Assembly: GCA_021513715.1 (NCBI GenBank)
Contig: CP084167.1
Coordinates: 896,001 to 960,000 of the forward strand
DNA length: 64,000 nt
Direction of reading: 5' to 3'
Source: Candidatus Heimdallarchaeum endolithica
Lineage (GTDB): Archaea; Asgardarchaeota; Heimdallarchaeia; Heimdallarchaeales; Heimdallarchaeaceae
Of this stretch, positions 1 through 64,000 are shown one piece after another. How positions within the stretch are numbered: position 1 is the first letter of the stretch; each line of letters begins with the position of its first letter. A model generated the notes under the pieces. It was not told where the DNA came from. It ran no database searches and saw nothing but the letters and a program-made list of their open reading frames with translations. A program made the translations under genes and the position numbers.

Positions 1-1
1 G

Positions 2-1117
2 AAAGTTGGAGTACATAAATTCTTCAGATTCGAAGGGCCTATTTTTGGAGATTGTGGAGCATGGGGGTACATAAATGAAAAGAACCCACCATTTGAAACA
101 AAAGACATGTTAAGCTATTATGAAACCCTTGGATTCAATATTGGTGTCTCAATTGACCATTTATGCATCCCACAAGTTAAATCAGAATGGTACTATAGAC
201 AAGAACTAACATTAAAAAATGCAGAACAATTTTTCAATCTCTACGAAAATGGAAACTATTCTTTTAAAGCTGTAGGAGCAGCACAAGGATGGGATTTAGA
301 ATCATATAGGTACGCAGTACAAGAGTTGTTAGATATAGGATACGATTTTATTGCATTAGGAGGGTTAGCAAGAGCACAAACAAGTGTAATTATTAAAATT
401 CTAAAAAATATTCAAGATTTAATTGAAGGTAAAAAAATAAAGATCCATCTATTTGGTGCTGCTAGATTAGATGGTTTACGTGCATTTAATAATTTAGGAG
501 TAACGAGTTTTGATTCAGCTTCTCCTCTCAGAAACGCATGGTTAGGTTCAAAAAAGAATTACAGAGGTTTAGATTGGAAAGGATATACTGCTATTCGTTT
601 ACCTTTTCTTTCAAGAACAAAGAAATACCAACAGTTAGTGGAAAAAGGTTTATTCTCAATAAAAGAATTAGAAGAATTTGAAAAATCCATCTATGCTCTT
701 TTAAGAAGATATGAAATAGAAAAAACTCGAAGTCCTGAAGAAATAATAGAAGCTTTTGAAATGCTCAACCAAACATTTACTTTAAGGGATGATCTAAAAG
801 AAGACTACAAAGAAACATTGAGTGAACGACCATGGGAAAAATGCCCATGTCCTGTTTGTAAAGAAGCTGGAATGGATGTTATTATCTTTAGAGGAAATAA
901 TAGGAACAGGAGAAGAGGTTTTCACAACACGTTTGTTTTTTATCAATTAATGCAAAAGATCCTTAAAGACACAAATTTTGAAGGTACCCCATATTTGAAG
1001 TTAGTACATGAAAAAGATTTTTCAATTCCAATTCAAAGACAAACAAAAAAAATAAAATCTAAAATTAATAAACAGACAAAAATTGAAAATTTCTTTGAAC
1101 AAATAGATGAGGAATGA
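2..1117 (+). CDS. dpdA: DpdA-like tRNA/DNA-guanine transglycosylase (TGT family), 5'-truncated by window edge
   Basis: Frame is open from base 2 (KVGVHKFFRFEGPIFGDCGAWGY...). Motifs GDCGAWGY, GVSIDH, AQGW, ALGGL, HLFG, SFDSAS and C-terminal Zn site RPWEKCPCPVC...FRGNNRNRRRGFHN are typical of DpdA. Confidence 0.8.
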   Translation, partial: KVGVHKFFRFEGPIFGDCGAWGYINEKNPPFETKDMLSYYETLGFNIGVSIDHLCIPQVKSEWYYRQELTLKNAEQFFNLYENGNYSFKAVGAAQGWDLESYRYAVQELLDIGYDFIALGGLARAQTSVIIKILKNIQDLIEGKKIKIHLFGAARLDGLRAFNNLGVTSFDSASPLRNAWLGSKKNYRGLDWKGYTAIRLPFLSRTKKYQQLVEKGLFSIKELEEFEKSIYALLRRYEIEKTRSPEEIIEAFEMLNQTFTLRDDLKEDYKETLSERPWEKCPCPVCKEAGMDVIIFRGNNRNRRRGFHNTFVFYQLMQKILKDTNFEGTPYLKLVHEKDFSIPIQRQTKKIKSKINKQTKIENFFEQIDEE

Positions 1118-1941
1118 TAATGAGTTCAGAGTTTGAGAAGATAGCTAGTAAAATAATGATACAAGTTGGGACAAAAAAAGAAGAAGCTTTAAGATGTCTC
1201 TATTATGAACCTAAAAAAGAAACAAAACAAACTATTGTTCTTATTCCAGGTTTTTTTTCGCTTCCAAGTGCTTGGGATGAACTATTAATGAATGCAAAAG
1301 AAGACTACAGGCTGTTTTTAATTGAGACTAGAGAAAAGCATACAGCAAAAATCAATAAAAAAAGTGACTTTTCTTTAGAACGTTTTGCTAATGATATTGC
1401 AGAAGCTATTGATTACCTTATGTTAAAAGATTATATTTTAGTTACAAGTAGTATGGGAGGAGCTTTTACCTTAACTGCTATGAAAAAAGGTTTAATCAAT
1501 CCTAAACATAGTTTTCTTGTTGGCCCTGTTCTAAAGGTAGAAATTCCTGATTGGTCTTGGCCTCTAGTCAGAATAACTAGTCCTTTCTTTTATCGTTTCA
1601 TGTTAAAACCTTCAATTAAAATCTATGTTAAGAGTAAGTTTGAGAGAGATCAAGCTGAAAAATACTGTGTTTCACTGGACAACCTGGAAATCAGAAGAGT
1701 TAGAAAAACAATGTTAACTCTCAAGAAATTTAGAATAACTGCTGAAGACCTTAACATCATAAATTCTCATTGTATCCTCATAGGTGCAGAAAAAGACAAA
1801 CTTCACCAATCTCAAATAACAAAATGGATTCATGAACAAATACCTAATTCAGACTATGTAGATTTAGGTTCAAATGTAGTAGCTCATGGAATTCCTCTAT
1901 TAGAGTTAATAGAAAAAACAATAGAAGAAGAAAAAAGTTAA
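1114..1941 (+). CDS. alpha/beta hydrolase
   Basis: IPGFFS oxyanion region, SSMGG nucleophile elbow, GAEKD acid, C-terminal His; 4-bp overlap with upstream stop. Confidence 0.75.
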   Translation: MIMSSEFEKIASKIMIQVGTKKEEALRCLYYEPKKETKQTIVLIPGFFSLPSAWDELLMNAKEDYRLFLIETREKHTAKINKKSDFSLERFANDIAEAIDYLMLKDYILVTSSMGGAFTLTAMKKGLINPKHSFLVGPVLKVEIPDWSWPLVRITSPFFYRFMLKPSIKIYVKSKFERDQAEKYCVSLDNLEIRRVRKTMLTLKKFRITAEDLNIINSHCILIGAEKDKLHQSQITKWIHEQIPNSDYVDLGSNVVAHGIPLLELIEKTIEEEKS

Positions 1942-2020
1942 CTCTTATTAAAAAGCCTAATTTGTTTTATAAGTACCCAACATACCAAAATTTAAAAATT
2001 CCTATTTTTTTAATTTAAGT

Positions 2021-3610
2021 ATGCAATTTCTCGCACCTTTTTCCATCAGGCATTCTAAGATATTGGACCAAGAAACGCTCAAACAACTTGAAAATGAATT
2101 AAACAAGACAAAAGGAAAAAATTTACTCGTTGAGTTTACACGAAATTTCTCTACGTTAATAGAAAAAAAAGAGAAAGAAAGAGAATTTACGAATCTTGCT
2201 TTAGATGTTTTTTTCTCTATTGAAGATTATGAAAAAATTTTGGAATACTCTTCCCCCCTTTACTCTGCTGAGTACTATTTTTATCGTGCATTAGCTTTCT
2301 ATAAACTTAATCAATTCAACAAGATTGCTAGTCTTAAACTACAGTTTGAGATGAAATTTGAAAGAGCACTAGATTTACCACGTAATAGATTAATACTTGC
2401 ATTTCTAGACCTTTTTATTACCCTCAAGGAGAACCCAGAGGAAATTGACCTTAAGTTAGAGGAAATAGGTGTGTTTTTAGATGGTCAAGATGAAGAATTT
2501 AAGAATAAATATTGGGTAATTATTGTATTTTCCTTCTATTCTGAATTATTGTTTAGAAGAGATCTTTTAAATAAAACTGAAGAAATTGCAAGAATGATTC
2601 TTTCCTACTCTCTTCAAAACCAAGACCCTTACTTACAAAGTAATGCATTAATTCTACTTTCTTCAATTTATATTAGAAAAGGAGAATTTAGAAAAGCAAA
2701 ACAAATGATTAAATCTTCCCTTGTTCCTGTAAATCAAACAGGAGAACTAACAAACAAAGCTAAAATTCTAAACAACCTTCTTCTTCTAGATTTAGCCAAA
2801 ATGGATTATTTCAAAGCAATAGACAGAATCTCAAAGATAAAAGACCTCAAAATAAATGATAACAAGAGAAAAGAGCTAGAGATACTAGAAATCAAGTTAA
2901 AAATACATTTGAACTCTGAGAATAATATAGATGAAAGAATTAAAGAAATAATTTCAGATTTAGAAAAAGAAGAGAAATACTATAAAGACATTATTCTCCT
3001 TAATTGTTGGTATAATATAAAGAAAGAGAACTATGAGGAAGCAAAAAAAAGCATAGATGAACATTTAAAACTTGCAGAAAATAATCTCTATTCATTATTA
3101 GAAAATCGATATTATTATGGATTATACCACAAAGAGGTAGAAGATTATGAACAAGCTTTTTCTGATTTTGAAGAAGTAATAGAACTAAGTAAAAAAGATT
3201 ACAAAATAGAATTGTTAGTAAAAAGCTTAATGCAATTCCTTTCTCTTGCATTTTCACAGAACAATGAAAAATATTCACTTTCTGATATCCTCCAAAAGGT
3301 AGAGACCTTGAAAGAAACTTCTGAAAAGCAATTTATTCCTAAATTACAAGTAGATGCTTTAATGATTAAAATGATTTTCATTCTTCTTAAATCAACAGAT
3401 ATTGATATTATGGAAGAATGGGACATTGCAATGAAAAAAACCCATCAGTTCAGATATATTGATCGCATTAAACAACTAAACATAATAAAAAACTACTCAA
3501 GAGAAAATGAAGAAGATAATAATGAAAAGCAACTTGGAGAGTTATTCAAAGAAATAATTGAACCCTACAATTGCTTCTTTTTTATTAAAAAGCCTAAAAA
3601 AGAAGAATAA
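2021..3610 (+). CDS. TPR/alpha-solenoid protein
   Basis: 529-aa ORF with TPR-like helices ([35 protein letters not shown]). Confidence 0.65.
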
Positions 3611-3699
3611 TTCTATTTTCTTTGAATAAATATTTTGTAAATAAAAAAAAGTTAAATAGGAATAAACCAATTTTTTTTTACCATAAAAGAGGAATAAAA

Positions 3700-3867
3700 A
3701 TGGCACAAAAATGGATTTGCACTTTATGTGGTTATATTTACGACCCTGCAGAAGGAGACCCTGATGGAGGAATTGCTCCCGGAACAGCTTTCGAAGATAT
3801 TCCTGAAGACTGGGTTTGTCCTGAATGTGGAGCTGCAAAAGAAGATTTTGAACCCTACGAAGATTAA
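3700..3867 (+). CDS. rubredoxin
   Basis: [10 protein letters not shown]...WVCPECG; ATG at 3700 preceded by AAGAGGA. Confidence 0.95.
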
Positions 3868-3889
3868 AATATTCTTTAATTGTTTTTTT

Positions 3890-5074
3890 TTACAATTTTC
3901 TATTTTTTCTTGATAATTGAACTATTTTTTTTATTATTACAAACTTTGTTTCGTTTAGTTTATTCTTAGTTATTTTCATTTTTTCTTGCTTGACTCTTAT
4001 TTGATTTGCAAATTCGTTTGAAATTAATAGCTCCTTTTGTTCACAAATTTTGCTATCTATCTTTGTTTTTATTATTCCAAATAATTGATTATATTTGTCA
4101 ATAATTTTTTCATAAATAGTTAATTTCGAAGAAAATTTCGATCTATATGTTTCTATTTTTTCAGCTTGTTTAATATTCATCGAAGTTAGATTGTTAATTG
4201 CTTCAGATAGAGCTTTTAGCTCATCTGCCGTAAAATTACTCTTAACAAAGTCTGAAATTATTGAAGTAATAGTGTTATCTAGTAGGTAATCTGTTTGTCT
4301 ATTATAATTAATGTCAATGGCTAATTTTCTTATAGTTGATTTCTTTCTTTTAGTTATATTTTCTTCTTTTTCTGTTGTTAAGTACTTTTCAACTAAACCT
4401 AGTTTTTCTTCCCACCATTCCTTAAAAGAAAGACCAGGAACATATTCTATTGCAAAGTTTAGAAAAATTGTCCCTTTAGCTAAAACAGTTGCACCTATAG
4501 GTTCTTTGAATATGGGTTTAGTCGTTTTTTTACCTACAAAATCATAAGTACTGAAAGAATGAAAATTAGAAGGAAGATCTTTCACTTTCCCAAAAAAAAC
4601 AATTTCCTGTCCAAGATTAGCTATGTCTTTAAGATTACCTAAACTTACTAAGTAATCTTTTCCTAACGAAAGATAAACAAGATCATATGTTTTTTTTGAT
4701 AAGTGTCTAATAGATTCAGGGATAGCTAATTTTTCAGCCCTTTCTTTTATCGCTTTTTTTGACAAACCAGAAAATGAGCATTCATAGGGAGGAAGAAGCT
4801 CATTCTCACTAACTAACCCAAAACCTGCAGATATTATGTAATAATCCACTTCAGCTTTTGATGAAAGAACATTAACAGCTTTTTTTATAGCAACAGCTTG
4901 TCCGCCAGTGTATAATTCCCCAGCTTCTGTCAATAAGGATGAGAATTTCTCTTTAACTCTTTCTCTTTGATCTTTTGTTTCTAAATCCTTGCATGTAGGC
5001 TGTTCTTCATGATGTATAGATTTCTTCTTTCCACAAGAGTTAATTACAAGTATTGAAGGTTTCAGAAATCTCAC
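3890..5074 (-). CDS. DUF6884/YaaA-like protein with C-terminal coiled coil
   Basis: ILVINSCGKKK...AGELYTG...YIISAGFGLV...PPYECSF...LSLGKDY pattern; K/E-rich helical C-terminus. Confidence 0.6.
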   Translation of the reverse strand: MRFLKPSILVINSCGKKKSIHHEEQPTCKDLETKDQRERVKEKFSSLLTEAGELYTGGQAVAIKKAVNVLSSKAEVDYYIISAGFGLVSENELLPPYECSFSGLSKKAIKERAEKLAIPESIRHLSKKTYDLVYLSLGKDYLVSLGNLKDIANLGQEIVFFGKVKDLPSNFHSFSTYDFVGKKTTKPIFKEPIGATVLAKGTIFLNFAIEYVPGLSFKEWWEEKLGLVEKYLTTEKEENITKRKKSTIRKLAIDINYNRQTDYLLDNTITSIISDFVKSNFTADELKALSEAINNLTSMNIKQAEKIETYRSKFSSKLTIYEKIIDKYNQLFGIIKTKIDSKICEQKELLISNEFANQIRVKQEKMKITKNKLNETKFVIIKKIVQLSRKNRKL

Positions 5075-5080
5075 CTAAAA

Positions 5081-5497
5081 TTATTCATTTTCCTTTTTTG
5101 CTAAATAACGGTTATAAAACCTTTTAATTTTCTTTTTCTCGGAATCTATATCAATAGTTTCACTTTTTCCTTTCTTCATCGTTGTTTTGTTTAGATTACT
5201 TTGGATTTTACTTAATTTTAATGCGAGCATTGAGTTTCTTCTAAAAAGTTCACTATTTTCGAAAAATAAAACCCCATAAGCTTTCCTAAGCTTACTATAT
5301 TCTATTGTTATTTCATTATATCTTTCTCTTAATTTCTCAAGATTTTTAAGTAAATTAACTTCATCAATACTCAAATCTTCTTGTTTAAATTTCAAAAAAT
5401 CATAATAGTTAAGCAATTTATTAATAATCTCATCATTATATTCTGTAATATCTTCAAAAATTGCAGGTATTTTCACATTTGTAATCATTTTCTTCAA
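5081..5497 (-). CDS. hypothetical coiled-coil protein
   Basis: 138-aa ORF with heptad pattern; operonic with neighbours. Confidence 0.6.
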   Translation of the reverse strand: MKKMITNVKIPAIFEDITEYNDEIINKLLNYYDFLKFKQEDLSIDEVNLLKNLEKLRERYNEITIEYSKLRKAYGVLFFENSELFRRNSMLALKLSKIQSNLNKTTMKKGKSETIDIDSEKKKIKRFYNRYLAKKENE

Positions 5498-5850
5498 AAA
5501 CTATCACCTTTTAAAATATCATAAAGTTTCTTTTCAAGTTCTGTAATAATCTTATAATCTTCATTATATTCCTTTTTCATTTGTTTTTCTTCTTCTATAC
5601 TTTTTCTCAATTTTTCAATTTCCTTTTCTCTTTCAGGGATTTTCTCTAAAAGAGCTTTATATTCTAAGATATACTCAACGAATGCCCAAGATAGTTTCTT
5701 TTTCTTATTATATTCAACAAGAAACTTGAAAAACGAGTTTATTTTTTCAATTATTGTTTCAGATTCTTCTTTTCGTTCTTCAGCAATTCTAGCGATTTTC
5801 CTCTGAATTTTAGGTGAAAGAGGGATCTTTACTTTTTCCTGTTTTTTCAT
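5494..5850 (-). CDS. hypothetical protein, possible N-terminal ribbon-helix-helix plus coiled coil
   Basis: VKIPLSPKIQRKIARIAEE strand-helix pattern; 4-bp overlap with next gene. Confidence 0.55.
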   Translation of the reverse strand: MKKQEKVKIPLSPKIQRKIARIAEERKEESETIIEKINSFFKFLVEYNKKKKLSWAFVEYILEYKALLEKIPEREKEIEKLRKSIEEEKQMKKEYNEDYKIITELEKKLYDILKGDSF

Positions 5851-5993
5851 TTACAAAACTTTTTTCAGATTGTTGTTTTAAAAGTTTATTAATTAAAACT
5901 CAAAATCAAATTTTTCAAAATATTTTTTCCTTTTTGCTTTCCTTAAATTTACAAATCAAATAACTTTAATAACTTTGTATTTAACTTAAATTT

Positions 5994-6329
5994 ATGGAAG
6001 AAATAAGTGTAAAAGAGTATTTAGAAAAGTCAGGGCAGCTACTTGAAAAATATAGGTTTAACATTGAAAATCTTCGACATCAGAGAAAACAAATAGAGGA
6101 TAAGTTTTTCCTTCCTAATGAAATGGTTGACTTCTTTCATACAAATAAAAGTGAATATAAAGTGTGGTCTAAAATTCAAGATATGATACTTACATTAGAA
6201 GATGCTTATGCAGACTTAGTTGGAAGTATGATGGAAGCAAAAGCCAATCCTGAAAATTATAACTTCTATTTAGAAGATAAACGTATCACAATAATGCAAT
6301 TAAAAGAAACTGAAGAAGATGAAAGTTAG
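5994..6329 (+). CDS. hypothetical helical protein
   Basis: 111-aa ORF with host-like composition. Confidence 0.6.
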   Translation: MEEISVKEYLEKSGQLLEKYRFNIENLRHQRKQIEDKFFLPNEMVDFFHTNKSEYKVWSKIQDMILTLEDAYADLVGSMMEAKANPENYNFYLEDKRITIMQLKETEEDES

Positions 6330-6424
6330 ATTAATTTGAAAAAAAGAATTTAAATTATCAATTCTGATAAAAATTTACTCTTTTTCTAACAAGATTTATT
6401 TAGGATGTTAAATTAATTATATAT

Positions 6425-8011
6425 TTGATGAGATTTATTCTATTTTCTGATACCCACATTGGTGGAAGATATGATGAAATGATATTAATGAAAGGTATAG
6501 ATTTTATCAATAGTGTTGATGGAGATATCTTTATTCATTGTGGAGATTTAACTGGATCTGGAACTTTAGCTGAATATGAAATTGCTAGACTTTATTTAGA
6601 AAAGATCAAGAAAAAACCATTTTTTATTGTTCCAGGAAATCACGATTGTAAAAATGTAGGAGACCTGCTTTTTGAAGAAATAGTTGGAGACCGTTTTTGG
6701 GTAAAGACATTGGAAAATAAGAAAACAAAGATTCTAGGTCTTGATTCTACTGAACCAGATGCAAATACTGGAAGAATGGGTCCAAAGTCAATAAAGAGGA
6801 TTTACGAAGAATTTGAAGATTTACCAGAATATTGGTTAAAAGTTCTTGTTTTTCATCACCAGACTTTGCCAATTCCCTACACTGGGAGAGAAAGAAGTGC
6901 AATTAAAGATGCAGGAGATGTTGTAAAAGCTATTCTAGATTGTAATATTCATCTTGTTTTTAATGGTCACAGACATATTTCTAATGTTTATAAAATGTCT
7001 GACGGAGTAGTAAACGCTTGGATTATTAACGTAGGAACACTCTCATGTAAAAAAACACGATATAGAGAAGAATATAGCTTAACTGTCGTAGATGCTTCTT
7101 TAAAGAAAAACAATTTGGCTATTCGTAGTATACTACTTAAAAAAGAACCAGTCAGAGAAGTTGTAAAATATTCTGGAAAATTCCAACGTTTTATTGCTCC
7201 TATGAATAAGAAACATCTAGCTACAATAATCCAAATAGGAAACACGGCTTTTTCTAATTCTAGGTTTAGGATGGATAATTTCTACAAAGGTATCGAAACA
7301 ATAAATCTAATCCCTTGTGATGTAGTTGTTCACTGCGGAGAGGTTACAGGTGCTTCTTATGTTAACGAATTCCAAAGAGCAAAAGCATTATTATCTCAAA
7401 TAGAAAAACCTCTTATTGTTGTTCCTGGGGATAATGACGCATTTCCACTCGGTTGGGATTTATTTCCTGAGTACATAGGAGATCCCAACCCCTATTTCGA
7501 AAATGAAAAATTGATTGTTAAAGGATTCAATACTTGTTTAATAGATGAACAAGAAGGAAGACTTGGAAGGGGAAACACAAAAGAGATGATAAGAACTTTT
7601 GAAAATAAATCCAAAATTGGTGTAGTAACTTTTCATCATTCTATTATACCTTTACCTCATTCTAAACATGATGCAGAACTTATTGATTCTGGTGATGTTC
7701 TTTCTGCAATTGTAAATCACAGGATTAATCTAGTTTTAACAGGAGCTAAAAATAGGAGCGGTTGTTGGCAAGTTAACGACACTGTATTCGTAAACGCTGG
7801 AACGCTCAGTTCTGAAAATATAACCACAAGATATGGTAATAGTTTTAACATAATCACTATTAGTCAAACAGACAAAGGAAAACTTTACGAAATAGATGAA
7901 TATTTCATTGAAACAAACCAAAGAAAAACAATTGGAGTTTTCCATATCTCAGATAAAGCTCTACCTATTCGTATTCCGGATAGAAGCGTCCCCAACACAA
8001 TTCACTTATGA
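6425..8011 (+). CDS. two-domain calcineurin-like (Icc/CpdA-type) metallophosphoesterase, second domain degenerate
   Basis: Domain 1: SDTH, GDLT, PGNHD, HH, GHRH. Domain 2: GNTA, GEVT, PGDND, HH, GAKN. Confidence 0.85.
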   Translation: MMRFILFSDTHIGGRYDEMILMKGIDFINSVDGDIFIHCGDLTGSGTLAEYEIARLYLEKIKKKPFFIVPGNHDCKNVGDLLFEEIVGDRFWVKTLENKKTKILGLDSTEPDANTGRMGPKSIKRIYEEFEDLPEYWLKVLVFHHQTLPIPYTGRERSAIKDAGDVVKAILDCNIHLVFNGHRHISNVYKMSDGVVNAWIINVGTLSCKKTRYREEYSLTVVDASLKKNNLAIRSILLKKEPVREVVKYSGKFQRFIAPMNKKHLATIIQIGNTAFSNSRFRMDNFYKGIETINLIPCDVVVHCGEVTGASYVNEFQRAKALLSQIEKPLIVVPGDNDAFPLGWDLFPEYIGDPNPYFENEKLIVKGFNTCLIDEQEGRLGRGNTKEMIRTFENKSKIGVVTFHHSIIPLPHSKHDAELIDSGDVLSAIVNHRINLVLTGAKNRSGCWQVNDTVFVNAGTLSSENITTRYGNSFNIITISQTDKGKLYEIDEYFIETNQRKTIGVFHISDKALPIRIPDRSVPNTIHL

Positions 8012-8089
8012 TTTCTTTTAGATAAAATATTAATTATATAAACAAAGATTGTAAAAAAATTTAAATCTAAAAAATGGAGTGTACACCTT

Positions 8090-9373
8090 ATGCACAAAGA
8101 GGTTAAAAATTCAAAAAACGTTTCTTTTCCAGTTGTGCTAAAAAATATAGATGAAAAAATGGAAAAATGGCTGAAAGAGGCACAGAAACGAATATTTAGT
8201 ATTGCGGCAGGAGATAGAGTTTCATTCATAGCTTCTGCTATCGTGCAAGTAGGTTTTGGCAAAATCCTCTATGCTGCAAATGAACTTGGGGTTGATATTG
8301 AAAAAAGTAAACCGTACATCTTTTTTGCACCTGACGGGACTTGTTCATACAATGAAATTAGAATAAAAAGGGGTTTTACCTATGGTTGCATCTTTAAAGC
8401 TGATTTTGAGGGTCTAATTGGCACAAATAATTCAATGCCAAACGGGTGTGGTTATAGCCTGTATGAACTTAAAGATTGGAACGATGATGAAACGCTAATT
8501 AGAACTTTAAATAGGATAAAACAAAATATAACAGAAGAACAAGCAAAAGAACTAGGAAAAGGCAATCATTTTATTGCTGTTTACAGAGTTTTAGATGCCA
8601 TCTCAGGGGAGGATACTGAAAGAAGAATGGTTTTGCTTCATTGTAGTGGACATGATTTAAGCAAAAAACCACTTTATTTCTTCGACTGGTTGGAAGAAAC
8701 AGATGGATGTCATAAAGTTAAGACACCACATGGAGATATTTACCTTTTAGAAAGTGAAGCTAAAAAGAGATACATCAAAGAGTTTGAAAAACTAGACAAA
8801 TATAATAAAGAAGCTAGAGTTACTGTCATGAAAGAATTGTTCAAAAATTCTTCTTATGAATTAGTATCAAGTATTACTCACCAAGGATTGTATAACAATG
8901 GTTCTTACCACTTTTTGGGTATACAAAAAAGCGAAAAACTTATTCCAATCGCTTTCAATGCTGAGGAAGGAGGAATAGCTGTAAAAACTAAGAAGAATTT
9001 GTCCAAACAGTTTATAGATCAATGGGAACAAGGAACAAGAGTAAAGGAGTTAGGATATGAAAAAGAGTTTAGAGAACTTAACTTCACCCCACATGGAGGA
9101 GGATATGAATTCAAGTATCCAATCAAAAAATTTGTTATGTTCCTAAATGAACAAGGTTTAGACCACTTTTCAGTAGAGCTAAAGAAACCAAAAGAACCAA
9201 GTATTAAACTAATAGCTTCTTATTTTAAACCGATTAGAGAATACATGACATACAGAAGAAAATTGCCTGTTATGAAAGAAGTGTTTAAAGCCGAACTTGC
9301 AGAACATATCTACGATCTAAATCCGTTTATGCAGTTACATCCTAAAGTCAGTATACCAGGAGGACATTACTAA
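8090..9373 (+). CDS. divergent RtcB-family RNA ligase-like protein
   Basis: Ordered motifs APDG, PNGCG, LGKGNHF, LHCSG, THQ, PHGGG parallel RtcB MPD, DINCG, GSGNHF, HTGS, HN, HGAG. Confidence 0.6.
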   Translation: MHKEVKNSKNVSFPVVLKNIDEKMEKWLKEAQKRIFSIAAGDRVSFIASAIVQVGFGKILYAANELGVDIEKSKPYIFFAPDGTCSYNEIRIKRGFTYGCIFKADFEGLIGTNNSMPNGCGYSLYELKDWNDDETLIRTLNRIKQNITEEQAKELGKGNHFIAVYRVLDAISGEDTERRMVLLHCSGHDLSKKPLYFFDWLEETDGCHKVKTPHGDIYLLESEAKKRYIKEFEKLDKYNKEARVTVMKELFKNSSYELVSSITHQGLYNNGSYHFLGIQKSEKLIPIAFNAEEGGIAVKTKKNLSKQFIDQWEQGTRVKELGYEKEFRELNFTPHGGGYEFKYPIKKFVMFLNEQGLDHFSVELKKPKEPSIKLIASYFKPIREYMTYRRKLPVMKEVFKAELAEHIYDLNPFMQLHPKVSIPGGHY

Positions 9374-9397
9374 ACAATATTTTTTCAAAGTGATTGC

Positions 9398-10141
9398 ATG
9401 AATATTAATCCTTATATCATAGCCCATCGGGGTTTTTCTGGTAAATACCCTGAAAATACTATTCTAGCGATTAACAATTCAATTGGAAAAGCGGATATTG
9501 TTGAATTTGATGTTCAGATTACAAAAGATAAATATGTAGTACTATTTCATGATGAAACAACAAAGAGGATTTTTCCTGAGAGTAGAGAAAAGAGGATTCA
9601 AGAAATACAATATCATGAACTAGAAAAATTAAATGCTAGTAATTGGTTTTCATCAAAGATAGAAAAACAGATTATTCCAAAGCTTGAAGACGTAATAAAA
9701 AAAATAAATAACAAGATTTCAATCATAATCGAACTAAAAAATAAAGGTGAAAAAGAAGAGAAAGTAGAACTAGCTACTAAAGTGATAAATATTTTGGATG
9801 ATAACAAAGTCTCTCTAAAAAAAGGATATCTGTCAGTACGAGATGTAGAAATGCTTAAAATTATTCACTCTCTTTCTTCTAAATATAAAATAGGTTTAAT
9901 GCAGAAAAATAGAAAACCAGAAGAGTTTATAGAACTAGTTGAAAAAAATAACATTGAATTTGCACAAATTAGATGGAAAAATTGGTCTGAAAGTAATTGG
10001 CAAGATCTCTTATCCCTTAAAACCAAAGTCACTGCTTTTTATGCAGATGAAGAAGAGGAATATAATTTTTTAATTAAAAAGCAAGTTTATGGTATTTTTA
10101 CTAACTTTCCTGATAGGTTAAGAAAAAAATTATATGAGTAA
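9398..10141 (+). CDS. glycerophosphodiester phosphodiesterase
   Basis: IAHRG, PENT, EFDVQ, HD, IELK, FTNFP. Confidence 0.9.
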   Translation: MNINPYIIAHRGFSGKYPENTILAINNSIGKADIVEFDVQITKDKYVVLFHDETTKRIFPESREKRIQEIQYHELEKLNASNWFSSKIEKQIIPKLEDVIKKINNKISIIIELKNKGEKEEKVELATKVINILDDNKVSLKKGYLSVRDVEMLKIIHSLSSKYKIGLMQKNRKPEEFIELVEKNNIEFAQIRWKNWSESNWQDLLSLKTKVTAFYADEEEEYNFLIKKQVYGIFTNFPDRLRKKLYE

Positions 10142-10144
10142 TTT

Positions 10145-10891
10145 TTAGTTCTTCTTTCCTACAGCAGCTGCATAAATAATAAATTGATCCTTTCCATCAA
10201 TATTTAGTAACTTATTTAGTTCATCATCGTGAAAAGCACCTATAGCACAAGTTCCACAATTTATGTTTTCTGATGCAAGATAAATATTCTGACAAACATG
10301 TCCTGCATCTAAGAATAGATATCGATAACCTCTTTCTCCATATCTCCACACCATTCTATAAGTAATAGCTACCCAAAAGAACGTCACTGCACTGTTTTTT
10401 ACCATACTTTGGTTATATGAAGCTTTTGTAAACTTTTCAGAAAGATTTTCAGAATTATCAATAAACAACAAACTATGCTTTGAAGCAATATATCTATAGA
10501 GTCCAGGTTCTAGATTTTTAACATTATTAACCAACAAAAAAGTTTCAAAAGCATGCCTTGCACCAGCTGAAGGAACAGTTCTTAGAGTATAAGTTTGCCT
10601 CATAAATTCTTTTATTCCCTGGGAAGACCATAGAAGCCAACTAAGCTCTAACAAACTTATTGGAGTAGAGGAATATTTTCTAAGCGATTTTCTACTTGCA
10701 ATACACTCTTCTAAAGAAATTTTAGGGATATCGCTAAAATCTTTACTTAACTTTATTAATTCAGCATTTTTATCCCATGGTAGTTCTAAAGGAGGAGAAG
10801 GAGCCCCTTTACCTTGATCACTTCGAGAAAGATATTTATATTTAGTTTTTTCGACAAACTCTCTACCAATATTTTTGCCAGTCATAATCAT
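10145..10891 (-). CDS. SagB/ThcOx-family nitroreductase
   Basis: RKSLRKY, RTVPSAGA, YGERGYRY, DAGHVCQN, IGAF. Confidence 0.9.
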   Translation of the reverse strand: MIMTGKNIGREFVEKTKYKYLSRSDQGKGAPSPPLELPWDKNAELIKLSKDFSDIPKISLEECIASRKSLRKYSSTPISLLELSWLLWSSQGIKEFMRQTYTLRTVPSAGARHAFETFLLVNNVKNLEPGLYRYIASKHSLLFIDNSENLSEKFTKASYNQSMVKNSAVTFFWVAITYRMVWRYGERGYRYLFLDAGHVCQNIYLASENINCGTCAIGAFHDDELNKLLNIDGKDQFIIYAAAVGKKN

Positions 10892-10980
10892 ACTTAAGTA
10901 ATAAGATTATTAAAATTGTTCCTTTTAAAGGTGCATTATTACTTTAAAAAACTTAAAAAAGCTTTAAAATAATTTCACAT

Positions 10981-11595
10981 GTGACACAAAGGAACTATAA
11001 AATAGTACTTATTGGAAACGCCCTTGTAGGAAAAACTGCTATAGTCACACGCTTTGCCAAGGATTATTTTGAACAAAATTACTTACGGACACTAGTAATT
11101 AATTACTACATAAAGACTCAAATAATAAATAATGTTGAAGTTAAAATGATTATCACTGATACAGCTGGACAGGAAGCTTTTCAACGTCTCAGGAGTTCAT
11201 ATTATAAGGGAGCTAGAGGAGCGATAATTGTTTACTCAATTAACGACCGTCACAGCTTTGGACAAGTTGAATACTGGAAAAATGAGATGTTCAAAACTTT
11301 AAACGAACTTCCAATAATAATTGTAGGAAACAAAATCGATTTATTAGAACAAAGAAAAGTATCCACCAGTGAGGGGCGTCTATTAGCCAAAAAATTAGGT
11401 TGTTTATTCATTGAATCATCTGCCAAAACAGGAGAAAACATAAATGAAATCTTTAAAATGATAGTAAAAGATATACTAAGAAAAGATGATTTAATCTCTA
11501 CAAATGGAGAAAAAGAAGATATTCAAGTAGATAAAGAAGAAGAACAAAAACCAGTAAATGAAGAAGAAATAGAAAATAAACAACAAGAACAATAA
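10981..11595 (+). CDS. Rab-like small GTPase
   Basis: G1 GNALVGKT, G3 DTAGQE, YYKGA, G4 NKID, G5 SSAK. Confidence 0.92.
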   Translation: MTQRNYKIVLIGNALVGKTAIVTRFAKDYFEQNYLRTLVINYYIKTQIINNVEVKMIITDTAGQEAFQRLRSSYYKGARGAIIVYSINDRHSFGQVEYWKNEMFKTLNELPIIIVGNKIDLLEQRKVSTSEGRLLAKKLGCLFIESSAKTGENINEIFKMIVKDILRKDDLISTNGEKEDIQVDKEEEQKPVNEEEIENKQQEQ

Positions 11596-11659
11596 GAAGA
11601 ATTAAAAATCTAAAAAATAATTTGAAAAAGAAAGTTTAATCAAAAGAAGGTTTCTACTA

Positions 11660-12424
11660 ATGCAAGAAGTAGTTTTCTTTACCTACTACCAATATATCTT
11701 TTTATCAATAGGCATTGTTGCATTTTTTCTACTACTTAAGGTAACAGCGCCTTATGGAAAACACTTTTCAGAAAAATTTGGCCCTTCAATTAAAGGATCT
11801 TGGGCATGGCTGATAATGGAGTCACCAGCTGCGATTACTACAACAATTCTTCTTTTACTTTCAATAGATAATCTGTCACTCGTTCCTGTCCTTTTGGTTT
11901 GTATTTTTTGTGTTCATTACTACCCCAGAGATTTCATTTACCCCTTTTGGGCAAGAAGAGAAGCTAAAACTCCTTTAATTATCATGTGCTCTGCCATATT
12001 CTTCAACATAAGCAATGCTTACTTACAAACTAGATGGTTACTTAAATTTGCTCCAGAAGATAAATATACTATTGCTTGGCTTTACTCTCCACAATTTATT
12101 ATAGGAAGCTTACTTTTTATTTTAGGATTTATTTTCAATCGAAAAGCAGAAATTACTTTGCGTAAACTAAGAAAAAAAGGAGAAAAAAGCTATAAAATAC
12201 CTCAGGGAGGAATGTTTGAATTTATTTCATGCCCTAATTACTTTTTTGAAATTATTGAATGGATAGGTTGGGCAATATTAACTTGGTCTGTTCCAGGGTT
12301 GGTGTTTATAATATGGACTATTGCTAACCTTGGCCCAAGAGCAATAAGCACACATAAATGGTACAAAAAGAATTTTCCTAATTACCCAAAATCAAGAAAA
12401 GCGCTTATTCCATTTATTTGTTGA
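11660..12424 (+). CDS. steroid 5-alpha-reductase (SRD5A/DET2)-family membrane reductase
   Basis: APYGKH, WLIMESP, HYYPR, CPNYFFEIIEW, NLGPRA, HKWY, RKALIPF. Confidence 0.88.
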   Translation: MQEVVFFTYYQYIFLSIGIVAFFLLLKVTAPYGKHFSEKFGPSIKGSWAWLIMESPAAITTTILLLLSIDNLSLVPVLLVCIFCVHYYPRDFIYPFWARREAKTPLIIMCSAIFFNISNAYLQTRWLLKFAPEDKYTIAWLYSPQFIIGSLLFILGFIFNRKAEITLRKLRKKGEKSYKIPQGGMFEFISCPNYFFEIIEWIGWAILTWSVPGLVFIIWTIANLGPRAISTHKWYKKNFPNYPKSRKALIPFIC

Positions 12425-12494
12425 AGATTTCTTGTAGATAAAAATTAAAGAGTTTAGGAAAAGATTTTTTATTTAGTAAAGTTACATTTATTTT

Positions 12495-13411
12495 ATGAAA
12501 AGAATAACAAAAGTCTTTTTTTCGGTTAGTTTTCTCTTGCTAATCACTATTATGACCTTTAGTCAATATTCTAAAGGTTTATACTCTTCTGAATTGAAGA
12601 ATAATTCACTATATACTTGGAATGTCCAAACTCTTGAAAAGGTAGGAACTTATACTACTCCTTACCTAACTATTGGTGATGTTGGACTAAAACAAGGTGA
12701 TGTCATAAAATTACGCTTAACAAATGACACAGATGAAGTAGCTAATGGTTCAGTGGCCAATTTATGGGGAAAAGAAACAATATATGGTTTGACCTTTTTA
12801 TTAATGATGAATTTGTGACAAATGACTCTAATGTACCATTATTTGACTTAGATTGGATGGGAATTTCCAGAATATATATGGATTGGGCTAATCAGTATGA
12901 TTTTTATTGGGTTCTACCAGTAAAATTTACTAATCAAACAGGAACTTATGAATTCTTTGAAGTTACACATAGCCTTTTCAACAACCTAAAACAAAGCCAG
13001 AAATTAACACAAGAATACCATGGCTATTATAGCAATATCAGTTGGAACTTAAAACAGATATCAAAATTATCAAACTTGACTTGGTCGCTAGTTGTTTCAT
13101 GGACTTACAAAGAAAAAACAGAAGACAGAACATCACCTGATTGGACTAATATAAATCTTGAAGAAACTATTAACACAGAATTTAGGTTTAATAGAAAAAC
13201 AGGATTATTAGTCTATTTATCATATAAATATAGTCTAAAACAAAATGAAAAATCTGAAGGTGTTGAAACTGACGAAAATGAAAGTTTAGATCTGTTGATA
13301 ACAAGCAACGAGTTACCCACAAAAGCTTCTTCCAACTTTCTATTATTTATGATAGCAATTTTTACAGTAGCAAGTATTAAAATAGTCTATAAAAAACGCC
13401 AGAAAAAATAG
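12495..13411 (+). pseudogene. secreted, C-terminally anchored surface protein split by a -1 frameshift (ORFs 12495-12818 and 12764-13411)
   Basis: ORF1 has a signal peptide; ORF2 (-1 frame) has a C-terminal TM plus basic tail; the overlap contains G-GGA-AAA at 12767-12773. Confidence 0.6.
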
Positions 13412-13480
13412 TAAATATCCTCTTTCTCTCTTTTTCATTTTTCAAAAAAGTTTATTAGTTTAAAAGAAATGTGATTATTA

Positions 13481-13846
13481 ATGAGTTCCAGCAATTTAAA
13501 TGAAAGATATATTGATTTAGAACAAATTTGCAATGAATACGATATTAGGCTTTTTAAACCTCTTAGTTGGATTTTGATCTTGAACCTTCAACTGATACCT
13601 GAAGAAGATATTCAAAATGACCCAAAACTAAAATTCTCCTATGCTTTGCTTGAAGATAACAAAGAAGAAGCTTTAAAAATCGCAAATGAATTAAAAGAAA
13701 AAGACACAACAATCTCTAAATTCTTTCAACAACTATTGGAATTTGACCCAGGACTAAAAACAACTCTAGAAATAAGTAAAAAATTCTTTGATTTTTCAAA
13801 AAGAAGAATTGAATTTATTAGAGAACATGGTATCAAAGCTTACTAA
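13481..13846 (+). CDS. hypothetical protein
   Basis: 121-aa ORF with upstream TATA-like TTTATT. Confidence 0.6.
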   Translation: MSSSNLNERYIDLEQICNEYDIRLFKPLSWILILNLQLIPEEDIQNDPKLKFSYALLEDNKEEALKIANELKEKDTTISKFFQQLLEFDPGLKTTLEISKKFFDFSKRRIEFIREHGIKAY

Positions 13847-13867
13847 TTTCTTCTTATTTTTCCAATT

Positions 13868-14182
13868 TCAATAGATAGTTTCTCTCATCCACTCCAAATA
13901 TTCTTCAGAAGAATATATTATTGGTAGAGCTATAATCTCTGGTATTTCGTAAGTATGTTGTTTCTTTATCTCTTCAACAATTATCGGAAATTTGTCAGAA
14001 AAAGTTTTAGCAATCACTAAATACTCTTCTGCTACTTCAATGTTCCCTTTCCACCAATATTTTGAATGTATTTTCGAAATCTGAACGCAGACTACAAGTT
14101 TTTCTTCAAGAAGAAATTTACTTAACCTTTCTGCTTCTTCTTTACTATCAATACTCACATGCAAATGTATTGGTTCATTCAT
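13868..14182 (-). CDS. cutA: divalent-cation tolerance protein CutA
   Basis: LEEKLVVCVQ, YWWKG, HTYEIPEII, YLEWM. Confidence 0.92.
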   Translation of the reverse strand: MNEPIHLHVSIDSKEEAERLSKFLLEEKLVVCVQISKIHSKYWWKGNIEVAEEYLVIAKTFSDKFPIIVEEIKKQHTYEIPEIIALPIIYSSEEYLEWMRETIY

Positions 14183-14270
14183 TGTTTTTTTTTCTCTTTT
14201 TCTCTTTTTAAGTGTATAGGCAAATAGACATATCGAAATATTTAGATACGTAAGTGTTTTTGTTGTAATT

Positions 14271-15596
14271 ATGATTTGGGAAAAGATTCTAGAGATGCTA
14301 GAAAATGGATGGTTAAGTTTACTGGACTACATCTCTTTTCATGTTTTGCTATGTTTAATTCCTGCTTTTTTTATCGCAGGAGCAATGACAGTTTTTATTC
14401 CAAAAAGAGCTATTTTAAAGTATATAGGAAAAGATTCAAAGAAAATAATAGCTTATCCTGCAGCAGCAATAGTTGGTCTTCTTATAGCAGTTTGTTCTTG
14501 TACAGTTTTACCTATTTTTGCAGGAATAAAAAAGAAAGGAGCAGGATTAGGACCCGCAATTACTTTTCTTTTTGCTGCACCAGCTGTAAATATTCTTGCT
14601 TTGGTTTATACTGGGGGCATGATAGGTGCAGATATAGCTATTGCAAGAGCAGTTCTAGCACTATTTTTTTCGATATTAATAGGATATCTAATGGAGTTAC
14701 TTTTTGAACGAAAAAAAGGAGAAATTAAAGAAGATATAAAAGACGAAGATCAATCAAATGAAAAAAGAAAGAAGGAAAAAAAACTTGATTGGAAAGGAAT
14801 CATTAATTTTACTTTAGGAATTCTGGGAATACTCGCAGGAATATTACTTTTAATATTAGACAAAAATTTGTTGAGTTCTATTGGAGTAAACAAACCTTTC
14901 ATTTTTCAATCAATAATATGGATAACTGGATTAGGAATTTTAGTAATCTTTTCTTTTTCTTCTACAAATAAGGAATTGTCATTATTTCTATTTCTAATTT
15001 ATTCTTTATTTACTGGAACCTCTCAAATAACATTCTTTTCTTCTTATTATGGATTAGGAAAAACTACTCTCTCACCTTCTTTTCTCAATATGATAATGAA
15101 AGGAGCTTTAACTCTTATAGTTGCAACATTTATTATTTTCCATACATTCAAGAATTTTGAAAAAGAAGAGAGAAATGAGTGGATGAAAGAAACTTGGTCT
15201 TTTTTCAAATCCATCTTTCCTTTAATTGTTATAGGAGTATTTTTAGCTGGAATGCTAGAGGTAATAATTCCTGAAAAATGGGTACAAACTGTGGTTGGGA
15301 GAAACAGTTTGCTTGGTAATTTTACTGGCGTAATGTTTGGAGTTTTTATGTATTTTCCAACACTAATGGAAGTACCTATAGCAAAAATGTTTCTTAATTT
15401 AGGAATGTCTAGAGGAGTTTTATTGGCCTATTTACTTGCAGATCCTGAACTAAGCATCCAATCGATCTTAGTTACTAGAAAATATCTTGGAGATAAGAAG
15501 AATCTTGTTTATGTCATTTTAGTGATTATTTTTTGTACCATAGCAGGTCTTATTTTTGGAATTGTAGTAAGTAAAGAACCAATATATTGGTATTAG
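14271..15596 (+). CDS. ArsP/DUF318 permease
   Basis: AVCSCTVLP, FLFAAPAVN, MYFPTLMEVPI; many TMs. Confidence 0.85.
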   Translation: MIWEKILEMLENGWLSLLDYISFHVLLCLIPAFFIAGAMTVFIPKRAILKYIGKDSKKIIAYPAAAIVGLLIAVCSCTVLPIFAGIKKKGAGLGPAITFLFAAPAVNILALVYTGGMIGADIAIARAVLALFFSILIGYLMELLFERKKGEIKEDIKDEDQSNEKRKKEKKLDWKGIINFTLGILGILAGILLLILDKNLLSSIGVNKPFIFQSIIWITGLGILVIFSFSSTNKELSLFLFLIYSLFTGTSQITFFSSYYGLGKTTLSPSFLNMIMKGALTLIVATFIIFHTFKNFEKEERNEWMKETWSFFKSIFPLIVIGVFLAGMLEVIIPEKWVQTVVGRNSLLGNFTGVMFGVFMYFPTLMEVPIAKMFLNLGMSRGVLLAYLLADPELSIQSILVTRKYLGDKKNLVYVILVIIFCTIAGLIFGIVVSKEPIYWY

Positions 15597-15607
15597 GAGG
15601 TGAAAAA

Positions 15608-15853
15608 ATGAGTGAAAAAAAGAAAATCAAGGTTTTAGGAGCAGGATGTAAGAAATGTAAAAAACAGTTAGAGTATGTTCAACATGCTCTAAGGAAAAAA
15701 AACAAAGAAAATGAATATGAGATAGAATATGTTACAGATCCAGATAAAATAGCAGAAGAAGGAATTTTTTTAACACCTGCACTAATAATTGGTGACAAAG
15801 TTATAAGTGAAGGCAAAATAGTAAGCGAAAATAAACTTGAAAAGATGCTATAA
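15608..15853 (+). CDS. small thioredoxin-like (MTH895-type) protein
   Basis: LGAGCKKC, TPAL; AGGAGGTG upstream of ATG 15608; typical partner of ArsP permeases. Confidence 0.85.
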   Translation: MSEKKKIKVLGAGCKKCKKQLEYVQHALRKKNKENEYEIEYVTDPDKIAEEGIFLTPALIIGDKVISEGKIVSENKLEKML

Positions 15854-15911
15854 AAGCTATATCTCTTTTTTAATTTTTTTACAAAATTTTTGAATTTAGA
15901 AACTTAATCCT

Positions 15912-16712
15912 TTATTCCAGAGCTGCTAACAGTTTATCTTTGTCTTCAGAAGCAATAAAAATCATTGAATTTATATAATCTGTCAAAATTTCTTTTTCAG
16001 TTTCTGTAGGTTTAAAGTTTTGCGCTTGAGTTAAAATGAATATTAACTCTGTTGCCTGTTCTGGATAATGATCAAACAAGTAGATAATACTATTAAATGG
16101 AATGAGATTCAATAATGTTGAACAAAGGTGTCTTACTTCACGTTCAATTTTTTGTGCTAGAGGCTTTAAAATTGAATAGAACTCTCTAAGTTGAAAAGTG
16201 ATGAACTCATAATATGTAGAACCAAATGGGAATCTTTGTTCATGAAGGCTTAAAGCTATATATAAATATACATTTATATAATATTGAATTTTTAGTACTA
16301 TTGTTAAGTTTGTATCTGACCTTGGAGTAAAATACAACTGATAGTTTTTAAAATTCTCAGAGAACTCATTAATTTCTGACACTATATCTTGTGAAAGAAC
16401 TCCTTCTTCATTCTCAATTAATTCTTTAAAAATCGAAAGATATAATTTAGATAAGAAGAATAAAATTGTCTGCATATCCATTTTTTTTTCTTCTATTATC
16501 TTCTTTGCCGTTAAAGAAAAAACAACTAGCTTTTCTATTGGAGTTTCTAATTCTTTTTGTTCTTGGCTAAAGGATGCATTAGGTAATGAAAATAAGGTTT
16601 CTTCAAATTCTCCATTCTCTATTTTTTCTTCAGAATCCTTAGATATTAGTTGAAAAAAAGAGTGGATTGGGAGATATATTCTTATTTTCTCACGTAAAGA
16701 GTGTGAATACAT
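15912..16712 (-). CDS. hypothetical helical protein
   Basis: 266-aa ORF operonic with the TPR gene. Confidence 0.6.
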   Translation of the reverse strand: MYSHSLREKIRIYLPIHSFFQLISKDSEEKIENGEFEETLFSLPNASFSQEQKELETPIEKLVVFSLTAKKIIEEKKMDMQTILFFLSKLYLSIFKELIENEEGVLSQDIVSEINEFSENFKNYQLYFTPRSDTNLTIVLKIQYYINVYLYIALSLHEQRFPFGSTYYEFITFQLREFYSILKPLAQKIEREVRHLCSTLLNLIPFNSIIYLFDHYPEQATELIFILTQAQNFKPTETEKEILTDYINSMIFIASEDKDKLLAALE

Positions 16713-16720
16713 TCTTACAC

Positions 16721-18037
16721 CTACAAATTAAAATGATGGAATAAGTCTAGAAAATTACCTATCATTTCAGAATAAGCAAGTTCGCCATGCTCTATCATCC
16801 ATTGATAAATTTCTTCAATTCCTTGTAAAAGAGATTTAACATTTGTATTTAAATTCAATTGAGTAATTTGATAGGATAAATAGAAGAATTTAGTCATTTT
16901 TGCTTTTACAATATCTCCATAATTTTCAAAAATATCCATTATTCTTTTCATTTCTTCTTCAATATCTAGATCTTCTAACTCCTTATCTATATCAAAGTTC
17001 ATCAAAATTCCGGAAAAGTCTCTCAACATTGACCTTGACTTATTTTGTATTAAAGCAGGTAGAAAAATAAAAGAAGTTAGGGCTTCTTCATATTCTAAGT
17101 TTTCAGAAATAAAATAGTGCTTTGCTTTCATATAATAATGTGTAGCATCTTTAAATTGCCCTACAGTTTGATTTAATCCAGCTAGTAACCTATAAAGTTT
17201 TGAAGCTAAATCATAATTCTCTATACTTTCAACTGTAGATAATAGTCGCTCTCCCTTTTCTATAGCTTCTTCAGGATTTATCTGTTCTGCACGTAATTCA
17301 AGTTCTATCCTATAAGCGTTCAGAGCTAAAGGTTGAATATCTTCAGGACCGTATTTCTGTATATAGGAATCTATATATTCAACAGTAGTTGAAGGTTCTT
17401 CAGTAAATTGAGAAAGAATAATTTTTTTCTCGAATGCAGACCTTTCAAAGGGCGTTTCTTCAAAATACTTGAGAGCTTTATCTAATTTAGAAAAAGCAGT
17501 CATCACATCTCCTTTTTCAGCATCAATTTGAGCTTCTAAAACGTTTAATTCATGATAATATACTTCGTTTCCAAATTCTTTTGCTTTATCCTTAAGTGTA
17601 GATATAAGTTCCTTGGCTTCATCAAGATTGTGATAAATAATCATTATTTGAGCTCTTAATTGCCAATATCTGAAATATGTCTGGATATTGGCTCTTACAT
17701 CTATGTCTTCTTGCTCTATAGAGTCTAACCATTCTAAACCCAAAGTATACTCTCCATACAAAATGTATGTCGCTGCTAACTCTATTACTGCTTCTATATT
17801 TTCTTGAAGAAGTAATTGATCTCTGGTTTGAAAATAAAGATCTTCTAATATTTCAATAGCTTCTTTCTTTCTTCCAACCAGAGAAAGACATCTAGCAATT
17901 TTTATTTTGATTCTTCTTTCTTCTTCCTCCATCCCTTTTGTGAAAAAGATTGTATGAGCTTTTAAATAATAGTGTAAAGCTTGTTTAAATTTATATTTAG
18001 TAAAAAGTTCATCGCCTTTATCTCTTTCAAAGCTCAT
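16721..18037 (-). CDS. TPR-like protein
   Basis: Repeating helical units (IARCLSLVGRKKEAIE, LAGLNQTVGQFKDATHYY). Confidence 0.65.
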   Translation of the reverse strand: MSFERDKGDELFTKYKFKQALHYYLKAHTIFFTKGMEEEERRIKIKIARCLSLVGRKKEAIEILEDLYFQTRDQLLLQENIEAVIELAATYILYGEYTLGLEWLDSIEQEDIDVRANIQTYFRYWQLRAQIMIIYHNLDEAKELISTLKDKAKEFGNEVYYHELNVLEAQIDAEKGDVMTAFSKLDKALKYFEETPFERSAFEKKIILSQFTEEPSTTVEYIDSYIQKYGPEDIQPLALNAYRIELELRAEQINPEEAIEKGERLLSTVESIENYDLASKLYRLLAGLNQTVGQFKDATHYYMKAKHYFISENLEYEEALTSFIFLPALIQNKSRSMLRDFSGILMNFDIDKELEDLDIEEEMKRIMDIFENYGDIVKAKMTKFFYLSYQITQLNLNTNVKSLLQGIEEIYQWMIEHGELAYSEMIGNFLDLFHHFNL

Positions 18038-18144
18038 TTAATGCCCTCTATAACTTCAATAATAAATGAAGATAGAAATATATAAACTTGAAGATAATGC
18101 AAAAAAGAATGAGAAGAAAAAAAATAGAACTAAAAAAAAGAAGA

Positions 18145-19890
18145 TTACTCTAATATATTATTTATTTTAAATAATTCCATAACATCTTTAATTTTCTTAT
18201 CCTGATCAATGTTCATATCATTTGTTTCAAGTTCTAAAGATAAAAGCAATTCTGTGGATTTATTACATACAATTCTAATAGTTTCAAGATTAAATTCTTT
18301 AATATTACTAGTATCCCATACATAAGTAATTAACACATTATTTGAATCGTATTCTACTTGCTTCATTACAATTTCTTCATTTTCCAAGAAAGCTTCTAGT
18401 TTAGTCATGTTAATCTTTTTGTTAATATTCAAGGTAATAATGAAATCCCTTAATGCTTTTTTCTCCATTCTTGATTTACTTATCCGTAGATAAACTACTA
18501 AAATCACCCAAGCAACAATACTGGAAAAGAATAAGATCAAGGTAGCTTTCTGATCTTTGTCCAGAGGTAACTTATTAACAATTGAGTTGTAAATAGTTTG
18601 ATCAGAAGATATTTCTCCTATTGCAAAAGCTACAATCTCAAGAATAATTGAACCAGCTAGAATTAGTTCAATCATATCTATCGCTTCACTTGTTCTTGTA
18701 TTTGCTTGTAGAACTTGATTCATAGACTTTGTATTTTGGGTCATTGTTTTATTCATTTTTCTCATTTGCAACTCAGAAAGGGTATTTATGTGATCTCTTT
18801 TTCCTTCCAACTCTGTAAGCAATCCTCTAATTACTTTAGAACTTTCATTTACTCTGTTTTTTATGGTTTCTAATCCATTTTCAATCTCTAAGAAAGCATA
18901 ATCAGATATTCTATCAAAGTTAACTATTAGTTGTTCACAAGAATCTTGTAAAAACTCTTTTACTTGTCCTAAAACGCTAATTGTACTTGATAGAATAGTT
19001 ATCTCTTCTTGCACTTTATTTAAAGCATCAGTGTTTCCTTTTACAGCCATATCAACTAACTTCTGAATTTCATTAGTTTGATCATAAAGTTCCCATACAC
19101 GAGACATGAAACTATCAATAAATATTGTTATTCCTTCTTTGATACCATAATAAATAGAGTAATATTCCAATTCTTTTGTAAATTCCTGTGGTATAAGTAT
19201 AGCTCCTCTATTCCCAAGAAAATAAATTGAATCATTTTCTGAAAAAACACTAAACCCTTCTCCAATTATTTGACTTATTTCAATTTCGCAATCTTCACCA
19301 TCTAAATAGTCTTTTACATCTTCAAACTTCTTATTAATATCTTCTCCAACGATAAGAATAGTTTTAGGTCTATACATTGGATTGCCAAAAATAATTTTGA
19401 TGAAGTTTCTCTGGAACTCAGTAAGAAGAGAGTCTATTACTTGTGAAGAATCTTGTGAAAGATCAGCAATAACTCTAGAAAGCTTATCTAAAGACATAAA
19501 ACTGTTCTTTCCATTTATTTCTTTCAGATCTAAAGAATAAATTATAAAACCTAACTTTGAAATAAATACAGCCATTTCTTCAATCTAAACTATTCCCTCT
19601 TCTTCAGGGAAATCAATTACAGCTTCAAGATTAACATATTTGTTAATGTCATAATCTTTCACAGTAACTTTCGTATATTTTCCTTCTGTAAAAAAAGAAG
19701 GAGAATCAGGGTCAGAATCAATTAATCCTGTAAGTAGAGTCTTGGATGAGCTTTTTTCTATATCTAATTTCTTATTAAGTTCTCTCAATTGATTACTGTC
19801 AAAAGGTAACCATTCGATTACAAATATTTTAGGATTTTTTATAAAAAGAATCTCACTTAATTCATCTTTAATATTATCAGTCTTTTCCAT
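18145..19890 (-). CDS. single reading frame interrupted by one in-frame TAG (ORFs 19585-19890 and 18145-19575); coiled coil plus two TM helices, CorA-like topology
   Basis: GTT-TAG-ATT-GAA-GAA-ATG at 19590-19573 keeps both ORFs in frame. Confidence 0.55.
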
Positions 19891-19894
19891 TTTT

Positions 19895-20500
19895 TCACCT
19901 CACCAACTTATCTGAAACTCTAATAAAATAGGGTTTAGAAACATAAGACACATCTTCGCTCTCTAAAAAATCAATATCTGTGTCAGATTCATCACAGATA
20001 GGGCAATCCATCTTAATAATAGGTTTTTCACCAAGTTTCATGTAAAATTTCAAATGAGTCTTACAGTTTTTACAATAAAATAGATTCTTAACTTCCTCTT
20101 TTACATCTTCTGGAATCTGTTTTAGTAAATGCTGCCCTTGAGGTGTAATTCTATATGCTGTTACGAAACCATGCTTTGCAGTACTTAGTCTGATCTTTTC
20201 CAGAATGTCTAACTCTCTTAAATCTTCTATATCATCCACACCTTCATAACTAATATTACAACTATAACAACTTCTACCAAAAAATTGAACAGAAGTTGGA
20301 GCATAATCATAAGTTTTGTATGACCCCTTTATAATCTGGTAATAAATTACAGCAAGTAAAGGTAATTCTTTAATCCAAATTCGCTTTCCATTTTGAATAA
20401 ACGAATCATCATCTGTTCCAGAAACCCACTTTAACAGATAATCTATTGTGTACAATAATAATTGTTGATCTCTAGTTAATTTTTTAATTTCGACATCCAT
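19895..20500 (-). CDS. hypothetical winged-helix-like protein with Zn ribbon
   Basis: DDIEDLRELDIL...YRITPQG (wHTH-like); CKNC...CPIC; YDYAP motif. Confidence 0.65.
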   Translation of the reverse strand: MDVEIKKLTRDQQLLLYTIDYLLKWVSGTDDDSFIQNGKRIWIKELPLLAVIYYQIIKGSYKTYDYAPTSVQFFGRSCYSCNISYEGVDDIEDLRELDILEKIRLSTAKHGFVTAYRITPQGQHLLKQIPEDVKEEVKNLFYCKNCKTHLKFYMKLGEKPIIKMDCPICDESDTDIDFLESEDVSYVSKPYFIRVSDKLVR

Positions 20501-20628
20501 TTTTAGCTAGTCTAATGAAGCATTAAGCCTATAAAATGTTTTGGTGGATTTTTCTACAAAACTTCAGAACAGCAAGTTTCAGTATTTTAATAGACAGAAT
20601 TACAAATTAGTACAAAATTAATAGGAAA

Positions 20629-20982
20629 TTAAAAAAAATGGAGATTATCTGAACGAAATGGCTTTCCAATAAAGACAATCCCTGCAAATAAACAAGAAGC
20701 AATTTCCAAAAGTGAGATAATTCTAAAATAGATATCACTTGCTCCTAAAGCATCTCCAAATACAAATTGGCTAGTATCTCTAAAATATGAGATATACAGA
20801 TTGAAAGCTAAAATATAGAGAAGTGTTTCACCAATAATGATTAAATCAAGTAGTAAACCTGTATTTTTTGTATCTCTTATTACACTTATAACATATGATA
20901 AGCAGCTAGTAACTAAAAAGAGATTCCTTTTCTTGCTTTGGTGCAATTTGTGTTTGAATCTTTGATTTTTCTTGAATGTCAA
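20629..20982 (-). pseudogene. possible remnant of a membrane-protein gene
   Basis: Hydrophobic C-terminal part, TTG start, broken coding-like sequence upstream. Confidence 0.3.
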
Positions 20983-21223
20983 AGTCCTTTTCTATTGATA
21001 TAAAAAACACAATAAAGGTCTTTATTAAACAATAAATTTGTTAACAATAAAAAATTTGTGGAAAAAAATGCGATTTACTAGTTCTACTCTTATGTTTCTT
21101 TTAACATACTTGAAAGTAAGATTTAGAAACAATATTTTTTGAAAAATGTGATAGTACAACTCTTTTCAGTTAATTTTATAATACAGTGTTTCTCTTTCCT
21201 TTATGCACTTTTGAGTTGATAAT

Positions 21224-22723
21224 ATGAAACTAAACCTTAACAAACTTCAAAGAAAAGAAAATGGTCAAGTTCGAATCGGTGTTCTAATAAGTGGAACAGG
21301 AATAGGAGTATTTATGGCTTCACTTGACGCTACTGTTGCAGTAATTCTACTTGAACTAATCAGAGCAGATTTCAATGTTAGCCCAAATAGAATTCAGTGG
21401 GTTGTTTTAAGCTATTTATTAGTAATGATGGCGTTTACTATTATTGCTGGAGATCTAGGTGACAAAATAAGCAATAAACATATTTTTCAATTAGGGATGT
21501 TTATTTTTGCTATAGGTTCTTTTCTTTGTTTTCTTTCGCATAGTTTAATGTTTTTAATTTTTGCTAGAGCTATTCAGTCTTTAGGAGCTACGGGGATGAT
21601 AGCTAATGGTATTGCTCTAGTTACACGTTTTACAACGAGAAATAATAGAGGAAAAGCAATGGGATTAAGTAACCTAATAATTTCTGTTTCTGTTATTTCA
21701 GGCCCTTTGCTTGGTGCTTTAATAACTCATTATTATAGTTGGAGAGTAGTCTTTCTAATTAATGTCCCTATAGGTTTAGTTGGACTGATTTGGGGACAAT
21801 TTGCAATTCCAGAGACACCTTCATTAAAAAAAGAAAAAAAAGCAGATTATATAGGATCTTTATCTTTTGCTTTGTTTTTGACTTTATTCATGTTAAGTTT
21901 AAGTTTATTTGTTGAAGAAATAGTTCCTAACTCACAAACTTATGCAATAATAAGTCTTGTTGGGAGTGTCATTTTTTTCCCAATCTTTATCTGGTGGGAA
22001 AGGAGACATAATAATCCCCTAATCGACCTAAAATTGTTAAAAAATAGAAAGATAGGTTTTGGATTAATAACAGCAGTGATGAAGCATCAAGGTTACATAA
22101 TCATACTTTATCATCTTAATATTTACCTCCAAGCAATACATATTGCAGCAAGAATAGATAATATTGAGCTTCCTTCAATAATTGTTGTAGGATTAATTAT
22201 TTCTGGTTTGCCTGTAGGAATGGCAATAATGGCTGTAATTTCAGGGTATCTTTCAGATAAAATAGATGCGCGATATTTATGTACAGCTGCTATTTTGGGC
22301 GTTGTGTTAATGCTAATTTTGTTGTTTATTTTCTTATCAGTTAATGCACCTATATGGTTCTATGTAATCGTTACCACTGTAATAGGAGTTTGTATAGGGT
22401 TATTTCAATCACCAAACATAAATTCAGTCATGTCTGCAGCACCAAAAGATAAAGTAGGGGTAATTAGTGGTCTTCATGGATTAACAACCAGTATTGGAAT
22501 AAGTTTAGGAACAGCTATTTCTACAGCAGTATTAACCTTAGGAGGAACAATCATAGCAAGTAGTAAAGGAATACAAGTGGGCAATATTGTAGACACCCCA
22601 GAAGTCTACGTTCTTGCTCTTCGTTGGATGTTCCTATTTTTTGCAGTAATAACATCTTTTGGTGCAGTTATTTCATATCTTCGGGGGCCAGAAAATAGAG
22701 ATAAGGAAGATAAGGAAAAATAG
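21224..22723 (+). CDS. MFS transporter, DHA2 (EmrB/QacA) type
   Basis: FMASLDATV, GDLGDKIS, ARAIQSLG, WRVVFLINVPIG; about 14 TMs. Confidence 0.9.
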   Translation: MKLNLNKLQRKENGQVRIGVLISGTGIGVFMASLDATVAVILLELIRADFNVSPNRIQWVVLSYLLVMMAFTIIAGDLGDKISNKHIFQLGMFIFAIGSFLCFLSHSLMFLIFARAIQSLGATGMIANGIALVTRFTTRNNRGKAMGLSNLIISVSVISGPLLGALITHYYSWRVVFLINVPIGLVGLIWGQFAIPETPSLKKEKKADYIGSLSFALFLTLFMLSLSLFVEEIVPNSQTYAIISLVGSVIFFPIFIWWERRHNNPLIDLKLLKNRKIGFGLITAVMKHQGYIIILYHLNIYLQAIHIAARIDNIELPSIIVVGLIISGLPVGMAIMAVISGYLSDKIDARYLCTAAILGVVLMLILLFIFLSVNAPIWFYVIVTTVIGVCIGLFQSPNINSVMSAAPKDKVGVISGLHGLTTSIGISLGTAISTAVLTLGGTIIASSKGIQVGNIVDTPEVYVLALRWMFLFFAVITSFGAVISYLRGPENRDKEDKEK

Positions 22724-22812
22724 TTAAAGTCGATATTTGAAAAACTTTTAAACAGTTGAAAAAAATTAATAAATATTGATAAACCAATGAAAAAATAAAT
22801 AAAAAGTGTAAT

Positions 22813-23283
22813 TTGATGAGAGGGGTATTTCTTGCTTTAGAAAAAGAGAACAAGTTTGAGTATTATTTCAAACCAGAAAAAATCATAGATGAGATAAAAT
22901 GGACAGAGTTAAAGATTCAACAATTACATGAACAAGGAATGAATAATGAATTTTTTTCTATAAGTTTTCACAATTATCAAATAGCAGGACAGTTTTTTAC
23001 TTTAAAAAATAATAAAAGCAAGAAGCATTTAATTGGTTTTTTATTAAATGAAAATACAAATCCGATATTGTATAGAAGTCTAATAAACTCTCTTATCTCA
23101 TTTGTTAATTCATTAATAATAACAAACGAAGATGCTATTTTTGAAGAAATATTAGAAGATTTAACTAAACTAATAGAAAAACAATGTACAACAATTACTG
23201 TAAATAACCACAAGAAGAAACTATGTATTGAAAACAAAAAAACACTTTATGAAACATTAAGAGAGAATTTGTGGGCTTTTTAA
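22813..23283 (+). CDS. hypothetical protein, possible longin/uDENN-like fold
   Basis: Apparent beta-beta-alpha-beta-beta-beta-alpha pattern (RGVFLA, FFSISF, IAGQFF, HLIGFLL). Confidence 0.45.
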   Translation: MMRGVFLALEKENKFEYYFKPEKIIDEIKWTELKIQQLHEQGMNNEFFSISFHNYQIAGQFFTLKNNKSKKHLIGFLLNENTNPILYRSLINSLISFVNSLIITNEDAIFEEILEDLTKLIEKQCTTITVNNHKKKLCIENKKTLYETLRENLWAF

Positions 23284-23364
23284 TTACTTCAATGATCAGT
23301 CAAGAAAGTATAGAAAAATGGATATAGGAAAAAGCTTACTAATGTGTTTAAAAAATCATTTTAT

Positions 23365-25149
23365 ATGAGTGAAAACGTTATTAAATGGAATCTGAAAGAT
23401 TTTTTTGATTCAATAGATGATCCACAAATAGAAAAAACAATATCAGAAATAGAAGAAAAACTAGATGATTTTGTAAAGAGAGCTAAAGGAAACTTACAAA
23501 AAATTGAACCTAAAAAACTAAAAGAATTTTTTAAAGAATATGAAGAAATAAATGAAAAAAGTTTCTATCTATCAGTTTATTCATATCTTGTATATTCAAC
23601 CAACTCAATTAATGAAGAAGTAAAATCATTTTATGCCAAAATAGATGAATTTACAAGCAAAGTTTCTGAAAAAACACTTTTCTTTGAACTTGAACTAAAC
23701 ACTATTTCTGATGAAGATTTTAAAAAACTGGTTGAAGCTCCTGAACTTAAAGAATATAAACACTTTTTAGAATTTAATAGGTTACAAAAACCTCACCAAC
23801 TCTCTGAAAAAGAAGAGCAGATCATTATTATGAAGGATCTTGTGGGCTCAAAGGCGTTCAATAAATTATACACTGAAATTGTCTCTAGGTTCAGTTTCCA
23901 ATTTGAATTAGATGGAGAAATAAAAACATTAACAGGACCACAGCTTATTTCCTTACTTCAACATAAAGACAGAGAAGTAAGAAAAAGAGCTTTACTTACT
24001 TATGTTGAAGCTTATAAGAACAACGAACTTGTTCTGACTCATATATATAACAACGTAATCAAGGATTTTGATCTAGAAACAAAAAAACGTAACTATGAAA
24101 AACCTGTTCAACTCAGAAATCTAGAAAATGAAGTAGAAGATGAGATAGTAGAAGCACTAGAAAAAGCTACAACAGAAAGCTACAAACCTTTAGTAGAGCG
24201 CTATTACAACCTAAAAAAGAATATTCTAGGTTACGATGATTTGCATATGTATGACATTTATGCTCCTGTAGGAAATATAAATAAAAAATATGAATACGAA
24301 GAAGCAATAGAAATAATAAAACAAGCAACAGAAAACTTTGATCCAGAGTTTAAAGAAATTGTTGAAAATATGGTCAAAAAAGGACACATAGACCTCACTC
24401 CAAGAAAAGGTAAAGAAGGAGGAGCTTATTGTCATTATGGAAAACTAAAGAATTATCCATTTGTTTTCGTAAACTATACAAAAACTATTGATTCTGTTTT
24501 AACACTAGCACATGAGCTTGGACATGCAATACACTTTTACTACACATTAAAAAACCAAAATTATGTAAATATTTTTCCAACAATACCTATGGCAGAAATA
24601 GCTTCAGTCTTCTGCGAGATAATGACTTTTGATTATCTAATTAACCAAGATCTAACAAAAGAAGAAAAAATAGCTTTACTATGTACCCATCTAGAAGGGA
24701 ATTTTGCAACATCTCACAGACAAAACGCGTTTTATAGATTCGAAAAACAAATACATGAACTAATGAGCAAGAAACTCCCAAGCACAAAAGACTATGTAGA
24801 CATTTTCACAAATGAAATGCAGCTAATGTTTGGGAATGCAGTAGAAAAAATAAAAGAAGAATATTCGCATTACGCTTTCGTAGTAAATCATTTCTTGCAC
24901 ACACCTTTCTATGTCTATGCATATAATATGTCTAATCTAATGGTAATAGCTCTATATCAACTATATCTAGAAAAAGGAAAAGAATACTTTATTCCAAGAT
25001 ACAAAAAATTACTTTCATCAGGAGGATCAACAACACCACAAGAAATGCTAAAACAATTCGATATAGACCTGAAAGACGCTGAATTCTGGAAAAAAGGATT
25101 AAAGTATTTAGAAAATAAAATAGATGAATTAGAAAAACTAATTCAATAA
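23365..25149 (+). CDS. pepF: oligoendopeptidase F (M3B)
   Basis: N-terminal WNL, RKGKEGGAYC, TLAHELGHA, AEIAS, FYVYAY. Confidence 0.92.
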   Translation: MSENVIKWNLKDFFDSIDDPQIEKTISEIEEKLDDFVKRAKGNLQKIEPKKLKEFFKEYEEINEKSFYLSVYSYLVYSTNSINEEVKSFYAKIDEFTSKVSEKTLFFELELNTISDEDFKKLVEAPELKEYKHFLEFNRLQKPHQLSEKEEQIIIMKDLVGSKAFNKLYTEIVSRFSFQFELDGEIKTLTGPQLISLLQHKDREVRKRALLTYVEAYKNNELVLTHIYNNVIKDFDLETKKRNYEKPVQLRNLENEVEDEIVEALEKATTESYKPLVERYYNLKKNILGYDDLHMYDIYAPVGNINKKYEYEEAIEIIKQATENFDPEFKEIVENMVKKGHIDLTPRKGKEGGAYCHYGKLKNYPFVFVNYTKTIDSVLTLAHELGHAIHFYYTLKNQNYVNIFPTIPMAEIASVFCEIMTFDYLINQDLTKEEKIALLCTHLEGNFATSHRQNAFYRFEKQIHELMSKKLPSTKDYVDIFTNEMQLMFGNAVEKIKEEYSHYAFVVNHFLHTPFYVYAYNMSNLMVIALYQLYLEKGKEYFIPRYKKLLSSGGSTTPQEMLKQFDIDLKDAEFWKKGLKYLENKIDELEKLIQ

Positions 25150-25515
25150 CTCACTTTTTTTATTGAAAAATCTAACTTTTGTACTATTTTTTCTTTTTAT
25201 TGCAAAGGCTTTTTTGAGTTATATTCTTCTAATAAGGGGTTCTATACAAAAAGCTACCACCTTTACGGCAGTGGAAAAAAGGTAAGCTTCCAGTGGAATA
25301 GCACTAAAAATAATACGCTTTTTAAATGCTTTTTCCAGCAAAGAACAATAATATCTAAAAGTAAATTAAAAATCATAAATGCTGTTTATTCAATTATTTT
25401 GCTTTTATCCATTTTTGACCATTTATAATAAAAAATCAAGATATATCTAAAGGGTCTAATTCTAACAAAGAAGACCTCTTTCAATAAATAATTTTGGATT
25501 TTTTCAATTTTTAAC

Positions 25516-26478
25516 TTATTCATATTTTTCCTTTTTGCTTTTCTTAATTTGCCAAAATATTCTATTATTATATTCAACACGTTTTATTTTCTCTTTTTTC
25601 TCCATTTGCAAAAGTAAATCCATAATCTCATTCTTTGATACATTAGGGAATAGTGTAAATATTTGATCCTCTCTTAATGGATGCCTTTGTGTAATTTCTA
25701 AGATTATTTTTTCTGGTGAAGAATTTTTATCTATGTTTTCTACTAATAATTGATCATAGTGAGCAATACTTTCAGCATTTAGTATTCTTAATGCTTCTTG
25801 TAGTCTTTCTGTTAGTGGAATTTTCACCCATTTCTCTGCAGGTGGTCTTATAGGGACATTAATGAATATTTTATCTGGTTGAATTTTATCAAAAATTCTT
25901 TTTAGAACTTTTAATGTATTATCATCATCATTAAGATCTTTGACAAGCATTAGTTCCAACCATAGTTGACCTGAAAAAATTTTTCTAAACTTAATCATAC
26001 CTTCTGTTATTTTATCTAAGTCAAGTTCTTTTCTAGGTCGATTAATTCTTTTAAATAGCTCTTTGTTTGGAGCATCTAAAGTAGGTAAAACAAAATCTGC
26101 TTTACTAATTTCTTTTCTCACTTCTGCTTCACATAATAAAGCTCCATTAGTAATAACTGCAATAGGTATTTGACTAATCTTCTTAAGTTCACTTATTAGT
26201 TCTCCTAATCCCTTGTATAGAGTGGGTTCACCGTCTCCCACTATTGTTATAACATCAATGTCTAATTTTTCTAGAAGAGCTCTTCTTACTTCATCAACTA
26301 TATCTAATACAGGATAGAACATCTTTCTTGTATTGGTATAATTTGTTGTTCTCCCTAATTGACAGTAAACACAGCTAAAGTTACAAGTTTTTGATGGAAT
26401 AGGGCTGATTCCCAATGAACGCCCTAATCTTCTAGAAGGAACAGGTCCGAAAACATATTTATATTCTTGCTTACTCAT
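25516..26478 (-). CDS. radical SAM protein
   Basis: FGPVPSRRLGRSLG, CNFSCVYC, GDGEPTL. Confidence 0.9.
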   Translation of the reverse strand: MSKQEYKYVFGPVPSRRLGRSLGISPIPSKTCNFSCVYCQLGRTTNYTNTRKMFYPVLDIVDEVRRALLEKLDIDVITIVGDGEPTLYKGLGELISELKKISQIPIAVITNGALLCEAEVRKEISKADFVLPTLDAPNKELFKRINRPRKELDLDKITEGMIKFRKIFSGQLWLELMLVKDLNDDDNTLKVLKRIFDKIQPDKIFINVPIRPPAEKWVKIPLTERLQEALRILNAESIAHYDQLLVENIDKNSSPEKIILEITQRHPLREDQIFTLFPNVSKNEIMDLLLQMEKKEKIKRVEYNNRIFWQIKKSKKEKYE

Positions 26479-26810
26479 TAATTATTAAATCTTAAATTTA
26501 TTAATATCTCTTTATGTATAACAAAAAACATCTTTCGCATTTTTGATTATCGAAAGGTCCTTTCAATTCCCTCTGTATTACAAATATTTACACTAGCAAT
26601 ACTTTTGAGATTTTTCTCACTTGTTTTGAATATTATTTCTCTTTTCTAAATCTTTTTTTTTATTTTTTTAATATCTGAATAAATATCAGATTATTTACAG
26701 AAAAAAAATTTTTTAATGGTCTTATTTTATTAGGAATTGGCGTTCTTTTTTGTAGTAAAAAAACAAATAAAACACTAATATTTAAAGTATCATGGAAAAA
26801 GGTTAGTTAA

Positions 26811-27344
26811 ATGACAAAAACAATTAATACTTGCAAGATTGTTATTGTTGGCGATAAAGGAGTGGGAAAAACATCACTAGTCCATAGCCTAGTCGGGAAA
26901 GAAAAAATAATTAAAATTACTCCTGGGGTGAAAATAGAAAATATGCTAGTAGATTTAGGTGAAAATATTACTGCAGACGTTGTTTTCTGGAATTTAGAAG
27001 AAGATCCTCATTTTAGATTTTTTCAACAAGATGTTCTAGAATGTCCAAATATTGTCTTATTAGTATATGATCTAAACAACTTTAGTTCTTTATTACACTT
27101 AGAAAATGAATGTTTTCCAATGTTTGAGAAAAATGACACATTAAAAAAATCTACACCGATTCTGATTGGTAATAAAATTGATCTAGGACAATCAATAAAT
27201 GATAAGGTAATAGAAGATTTTATACAAAAATATGGAATTCCATCTTTCAAAATTTCTGTTAAAGAAAAAATCAACATTGAAGAAGTAGCTAACGCAACAA
27301 TTGAGATAGTAAAGTCTTATTATAAGAAGAAAAAACAAAGTTAA
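26811..27344 (+). CDS. Ras-superfamily small GTPase with degenerate G3
   Basis: G1 GDKGVGKTS, G4 NKID, G5 SVK; WNLEED in place of WDxxG. Confidence 0.8.
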   Translation: MTKTINTCKIVIVGDKGVGKTSLVHSLVGKEKIIKITPGVKIENMLVDLGENITADVVFWNLEEDPHFRFFQQDVLECPNIVLLVYDLNNFSSLLHLENECFPMFEKNDTLKKSTPILIGNKIDLGQSINDKVIEDFIQKYGIPSFKISVKEKINIEEVANATIEIVKSYYKKKKQS

Positions 27345-27598
27345 CTAATTGATTTATTGTCAAACATTGTTTAGTCATTCATTTCATATTTTATAGCAAT
27401 ATTGATTTTTATTTGAGTATTTTTCTGTATAGGATCATAGTTTCCTTGAGCCATTGCTATAATAAATTATAGAGAAATAGTTTATTCAATAATAATAGTT
27501 TGTTCATCAGCACCTTTCTTTTCAATTTCACATATTTTTTTAACTATAGTAAAGATGAATGTCTAAAAAAAAATTTGGGACAAATTAAAAGAAAGTAA

Positions 27599-27869
27599 CT
27601 ATTTTGGATATTTTTTCTTGTTTTTTTGTAATTTATTTATTATAGCTTCTTCTAAATTTATTCCTAGGATTTCAGAAAGAGCGAATAAATATATTGCCAC
27701 ATCTGCAAGCTCGTCAGATAAATTATTCTTATATTGCTCACTAGTTAATTCGTTAAATATTTCTTCATCTGTTTTCCACTGAAAAAGCTCAAAAAGTTCT
27801 GCTAACTCTATTGAAATAGATAAAGACAGATTCTTTGGTGTGTGATATTTTTTCCAATCTCTCTCGTCT
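27599..27869 (-). pseudogene. MazG-like nucleotide pyrophosphohydrolase, 3' part (interrupted by IS)
   Basis: DERDWKKYHTPKNL, EXXE (ELAE), DELAD, KKKYP. Confidence 0.85.
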
Positions 27870-28070
27870 GTGACTTCTCCCACCTCTGAAGAGGGTGGGC
27901 TTCTCGATTTATGTTGGACATACATTTGTTGACCTCCATATCGACGGTACAGCCACTGCACCAATACTCTTCGACAAGTTGTTGTCTTGGAGATACTTTT
28001 TCAGGATGTTTCGTGCCCCGTTCTGGTCTGCGTTCAATGTTGTATTACAGTTTTTGCAGACGTATAGGCC
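27870..28070 (-). ncRNA. predicted TnpB omega/reRNA scaffold (5' boundary approximate)
   Basis: By analogy with characterised IS200/IS605 elements it overlaps the tnpB 3' end and right-end hairpin; the guide would come from the flank below 27870. Confidence 0.5.
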
Positions 28071-29120
28071 ACGGTGTTTCCTATTGCTTTTACGTTTTGT
28101 TCCACACACACTACAAGTTTGGCTTGTATATTGTTCGCTCACCTTTTCTACCCGTATGCCAGACAACCGTGCCTTATGGGTTATCTGTTTGGTGAGTTTG
28201 TTGAACGACCAACTGTGTAGTTTCTGTCCAGATTTCTTGTTCCAATGTTTTCCTTTCCTGATGTTCTTTATGTCTCCTATCACTATTGTTCCAACCTTGT
28301 TCTTTTTTGCCTCCTCCACCACACTCTTTGATGTAGTATGGAGTATCTGGTTTACCTGTTGCTTCTTCTTTCTATGCATCCGCCCTATCGCTTTACTGGT
28401 TTTCTTTCCGTGTTGTTCCATCGTTGCTCGTTGAACACGTGCTATTTCCTTATTGAAATAGTGTTGGACTGCCAATGCTTGTCCACCACTATATATCGTG
28501 GAGTTCCCATTGGTATCAACGGTTGTTGCGAGATTAACTATACCCAAGTCCACCCCCATAATTCCATCATCGCTTGTATAAGGTGGCTCTTCTACTTCAT
28601 ATACAACATGAACCATCCATTTCCCATCTCGACATAGGATGGTTGCCATCTTCGCTATACCTTCTATCTCCCTCCATAGTGTTAGTTTGAACTGGAGTTT
28701 CTTTATGCCTGTCTCTTTACGATATTTTCTACTCATACTGAACCTTATAGTGTCACCATCCAGTTTGAATTGTTGGTAGAATATCAATGGCGACAACTTT
28801 TCCTTGGGTCTGAACCCCGGGGGGTGTGCTTTATCATCGGTTTTACGCAGTCTATACCAACTATTATATGCTTCTTGAAGTTCCTTACAAACTCGTTGAG
28901 CCGTCTGGCTTGGTAACAGTTGATACCAATGGTTCTTCCGCAGTAACTTTTTCTGTTCATACCAACTTGGTATCTCCCCTGTCTCCTTCCATGCCTTCCT
29001 CCGCTTATAATTATCTGTGTTATACAACTTGGTAGCATAAAACCCCAAATCACATAGTGTTGTTTCTTGTTTGGGTGTTGGATATATTCGATACTTGATA
29101 CACTGCTTCAAATATATCAC
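27909..29120 (-). CDS. tnpB: TnpB RNA-guided endonuclease
   Basis: YRIYPT N-terminus, RuvC GVDLG / VIGD / NADQNGARNI, Zn finger CSVC...CKNC. Confidence 0.95.
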   Translation of the reverse strand: MIYLKQCIKYRIYPTPKQETTLCDLGFYATKLYNTDNYKRRKAWKETGEIPSWYEQKKLLRKNHWYQLLPSQTAQRVCKELQEAYNSWYRLRKTDDKAHPPGFRPKEKLSPLIFYQQFKLDGDTIRFSMSRKYRKETGIKKLQFKLTLWREIEGIAKMATILCRDGKWMVHVVYEVEEPPYTSDDGIMGVDLGIVNLATTVDTNGNSTIYSGGQALAVQHYFNKEIARVQRATMEQHGKKTSKAIGRMHRKKKQQVNQILHTTSKSVVEEAKKNKVGTIVIGDIKNIRKGKHWNKKSGQKLHSWSFNKLTKQITHKARLSGIRVEKVSEQYTSQTCSVCGTKRKSNRKHRGLYVCKNCNTTLNADQNGARNILKKYLQDNNLSKSIGAVAVPSIWRSTNVCPT

Positions 29121-29888
29121 ACTCCCTTCTGTTCTTCAATATATTTCTGAATGGTCTTATCCAATACGTGACCGTGAGTTGATATAAAATATCTCCATGT
29201 CCATAGTGTTGGCAATCGTGTAGTCAGTTCTTTGAACTCTCTACGAAGTTCGTGTGAAGTATAGCCCTTTATCTTGCCAATTATCTTATTCGGCGTTAAT
29301 TCAGGGTCGCCCTGTATGAATAGATGAACATGGTCTGGCATAACCTCCAATGTAATAACCTTGCAACCCATCATCTCTGCTCTCTCATATACCAATTCTT
29401 TCAACCTATCTGCCACATCTCCAACCAATACCTTCCTACGATATTTAGGGCACCATACAAAATGGTATCCTATGAAATGGACGTTTGTGAGGTTCGCATC
29501 ATATCCCGATGAGTCGAAATTTTAATTAATTTCTTCAGGACTCTACCCAATCAGTCAACAAATATGTCGTAATTTTGAAGACTGGTTTAAGAGAACATGA
29601 AAGACACAGTCTTAATTTAGTTCTCTAATGGGTTCATCTCCTGATCCAGGGCACTCATAATTCCCACAGGGAAGACCGGGTGTCGTAGGAATGAAACCTA
29701 CGTCTTTAAGCATCTAGCTCAAGACAAATAATCAATGAGAATTGAGTATATTAAGATCACTGAAAAGTTGTGACGCTCACCAATATCTTGCATTCTTTAT
29801 TATTGAAATGTGATTCTGATTGTTATTGGTTTAATAACTCCTCTAACTAAAAATTTAGCTTTTTACGTAAAAAAGAATTCTATGGCAT
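29117..29888 (-). pseudogene. tnpA: Y1 transposase TnpA interrupted at codons 2-3 by an insert
   Basis: YHFVWCPKYRR, HUH (DHVH), YIEEQ; no ATG/GTG/TTG start upstream of the conserved N-terminus unless ATG CCA TA (29888-29881) is joined to T GAT GCG (29501 downward). Confidence 0.75.
29505..29880. mobile_element. 376-bp ORF-less structured insert nested in tnpA, flanked by TAT direct repeat
   Basis: TAT at 29502-29504 and 29881-29883; removal restores MPYDANLTNVHFIGYH...; multiple hairpins; no TIR. Confidence 0.6.
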
Positions 29889-29912
29889 ATTATAGTATAT
29901 GGTTCCCACCCC

Positions 29913-29918
29913 ATATAA
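29913..29918 (-). promoter_or_regulatory. putative TATA box for leaderless tnpA
   Basis: TTATAT 24 nt upstream of the restored ATG at 29888. Confidence 0.45.
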
Positions 29919-29976
29919 GTGGTTCTATCTCGCTCTCATCCCACGACTAAAGCCGTGGGGTTTCCCGCTCTCGTCT

Positions 29977-30020
29977 CTAAATTCCACGATTATTTTAGTC
30001 AACTCTTCAATATTTGTCAA
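29977..30020 (-). pseudogene. MazG-like gene, 5' part
   Basis: TTG-start MTNIEELTKIIVEF-AG; joining to 27869 restores EFRDERDW and a 104-aa ORF. Confidence 0.8.
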
Positions 30021-30046
30021 TTTAATCAAAATAAAAAAGAGAAGGG

Positions 30047-31117
30047 TTAGATAATTTTTTCTATCCAACCATATTTATCTGGTTTTTCTCCTGTTTGTAT
30101 TCCTATTAACTCGTCATAAAGGTGTTGAGTGATTTTACCTATCTCAAAGTTGTTTATTTGATAAGTTTTACCTTTGTAGAACAATTCACCTACAGGAGAG
30201 ATCGAAGCCGCTGTCCCCATACCAAAAGCTTCAGTACATTCTCCATTTTCTATTTGTTCTAGAAGTTTCCTTAACTCTATTTTTGTTTCTTTAATTTTGT
30301 ATCCAAGATCTTTAGCTAGTTGTATTACTGATTTTCTTGTTATTCCATGTAAAATAGTTCCATCAAGTTCAGGAGTAAGAATTTCTTCGTTTACAACAAA
30401 GGCAATATTATTTGTTCCTACCTCTTCTACATACTTTCTTTCAATAGAATCGAGCCATAATACTTGGCTATAACCTTGTTTCTTGGCTATCTCTGTCTCA
30501 GATAGTGTTCCAGCATAATTTCCTCCTGTTTTTGCTTCTCCTGTTCCTCCTGGAGCTGCACGAATGTGTTGGCTAGCAACATAAATTTTCGTTGGATTAA
30601 ATCCTGCCTTAAAGTATGGACCAACTGGAGATAGAATAATGTAGAAATAAAATTCGGCACTACTATGTAATCCTATTGCTGGCTCTGTTGCGATCATAGT
30701 AGGACGGATATAAAGCGACGTTCCTTTTTCTTTTGGAACCCACTCCTTGTCTAATATTATTAATTCCTTAATTGCTTTAACGAATAATTCTTCATCAACA
30801 GTAGGCATACACATTCTTTCAGCAGAACGATTGAACCTTTTAGCGTTCTCATATGGACGAAAGAGGTTTATACTTCCATTTTGAGAATAGAACGCTTTCA
30901 TTCCTTCAAAAATTTCCTGACCATAATGAAATACTGCACATGCAGGATCAAGAGTAAACGGTTGATAAGGTATAATTTGAGGTTGACCCCATTCTCCATC
31001 TTGATATTTCATTAAAAACATGTGGTCAGTGAAAAATCTACCAAAAGGTAAATGATGCATATCTTTTGGCTTTTCTTTTAATTGTTCTGGGGTGCATTTA
31101 TTGATGATTATATCCAT
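30047..31117 (-). CDS. ilvE: branched-chain amino acid aminotransferase
   Basis: HYGQEIFEGMKA, LYIRP, AKTGGNY, EEVGTNN, ILHGITR, GTAA. Confidence 0.95.
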   Translation of the reverse strand: MDIIINKCTPEQLKEKPKDMHHLPFGRFFTDHMFLMKYQDGEWGQPQIIPYQPFTLDPACAVFHYGQEIFEGMKAFYSQNGSINLFRPYENAKRFNRSAERMCMPTVDEELFVKAIKELIILDKEWVPKEKGTSLYIRPTMIATEPAIGLHSSAEFYFYIILSPVGPYFKAGFNPTKIYVASQHIRAAPGGTGEAKTGGNYAGTLSETEIAKKQGYSQVLWLDSIERKYVEEVGTNNIAFVVNEEILTPELDGTILHGITRKSVIQLAKDLGYKIKETKIELRKLLEQIENGECTEAFGMGTAASISPVGELFYKGKTYQINNFEIGKITQHLYDELIGIQTGEKPDKYGWIEKII

Positions 31118-31224
31118 TGTGAGCCACAATAGAAGTAATTACTTAAAAGTCTTTATGTTAGAAAAAGAATTTAATATAAACAATTAAAGGTTTAACAAAC
31201 AAAAAATAGAGAAAAAATAAAAAA

Positions 31225-32952
31225 TTAGGAAATTGAAGATTCCCTAACTATGCATATAATAGGAGAATTAATTATAGAATATTCTTCTAGCGAAGAATTT
31301 TGGACATTTGCAAAAACAAAAGATAAACTTGTTCCAACAGAGAACGAGGAATTAACTTTTCCAACTATTGAGAAGATACCTGTAGAATTTATTACTACTC
31401 TTGAATAGTTTTCTTCAGTCTGGGTAATCGAAATCTGTGAATTTAGTTCAGTTGAATTTACAGAATAAATGTAGCTGAATGAATCGAAATAGCCATTATT
31501 GTTTGAGTCATATATCAGACTATTAAAGATGATAATGTTAATATCAAATTCTTCAGGAATATTTGTATAGGAGGAGCTTATGTTCATTACACAAGAAAAA
31601 GTACCATTAGTGAAAATATCCATTTGTTCAACAGTAATGGTCGAATTAGCTTCCCAATGGGGATAGAATATTTTTCCCCCATCAAATAAATTGTTGCTAC
31701 TGATTGATGAAAGAAAGGAAATAAGTGGAAAAGGAATACAAATTAGTAATATAAGTAGAGATGTAAAAAAAACTTTTTTAGCAGATGGAGAGAGTTTAAA
31801 ACTTTTTTTGGTTATTTGTTCAGTAATTTTTTTGATCAGTAGAAAACTTTTTGCCTTTTTATTTTTCCAATATTTAAGTACTTCAAATAGAATAAGAGGA
31901 AGATAGAATAAAAGAAATATGACAAAAAGAGCTTTTTCAAGAGTGAAAGGAATATAATCTGTTGAAGGTATTGAAATACCAAAAAGTATGATTGTAGTTT
32001 TAACTGCTACCTGAGAAACGTGATGATTCCAAAAAGATACAGAATACAGGAATAAAACAACAAAAACAATTGGTGAAAGAACTAGCTTTACTAATGATAA
32101 TTTAGTTGAAACAGTTTTTTCTAAATCGTTTTTTGTTTTATTCTCTATCGCAGGTTTTTTTGAGATCTTTTCTAGAAGGAAGTTTAGAAAACTATAGATT
32201 ACAATATTAACAAAGATAAAAAGAACATACCATAAAATAGCAAATCTGGAGAAAAATAGGCTAAAAGTTCTACTTAAAGCTACAAAAAACACACCTATAA
32301 AACTGATAGCAACAGAAGATAAAACTGGAAGATTTGACATTCTATCAATTACATAACTGATGTTTTGATTCTCACTATTTCTATTTAATTGTTCTTCAGG
32401 AGAAAATAGAAGAATTAATCCTTCAAAAAGTAAAACTAAAGGAAGTAAAAAAGAACTGAGAATAAATAGAGGATTAAATGTTAAACTAAAATAAAAGGAA
32501 GAGTTTTCGATCATTTTGATTAACCAAAAAGCTGTCATTGCTATTTTGTAGTTATATATTAGAAACAAATAATCAGTCAATTTAGAAAAAGCAAACATAA
32601 TCAAGAAAATACCTGTCTTTCTTTTATTTATAAAAACAAGATAATTTATTGCCAACACAACAAATATAGTAAATAAAGCTAAAAGAATGAAAGAAAACAT
32701 AGATTCATTTGTGCTCTTAATAGTAGCTAAAGAATATTGAATCGTTGCTTTATCTTCTCTTAATTGAGTTGAAGAAATATAAACTCTTCCAAAAACAAAG
32801 GAAGTTAGATTGGCCGTAAAAAGGTTCAAAAACGACAATACTAAGGATATTAAATTTAAAATTAAGACTGTTAGTAATACAATTTTTTTTCTCATTTTCT
32901 TCACTTGGTCAACATCTATCCCTAAAATAGCAACCTTTATTAATATTTCCAA
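31225..32952 (-). CDS. multi-pass membrane protein with C-terminal extracellular domain
   Basis: Many TM segments followed by an S/N-rich beta domain with N-x-S/T sequons. Confidence 0.65.
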   Translation of the reverse strand: MEILIKVAILGIDVDQVKKMRKKIVLLTVLILNLISLVLSFLNLFTANLTSFVFGRVYISSTQLREDKATIQYSLATIKSTNESMFSFILLALFTIFVVLAINYLVFINKRKTGIFLIMFAFSKLTDYLFLIYNYKIAMTAFWLIKMIENSSFYFSLTFNPLFILSSFLLPLVLLFEGLILLFSPEEQLNRNSENQNISYVIDRMSNLPVLSSVAISFIGVFFVALSRTFSLFFSRFAILWYVLFIFVNIVIYSFLNFLLEKISKKPAIENKTKNDLEKTVSTKLSLVKLVLSPIVFVVLFLYSVSFWNHHVSQVAVKTTIILFGISIPSTDYIPFTLEKALFVIFLLFYLPLILFEVLKYWKNKKAKSFLLIKKITEQITKKSFKLSPSAKKVFFTSLLILLICIPFPLISFLSSISSNNLFDGGKIFYPHWEANSTITVEQMDIFTNGTFSCVMNISSSYTNIPEEFDINIIIFNSLIYDSNNNGYFDSFSYIYSVNSTELNSQISITQTEENYSRVVINSTGIFSIVGKVNSSFSVGTSLSFVFANVQNSSLEEYSIINSPIICIVRESSIS

Positions 32953-32974
32953 TTATTTTTCCTTACAATGTTTA

Positions 32975-33097
32975 TTCATATCTATCTGCGAGAACATACT
33001 CATTGACTATAGTATCCCTGGTCAAGAAAGAATATAGTATCTAAGTTATAGATTACTAGCTCTGGAAAGACTACATACAGTACGCAGAAGATATGAA
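32975..33097. repeat. imperfect inverted repeat pair, possible decayed MITE or structured RNA
   Basis: TTCATATCTATCTGCG ... CGCAGAAGATATGAA (15 bp paired, one bulge). Confidence 0.4.
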
Positions 33098-33246
33098 ATC
33101 TGTTTTTATTAAGTTTGTTTGTTATCAAACAAGAATATTAACACAACTGAACAGATCTTTTATTTTCTGCGGAAGTTATGTTTGTCTTTTCTTTGAACAA
33201 TTCCCCACAATACCATCTTTGCTTTAGGGACTGATATTCACCCTCG

Positions 33247-34353
33247 GTGAAAAAAATGATAAAAATAGAAAATATAGAAAAAACTTACTTTAGTAAAAAA
33301 ATAGAATTCACTCTATTCGTAAGAAATGTAAAGAAAAAAGGAAAAGAAATCGAAAAGTCTAAACCTACTGCTTCCAGTATTAGTGAAACAAAAGTCCAAT
33401 ACAACCCTCTATTTAAGACTGAAAAAAAGAAAACCTATGCTCTTCGAGGAATTAACCTAAAGATTAGAGAAGGAGAGATATTTGGTTTACTAGGTCCTAA
33501 TGGCGCTGGAAAGACTACACTAACAAAAATAATATCTACACTCATTATCCCTGACAAAGGAAATATCTTTGTCAATGGATATAATGTAGTTAGTAAAGTC
33601 AAACAAGCACGTGCTTCAATAGGTTTAGTAACAGGAGGAGAACGTTCTCTCTATTGGAAACTTACACCTCTTGAAAATTTATCTTTCTTTGGTAGGATGT
33701 ATTACCTATCAAAAAAAGAAAGTCTAGAAAGAGCTAAAGAATTGATTGAAATCTTTGGGTTAGAGGAAAAGAAAAATGATCTTGTTCAAAACTTAAGTAC
33801 AGGACAGAAGATGAAAGTAGCTTTTGCCCGTGCTTTGATGCACGACCCTCCAGTTTTGCTACTGGATGAATACAATAGAGGACTAGACCCCCAAGCTTCA
33901 AAAAACCTTAGAGATTTCATAAAAAAAGTTCTACAGAAAGAACAAAACAAGACAATATTACTTTGTACTCATGATATGACAGTTGCAGATAATTTGTCTG
34001 ATAGAGTTGGACTAATTTTTCAAGGAAAAATTGTAACTTTAGACACACCTGAAAAATTGAAGAGCTCACTAAAATTCAGAACGAAATTAACCTTTGTTAC
34101 AGATAAACCAATCGCTCCTCTAGTTGAGAAATATGAAGGAGTAAGTATTCTTACAACAAAAAACGTTGAGAGAGAATACACAACAATTCTCACTCTAAAA
34201 AACGGCTTATCCAGTATTGAAATAATGGACAATATAAGAGAAAAAGACTGCTTCATTAAAAACTTCGAAGTTAACCATGCTAGTCTAGAAGATGTGTTTC
34301 TTTCTTATACAGGAAGGAAACTAGAAGAAATAGAAAACGGAGAGGAGGACTGA
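33247..34353 (+). CDS. ABC-2 exporter ATP-binding protein
   Basis: GPNGAGKTT, LSTGQ, LLLDE, CTH, SLEDVF. Confidence 0.92.
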   Translation: MKKMIKIENIEKTYFSKKIEFTLFVRNVKKKGKEIEKSKPTASSISETKVQYNPLFKTEKKKTYALRGINLKIREGEIFGLLGPNGAGKTTLTKIISTLIIPDKGNIFVNGYNVVSKVKQARASIGLVTGGERSLYWKLTPLENLSFFGRMYYLSKKESLERAKELIEIFGLEEKKNDLVQNLSTGQKMKVAFARALMHDPPVLLLDEYNRGLDPQASKNLRDFIKKVLQKEQNKTILLCTHDMTVADNLSDRVGLIFQGKIVTLDTPEKLKSSLKFRTKLTFVTDKPIAPLVEKYEGVSILTTKNVEREYTTILTLKNGLSSIEIMDNIREKDCFIKNFEVNHASLEDVFLSYTGRKLEEIENGEED

Positions 34354-34357
34354 TAAA

Positions 34358-35263
34358 TTGGTTACTCAAACAATAGAACTAAAAAGAACAAAAACTGTAA
34401 TATTAAACGAAGAATTGCTGTTTAGAGCTAATAAAAAGTCTTTCAGAAACTCATCACGTGTAATTCTAGCTTATGCTTGGAAGAATCTGCAAAATGATCT
34501 TCGCTATTTAGGAAGTTGGATTTACTGGATGGTTGTACCGTTATTGTGGCTCATTCCTTACGCATTTCAAGGAAAAGCTCTTCTTGGAGATTCAGAATCA
34601 AGTTTCTTTCTTAAATACGGAGGAACAGGAGATTATTTCTCCTATGTGGCTTTAGGATTTATCCTCTTCAACATCGTCGACTCAGCTATTTGGGGTGCAG
34701 GAAATAGATTAAGATGGGAACAAAAGAGCGGGACTTTCGAATATATTTGGATCACACCAATTTCAAGGGTAGAATTGCTTCTAGGTTCAAGTTTTTCAGA
34801 ACTTGTTTGGATAGCATTTGTATGTACTGCGCAGTTTCTTATTCTTAACTTTGTACTATCTTGGACATTCACAATAATACAAATATTACTATCTTTAGTA
34901 GTAATAATAGTAACTCTAGCAGGTTTATTCAGCTTTAGTTTCATCTTTGCAAGCATAATATTAATTTTCAAAGAACCAGGAACTTTAAGTGAATTAACAG
35001 ATATATCGCTGAACATTCTTCTACCTGTAAGATACCCCTTACGTATTCTACCTCCGTTTTTGCGATGGATAGGATATATAATGCCTTTCGCTTACGGATT
35101 TTTCTCAATTAGAGCTTTCACTTTAGCCAGAGAATATAACCTTGGTTTCATATATTTAACAATACAGCTTATACTATCGGCTATTATGTGGATAGTTGGA
35201 TTGAAAATATTCAAACGAATAGAGCATCGAACAAGAAAAATAGGACAACTAGGAGCGTATTAA
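34358..35263 (+). CDS. ABC-2 permease
   Basis: EQKSGTFEYIWITPISR motif; about 6 TMs. Confidence 0.85.
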   Translation: MVTQTIELKRTKTVILNEELLFRANKKSFRNSSRVILAYAWKNLQNDLRYLGSWIYWMVVPLLWLIPYAFQGKALLGDSESSFFLKYGGTGDYFSYVALGFILFNIVDSAIWGAGNRLRWEQKSGTFEYIWITPISRVELLLGSSFSELVWIAFVCTAQFLILNFVLSWTFTIIQILLSLVVIIVTLAGLFSFSFIFASIILIFKEPGTLSELTDISLNILLPVRYPLRILPPFLRWIGYIMPFAYGFFSIRAFTLAREYNLGFIYLTIQLILSAIMWIVGLKIFKRIEHRTRKIGQLGAY

Positions 35264-35264
35264 G

Positions 35265-36122
35265 ATGAATGAGGAAAAATATAAAACTAAAGTAAATCAA
35301 TTAAAATGGGAACTAGTTGGCGCTTTAGCTATCTTTAAGAAATCTTGGCAAGTTCAAAAACGTTATCCTTTAGCCTTTTTCTTCTATGCTATTTCTCCTA
35401 TCCTCTGGTTATTACCACATCTAATATTTAGTTCTGCATTAGTAGGAGGAAGATACTCTGAAAATCTTTATTCTTTAATTGGATATGGAGACGTACTAGT
35501 ATATACTTCTCTAGGATTAGTCTTTATGGCCATCTTTTCTTCAACAATGTGGGGAACAACTTACAGTATTAGAAACGAAGAATTATCCGGAACGCTTGAA
35601 AACCTATACATATCACCCATTTCAAGATATAGCATTATTTTAGGTAATACTTTATTTTACTTAACACAAGCTATGATAGGATGCATAATACAACTTACTA
35701 TAATAGGAATATGGTACCGTGAAGCTTTTTCTTGGACTAACTTCTTACTTTCTTCAGTCTTTCTATTAATTGGCTTTCTACTAATTCAAGGAATATCTCT
35801 ACCATTAATTGCTTTTGTCTTCTGGCAGAAAGAAGGGTGGAAAATCATTCTACTTGGTGAATCCTTGATCTTGTTCATTACCCCTGTTACTTTTCCAATA
35901 GTTGTTCTTCCAACATTACTACAAAATATTGCAAAGTTTAATCCTTTAAATTACGCAATTGAAGGATTTAGGAATGCTTTTCTTTTTGGCAACTCAGGTA
36001 CTGTACAAATGTATTTACTCTTACTGTTACTTATTCTACCTTTTGCCACTACTATAGGAATAACTATTTTCCACTTTGCTGAAAAAAAGTTGAGAAAAAA
36101 AGCTCTGCTAGGTCAATATTAA
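35265..36122 (+). CDS. ABC-2 permease
   Basis: EELSGTLENLYISPISR, NPLNYAIEGFR. Confidence 0.87.
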   Translation: MNEEKYKTKVNQLKWELVGALAIFKKSWQVQKRYPLAFFFYAISPILWLLPHLIFSSALVGGRYSENLYSLIGYGDVLVYTSLGLVFMAIFSSTMWGTTYSIRNEELSGTLENLYISPISRYSIILGNTLFYLTQAMIGCIIQLTIIGIWYREAFSWTNFLLSSVFLLIGFLLIQGISLPLIAFVFWQKEGWKIILLGESLILFITPVTFPIVVLPTLLQNIAKFNPLNYAIEGFRNAFLFGNSGTVQMYLLLLLLILPFATTIGITIFHFAEKKLRKKALLGQY

Positions 36123-36185
36123 GAAAAAAAATAATTTTTTAATTTTTTTTTAGATTTTTTGTTTTAACGTGTTATTATTATTTAG

Positions 36186-36656
36186 TTACTCATCGTCGTC
36201 GAATTTTACACCATACTTCCATATTTTATCTAGAACTTTCTCTTCTTCTACTGTTAATTCAGAGATAAGATTTTTAAGCCCTTTTAGGATTGCTTCATGT
36301 CTTTGAACTTCTCCTAAAATATTGTTAAGTATAGCTTTTGTTTTTTGATCTGTAATTTTATCAATAATAGCTTTATTCTGATTGATAATATTCCATTCAA
36401 GTTCAATTACTGTATCTAATGTTTTGAGAACATTTTCTTTTGTTTCTTCTGGTATTGCTTGATTTAGTCCTTGGGCCCTATCCAACAATCCTTTGAGTAT
36501 TGATATATGCTTCTTTGCATCTAATCCTATTCCGTTCATTAATGATTCAATAAGTGTATTTCCTACAGCAAAATCATAATATGTAAGTAAATCTGCAATT
36601 TTCTCCTTTATCTCTATCATTTGCCTTAATTGCACAATAAATGATTCTTTCTCCAT
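36186..36656 (-). CDS. ferritin-like four-helix protein
   Basis: DAKKH and EVQRH (ExxH-like) in paired helices. Confidence 0.6.
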   Translation of the reverse strand: MEKESFIVQLRQMIEIKEKIADLLTYYDFAVGNTLIESLMNGIGLDAKKHISILKGLLDRAQGLNQAIPEETKENVLKTLDTVIELEWNIINQNKAIIDKITDQKTKAILNNILGEVQRHEAILKGLKNLISELTVEEEKVLDKIWKYGVKFDDDE

Positions 36657-36880
36657 TTTGCTTACCTTTATCGATTCTTAACAATATAATGTTTGAAGTG
36701 CAATTAAAAGTTTTCGCAGAATTTGCTTCTTAAACTTTAAAAAGACAGAATGCTGTTTATGACATAACACACAGAAGAAAAGCACAGAAAGCATATTTAG
36801 CTTATTAATTTCCATTTTTTTAACGTTTCAATATAAATTTTAAATATAGGCACAGATTCTTTAATTGCGGATGATTTTGA

Positions 36881-37798
36881 ATGAAGAAAGTTGTTTCTGT
36901 AAGTTTAGGTTCAAAAACAAGAGATTATAAGAGAGAATATGAACTTGGAGGAGAAAAAATTCAAGTTCAAAGAATAGGTACAGATGGTTCATTGAAAAAA
37001 TACAAAGAACTTCTCGAAAAATATGATGGAAAAATAGATGCTTTTGGTATCGGAGGATTTGATGCTTATCTTTGTAGAAAAAACAAGAAATACAAGATCA
37101 GAGATTTTTGGAAATTAGTAAAAAATGTCAAAAAAACGCCTTTTTTAGATGGGGGAGGAATAAAAAGTACATTAGAAAGTGAAATATTTCAGTTTGTAGA
37201 GAAAAAACTTCCTGAGGAAGTTGATGAAGATCGTTTTACTTTAGTTATGAGTGCTGTTGACCGCTGGGGGCAGGCTGAATCTGCTTGGAAATTCGTAAAC
37301 AAAAATAAAAAACTCATTACTTTTGGTGATCTTATCTGGGGATTAAAATTAGGAATTCCTTTACACTCACTAAAGACAGTAAATGCACTGGCAATATTTC
37401 TTACACCGATTGTAGTCAGACTACCATTCAGCATGCTCTATCCAACAGGGGATAAACAAACAGAGTTTAAGCCTTACAAAATCAAATATTTCAAGAAAGC
37501 TAAATTCATTGCAGGAGATTTCCATTTTATCAACAGAAACATGCCTAAGGAAGGAATGGAAGGAAAAATAATCATTACTAATACAACAACAGAAGAGAAT
37601 GTAGAACGACTAAAAGAATTAGGAGTAAAATACATCATCACTTCAACACCAAGAATAGAAGGGAGATCATTTGGAACAAATGTTCTTGAAGCGTGTATTG
37701 TTGCAATAAGCGAAAAGAATAGAGAACTAACAATGGAAGAGTATAGAGAATATCTGAAGAAGTTTAATATTGAACCCGTTATAGAGAAACTAAACTAA
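36881..37798 (+). CDS. conserved protein of the family often labelled 'quinate 5-dehydrogenase' (function unverified)
   Basis: MKKVVSVSLGS..RD, RIGTDG, DGKIDAFGIGG, YPTGDKQ, AGDFH, GRSFGTNVLEA. Confidence 0.7.
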   Translation: MKKVVSVSLGSKTRDYKREYELGGEKIQVQRIGTDGSLKKYKELLEKYDGKIDAFGIGGFDAYLCRKNKKYKIRDFWKLVKNVKKTPFLDGGGIKSTLESEIFQFVEKKLPEEVDEDRFTLVMSAVDRWGQAESAWKFVNKNKKLITFGDLIWGLKLGIPLHSLKTVNALAIFLTPIVVRLPFSMLYPTGDKQTEFKPYKIKYFKKAKFIAGDFHFINRNMPKEGMEGKIIITNTTTEENVERLKELGVKYIITSTPRIEGRSFGTNVLEACIVAISEKNRELTMEEYREYLKKFNIEPVIEKLN

Positions 37799-37837
37799 CT
37801 CTCTTTTTTTCTAATTTTTTGTTTTTTTTGAGATTGA

Positions 37838-37947
37838 TAGTACTTCCGCAATAAGTTGACCGATTTCTATAGGTTAAAATTATAGGCGTTCATACTATCA
37901 TTGAGGTGTTCTCAATTCATACTTTATGAGATAATTCGGAAGTACTA
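37838..37947. mobile_element. 110-bp MITE
   Basis: Perfect 11-bp TIR TAGTACTTCCG / CGGAAGTACTA; flanking direct repeat GATTGA (37832-37837, 37948-37953). Confidence 0.8.
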
Positions 37948-37990
37948 GATTGAAGTGAAATATTTTTAAATTCACGCTAAAGAATAAATT

Positions 37991-38539
37991 ATGACCTCAG
38001 AATTTGTTACAAATTCTTTCTTTGGACTAGTTTTTGTTTTACCAGTATTCATGTGTAACGCTTTTGCAGGTTTTATGGGGGCTCTTTTCAAGAAATTAGG
38101 TAAAATTTATCCAATGGATGGAGGAAGAAAATGGAAAGATGGAAATCCTCTTTTAGGAGATCATAAGACTTGGCCGGGTTTTATAGGAGGATTAATCGCA
38201 GGTACGATAACTGGGATAATATTGTGGCATTACAATAACCTAAACTCTTTCTTTTTATGCAGTTATCCCTGGTATATAGGAATTCTGATGGGTGTAGGCG
38301 ATCATTTTGCTGATTTGATGGGTTCTTTCATAAAAAGAAGAATGGGAAAAAAAAGTGGTGCTTCACTTCCTCTATATGACCAAGGTTCATGGATGGTTAC
38401 AGGAGCACTTATAGCTTTACCTTTTTGTAAACCTATAGTATGGATTTACTACATCGTACCTATAGTTCTTACTCCATTGATTCACGTGATCGCTGGTTTT
38501 ATTGCTCTCTGGACAGGAATAAAAGATGTATGGTACTAA
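37991..38539 (+). CDS. carS: CDP-archaeol synthase
   Basis: PMDGGRKWKDG..LLGDHKTWPG, DLMGSFIKRRMG, PLYDQ, GIKDVWY. Confidence 0.9.
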   Translation: MTSEFVTNSFFGLVFVLPVFMCNAFAGFMGALFKKLGKIYPMDGGRKWKDGNPLLGDHKTWPGFIGGLIAGTITGIILWHYNNLNSFFLCSYPWYIGILMGVGDHFADLMGSFIKRRMGKKSGASLPLYDQGSWMVTGALIALPFCKPIVWIYYIVPIVLTPLIHVIAGFIALWTGIKDVWY

Positions 38540-38621
38540 TTAGTAGAAACGAGTAAAACTGTTTTTGCTTTTATTTTATAGTTTCAAGTAATAATTTAAA
38601 AACTAGATAATTCATTAGAAC

Positions 38622-39425
38622 GTGAAAAAAATGAAATTTGATATTATTATTCTTGCTGGAAAATCAGATATGGATGAACCATTATTGAACTATTTTTCCG
38701 AGAAATATAATAAAAAATACGAGTCTAAAGTTTTAATAGAACATAATGGTGTTTCTTTTCTTAGACGCATATGTGATGTTTTACACGAGAGTCCATCAAT
38801 AGGCGATATTTACATTGCAGGATTAACAGAGAACGATATCGAACTACCTTATCCAGTTCACTTTTTAGATGTAGGTAAAGAAACTAGTACAATTGATAAG
38901 ATAGAATATTGGATTAATAATCATTTATCTAAAAAGGATCCTGTTCCAACTTTAGCCTTAATTATGAGTGGAGATATCCCAGCAGTAAAAACTGAACATA
39001 TTGAAGATTTCATAAACAAAATAAAAGATAAAGAATGTGACTTCCACTATGGAGTTGTAGAACAAACTGACATGGAAAGAGTTTTTCCTGGAAGTAATAG
39101 ATCTTATGCAAAACTAAAAGATGGTAACTTCTGCGGCTCTGATATATTTGGAATCAATCCCCAAACAATCCTAAAGTATTCTAAAACCTTTAGAGAACTA
39201 ACATCAAAGAGAAAAAGTTTCTTAAAACAAGCTTTCTTCGTCTCTCCTTTCAAATTCATCAAGATAGTTCTAAGACGTGCTACACTTCAAGAAGTAATCC
39301 ATATAGCAGAAAAAGCTTTAAAGATGAGTGTTGATATCCTAAGATTATCTTATCCAGAATTAGCAATGGATATAGATAAACCCTTCCAATATGAGATAGT
39401 AAAAAATTATTTGGAAAATGAATAG
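38622..39425 (+). CDS. MobA-like NTP-transferase (GT-A fold)
   Basis: IIILAG, SGDIP, YPELAMDIDKP. Confidence 0.8.
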   Translation: MKKMKFDIIILAGKSDMDEPLLNYFSEKYNKKYESKVLIEHNGVSFLRRICDVLHESPSIGDIYIAGLTENDIELPYPVHFLDVGKETSTIDKIEYWINNHLSKKDPVPTLALIMSGDIPAVKTEHIEDFINKIKDKECDFHYGVVEQTDMERVFPGSNRSYAKLKDGNFCGSDIFGINPQTILKYSKTFRELTSKRKSFLKQAFFVSPFKFIKIVLRRATLQEVIHIAEKALKMSVDILRLSYPELAMDIDKPFQYEIVKNYLENE

Positions 39426-39497
39426 CAAGTGTAAAAAGTAGAAAAAATTAAAATTTCAATTTCCAATTTTATACAAGAACTGGAAAGAAGATCAGAG

Positions 39498-40058
39498 ATG
39501 CCTAAAAGTAAATTTTTTCAAACGCTCTTAAAATATGATGAAGAAATATCTAGAAAAGTAGTTACCAGATTCAAACCCATACAAAAGGTACTAGGATTTA
39601 TCTCTCTTTCTGGAAATTCACAACCCTGGATTATTTTATCAACAGTTTTTTTTATTTTTAACGATTTTCTTACTCGTATTCAGAACCTTTCACAAGTAAT
39701 AGCAGTTCTTCTTTCTGCAAGTATAGTAGGAATAGTTAAAATGATTATAAAAAGAGAAAGACCCAATCATTTAATGGTTGAAGAATATATTGCAAAAGTA
39801 GACTACTACTCTTTTCCATCAGGACATAGCACACGAGCAATTGTTTTTTCTATAATAATAACTTACTATTACCCAGTTTTCGGCTGGATTTTCATCTTAT
39901 GGGGATTAATCATTGCTTTTACTCGAATCGCACTAGACCTCCACTATTTTTTTGATGTAATAACAGGAATCATTTTAGGAATATTTGGTGGAGTTTTAGG
40001 AATTTTTGTTTACCAAAAATTAGTAATAGTTTTGAGTGATTACTCTTTCTTCACCTAA
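39498..40058 (+). CDS. PAP2-family lipid phosphatase
   Basis: KMIIKRERP, SFPSGH, TRIALDLHYFFDV. Confidence 0.9.
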   Translation: MPKSKFFQTLLKYDEEISRKVVTRFKPIQKVLGFISLSGNSQPWIILSTVFFIFNDFLTRIQNLSQVIAVLLSASIVGIVKMIIKRERPNHLMVEEYIAKVDYYSFPSGHSTRAIVFSIIITYYYPVFGWIFILWGLIIAFTRIALDLHYFFDVITGIILGIFGGVLGIFVYQKLVIVLSDYSFFT

Positions 40059-40123
40059 CAAATTTCAGCAAATATAAGTAAACAATTAGAGACATTTATT
40101 AACTTAAAAGATAATTATTCCTC

Positions 40124-41053
40124 ATGCTAAAGAGAACAGAAGAATTTACGCTAGAAGATTTTAAAGACAAAGATTTGCTAGTTTATGACCCCTTTTACGA
40201 TAAAAGGATAAATATTCCCATTAGAAGAGGAGGAACAACTTATAATGTTAGTTTAATAGATATGAATGAAAAACCTCTTCATCCTGACTGGACTGTTATA
40301 TGTGTTCACGGTTGGGGTTCAAATGCACTAAATTATCGTTTTGTTTTAAAGTACCTTTCTCCTTACTACAGAGTAATAGCTTATGATCTTAAAGGTCACG
40401 GAGAATCAGATAAAGATGAAGATACTTATGATTTAGGGTTGTTTACTGAAGAGTTGGCTCAAATTATTAATCATTTTAACCCTAACAATTTAGTCTTAAT
40501 TGGACATAGTATGGGGACAGCAATAGTTATGAATTATGTCTATTTAAATCCAAGAAAAATAAAAGCAATAGCACTTGTTTCTTCTTCTGCTGATTTTGAA
40601 AAACCTTTACCTCGTATTGTTCCTCTAGTTTTTTCTAAAGTAGATGAAAGGCTCAAGAATGCTTTAATTCACACGGGAATGGCTCTATGCGTGACCAAAG
40701 ATTGCCCTAAGATTTTATTAGATATTCTTCGAGAACAAAATAAAAGAACCCCCTACGAAGTTTACAGAAAAGCGCTTTTGAATACCATTTATCCGTGGAA
40801 AAAAGATGAAGACCTGAATAAAATAAAAGAGCCAACACTAATTATGGTTGGAGACAAAGACATCGTAACTCCTGTCTCAAATTCTGAAAAACTAAACAAA
40901 CTAATTCCTAACTCCAGACTTCTAATAATTCCTAATGCTGGACATTCCGTCCTAATTGAAAAAGGAAAACATGCCGCACTTCTATTGTTAGAGTTTGTAG
41001 AATTTATAAGAGAGCAAGAACAAGCAAAACAAAAAGAAGAAAGAAAGGAATGA
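40124..41053 (+). CDS. alpha/beta hydrolase
   Basis: HGWG, DLKGHGES, GHSMG, GDKD, AGH. Confidence 0.9.
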   Translation: MLKRTEEFTLEDFKDKDLLVYDPFYDKRINIPIRRGGTTYNVSLIDMNEKPLHPDWTVICVHGWGSNALNYRFVLKYLSPYYRVIAYDLKGHGESDKDEDTYDLGLFTEELAQIINHFNPNNLVLIGHSMGTAIVMNYVYLNPRKIKAIALVSSSADFEKPLPRIVPLVFSKVDERLKNALIHTGMALCVTKDCPKILLDILREQNKRTPYEVYRKALLNTIYPWKKDEDLNKIKEPTLIMVGDKDIVTPVSNSEKLNKLIPNSRLLIIPNAGHSVLIEKGKHAALLLLEFVEFIREQEQAKQKEERKE

Positions 41054-41067
41054 AAAAATAAAAGTTA

Positions 41068-42537
41068 TTATTCTTCTGAATTGATTTTAGGAATAACTTC
41101 GATTTTTTCTTTTTCATCTATTACTATAGGCTCTTTGAAACTTATCCAGTAAGTCTTGTTCATTATTGTATCGACATCTAATCTGTTTGAAACTTCTTTT
41201 GTTCCCAAACTTGCTAATCTTACAATAAACCACTCAAAACTGTATTTGAAGTTTTTCTTGCTCCACGCAACAATCAACAAATGGTAGCAATAAGTTACAA
41301 AAAGAGCCACTAAGAGAACATATCCTGCTTTTTCATAAGGAAGCTTATCTCTAACTAAGTCATCGTCGACAAGAAAACTGAATATCCAACGAGGAAGCAA
41401 AGAGAAAATCTGGAGTGAATAAACTGTCAGAGCTACTATTCCCCATAGCCTCATTGTTCGCACAAATCTTCTATTTGCAAACTTTTCAGGATTTCCTTTA
41501 TATTCTACATAGTTTAGTAATAAAGCTACTACTCCGATCCAAGCAAAAAGAAGAAACATAAAATAAGAAAGATTAGGTCTATTCCAAGTAAAATCAAAGC
41601 GAACTAATGGATCTTTTGTTATTTCACCGACAACCAACAAGATTCCTCCTAAAATCGCAAAACCTAAACTTGTCATCCCTAAATATTGTGGAATTTTATT
41701 TGAGGGTTTAGGTTTAGCTAGTAGTATCCCTATTATTGAACCAATAAATGATACAGATAAGAAGGGGAATAAGGGTTCTAAATCTCCTGTAAGAACAACA
41801 AAAATATAAGTTACAAAGTTGTGATAACTTCGAGCTGTCCCTTCGTTAGGCCATATAGGATAAAGAGGATCAATTAACCTCCAAATTGGATAACTTAAAG
41901 CTAAGATAGCAAAAGTTAATCCAGCATAAACAAGAATATTACGTTTAATCTTCAAATATCCTTTGTTTTTAATTAGAAAATAGTGAACAATACCATTAAT
42001 TATCATACACCAACCGATTGCTTGCAAAGTCTCCATTGTAAAGAAAGCCCTACCAAATCTTTGCCAGAAATCTTCTACTGTGTGAATAGCCCAAGGTGTA
42101 GTTCCTTTTGATCTTATTGAAGAACCAATGTATCCATAGTAAAACAATCCTTCTGTAATTGCTCCTACAATCAGTAATCCCACGCCTGTAAGTATCTGTT
42201 TAGCTAAAATTTTATTAGGGTCATATCCTTTTGCTGCTTTTTTAGTCATAGCCAAAACGTTAACTATAGCTGAAATTAAGAGAAAATAACCTGCCCACCC
42301 ACTTAAAAAAGCTAATAGAAAAACACTAATAATAATGAGTGGACTCTTTTGTAAAAGCTGGTCAATGTTAGTAGCCCAAGAAATATCATAAATGTGTTGT
42401 ATTTCATGTAAAACAACCATCATAAAAATCGCCAACCCTCTCTGAAAGTCTAGAGAGGCTATTCTTTTCATTTGTTTTATTTCATTCATTTCAACTGATT
42501 CTTTTGTTAAATTTGACATTTTACGCTCTCTTTTCAA
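41068..42537 (-). CDS. HGSNAT/DUF1624-like membrane acyltransferase
   Basis: RIASLDFQRGLAIFMMVVLH, TLQAIG, PLFPFL; many TMs. Confidence 0.65.
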   Translation of the reverse strand: MKRERKMSNLTKESVEMNEIKQMKRIASLDFQRGLAIFMMVVLHEIQHIYDISWATNIDQLLQKSPLIIISVFLLAFLSGWAGYFLLISAIVNVLAMTKKAAKGYDPNKILAKQILTGVGLLIVGAITEGLFYYGYIGSSIRSKGTTPWAIHTVEDFWQRFGRAFFTMETLQAIGWCMIINGIVHYFLIKNKGYLKIKRNILVYAGLTFAILALSYPIWRLIDPLYPIWPNEGTARSYHNFVTYIFVVLTGDLEPLFPFLSVSFIGSIIGILLAKPKPSNKIPQYLGMTSLGFAILGGILLVVGEITKDPLVRFDFTWNRPNLSYFMFLLFAWIGVVALLLNYVEYKGNPEKFANRRFVRTMRLWGIVALTVYSLQIFSLLPRWIFSFLVDDDLVRDKLPYEKAGYVLLVALFVTYCYHLLIVAWSKKNFKYSFEWFIVRLASLGTKEVSNRLDVDTIMNKTYWISFKEPIVIDEKEKIEVIPKINSEE

Positions 42538-42671
42538 AGTTTTTTCCGCTGTCTTTTAAAACTTTCTTTAATCTTTGTATATAACTAATAGAAGGAGAGA
42601 AAATAGAGCGAGTTTATTTCAATTCAATTAACCAAATAAAAATTAAATTAAAAACTAAATGATAAAAGCAC

Positions 42672-44021
42672 TTATTCTTTTTCATTATCCTTCTCTATAA
42701 ATTTAAAGAAACTGGCTTTTTCATTTGGGTAAATTAATGTTGACATTCCTACTGAAGTTCTGTTAATTATCTCCTTCCCTTCAAGTTTGTTCAAAATTCG
42801 AGAGACTGTAGCTTGGGATAAACCTGTTTTTGCAGCAACAGACGCTTGATTTTGTCCTGGTTTTTCTATTATTATTCTCATAATCTTCTCTTCCTTCTCA
42901 TTCAGGAATTTGGAAAGCTTGCCTAAATCGTATTTTTTTGTTTTCTTCTTTTCTATTTTTGCTACTTCTTCCTTGCTGTTCTGCCAGATAAAGAAAATTA
43001 TCACTAAACTAGCAATCAAGAAAGAAAAAAGAAAAATAGATACTATCATCCAAGGGTTAATATCAGCAACAACATAAGCATGAACTGTACATTCTGTTAC
43101 TTGTTTGGACAAATTAGATTGGAAAATTATTTTACCCGATTGTTCTCCAGCTTGAAGTTTTATTTCAATAGTTACTTTTTTTTGTTCCAAAGGAAGAAGA
43201 TCAATAGTTTTGTATTTAGTTGAAATCCAAGTAACGTTAGCTGTAATGTTTACCTGTTGATGAACATTCAAGATATTTGTTAAAGTAAAAATCTGTTTAA
43301 TTTTATTAGCACTTCGAGGAATATATCCTACTTCCCATACCAGCGGAGAAACTAAAAAGACATTTTCCAAAGATTTGTACTTAATTAATAAAACAAAGTT
43401 GCTTGAATCAGCGTAGTTCCAAGTAAGTTTCAATTTTTCTCCTATAGTACTGATTGTTTGTGGTTCAGGATTAGAGGAATATAAAGAAAGACTGTTTGTT
43501 AGAAAAGTGGTTATTGAAAGAATAGAGACTGATTGGGTGAAAAAAATCCTAAAATCAAAATTTAAAGTCCCTTGTTCTTCTTTATTTTCGCTTAAAAATG
43601 CAATATAGAAAGAGTATTTTTCGCCTACTGAAAGAGCGCGAGGCAATCTGTAAATTATCTCAGTATATCCACTTGTTAAGTTATAGAAAGCAGAGATAAG
43701 GAGATTTCTTCCCAAACTATCAGAAACTAGTAACTGAGAGACATTCCCCCAAATAAAAACCTTGTCTGTAATTGAAGTAGAGTTTTCTTTAGTTTGTAAA
43801 TACTCAACACTTACATTACAACGTGAAGAGAAAAAATAAATATCAATCACTATATCAACAGAAACAATTTTGGCAGAGTTAACAAGTTTAGGTTCTTTGT
43901 AATGCGATAGCTCAGGAGAGTAGTAAGCCTTAAAATTTAAGTTTACAGCAAATAATGGCTGAAATAGTAATAGAACAAAAACAAAAATAAGAAATTTTTT
44001 TACAGATGAAGATTTTATCAT
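42672..44021 (-). CDS. membrane-anchored regulator: signal peptide, extracellular beta domains, TM, C-terminal winged HTH
   Basis: LNEKEEKIMRII...NQASVAAKTGLSQATVSRILNKLEGKEII after a single TM. Confidence 0.8.
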   Translation of the reverse strand: MIKSSSVKKFLIFVFVLLLFQPLFAVNLNFKAYYSPELSHYKEPKLVNSAKIVSVDIVIDIYFFSSRCNVSVEYLQTKENSTSITDKVFIWGNVSQLLVSDSLGRNLLISAFYNLTSGYTEIIYRLPRALSVGEKYSFYIAFLSENKEEQGTLNFDFRIFFTQSVSILSITTFLTNSLSLYSSNPEPQTISTIGEKLKLTWNYADSSNFVLLIKYKSLENVFLVSPLVWEVGYIPRSANKIKQIFTLTNILNVHQQVNITANVTWISTKYKTIDLLPLEQKKVTIEIKLQAGEQSGKIIFQSNLSKQVTECTVHAYVVADINPWMIVSIFLFSFLIASLVIIFFIWQNSKEEVAKIEKKKTKKYDLGKLSKFLNEKEEKIMRIIIEKPGQNQASVAAKTGLSQATVSRILNKLEGKEIINRTSVGMSTLIYPNEKASFFKFIEKDNEKE

Positions 44022-44096
44022 TTTCTTATTTACTAAGGATTACGTGTTTTTAATTCTTATCAAATAAAAAAATAAAAAGAAAAAAAGAGAATAATT

Positions 44097-45575
44097 CTAG
44101 AATTCAATATCAGCATAATCAAAGAATTCAAGATAAGTTACTTCTAATCCTCCATTTCCATTATCGTCTATTATTTCTATCCATAACCCACCGTTATCAT
44201 CTGAATAAAGTTCTACATACCAGTAACCATATGAAAAACTTATCCACAGCTCATAATCAAGATTATCTTGTATGAATTGTTGAACTTCAGGCAAAGTTAA
44301 AACAAACTCTTCTACTTCTTGTTCTGTATGGAGAGGAGGTTCAGGGATATAGTATTCTAAATAGATTACTTCTCCAGTAATGTCATCTATTTCTGCAAAA
44401 AGATAAGCCTCCCAAGAGAAAGAAGAGTAAATGTCTATATACCAGTATCCAAAACCATCGTACCAGATGTACATTTCTGTATCATCTACGTTTGCTAGAA
44501 ATTCTTGGACTTCTGGTAAATCTAAAACAATTGCCTTTATCTCTTCTTCTGTATGAATTGCAGGAGTAGTCATCAGTTTATCTATAATTTCTCCTGTTGT
44601 ATCGTCAATATATAGCTCGATCCAATCAGTATAGTTGTAGTTATAAAAACCTACTACCCAAGTAACGTTGGTAGAATAATCAATTGGATAACCTATTTCT
44701 CCATTTTCGGTATCTACTGTTTCTGTAGTATTAGTTCCGTCGTCTCCATGGTTATCATTTATTTCTCCTACTTCAGGAACAGTCATATTATCTCCAAATT
44801 CCTCATCGTAACAGTAAAACCAATCCATTAAATAAACATAGACTTCGTAATCAGGATTGTTTGTAACAAAAGTTTGAACATCAGGGTCTGTCAGTGCTAT
44901 TTCTACAACCTCTTGTGGAGTAAGAGTAGTATTGTATATATCCTTTGAAGAATAAACATCTACTATCGCTCCTGTAATATCGTCAATAGTAACAGTACAC
45001 CATGAAAAGTAATAGTCATCATAAAAATCAACAAACCAGTATTGATAAAAGTCATAGTAGGCATATACTTCATATTCAGGATTTTGCTCTATAAAGTTTT
45101 TAACTTCCTCATTCTCTAAAGCAATGGCTATAACTTGCTCCTCTGTTAGATTAGACTCATCCGAATAATAGAATGCTTCACTTTCAACAACTTCACCATT
45201 ATTATCTTCAACAATAGCATAAGCATAACTCATCCAGTCATCAGCATAAAACTCTACATACCAATAACCAAATCCATCGTAATAACAATATTCTTCCACA
45301 CTAGAATAATTAGAAAGAAATTCTTGTATTATAGGATCGCTTTTAGCTATGTTTTTCACTTGCTCCTCAGTTAATTTGGCAGGTATTGTATCATTATATT
45401 CTGTATAACCTGTATTGTCAAGATTATTTTCATCATTTCCCTTTTCATTATTAATAAAAACAGGTGGTAATTCTTTGTTCTTTTTAGCATTTGTTCCAAC
45501 TACTATTCCAATTGCAATAGAAGAAATGAACAAGCTCATGAAAGCAGTAACCAAAATTTTTTGCTTCAAATTCAT
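44097..45575 (-). CDS. secreted acidic protein with five PepSY-like repeats
   Basis: Repeated TEEQV..IA...PEVQ.F...YWYV...IDD.TGEII units; ATG at 45575 preceded by GGTGA. Confidence 0.7.
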   Translation of the reverse strand: MNLKQKILVTAFMSLFISSIAIGIVVGTNAKKNKELPPVFINNEKGNDENNLDNTGYTEYNDTIPAKLTEEQVKNIAKSDPIIQEFLSNYSSVEEYCYYDGFGYWYVEFYADDWMSYAYAIVEDNNGEVVESEAFYYSDESNLTEEQVIAIALENEEVKNFIEQNPEYEVYAYYDFYQYWFVDFYDDYYFSWCTVTIDDITGAIVDVYSSKDIYNTTLTPQEVVEIALTDPDVQTFVTNNPDYEVYVYLMDWFYCYDEEFGDNMTVPEVGEINDNHGDDGTNTTETVDTENGEIGYPIDYSTNVTWVVGFYNYNYTDWIELYIDDTTGEIIDKLMTTPAIHTEEEIKAIVLDLPEVQEFLANVDDTEMYIWYDGFGYWYIDIYSSFSWEAYLFAEIDDITGEVIYLEYYIPEPPLHTEQEVEEFVLTLPEVQQFIQDNLDYELWISFSYGYWYVELYSDDNGGLWIEIIDDNGNGGLEVTYLEFFDYADIEF

Positions 45576-45693
45576 GTTTTCACCACTATAACATTCTATG
45601 AAATAAGACTTATACCTTACTTGAAAGATATGTTTCAAAAAATGAAATTAAAGTTTAGAGAGTAAAAAAAATGTAAAGAACAATTGTTTTCTT

Positions 45694-46608
45694 CTAAAAA
45701 AATTGTTTTTTTAGACTTTCTTGTGAATTATAAGGCTCTATATGGATAACAATATCCTTGAAAGATCCTGTGTCCTCAAGTTTTTTCTTAAGTTTCTCAG
45801 CAATAAAGTGCGCGTCTTTTACCATCATATCTTCATCTACAAGGAGATGAAAATCTCCTGTCCATTGATCATAAATTCTACGTAATCTAACAAGATGGAC
45901 CTCTTTAACATGTTCACACTCTAAACCTTTTTCTTCAATAAGTTTAACTATATCTTCAGGAGGACCTCTATCTAATAAAATAGGTAAACTGTCTTTAGCG
46001 ATATCATAACCAGTAAGGATGATAACAACGACAATTAATAAAGCTAACACAGGGTCTAACCAGTAAACTTCGAAATAAGCCCCAATAATTGCTCCAACAA
46101 CTAAAAAAGAAGCAATAACGTCACTACGAAAGTTTTTGCTCAGTGAAAGTATAGAAGGAGAATTGAGCTTCTTTCCAATAACAAATAAAACATAAGACAA
46201 AAAGAACTTACCAACAATACTCGTTAAAGCAACAATAAGAATAATCCACTTAAAAACTAAAAAATCTTGGTTAATCAGTCTACTAATCGCTTCTTCTGCA
46301 ATCTGATAAGAAGAAAAAATCATGAATACAACAATAGCTAAACTTAGAAGAAATTGGAACTTTTCATGACCAAAAGGATAATCACGGTCAGCAGGTTTCT
46401 TACCCATCTTCTCGCCAACACCAGCAAAAATAGACATAATAAGATCAAGCAAAGAATCAAAACCATCAGCCAATAAACTAACAGAATTAAATAATATTCC
46501 AACAACGATTTTAAGAGTCATTAATATTGAATTAATAAATAAAGACAATCCAGTAGCAATAAAATTTAAATAAAATTTTGCCATAAAGGATTTTTTTTTG
46601 ATATCCAA
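45694..46608 (-). CDS. cation diffusion facilitator (FieF-like)
   Basis: SLLADGFDS, PADRDYPFGHEK, IVIHIEP. Confidence 0.9.
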   Translation of the reverse strand: MDIKKKSFMAKFYLNFIATGLSLFINSILMTLKIVVGILFNSVSLLADGFDSLLDLIMSIFAGVGEKMGKKPADRDYPFGHEKFQFLLSLAIVVFMIFSSYQIAEEAISRLINQDFLVFKWIILIVALTSIVGKFFLSYVLFVIGKKLNSPSILSLSKNFRSDVIASFLVVGAIIGAYFEVYWLDPVLALLIVVVIILTGYDIAKDSLPILLDRGPPEDIVKLIEEKGLECEHVKEVHLVRLRRIYDQWTGDFHLLVDEDMMVKDAHFIAEKLKKKLEDTGSFKDIVIHIEPYNSQESLKKQFF

Positions 46609-46714
46609 TAAACTTTTCTTTATGTATAAAGCTAATCAAGAATCACAGTATATTTGTTTAAGATAAAAAAAACTATGGTTATAAAATCTTGAATATCTAT
46701 AATTAAAAAAAGAG

Positions 46715-47686
46715 CTATAGATTGCTATTTTTTTCAACCCAGCTTATGTATTTTTTTAATCCTTCATCAATTGTTACTTTTGGTTCATAATCAAGAAGTT
46801 CTTTAGCTTTCGTTATATCAGCCAAAGTTTCAACTGCATCAGATCTATATTTTGCCTTATAGATAATTTTTGCTTTTTTACCAGTATATTGTTCTATCTT
46901 TTTAATTAAAGAAGAAAGAGAAATTGACTTTCCTGTCCCTAAATTAATAATCTCAAATTTTAACCTTTTTTTAGTAGCTTTCATAAATCCTTTAACAATA
47001 TCGTCAACATAAGTAAAATCACGCTTTGTTGACCCATCACCATAAACAACAATTGGTTTATCTTGTCTAATTGCATGAACAAAACGATGGATAGCCATAT
47101 CAGGACGTTGATGTGGTCCATAAACAGAAAAAAGTCTTAAAGAACAAAAATTAACACTATATAAGTAAGAATAGGTTTCACCATATAATTCACAAGAACG
47201 TTTACTTACACCATAAGGAGATGTAGGATGAGGAAGCATTGTTTCTTTTAAAGCTCCATTATTATTTCCATAGACAGAAGATGAACTACTAAAAATAAAT
47301 TGATTAATATCATACAATCTACACAACTCTAAGAGATTGTTTGTTGCCTTTATATTATTATCAACGTATTTCAAAGGCTCTAATATTGATTCTCTTACTC
47401 CCACATTTGCTGCTAAATGAATAATTATATCAATATTATACTTCTTTAATATTTTTTTGATTTTTGAAAAATTAAGCAAATCTGCTTTTATAAATGAGAA
47501 ATTATTATGTTCTTTTAGTTTTTTAAGTCTATTTGTTTGAATTGAAGAATCATAACTAGCACTTAAATTATCTATTCCAATTACATTACTGTTCAGAAGT
47601 AAAAGATTGTTGCATAAATTAAAACCTATAAATCCTGTACAGCCAGTAACTAGAACATTCTGAACTTTAAAATTTTTCTTGCTCAT
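46715..47686 (-). CDS. NAD-dependent sugar epimerase (UDP-glucuronate 4-epimerase-like)
   Basis: TGCTGFIG, HLAANVGVR, SSSSVYG, YGVSK, RPDMA. Confidence 0.9.
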   Translation of the reverse strand: MSKKNFKVQNVLVTGCTGFIGFNLCNNLLLLNSNVIGIDNLSASYDSSIQTNRLKKLKEHNNFSFIKADLLNFSKIKKILKKYNIDIIIHLAANVGVRESILEPLKYVDNNIKATNNLLELCRLYDINQFIFSSSSSVYGNNNGALKETMLPHPTSPYGVSKRSCELYGETYSYLYSVNFCSLRLFSVYGPHQRPDMAIHRFVHAIRQDKPIVVYGDGSTKRDFTYVDDIVKGFMKATKKRLKFEIINLGTGKSISLSSLIKKIEQYTGKKAKIIYKAKYRSDAVETLADITKAKELLDYEPKVTIDEGLKKYISWVEKNSNL

Positions 47687-47752
47687 TTACCTAAAAAAAG
47701 TGCTGCTGTATAAAAATAGTTTGTTACTTAATCAAAAAAAACGATAAATTAA

Positions 47753-48760
47753 CTATATTACTCCATTCCTGATAAACGAATAGTCACCTACTTTAAGAGA
47801 ATGAGCTTTTAATCCTATGACTTCACTGTTTGTTCCAACAACAGAATCAGAAATAAATACCCTTTCTAGTTTGGAATTTTCTAATATAACAGAATTTTTA
47901 ATCTCACTGTTTTCCACCTTAACACCCTTTTCGATCATTACATAGGGTCCAATTGTGGAAGAATTAATTTCACAGTCTTCAGCAATATATACTGGAGGAA
48001 CTATATTCGAATTCTTAATATTCCCAAGTATTTTATGAGTTTTTTCATTTAAATAGTGTTTATTTACAGCTAATAAATCTTCGGGATAACCAATGTCTAA
48101 TCTCCAACCATTGATTTTAGAAACCTTGACCTTATAGTTATTGTCCACTAATCTTTGTATTGCATCAGTAAGTTCATATTCTCCACGAGCAGAAGGCTGT
48201 AATCCAGATATCATCTGAAATATTATAGGCGAGAATACATAAAAACCTGAAATAACATAATTACTCTTTGGGTTTTTCGGTTTTTCTTCTAAAGATATAA
48301 CATTATCATTTTCGTCGATTTCAACTACTCCAAAACGTTGAGGATTTTCATGTTCTTCAATGTGCAAAGTTGCTGCTGCATTTGATGAAGTATGAAGATC
48401 AATTACCTTCTTTAAGTTTGCAGAAAATAGATTATCACCTAATAGAACGACAAAATCGTTAGATATTTTGTCCTCTATCAGATTTACTGCAGCTGCTAAA
48501 CCATGAGCTTGATTTGTATGTTGAATTACATAAGAAATATTTATTCCTAAATCTTCACCGTTTTTAAAATAATCAATAATTGCATTTCTTTGATATCCAA
48601 CAACAATGATAATATCATCAATATCTAGCATGTCACGCATATATTCAATTGAACGGTGTAAAATGGGTTTGCCAGCAACAGGTAAGAGATGCTTTGGTCT
48701 GAAACTGGTGAATGGTAACAAGCGACTACCGTGCCCAGCTGCAAGAACTACTCCTTTCAT
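47753..48760 (-). CDS. glucose-1-phosphate thymidylyltransferase (long form)
   Basis: LAAGHGSRL, PKHL, LGDN, EEKP, SARGEYELTD; C-terminal hexapeptide region. Confidence 0.9.
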   Translation of the reverse strand: MKGVVLAAGHGSRLLPFTSFRPKHLLPVAGKPILHRSIEYMRDMLDIDDIIIVVGYQRNAIIDYFKNGEDLGINISYVIQHTNQAHGLAAAVNLIEDKISNDFVVLLGDNLFSANLKKVIDLHTSSNAAATLHIEEHENPQRFGVVEIDENDNVISLEEKPKNPKSNYVISGFYVFSPIIFQMISGLQPSARGEYELTDAIQRLVDNNYKVKVSKINGWRLDIGYPEDLLAVNKHYLNEKTHKILGNIKNSNIVPPVYIAEDCEINSSTIGPYVMIEKGVKVENSEIKNSVILENSKLERVFISDSVVGTNSEVIGLKAHSLKVGDYSFIRNGVI

Positions 48761-48921
48761 TAATTAGTAAAACTACATCTAGTATTTAAAAATTAGGATT
48801 TAGATTAAAAAAAAAATTTAAAATGAAAGAAACAACAAAAAACTAGATAACAATAGCTTTCTCAGATAAATTAAAGAAAAAATATAACCTAGTCTATGAA
48901 TAACAAATTTTAAAAACTTAC

Positions 48922-50136
48922 TTGAAAATCAATTTTGAAGAGAGTAGAACTAAAATGGAAGGAAGAAATATTTTTAAGAAGGTTGGATTTTTTTGTGCAG
49001 CTTTTTCATTTTTGCTTTTAACGTTAATGTTATTTGTGTTTTTAATCATAGAATTTGTCCAATCAGCAATACTATGGATATCTATGCTATCAGAAATAAA
49101 ACAAGGTTTGTCATTATATATATTATCGTTATCGTTAATAATAATATTTACCTTTGGAATTATACTTTACATAATTGGAGAATTTGTACAATTTTTCTTT
49201 GGTAAATATCAATCCTTACTTTTGGATAAAAAAGAATATGTTTTATCTCCAGAAGAAAAAGAAATGGTTACAGTAATCATCCCTGCTTACAATGAAGAAG
49301 AAACTATTGAGAAAGCTATTAAAGAAGTAAAGCCTTACTGTAATCATGTAGTAGTAATAAATGATGGTTCTACTGACAATACAAAACAAAAGGCTGAGAT
49401 GGCAGGTGCAATAGTAGTTAACCATAAACTAAATCAAGGTTTAGGAAAATCACTTCGAGATGGAGTGAGAAAAGCTTTATCTCTAGGATCAGAAATTATA
49501 ATAAACTTTGATGCAGACCTTCAATATAAAGCAAAAGATATTCCAAGTCTAGTTTACTATATAATACATGAAGATTATGACTTAATGATGGGCTCAAGGT
49601 TGGCAGGAAAAATCGAAAAGATGCATTGGTTTAAAAAATTTGGTAATAAATTATACACAAAACTATTAAGGTATTTAACAAAAGTGGGTATTTCAGATGG
49701 TCAAACAGGATTTAGAGCTTTTAGTGCCGAATTTGCAAAACAAATAAAAATTAGAGGAGACTTTACTTATACTCAAGAAATGATACTAGAAGCAGTATCA
49801 AAAAAATCTAAAATAGGTGAAGTACCTATTTATTTCAGAAAACGAGATTCAGGTTCATCAAGACTAATGAAAAACCCAATGCACTTTGCCAAAGCAAGTG
49901 GAATATTTTTACTGAAAGTTTTAGTGGATCTAAATCCTTTGAAAGTATATTCATTATTTAGCTCTTTCTTAATTATTATTGGATACTATTTAGGTGGAAA
50001 ATACGTGTTAGATTGGTTTGTTATTGGAGAGATAAGTAATCCATTTTGGGCAACAATTGGTGTAATAATTGTGATGACTGCTATAATCATACTTTCTTTT
50101 GGATTTTTAATAAGCGCAACTAAGCATGATAATTAG
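48922..50136 (+). CDS. GT2 polyprenol-phosphate glycosyltransferase (DPM1-like)
   Basis: IPAYNEE, NDGSTD, DADLQY, GSR, DGQTGFRA; N- and C-terminal TMs. Confidence 0.88.
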   Translation: MKINFEESRTKMEGRNIFKKVGFFCAAFSFLLLTLMLFVFLIIEFVQSAILWISMLSEIKQGLSLYILSLSLIIIFTFGIILYIIGEFVQFFFGKYQSLLLDKKEYVLSPEEKEMVTVIIPAYNEEETIEKAIKEVKPYCNHVVVINDGSTDNTKQKAEMAGAIVVNHKLNQGLGKSLRDGVRKALSLGSEIIINFDADLQYKAKDIPSLVYYIIHEDYDLMMGSRLAGKIEKMHWFKKFGNKLYTKLLRYLTKVGISDGQTGFRAFSAEFAKQIKIRGDFTYTQEMILEAVSKKSKIGEVPIYFRKRDSGSSRLMKNPMHFAKASGIFLLKVLVDLNPLKVYSLFSSFLIIIGYYLGGKYVLDWFVIGEISNPFWATIGVIIVMTAIIILSFGFLISATKHDN

Positions 50137-50393
50137 AAAAATTATTCTTTTATTTTTATTTTTTCTTGATTTATAGCGAATGATAGCTTAAAAGTCTTTT
50201 AACTTTAAGAATAGGAGGTACACCTTCGAGCAACAATTAGATTGGTGAGTCCATAAATTGTTCTCATGTGTAAAAAGTTCAAAGATTTATTAGAAGATAT
50301 GTTAATATAGTAAGAATATAGAAGCAAAAATTAGATTCATAATGAATTTGACCAACTGTCGGTAGCGTACAAATAGATAACTTCATAATTGAA

Positions 50394-52577
50394 TTATGGA
50401 ATATATAGTAACATGGAGTACAGGTGTTCTCTAGTAGTAAATGTTCTAGTATCATAGAATTTCTTTATTACAAGAAGGTTATTTGACTGATATTGGATTG
50501 ACTTCATAAATTCTTTTACTATATCAGGAATATTGTAAATATAGAAACCAGCACTGTTCAATATTGCAATATAGCGGATGTTCAATTTTTCTTTTAAAAC
50601 TGAAAACCATTCTTGTTTAGGATGTTTAAGAAGAAATTGCCTAAAGGTTTGTGACTCGGGAAAAATTAATCTACTATAATTATGTATATAATATATTTCA
50701 AAAGGATATACGATAATTAGCTCACTTCTTGGTAGATAATTATTAACGTAATCTATCAGTTTAATTTCAAAAAGTTTCCAATGATATAGATCTTCATCAT
50801 CATTATTGAAAGGATGCAAAATAGGATATAAAACAGGATCATTTATTGTTTTAAAACCAAAAATAATGATAACTGTTGAAAATAAAACATTAATAGTAAG
50901 CATCGCAACTATTGTTATTTTCATTAAAGTTGAAATAACTTTAACTAAATTTTTTGCTTTGCTTAAAATTACACCAATTGAATTGATTTCTTTAAAAAAT
51001 AAAGATAGAGCTTCACTGCTTACAAGTGATAATACTGGAAGTAGTAATAGATAATATCTAGATAAACTAGATGTTACAAACAATTTTTGTAAGATTAGCA
51101 CAGGGATAATAATATACAATGCTAAAAATTTCTTTTCGATATTTCTTTGGAAAATACTATAAATTAACCATATAATTGATAGAGAAACAATTATTGAGCC
51201 AAGAGGTTGGTTCACTTTTCCTATGTTAACTGCTGAGATAATATATAAGTTATTTTTTCTGTATGTTTCAATAAATAAGGTAAATCTAAAAAACACAATT
51301 AAACACACAAAAACTACTGATGATAAACATATTGAGAGAGCTCTCTTAACTTTAATGTTTGTGAATATATCTAAAAACGAACTACTTTGCATTAAGAAAG
51401 TCATAAATAAAGCAAAAAGAAATAAATAATATACCATTATTAGTGAAAAAACGTTTGGTTCTACAAAATTAATATCAAATATATTAGTGTAGGGATAAAA
51501 TATTTCTCCAAAGTTAATAAAAGTTATTACATAGCGAATTGAGCCGATGAAAAAAGTAAGAAACGGGCCAAAATAAAGGTATGATAAAGAAACCCTATGT
51601 TTCTTGATTTTAGAGTTGAACTTTCTTTCTAAGAAAATTCTAAATGCTAAGTAAAATATATAATTTACCAATGATATTTGTTTTGAACAAATCATCAAAC
51701 CAATAAAAATATCTCCAAGAAGAATTGATTTTTTTCTATATTTTGCCTTTATATCTTGAATATTGAATAATATTGCTGTTAAAAAAAATGATAATTGAGA
51801 AACATCATTGTTCATAGTTGAAGATACTGAAATTAGGGCTGGACAACTAATGAATATGATAATTGTAAGACTTTTTGAATTTTTTTGTATATTAAAATAC
51901 TTAAATATTTCATATATAGCCAATACAGAAATTGTTAGAAAAATAGGATTGAGAAAACGGACTGGAAAATCACAATTTGCGATCTTAAATAACATATAAC
52001 CAATAATATGAAAAGGAGAAATATCATAAAAAAAGTGATAATTTAGAAAAGGATAATCTCGAATATAAGGAAAAGAGTTGATCTCATAGAGAAATTTTAT
52101 CATAGGCATATGAGTAAAAATAGCATCTGCGCTTGTAGTAGGAAATAATATTGAATGATAAAAAGTGAAAAAAATAAAATACAAAACAATAAAACTTGTC
52201 GATTTCTTAAGAGTAAAATTATTAAAAATGTTATTTATTTTCTCCTTTAATTTTCTTAGAAAATTGATTTGTTTCAACTGAAACTGATTATATATTTTCT
52301 TAAGGTTGTTTATTATATTATAATAAGTAAATATAAGATTTTTATTAACAATAATAAAGAATATTGCTAATGTAAAATTCATAAAAATATAAAAAATTAA
52401 GGTTTTAATGTCTAAAAATAAATAGATTATACCCATTAGATAGTTAAATACTATGTTTGATGATAAAATAAGAATTATATTAGAAGCTTTCGATGCATTA
52501 TGATTATATAAAAATATACAAGGAAATAGAATTGAAGCTATTGTAACTAAAACTGTAGAAAACATGATTGACACCAT
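50394..52577 (-). CDS. GT-C-like (ArnT/PMT-type) multi-pass membrane protein
   Basis: ADAIFTH acidic loop after N-terminal TMs, MNND, SKQ, RYYL; C-terminal soluble domain. Confidence 0.6.
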   Translation of the reverse strand: MVSIMFSTVLVTIASILFPCIFLYNHNASKASNIILILSSNIVFNYLMGIIYLFLDIKTLIFYIFMNFTLAIFFIIVNKNLIFTYYNIINNLKKIYNQFQLKQINFLRKLKEKINNIFNNFTLKKSTSFIVLYFIFFTFYHSILFPTTSADAIFTHMPMIKFLYEINSFPYIRDYPFLNYHFFYDISPFHIIGYMLFKIANCDFPVRFLNPIFLTISVLAIYEIFKYFNIQKNSKSLTIIIFISCPALISVSSTMNNDVSQLSFFLTAILFNIQDIKAKYRKKSILLGDIFIGLMICSKQISLVNYIFYLAFRIFLERKFNSKIKKHRVSLSYLYFGPFLTFFIGSIRYVITFINFGEIFYPYTNIFDINFVEPNVFSLIMVYYLFLFALFMTFLMQSSSFLDIFTNIKVKRALSICLSSVVFVCLIVFFRFTLFIETYRKNNLYIISAVNIGKVNQPLGSIIVSLSIIWLIYSIFQRNIEKKFLALYIIIPVLILQKLFVTSSLSRYYLLLLPVLSLVSSEALSLFFKEINSIGVILSKAKNLVKVISTLMKITIVAMLTINVLFSTVIIIFGFKTINDPVLYPILHPFNNDDEDLYHWKLFEIKLIDYVNNYLPRSELIIVYPFEIYYIHNYSRLIFPESQTFRQFLLKHPKQEWFSVLKEKLNIRYIAILNSAGFYIYNIPDIVKEFMKSIQYQSNNLLVIKKFYDTRTFTTREHLYSMLLYIP

Positions 52578-52725
52578 TATTTTATAATTAAAGAGAGAAA
52601 TTTAACTAGGGTGTAATAAAGAAAAATTATATTGATAATTAAGAAAACAAAAAACTTCCATAGTACATTAAAAAGTAATGTAAACTTTTTTTGTATAAAC
52701 ACATGTTGTTCGAAACATATAATCA

Positions 52726-52838
52726 ATATAAAGTTATTGCTAAAAGAATGTTCTATACTCCCACAACTGGGCAGAAGGAGAAGAAATAATTACAAGTGTA
52801 GCATATAAAGTTATTGCTAAAAGAATGTTCTATACTCC
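52726..52838. repeat. two perfect 36-bp direct repeats separated by 41 bp
   Basis: ATATAAAGTTATTGCTAAAAGAATGTTCTATACTCC at 52726-52761 and 52803-52838. Confidence 0.9.
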
Positions 52839-53121
52839 AGAAGAAAACGTTGGAAGTTAAGTCTTTTTCATAGCTCAAGAAACTGAATAACATGAAAGAA
52901 TACTTTAAAGATTAAACACTTGTCACATATTCAACTCTATTTATCATTCAACTTTAGTATCTAATATTTTTTTATTGATTTCATCGATTATATTCTTTCA
53001 AGAGCTGATAGTGAAATATTTTTGCTTTCTAATGTGAAATAACTGTTAATTATTTATTAAGTCTTTGTAGCATCTATAAAGAAAAATATAACTAAAATTA
53101 ATTAATATTTATAAGTTCATT

Positions 53122-55068
53122 TCATTTTAAGTTATTTCTTTTTTCAATTTTTTTCTGATATATTGTAATTCCTACCGTAACTAGAATAAATAATATTGTT
53201 CCTGCAATTAAAAATAGGATAGCAATTATATTAACTCCTTTAGGATAACTTTCTGCAGACATTGGATTAGTACCTTTCATCATTTCTTCTAAATCAGAGA
53301 AGCCATCATTATCCGAATCTGGTTTATTAGGGATTGTTCTATAAATATATTCTTCTAAATTTGATAAACCGTCACCATCATAGTCTTTGGATGAATCATT
53401 TAAGTTTGGATTTAAACCATAATTTACTTCCCAACCATCAGGCATACCATCACCATCAGTATCAGCCTTCAAAGGGTCAGTTCCATAATAATATTCTTCT
53501 ATATTCGATAACTGATCTTTGTCAGGATCATTATCGGTCTCTTTAATCATAGGATTGAGATTGTTTTCTAGCTCCCATTTATCTGGAAGACCATCTAGAT
53601 CTGTATCTGAATTGTTTGCAGATGTTCCAATAAGAAATTCGTCATAATTTGATAATCCATCGCAATCGTTATCTTCAAAACTATCATTAACCAACTGATT
53701 CAAATTGTTGTTAACTTCATAAAAATCAGAGATTAGATCAAAATCAGTGTCATTAGAGTATGGGTTTGTTTGAAATTTGTACTCTAGATAATCAAATAGT
53801 TGATCATTATCTTCATCACCAAATGTATTATTTTCACCCACATTAAAACCATAATAGATTTCCCACCAATCACCTATAGAATCGTTATCTTTATCAATAT
53901 AAGTAAAATTTAAAGGAAAGGGATCAATAGAATAAGCAGGACCATCTATAGAATAGAAGTTTGTTTTGAAAGTAAAATCAGTCCAATAATTTCCCTTATT
54001 TTCTGAATAAGAACACCAAACATTGTTTTTTTCATTTTCGTATGCCTGTATTGATAATTCATTATTTTCAAAAAATATGTTTTCATATATTTGAACATTA
54101 TTTGAATTATATAGAATGACACCATAGTCCTTATTCATTATCAAATTATTATTATCAACAAAAGAATCAACAGTTCCTCTGATTTCTAAACCATAAACAA
54201 GATTGTTCTTAAGAGTATTATTAGAAATAACTATGCTTTTTGAATTTTCAGAAAAGATCCCAGATTGTGTATTTTGATTACAAAAATTATTTATTACTTT
54301 GGATTTTTCTGACTGATACAAATATATTCCATAATAATTTAGAGAACAATTATTATAAGTTATATTTGTAATTGATCCTTGAGAATAAATTCCATATAAT
54401 ATATGATTTACTAAACTATTTTTATTAACAAAAATATCTAAGGAGCTTGTAATATAAATTCCATATAGCTGATTGTCAGCAAAGATATTATTTTCAACAC
54501 CTATATTTTTTGACATATCAACTTTTAAACCAGTGTTATGGTTCCTTTGAAATTTATTGTTCTCAATTCTTAAGAGGGATGAATTTTCAATATTAATGCC
54601 AACATAATTTTCTTTTAGTATATTATTAGAAATATTAGCACTTATGCTTGTGACATTATTGATGAAAATTCCATTTTTGCTATTATTTATTGTACAATTA
54701 TAAATTATAAATGAACCATTAGAAATATTCTCAATTGAAATTCCTCTCTCTCCAGCATCGATATAACAATTTTGTATTATGAAGCTTACTGTTGTAGAAT
54801 TTATTGTAATACCATTTCCGTCAGTAACAATTGTTAAATTTTCAATAATATAAGGATCTGAAGTGGTTCCTGAACCTTTAAAAACATTAAAATCTGCATT
54901 AGAGTTAATTAAAATTGGATTTGTCTGGGTAACTTCTATAAAGGGTGAAATATTGGAAGAGTGATTGAGAAGGTATACCGCATTTACATCTATCGCAAAA
55001 AATAGAATAAATAAATACAATTTGATGAAGACTTTAATTTTAACCAGAAAAAGTGCTTTTTTATGCAT
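53122..55068 (-). CDS. surface protein: right-handed beta-helix (NosD/CASH-like) plus Ca-binding TSP3-like repeats and C-terminal TM
   Basis: PILINSNADF...GSGT..DPYII, N-rich repeats, GNYW, multiple DTDGDGMPDGWE/DxDxDGLSN. Confidence 0.85.
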   Translation of the reverse strand: MHKKALFLVKIKVFIKLYLFILFFAIDVNAVYLLNHSSNISPFIEVTQTNPILINSNADFNVFKGSGTTSDPYIIENLTIVTDGNGITINSTTVSFIIQNCYIDAGERGISIENISNGSFIIYNCTINNSKNGIFINNVTSISANISNNILKENYVGINIENSSLLRIENNKFQRNHNTGLKVDMSKNIGVENNIFADNQLYGIYITSSLDIFVNKNSLVNHILYGIYSQGSITNITYNNCSLNYYGIYLYQSEKSKVINNFCNQNTQSGIFSENSKSIVISNNTLKNNLVYGLEIRGTVDSFVDNNNLIMNKDYGVILYNSNNVQIYENIFFENNELSIQAYENEKNNVWCSYSENKGNYWTDFTFKTNFYSIDGPAYSIDPFPLNFTYIDKDNDSIGDWWEIYYGFNVGENNTFGDEDNDQLFDYLEYKFQTNPYSNDTDFDLISDFYEVNNNLNQLVNDSFEDNDCDGLSNYDEFLIGTSANNSDTDLDGLPDKWELENNLNPMIKETDNDPDKDQLSNIEEYYYGTDPLKADTDGDGMPDGWEVNYGLNPNLNDSSKDYDGDGLSNLEEYIYRTIPNKPDSDNDGFSDLEEMMKGTNPMSAESYPKGVNIIAILFLIAGTILFILVTVGITIYQKKIEKRNNLK

Positions 55069-55303
55069 AACATCACTGAATAATGCTAATATTTTAGTTT
55101 ATTGGAAAGGAAAAAAATATAAATTTTTTGTAAATGAGTTTAGAAATATTTAAAGTTATCAAAAGCTGGTTTATTACTCTTTTTCAAATCTATTATAAGG
55201 ATACGGTAATTAAGAATTGTATATAATTTTAAAGTTAATCATAATATTTACTTTTTTCTAGATACACTATCGTGCATCTTGTCTGAAAAAATAATTTATA
55301 CTT

Positions 55304-57424
55304 TTATTCATCATTTAAATAGTTGTAACTCACCTCGAATATGCTTACTGAACCTTGAGAAAAAACTGGTGTTAAAAATTCAATTTTATTGAATATTTCA
55401 ATTGAATAATTTAATCCTATTTCTTCCATTTTCATAGCTAAATAATTAGGGCGATCATCTGAAACAAAGATATGAGTAATAGAGTGGTTGTATAAGTAAG
55501 TTAACGCTGTATAGGTGTCATTAAATTTAAGAATAGCTGAAAACAGTTCAAAAACTGTGGTTTCTGTATATGACATATCTGCAGAAGAATAAAAAGGATA
55601 ACAAATCGTTTTATTTTGAGGATAAACATAAAGAGGAATAAATTGCCCATAAGGATCATTAAGAATAACCATTGAACCATTATAATTTTTTATCCAGGCG
55701 TAAGAAGCTAACACATCATCGTTATAACTTATTGCTGTGCGACTTGGAATTATGTAGCTATATATACTAAATGATATAAGAAGTACAATAATGAAAAAAT
55801 ACTTACGTACATCTCTCAAATGTTTTATATTTTTTATATTTTTTCTTAGTTTATAAAACAGTTCAACTTTTTTATGTTGGAGATGAACTCTATTCTTGAA
55901 ATTATAAATATGTTCTTTGACAAACTTACCTGAAATGATAGGAGCTAAAATTATATTATTAATTTCATATACACGTTCTATCCTAAACAAGTAGTTAGCT
56001 AAGGGGAAACGGATGAAACGGCCAGTAAAAATCTGAATTTGCATAAAACTTAGAAAAAAGAATACAGAAATAAAAAATATTGAAACTCCAAATAGTTTAA
56101 CATCTATATTTTTTCTTTTTTTAAATAAAAGAGTTATCAAAAACAAAAACGAGAATAGAAATGAAAAGTAGAAAAATGAAAAATAATATAATATTAAATT
56201 AATTACCACATTACCAAAAGAAAAAAGTCCAATTTCTCCTGTTTGTCCTTTTCTTATGTAACTCCAAATTACAAGTAACCATGATGATTCCTTCGTGAAA
56301 AAAGTAATGCTTCCACCTAGATTTAGTTGCGTAAGAAATAGAAAAAGAAATTCATCAAAAAAAGCGATTAATACTTCGATTAAAGCAAAAAAAAACAAAA
56401 TAATAACTAAACTATAAACTTTTTTTATATTTCTATATTTAAAAATGTTAAATGTAGCAATTACAATTGTGCCAATTAACGCAAATCCTAATGTGTTAAA
56501 ATGAGTTAAAGAAATAGCCATAAAAATAAAGATAATAGTTAAATGATTATATAGAGAAGAATTATCATTTATTTTTAGCATCGCATCTAGATAAAATACA
56601 AGGATAAGCAAAGAAAAAGTAAAGGGATAACCACCCCATTTAGTTAAGAAAATAAATTGTGGTGTTAAAAATGCCAAAGAAACCATAGTTTCAGTTATAT
56701 AGTCTTTAAAATGACTTCTATATAATAAATATAACACAAAAAATAACAAGTTAAATATAAAATGAATGCTATTATTAACAAAAATTCCCATATTAATGTC
56801 AAAAAAACTAAAAAAATAATAATACCATAATAAAAAACAATGAGATAGAGGAGGATAAAATAAATTTTCATTTAAATAAAAGTCAGGTGCAATAATTTTA
56901 GACCAGCTTGGAAAAAGATTTTTTTGATTGAAAATTAGCAATAATTGGATAGCATGACCTTTAGGATCGTCAGCATTTGGTAATACTAAGAGTAATCCTG
57001 GTAGAATAGTTAGGAAAAATATAACTAGTAAAATAACAATTTTTATAATTCTTTTATTATAAAAAAAATTTTTTAGATAGTTTAATATTATGTTAAAATG
57101 ATATTTTATCAGTGTTTTATTTTTGTTATAAGTAACAAAACCTAAAATATAGATTATAGATATATAAATTAAAATTATATAATATGGTAACTTAAATAAA
57201 ATAATAAAAAATAAAAAAAATGAAGAAGTTAATACACCAATGCTTATATTTTTTAGAATAAAATTTGAAAAGTTACTATTAATTTTTCTATTTTTTGTTG
57301 CGTTAATAATAAGCAAATAAGTAGGTATTATTTGAGTTATGATAAATAATATTAAAAAGCTTAATTGTATAACTATGTTCATCAGTATAACATAAAAATT
57401 AATGTTTACGTTTTGAAGAAGCAT
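55304..57424 (-). CDS. GT-C-like multi-pass membrane protein (paralog of 61726-63861)
   Basis: LPNADDPKGHAIQ, FYPPLSH, KWGGYPF, ILND, ITHIFVS. Confidence 0.6.
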   Translation of the reverse strand: MLLQNVNINFYVILMNIVIQLSFLILFIITQIIPTYLLIINATKNRKINSNFSNFILKNISIGVLTSSFFLFFIILFKLPYYIILIYISIIYILGFVTYNKNKTLIKYHFNIILNYLKNFFYNKRIIKIVILLVIFFLTILPGLLLVLPNADDPKGHAIQLLLIFNQKNLFPSWSKIIAPDFYLNENLFYPPLSHCFLLWYYYFFSFFDINMGIFVNNSIHFIFNLLFFVLYLLYRSHFKDYITETMVSLAFLTPQFIFLTKWGGYPFTFSLLILVFYLDAMLKINDNSSLYNHLTIIFIFMAISLTHFNTLGFALIGTIVIATFNIFKYRNIKKVYSLVIILFFFALIEVLIAFFDEFLFLFLTQLNLGGSITFFTKESSWLLVIWSYIRKGQTGEIGLFSFGNVVINLILYYFSFFYFSFLFSFLFLITLLFKKRKNIDVKLFGVSIFFISVFFFLSFMQIQIFTGRFIRFPLANYLFRIERVYEINNIILAPIISGKFVKEHIYNFKNRVHLQHKKVELFYKLRKNIKNIKHLRDVRKYFFIIVLLISFSIYSYIIPSRTAISYNDDVLASYAWIKNYNGSMVILNDPYGQFIPLYVYPQNKTICYPFYSSADMSYTETTVFELFSAILKFNDTYTALTYLYNHSITHIFVSDDRPNYLAMKMEEIGLNYSIEIFNKIEFLTPVFSQGSVSIFEVSYNYLNDE

Positions 57425-57842
57425 AACTTCAAGAAATGAAATTTAAATATAAATTTTATGTTTACCAATGTAAAAATGCTGAAAAACGAATTATCTATAT
57501 TTGATATATTATTTAAACTAATAGATTGATGAATACTTTTGATAATCATTTTATCAGGTATAAGAATAGAAAATGTCAGAAAATGATGAATATTTAGTCA
57601 CTAAATTTGTGTTTATTTTTGGACAATAAAGAAATATGAAGAGAAGTTTATTCAGATAATCTATTTTCTTCTGAAGCATTATAACTTCAGTTTTTCTTAA
57701 TTTTTTTTGATTACTATTAGGGTTATTCACAACATATTATTTACTTCTGTAAACAACTTTCTATTTTTTGTTTCTAATATAGGTAGAAAAATACAAATTA
57801 GATTATTCCATAAAATTAAAATGTTAATCAATTTATTCTAGT

Positions 57843-58973
57843 TTGAATAATATGAAACTGTTATTTGTTTTGCCTAAAAGTATCGAAAGTTTAGGAGGTA
57901 TTGAAACTACAGTCAGAAATATAGTAAAAAAATTAGAAATTAAAGGATACAAAATAGATATCCTTTGCACAGAATGGAAACAGAAAGGCGTAAAAATTGA
58001 TAATTATTCACAAAATATTCGATTAATAAAAGTTAATAGAATAATTTTTAAGAACAAGATTTATCTGTCTCCACAGATAATAAAATATTTTAATAATATC
58101 AAATATGAATATGATCAAATACATATCCATTCACTACATTCACTTACAAGTCTTTGCTTATTATACTCAATAAAAGAAAAAACAGTTTTCACCCCTCATT
58201 TTCACCCATCATCAGGTAGTGGCACTGTTGTTATGAAGTTACTATTGAATCTCTATCTAAAAATTTTTGGGAAAAAAGTACTAAGAAATGTTTCTAAGCT
58301 AATTGCAGTATCAAATTACGAAAAAGATCTTATTGTAAAGCTTTTTGAATTTAATAAAGACAATATAGTTGTTATTCCACATGGTATTTCAGAACGAATA
58401 AAAACCACAAATCAATTTACCACTCCACCAAAAAACGTGCTATATATTGGAAGATTCATCAAACAAAAAGGAGTAATGCATATTCTTAATGTATTTGTAG
58501 AACTTAAAAAACAGTTTGAAGATTTAAATTTAACTTTAATCGGAGGAGGTCCTCTTATTAATAAAATTAAGAAGTTTATAAAGAGAAATAATATTACTGA
58601 CTCTGTAAACATTTTTGAAAATGTACAATCAAATTTTATATATGAAAGCTACAAAAAATCAGATTTATTTCTAATGTTGTCGAAATACGAGGCATTTGGT
58701 ATTGCAATTGCTGAAGCAATTGCATCAGGAGTCCCAACAATCGTTAAAAGATCAGGAGGAATAGCAACTTATCTAATAAATGGAACTAATGGATTTTTTA
58801 TCGATAATGAAAAAGATATTAGACATATTGTTGAAGTTGCTACAAAAATTCTTTCAAATAATGAATTGCGAAACAAATTAAGAAATAATGGAATAAAACT
58901 TAAAAACAAGTTGTCTTGGGAAAAATCTGCTATTAAAACAGTCAGCTTAATTACTAGCAATTACCTTGAATAA
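57843..58973 (+). CDS. GT4 glycosyltransferase
   Basis: GGIE, YIGR...KG, EAFGIAIAEA. Confidence 0.9.
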   Translation: MNNMKLLFVLPKSIESLGGIETTVRNIVKKLEIKGYKIDILCTEWKQKGVKIDNYSQNIRLIKVNRIIFKNKIYLSPQIIKYFNNIKYEYDQIHIHSLHSLTSLCLLYSIKEKTVFTPHFHPSSGSGTVVMKLLLNLYLKIFGKKVLRNVSKLIAVSNYEKDLIVKLFEFNKDNIVVIPHGISERIKTTNQFTTPPKNVLYIGRFIKQKGVMHILNVFVELKKQFEDLNLTLIGGGPLINKIKKFIKRNNITDSVNIFENVQSNFIYESYKKSDLFLMLSKYEAFGIAIAEAIASGVPTIVKRSGGIATYLINGTNGFFIDNEKDIRHIVEVATKILSNNELRNKLRNNGIKLKNKLSWEKSAIKTVSLITSNYLE

Positions 58974-59146
58974 ACCATCACCAATGACTAATTACTAAGT
59001 TATGATGTATACTAACAATCCTTAAGGTAATTGTTTGAGATGTTATGGTTTGAGGTAAAGACACACAAAAACTAAAAAAGGATAACAATAATTATATATG
59101 AAAATTAAAGTTTCTTGCAAAGAATGATGATGCCAAGAGGGGTATT

Positions 59147-60298
59147 ATGAAATTACAAAATTTCAACAGGAGTATGATTTTATTATTAGTAATATTTTAC
59201 TATTTAAGTTTAACATCCTACTCTGTTATAGGCTATGATGAAGAAAGCCCAAGTATTTTAAATGTGACACATTCTCCAGCGTTTCCTAGCAATAAGGATA
59301 ATATAACAATTTTTGCAGAAATTTACGATGAATCAGGTATTGGTTCAGCCTACTGTATTTATAGAATAAATAATGATGGTTGGAAAAATATATCTATGGA
59401 AAATATTTACTTAAGTAATTATCATGTACAAATAGGCCCTTTTCCACATGCGACAAAAGTGGAATATTATATACAAGCCGTTGATAATTCAGTTAAACAT
59501 AATTATGCAATAAATGATAATAATGGTACTTTTTTTAGTTTCACTGTTGATAAAATGCAAGATAACAGCCCTCCAAAAATTGAGAATGTAAATTACAGAA
59601 TAGAAAAAACAAATGAAGAATTATCAGTAACTGTAAATGCAAATATCTATGATGAAAGTAATCTCAAAACTGTAAATTTATATTATAAATTTGATCAATC
59701 TGAATGGATTTCTTCAAATATGAACTTTGTAAACGACACATTATATAAAAAACAAATTTCACCTATTAAATCATCTTACAAGTCCATGTTTTTTTATATA
59801 GAAGCCATAGATAACTCAATCAATGAAAATAAAGCAATTGCTGATAACGGTAGTTTATATGAAATAGCATTAAAATCAGATGATCTAAATAAACCTTTAA
59901 TAAGTTCCGTTTTCTTCAAACCCGTAAATCCAACAGACAAAGAAACAATAACAATAAGCGTTAAAGTTAGTGACGAAACAGGAATCAGCAATATTGTTCT
60001 TATTTATTTCTACAAATTAAGATGGTTTTCAAAGAATATGCTACCTTCAACTAGAGAACTTTACCAATGCGAAATAGGACCGTTTAATGAAGGTGATGTA
60101 ATCAATTTTTATATAAAAGCAGTAGATAACTCATCTCATAGGAATATAGCTATTGATAATAATAATAATAAATATTATTCTATTGTTATTAAAATGAATA
60201 CAGATACAGTTGATTATAATAGTAATATAATTTGTTCTGTAATTTTCATAATAATGTTCTATACTATTACAAAAGATAAATCACATAAAAATACATAA
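59147..60298 (+). CDS. secreted protein with three Ig-like repeats and C-terminal hydrophobic anchor
   Basis: Three units P.I..V...I.DESG...Y...W...M...YI.AVDNS. Confidence 0.75.
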   Translation: MKLQNFNRSMILLLVIFYYLSLTSYSVIGYDEESPSILNVTHSPAFPSNKDNITIFAEIYDESGIGSAYCIYRINNDGWKNISMENIYLSNYHVQIGPFPHATKVEYYIQAVDNSVKHNYAINDNNGTFFSFTVDKMQDNSPPKIENVNYRIEKTNEELSVTVNANIYDESNLKTVNLYYKFDQSEWISSNMNFVNDTLYKKQISPIKSSYKSMFFYIEAIDNSINENKAIADNGSLYEIALKSDDLNKPLISSVFFKPVNPTDKETITISVKVSDETGISNIVLIYFYKLRWFSKNMLPSTRELYQCEIGPFNEGDVINFYIKAVDNSSHRNIAIDNNNNKYYSIVIKMNTDTVDYNSNIICSVIFIIMFYTITKDKSHKNT

Positions 60299-60311
60299 TT
60301 TGTGATTTATC
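60275..60311 (+). terminator. 11-bp inverted repeat spanning the stop codon
   Basis: GATAAATCACA-N15-TGTGATTTATC between convergent genes. Confidence 0.35.
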
Positions 60312-60480
60312 ATCATTGTTATTTAACAAATATTTTTGTATTCAATTTTTTTAAATTTGTGATATTTTCTTCTATTTTTCTGCGGATTCTATTATCAAAC
60401 AAACTATAAATATGCTTTAATAAAAAATATATATAAGAATAAATTCTAGACACAAGTTAGACAAAAGTAAAATAAAAATG

Positions 60481-61668
60481 CTAATTATCAATTAGCTCGT
60501 TGTAAAAATTAACGATTTTTTCTCCTAACGTTTTCCAACTAAACTCGTTTGAATTGAAATCTGCATGTTCATTAATGCTCTGCAGGATTTCTTCCAATTT
60601 AGATAAAAATGTTTCTTCATTTTCATACAAATAGCAGCGGGGATATTTCTCCTTGAAAAATCTATGTGGTTTTATGTCGGTTGCTAATACAGGTTTCAGT
60701 AATGATGCATATTCTAAAATCTTTAGCGGAAAACTAGGCTTATATATCTCTAGATCTGGAATATGAGAAACACAAATATCGAATGATTTAATCCAAGAAG
60801 GTATTTTTTCATGATCAACAGGATTAAGAATATAAAGTTTATTTGACAAATTATATTTATCTCTCAATTCTTCTAATTTATGCTTTCCGGTGCCATCACC
60901 GATAAAAACTAAATTTAAAAATGGAAATTTTTTTAGGGATTTGTAAAAATAATATACTAATTGTTCTAAATTCCTTTGCATTTCTAGTGAACCTATATAG
61001 CCAAGAGTGATACTGTCTTCATCTAAATTAAGAATACTAGAAATATCAATAGGCAAGATGCTTGTATTAAAAAAATCTAAATTAATACCAGATGGTATAA
61101 CAATATATTTATAATTTTTCGGTAAGTGTTTTTTGTAGAAATTGTGTAATTCTTCTGTAATGAAAATAAAAGCAGAAATCCTTCTTATCAATATCTTTTC
61201 AATTGTAGATATCAACTTTACATATAATTTAGTAAATAACTTTGGTACATATCCACTAGTTTCACCTATATATATCCAAGGACTTCGCAATTCATAAATT
61301 ATTTTTGAATGCTTTCTTATTTTTTTATTGAATAATACTGCAGCTAGAGATGACATTGGATATATAGTATGTATTATATCAATTTCATTATTTTTTGATA
61401 ATTCTTTTATTTTTCTGTTTGCATTCCAAATAAATTTCAAATTTCCAATAGTTGTATAAGGGTTACCTGCAACTGTGATAACATTTTGATTAGTTTTATT
61501 TTTCTCATTATTCTCGCAAGCTATTACAGTTACCTCAGTATTTCTTGCGTTGTTAATACCAAGAGTTATATTTACTAGGTAGGTTGACAGTGCCTTTGTT
61601 GAATGAAAAGGAAAATTTTGTATTATTACAACATATAGTTTTTTTTCAATATTGTTCACTCTCTTCAT
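60481..61668 (-). CDS. GT4 glycosyltransferase
   Basis: GYIGSL, FIGDG, FPLKILEY, PVLATD. Confidence 0.88.
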   Translation of the reverse strand: MKRVNNIEKKLYVVIIQNFPFHSTKALSTYLVNITLGINNARNTEVTVIACENNEKNKTNQNVITVAGNPYTTIGNLKFIWNANRKIKELSKNNEIDIIHTIYPMSSLAAVLFNKKIRKHSKIIYELRSPWIYIGETSGYVPKLFTKLYVKLISTIEKILIRRISAFIFITEELHNFYKKHLPKNYKYIVIPSGINLDFFNTSILPIDISSILNLDEDSITLGYIGSLEMQRNLEQLVYYFYKSLKKFPFLNLVFIGDGTGKHKLEELRDKYNLSNKLYILNPVDHEKIPSWIKSFDICVSHIPDLEIYKPSFPLKILEYASLLKPVLATDIKPHRFFKEKYPRCYLYENEETFLSKLEEILQSINEHADFNSNEFSWKTLGEKIVNFYNELIDN

Positions 61669-61725
61669 TAAAGTGAATTTTATTGTATTATAAAAAAACT
61701 TTATGAAACATTAAAATGTAGGCTA

Positions 61726-63861
61726 TTATTTGCTCCAAATAAGAGAATAGTTCACTTCATATATAGAAACTGTCTTTAAAGAAAAAACAGTTATTAAAAA
61801 GTTCATTGAATTAAATTTTTGATTTGAGTAAATTGTTCCGTTATTAGCTAGTTTTTCTGCTATATAATTTGGTTTGTCGTCTGAAACAAAAATATGAGTT
61901 ATATTAAATGAGTTTAGAAGTTGAAGGCATTGAGTGTCGTTCTCATTGTTCAAGATGAAATAAAAAAGACTAAAAACTAAATTTTCGGTATAAATTAAAT
62001 CACGTGATGAATAAAAAGGATAACAAATTGTCTTGTTGGATGAATAAACAAAAAGTGGTAAAAATTGTGCATATTGATCATTTAATATTACCATACTTCC
62101 ATTGTAATTTTTAATCCAATTGTAAGCTATCAAAGTTTCTTCATTATAGCTAATTGTAGTTCTTGAAACGATAATATACATGTTTACAGCAAAAGACATT
62201 ACTATAATAAGAATAATTGTTAAAATCTTAAGCTTATATATAATATAAGATTTCTTTATTTTCTTTAGAAATTTCTTTAACTTAATATTTTTGTTTTGCT
62301 TCATTGTTATTTCGCTAAATTTTTTTATTTCATTAAAGTTGATAATCTTTTTATTAATAAAGTATCCAGAAAGAATAGGAACAATGATACAATTTAATAT
62401 TACATATGATCGTTCTATCCTAAATAAATAAGCAGAAAGAGGAAAACGAATGAAATTTCCTGCAAAAATTTGAATCTGGAACAAAGTTAATATAAGTAAA
62501 CTAAATAAAAATAATAGATTAACTTCTACTAAATATTGTTGTAAATTCAAATTTTTATCTAAAAAATGACAAAATAGAAAAAACAAAGCAAAAATAAAAG
62601 GAAAATAAAAGAAAGAGAAATAATACTGAAATAAATTAAAAACTTTAGAACTTGTTGAAAATAAACCTGATTGCCCAGTTTGTCCTCTTCTAATATAATT
62701 CCATAGAGTTTGAGTCCATGACGATGGTGAGTACAGAAAATCATAAATGCCTAAATATCCTTTCTTTGAAAGAATAACATAGAGATGAAACTTTAAATTA
62801 TAAATAGCAGTCTCAAGATATATAAATCCAAAAATGAGAACAATCATACTCCAGTAGTATTTTTTTTCTTTTAATGAGAATAGTCTATAGAAACTTAAGA
62901 TAAATACTCCTTGTAACAAAAAACCAAAGGAGTTGAAATGAGATAAGAGTAAAACAAATGATGTAACCAAAAATAAAAAATGATTCTTTTTAATTGGATT
63001 AGCATTAATTTCAAAAAGAATTGAAATAGAAAATATTAATATAATAAGAGAAAAAATAAAAGGAAATCCACCCCATTTTGGCAAATTAGAAAAATGAAAA
63101 GTTAAAAATAACAAAGAAATATTTATTTCTATCATTGCTTCTTCAAAATAAATTTTGTATAATAATTGAGTAAAAATAAATAAAATAAAAAATGTAAATC
63201 GTAAGAAATTATTAAAAAAAATCCCCATATTCAGATTAAAAATAGTGAAAAAAGAATAAAACCAAAGTAGAAAACAATAAGACAATGGTGGATAATAAAG
63301 TTTTTCTTTTAAATAAAAACCGTAGGAAATAACTTCAGTCCAACTTGGAAATAACGCTTTTTGGTCAAACATTAATAAAGCTTGAATTGCATGACCTTTA
63401 GGATCATCAGCATTAGGTAGGTATAAAACCATACCAGGTAAAGAAGAAAGCAAAAAAAAAGAAATGATAAAAAGTAATTTGTAGAATTTATTTTGATTAA
63501 CAAAATCTTTAATAAATTTGATAAAGAAAACATAGTGTTTCCTCATGATTTCTTTATTTGTTTTCAGTATGTGAATTCCTACCAAATATACACCAACAAG
63601 ATATACAAAGATGGAAACGAATGGTAAGTGAAATATTAAGCAAAAAAAAATAATAAGAGTAGCATTTAGAATTCCTATTCCAAAGCTGTAAAAAATAATT
63701 TGAACAAACTGAAGTTTTCTTTTGGATTCAATTTTTAATACGAGAAAAATTATATACCCTGGAACACAAATTGTAAAAAAACAAATTAATAAAAGCGAAA
63801 TTTTCACTGCAATATTTACGATAATAATCCATAAGTTTGTATATGAATTCGCTAGTAGCAC
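61726..63861 (-). CDS. GT-C-like multi-pass membrane protein (paralog of 55304-57424)
   Basis: Shares LPNADDPKGHAIQ, YIRRGQTG, FIRFPL..YLFRIER, WIKNYNGSMVILND, NKTICYPFYSS. Confidence 0.6.
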   Translation of the reverse strand: MLLANSYTNLWIIIVNIAVKISLLLICFFTICVPGYIIFLVLKIESKRKLQFVQIIFYSFGIGILNATLIIFFCLIFHLPFVSIFVYLVGVYLVGIHILKTNKEIMRKHYVFFIKFIKDFVNQNKFYKLLFIISFFLLSSLPGMVLYLPNADDPKGHAIQALLMFDQKALFPSWTEVISYGFYLKEKLYYPPLSYCFLLWFYSFFTIFNLNMGIFFNNFLRFTFFILFIFTQLLYKIYFEEAMIEINISLLFLTFHFSNLPKWGGFPFIFSLIILIFSISILFEINANPIKKNHFLFLVTSFVLLLSHFNSFGFLLQGVFILSFYRLFSLKEKKYYWSMIVLIFGFIYLETAIYNLKFHLYVILSKKGYLGIYDFLYSPSSWTQTLWNYIRRGQTGQSGLFSTSSKVFNLFQYYFSFFYFPFIFALFFLFCHFLDKNLNLQQYLVEVNLLFLFSLLILTLFQIQIFAGNFIRFPLSAYLFRIERSYVILNCIIVPILSGYFINKKIINFNEIKKFSEITMKQNKNIKLKKFLKKIKKSYIIYKLKILTIILIIVMSFAVNMYIIVSRTTISYNEETLIAYNWIKNYNGSMVILNDQYAQFLPLFVYSSNKTICYPFYSSRDLIYTENLVFSLFYFILNNENDTQCLQLLNSFNITHIFVSDDKPNYIAEKLANNGTIYSNQKFNSMNFLITVFSLKTVSIYEVNYSLIWSK

Positions 63862-64000
63862 AAATTCCTCTTCATTCTATGTTTATAAATTTTTCTTGCC
63901 ATTTTAATACAAATCATATTATAATGCAAAATTACCTGTAAACAAGTTGTCATGCTTTATATATTTGATGTCTTGTAGATATCTTTATCAAAATTCAATA

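Follow-up and report, generated by a model that had tools for sequence, protein, structure and literature searches.

A probable omega-RNA-only mini-transposon in the only Y1 transposase gene found in Candidatus Heimdallarchaeum endolithica

In the 64,000-nucleotide stretch of the Candidatus Heimdallarchaeum endolithica genome that we analyzed as a whole (the window), the first codons of a Y1 tnpA gene (Pfam Y1_Tnp, E 1e-38) are interrupted by a segment without an open reading frame, which, judging from sequence comparisons, is very probably an omega-RNA-only mini-transposon. We place a probability of roughly 0.85 on this reading, which includes derivation from a tnpB element; use of its guide by a TnpB supplied in trans and movement by conservative recombination centered on an AT dinucleotide are proposed steps. 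The insert would be a deletion derivative of a Heimdallarchaeaceae tnpB transposon that lost tnpB while retaining both ends, the omega-RNA scaffold, and a probable promoter. On the minus strand these parts follow one another as left end, TATA-like box, scaffold, right end, and host flank as predicted guide (Table 1).

Table 1. Coordinates (window positions) of the mini-transposon, its parts, and the surrounding host element
Feature	Positions	Strand	Basis
Whole mini-transposon with both CAT/ATG cores (373 bp plus one core)	29509..29884	-	Sharp ends in 16-copy alignment; excision gives 132-aa TnpA; empty sites of other copies
Left end: target CAT (29884-29882), then imperfect terminal inverted repeat with TTTTACGTAAAA palindrome	29860..29884	-	Same layout at left ends of tnpB-only families
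Right end: terminal hairpin/inverted repeat plus ACUCAU pseudoknot strand adjoining the predicted guide	29509..29533	-	25/25 tnpB-linked scaffolds end AACTCAT or AACTCGT
tnpA 5' stub (ATG CCA T); Met-Pro-stop in inserted allele	29882..29888	-	Translation
Candidate TATA box ~25 nt before conserved RNA block, consensus CTTTATAT, one change in window copy	29746..29755	-	Conserved in alignment; putative promoter function from consensus match
Probable omega-RNA scaffold, ~217 nt, putative 5' end	29509..29725	-	nhmmer match 29660-29534, E 1.9e-7 in window, 1e-5 in genome
5' strand of terminal pseudoknot (AUGAGU)	29653..29658	-	Pairs with terminal ACUCAU, 32/32
Core helix, 5' side (UCAGGA, GAUGAA, CCC)	29630..29644	-	Pairs with 29548-29535
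Core helix, 3' side (GGG, UAGAG, UCCUGA)	29535..29548	-	Same two-sided-change test
Predicted guide: host flank, tnpA codons 3-9	29489..29508	-	Expected from TnpB omega-RNA biology (PMC10691335)
Host IS605 element, Y1 tnpA plus tnpB	27861..29967	-	Single copy in genome; absent at site in three public runs
Remainder of Y1 tnpA	29117..29508	-	Only Y1 transposase found in genome
Intact 403-aa tnpB of host IS605; TnpB group differs from owner of the insert's RNA	27909..29120	-

The insert extends from ATG to ATG on the plus strand (CAT on the minus strand), with both cores (29509-29511 and 29882-29884) included, and the alignment of all 16 close genomic copies shows an ATG at the start and at the end. 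Deletion of the insert minus one ATG restores a 132-aa TnpA beginning M-P-S-G-Y-D; TnpA homologues are 132 aa long in 95 of 120 cases, and they typically start with MP(K/R)GY. An earlier note on this DNA had recognized an element without a long open reading frame in the first tnpA codons, a claim that holds with the limits shifted to 29509-29884. The same note took TAT as the repeated sequence and derived from it a 130-aa TnpA beginning MPYD; however, to obtain MPYD, 379 bp must be deleted, two host codons among them, and a TAT core is contradicted by the ATG ends of the 16 copies and by the 132-aa homologues. A TATA-like sequence (CTTATAT) is present 24 nt upstream of the ATG at 29888, as had been noted for the restored tnpA start, and the palindromes (29516-29533 and 29860-29873) and hairpins (29684-29702 and 29822-29838) previously listed within the insert all exist as written. 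Relative to shuffled sequences, the insert has a folding z-score of -3.45 on the plus strand and -2.09 on the minus strand.

Translation of the inserted tnpA allele yields Met-Pro-stop while tnpB is intact, which bears out the proposal that the transposase is knocked out and tnpB spared. This silencing looks accidental because other copies of the insert occupy unrelated host genes; the hit in tnpA would be an ordinary insertion in a CAT target that happened to inactivate the genome's only Y1 transposase. The host IS605 is itself a polymorphic insertion, as contigs of three public sequencing runs (X2, X3, and X4) join 27860 directly to 29968. Coverage in these runs was patchy, and the insert's own site in tnpA was spanned by none of their contigs. 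Present as a single copy with a broken tnpA, the host IS605 is now stranded. Its right end overlaps the start region of a MazG-like gene (27599-27964).

The Ca. H. endolithica genome is a single contig of 3.33 Mb and contains 16 close and 2 diverged full copies of the insert, plus several remnants (15 full copies besides the window copy by BLAST). The genome of the sister species, Ca. Heimdallarchaeum aukensis, contains 12 matches, and for three copies we identified orthologous empty sites with a single core. The multiple copies and empty sites agree with the earlier suggestion of a nonautonomous mobile element with a structured RNA. Insertions are seen in unrelated genes and in either orientation. 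On the minus strand of the window, all 16 copies have CAT as target, with G as the next base in 11; because a few relatives use GAT or AAT, only the AT is invariant. At insertion junctions, nothing beyond this AT or CAT core is repeated.

In a typical copy, 17 of 26 terminal positions form inverted ends of the form CATG-N7-TTTTACGTAA, and the corresponding values in tnpB-only relatives are 19 to 21 of 26. The absence of terminal inverted repeats reported for the insert therefore describes the decayed window copy (10/26) but not the typical one. With 85-87% identity to the other close copies, which are 92-99.7% identical among themselves, the window copy stands furthest from the rest, and both of its ends have changed; on these grounds, it may be immobile. 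A search of both closed genomes and 12 metagenome matches revealed no autonomous parent element, and pattern scans of metagenome and viral contigs for such a parent returned only protein-less copies or chance matches.

The relationship to tnpB emerged from two weak matches to the insert in related genomes, both located just downstream of tnpB and oriented as the minus strand of the element. We built an nhmmer profile solely from 25 regions located downstream of tnpB in other genomes of the family, and used it together with pair counts in place of a covariance model. All 25 regions end in AACTCAT or AACTCGT, as does the mini-element, and in the 3.3-Mb genome the profile matches all 18 full copies, close and diverged, and nothing more (E 2e-7 to 3e-3), with no match in the reversed genome. 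Within the window copy, the scaffold is richer in G+C than the left part of the element (39% vs 26%) and nearer to the family consensus (197/217 vs 133/159). In the core helix, 25 cells are changed on both sides, a value that none of 500 shuffles reached, with kinship of the sequences inflating the contrast, and the pairing is lost when one strand is slid in the joint alignment. Covariation, which had been suggested as a check, is thus seen in this helix, on a minus-strand omega-RNA fold. In 32 of 32 sequences, the terminal ACUCAU pairs with AUGAGU in the interior of the scaffold, a count that is uninformative alone because the sequence hardly varies; however, in 22 of 23 copies of resident tnpB family 2 the pair is swapped to AUGAUU/AAUCAU. 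A pseudoknot adjoining the guide forms the conserved core of TnpB RNAs (bioRxiv 10.1101/2023.08.09.552727). We infer the promoter, the transcript start, and the guide length of the mini-element RNA; the predicted target of the guide is the tnpA allele without the insert, with CAT as the TAM. An exact match to CAT plus guide was found nowhere else in the genome for any of the guides.

The tnpB elements whose RNA is closest to the mini-element scaffold are in other genera. Their TnpBs have a TnpB/Cas12f fold, and at RuvC-II they show G-x-P, followed after 55 residues by an invariant glutamate (G347 and E402), a rearranged site that has been described for Fanzors and TnpB2 (PMC10530073). Named homologues of this owner TnpB are from Heimdall or Thor archaea, except for one labeled Aenigmarchaeota. 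Within the Ca. H. endolithica genome, two tnpB-only families are of the owner type, one with ~14 copies and the other with 2, and two groups of canonical TnpBs likewise occur in transposase-less elements. These tnpB-only families have inverted ends (CATG-N7-T-run) and an AT core of the same form as the mini-element, and close relatives of the CAT-core families were found almost only in Heimdallarchaeaceae. No transposase is located beside tnpB at the examined loci (neighbors of tnpB family 2 homologues, and family 4).

Several further observations concern these elements. Inverted ends and a CAT or GAT core are seen in at least four tnpB-only families (L023, L024, L181, L189, and genome positions 598141-599385), two with the Fanzor-type rearranged active site and two canonical. 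In the sister genome, a tnpB-only element begins at an internal CAT of a mini-element copy (L018:1501-3151). At three loci (L141:5489-9751, L142:4935-9734, and L112:3-1700), a protein of 1400-1600 aa is encoded divergently beside a related tnpB; it has no family match and a possible PD-(D/E)XK motif, and the hosts are more distant and probably thorarchaeal. This protein and its TnpB possibly form a stable TnpB partner system.

Evidence on how the mini-element moves was obtained from rearranged copies. A metagenome contig (L177, 1778-2155) carries the orthologue of the copy at genome position 2922001, in which the first 151 bp are inverted; the inversion is exact between the AT at the terminus of the right end and the AT in the internal pseudoknot strand, and both junctions are joined with nothing duplicated. 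One of the two inversion junctions was also found in another assembly (L173, 3835-3974). In addition, the element's single internal CATG marks the end of four independent remnants from two genomes. Together, the AT-to-AT inversion and the CATG remnants suggest conservative recombination at AT. Remnants of 92 bp ending at the internal CATG are located at genome positions 1184271-1184362 and 1375194-1375285 and on contigs L122 and L123. At 1375194, a stretch of a host gene, presumably encoding a pyroglutamyl peptidase, seems to be deleted up to a host CATG.

Serine recombinases typically use a 2-bp crossover (PMC6188088), and the mover, acting in trans, is probably an enzyme of this kind. The genome encodes one tyrosine recombinase and two stand-alone chromosomal serine recombinases (genome positions 405348-406097 and about 316728-317447) with intact catalytic motifs and the catalytic domain first, and these two were the sole candidates identified; for one of the two, the best fold matches are Bxb1 integrase and the ISC1926 TnpA (IS607-TnpA-like). 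Both serine recombinases (L022:5349-6098 and L021:6729-7562) are located in conserved chromosomal contexts, never beside tnpB, and they are present in 26 of 26 genomes of the family and in 0 of 43 others of the class. We regard it as less likely than not that one of these two enzymes moves the mini-element, as the link comes from a single clade and from elimination and the candidate is circumstantial. Elimination covered several other enzyme types. The single-contig genome contains no IS110 domain and no intact Y1 TnpA, the only Y1 match being the interrupted gene. We also considered aCas1 as mover and rejected it: none was found in the genome or beside any examined locus, and a gene for a protein of 1420-1599 aa beside thorarchaeal tnpB has neither a Cas1 match nor a homologue in this genome.

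A doubtful but arguable alternative is that the omega-RNA mini-element is a classical MITE whose mobilization depends on a DDE or Cas1-like transposase producing a short target duplication (AT, CAT, or CATN); this enzyme would be too diverged to be recognized or would have been lost. Its ends do include terminal inverted repeats, and the palindromic core is compatible with either a 2- to 3-bp duplication or a crossover core. However, the ends of the mini-element have nothing in common with those of any of the four multi-copy DDE families in the genome, which we take to be IS5-like, IS481-like, IS6-like, and ISH3-like, and Cas1 matches above the family cut-off are located at or near CRISPR-Cas loci. 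At the two junctions of a copy, the base adjoining the ATG core is often identical (C/C in 12 of 14 and T/T in 6 of 9), which could also speak for a MITE, as a 4-bp duplication would yield such a correlation (Fisher p 0.02, from copies that are not independent). The bases compared are those at window positions 29508 and 29881 and their counterparts in the other copies. In tnpB-only relatives, however, the left end keeps its G while the right flank varies, and thus no 4-bp duplication is made. DDE-associated TnpB elements typically have terminal inverted repeats, and thorarchaeal relatives of the owner TnpB end in a GTTCACTCA-like motif reported for aCas1-associated TnpBs (PMC10691335); against this, the large gene beside the thorarchaeal tnpB is the one named above that lacks a Cas1 match and a homologue here. 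A reciprocal inversion involving a single end fits conservative exchange better than it fits a MITE.

The scaffold could instead be a dead passenger in an element that spreads via its ends only, its RNA being used by no TnpB in the cell. We consider this unlikely, although two observations are in its favor: the two closed genomes contain no cognate tnpB with a closely matching RNA, and the genome offers none of the guides a second exact target. Conservation of the RNA argues against it. Diverged subfamilies retain the scaffold while replacing or shortening the left part, and nested stems are kept by two-sided changes among protein-less copies. Moreover, the resident tnpB-family RNAs have their architecture in common with the mini-element scaffold, including, in family 2, the swapped pseudoknot pair, but the nhmmer profile does not match the RNAs of families 2 and 3. 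The earlier note had drawn a different pseudoknot from two crossing 7-bp stems; both stems exist, but this is not the best-supported fold, as stem B has no compensatory change, one of its pairs is broken in 7 of 20 copies, and the nested stems on the same bases are those that show two-sided changes.

Three further leads from the earlier note fared less well. A nonautonomous element of the IS110/IS1111 type with a bridge or seek RNA would have a short repeated core, subterminal inverted repeats, and a structured RNA, as here, but it is very improbable given that the closed genome lacks an IS110 transposase, that the RNA has its homologues downstream of tnpB, and that targets have only CAT(G) in common where a longer guide-defined target is expected. 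A self-splicing intron or IStron-like RNA restoring the tnpA mRNA, suggested by the many copies within genes and the structured RNA, can practically be dismissed: Rfam gave no match on 28500-32500 down to E 1, copies lie in both orientations relative to host genes, and an omega-RNA accounts for the conserved part. Mobilization of a palindromic element by Y1 is at odds with the inverted ends, the AT core, and the fact that the only Y1 TnpA is the broken one.

For the tnpB-derived omega-RNA mini-transposon, we propose the following cycle. Each copy would be transcribed on the minus strand into the scaffold plus ~20 nt of host flank. A TnpB acting in trans (resident family 2 or 3, whose RuvC-II is rearranged) would next cleave the insert-free allele behind the CAT TAM, and this cleavage would favor retention or homing of the copy. 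Movement would take place as double-stranded DNA by conservative recombination at the central AT, in which an excised circle with a symmetric site, inverted arms around C-AT-G, would recombine with CAT(G) targets. A broader and speculative extension, which we think more likely wrong than right by a wide measure, is that Heimdallarchaeaceae harbor transposase-less elements of one family, made up of no fewer than four unrelated tnpB groups and the omega-RNA-only derivative, that converge on inverted C-AT-G ends and depend for their movement on a vertically inherited host serine recombinase of a shortened large-serine-recombinase type; the transposons would thereby hijack a host enzyme, and RNA-only copies would program resident Fanzor-like TnpBs in trans.

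The mini-element provides a natural scaffold, a predicted CAT TAM, and ~30 natural guide junctions for an uncharacterized Asgard TnpB clade with a Fanzor-type active site, and the nuclease of the owner clade is directly testable because these parts are supplied. At 373 bp, it is also the smallest substrate for finding the mover of CAT-targeting elements in these archaea. If the host's own serine recombinase is the mover, this would be a mode of TnpB mobilization that we did not find described in the literature searched.

Among known systems, the aCas1-associated Asgard TnpB loci (Cas1H-Asgard-1/-2; PMC10691335) resemble the present elements through the GTTCACTCA-like motif of the thorarchaeal relatives, but differ in that no aCas1 was found beside the examined loci or in the genome. 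The likeness to TnpB2 and Fanzors (PMC10530073) consists in the G-x-P at RuvC-II and the downstream glutamate of the owner clade; at RuvC-I this clade has DLG, whereas DPG is typical of Fanzors, and the likeness is one of active site, with no Fanzor ancestry claimed. Elements of the IS607 group (IS607, IS1535, ISC1926, and ISXfa1) exchange at an invariant dinucleotide with no real duplication (PMC6188088), their TAM includes the core, and their omega-RNA has a pseudoknot beside the guide (bioRxiv 10.1101/2023.08.09.552727). In the mini-element the AT is likewise invariant, GAT and AAT targets included. However, IS607 elements have no terminal inverted repeats and a GG dinucleotide in the studied cases, whereas the mini-element has inverted ends and an AT core; IS607 elements also carry a linked tnpA with an N-terminal DNA-binding domain, whereas here there is no linked tnpA and the recombinases have the catalytic domain first.

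Both stand-alone omega-RNAs and PATE-like derivatives of IS200/IS605 that encode omega-RNAs have been described (PMC10691335; Meers et al., PMC10055086). Like stand-alone omega-RNAs, the insert combines homology to tnpB-downstream sequence, a terminus at the right end, a pseudoknot, multiple copies, no protein gene, and a fixed left TAM. Like PATE-like elements, it is found as protein-less mobilized copies that keep both ends and the omega-RNA, take the guide from the flank, and need an effector and a transposase in trans. The ends are where the two differ: PATE-like elements have Y1-type ends, with asymmetric subterminal hairpins but neither inverted termini nor a repeated core, and are moved by HUH TnpA, whereas the mini-element has imperfect terminal inverted repeats around a palindromic C-AT-G core that is present at both junctions, unlike the hairpins of the host IS605. 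The concept of a stand-alone omega-RNA is thus already known; this analysis adds corrected limits for the insert, the swap in the pseudoknot pair, evidence from the inversion and the remnants, and a candidate recombinase identified by name. The mini-element works like stand-alone omega-RNAs and PATE-like elements but differs from them in its ends, and the inverted ends and AT core point to a serine recombinase, possibly one encoded by the host.
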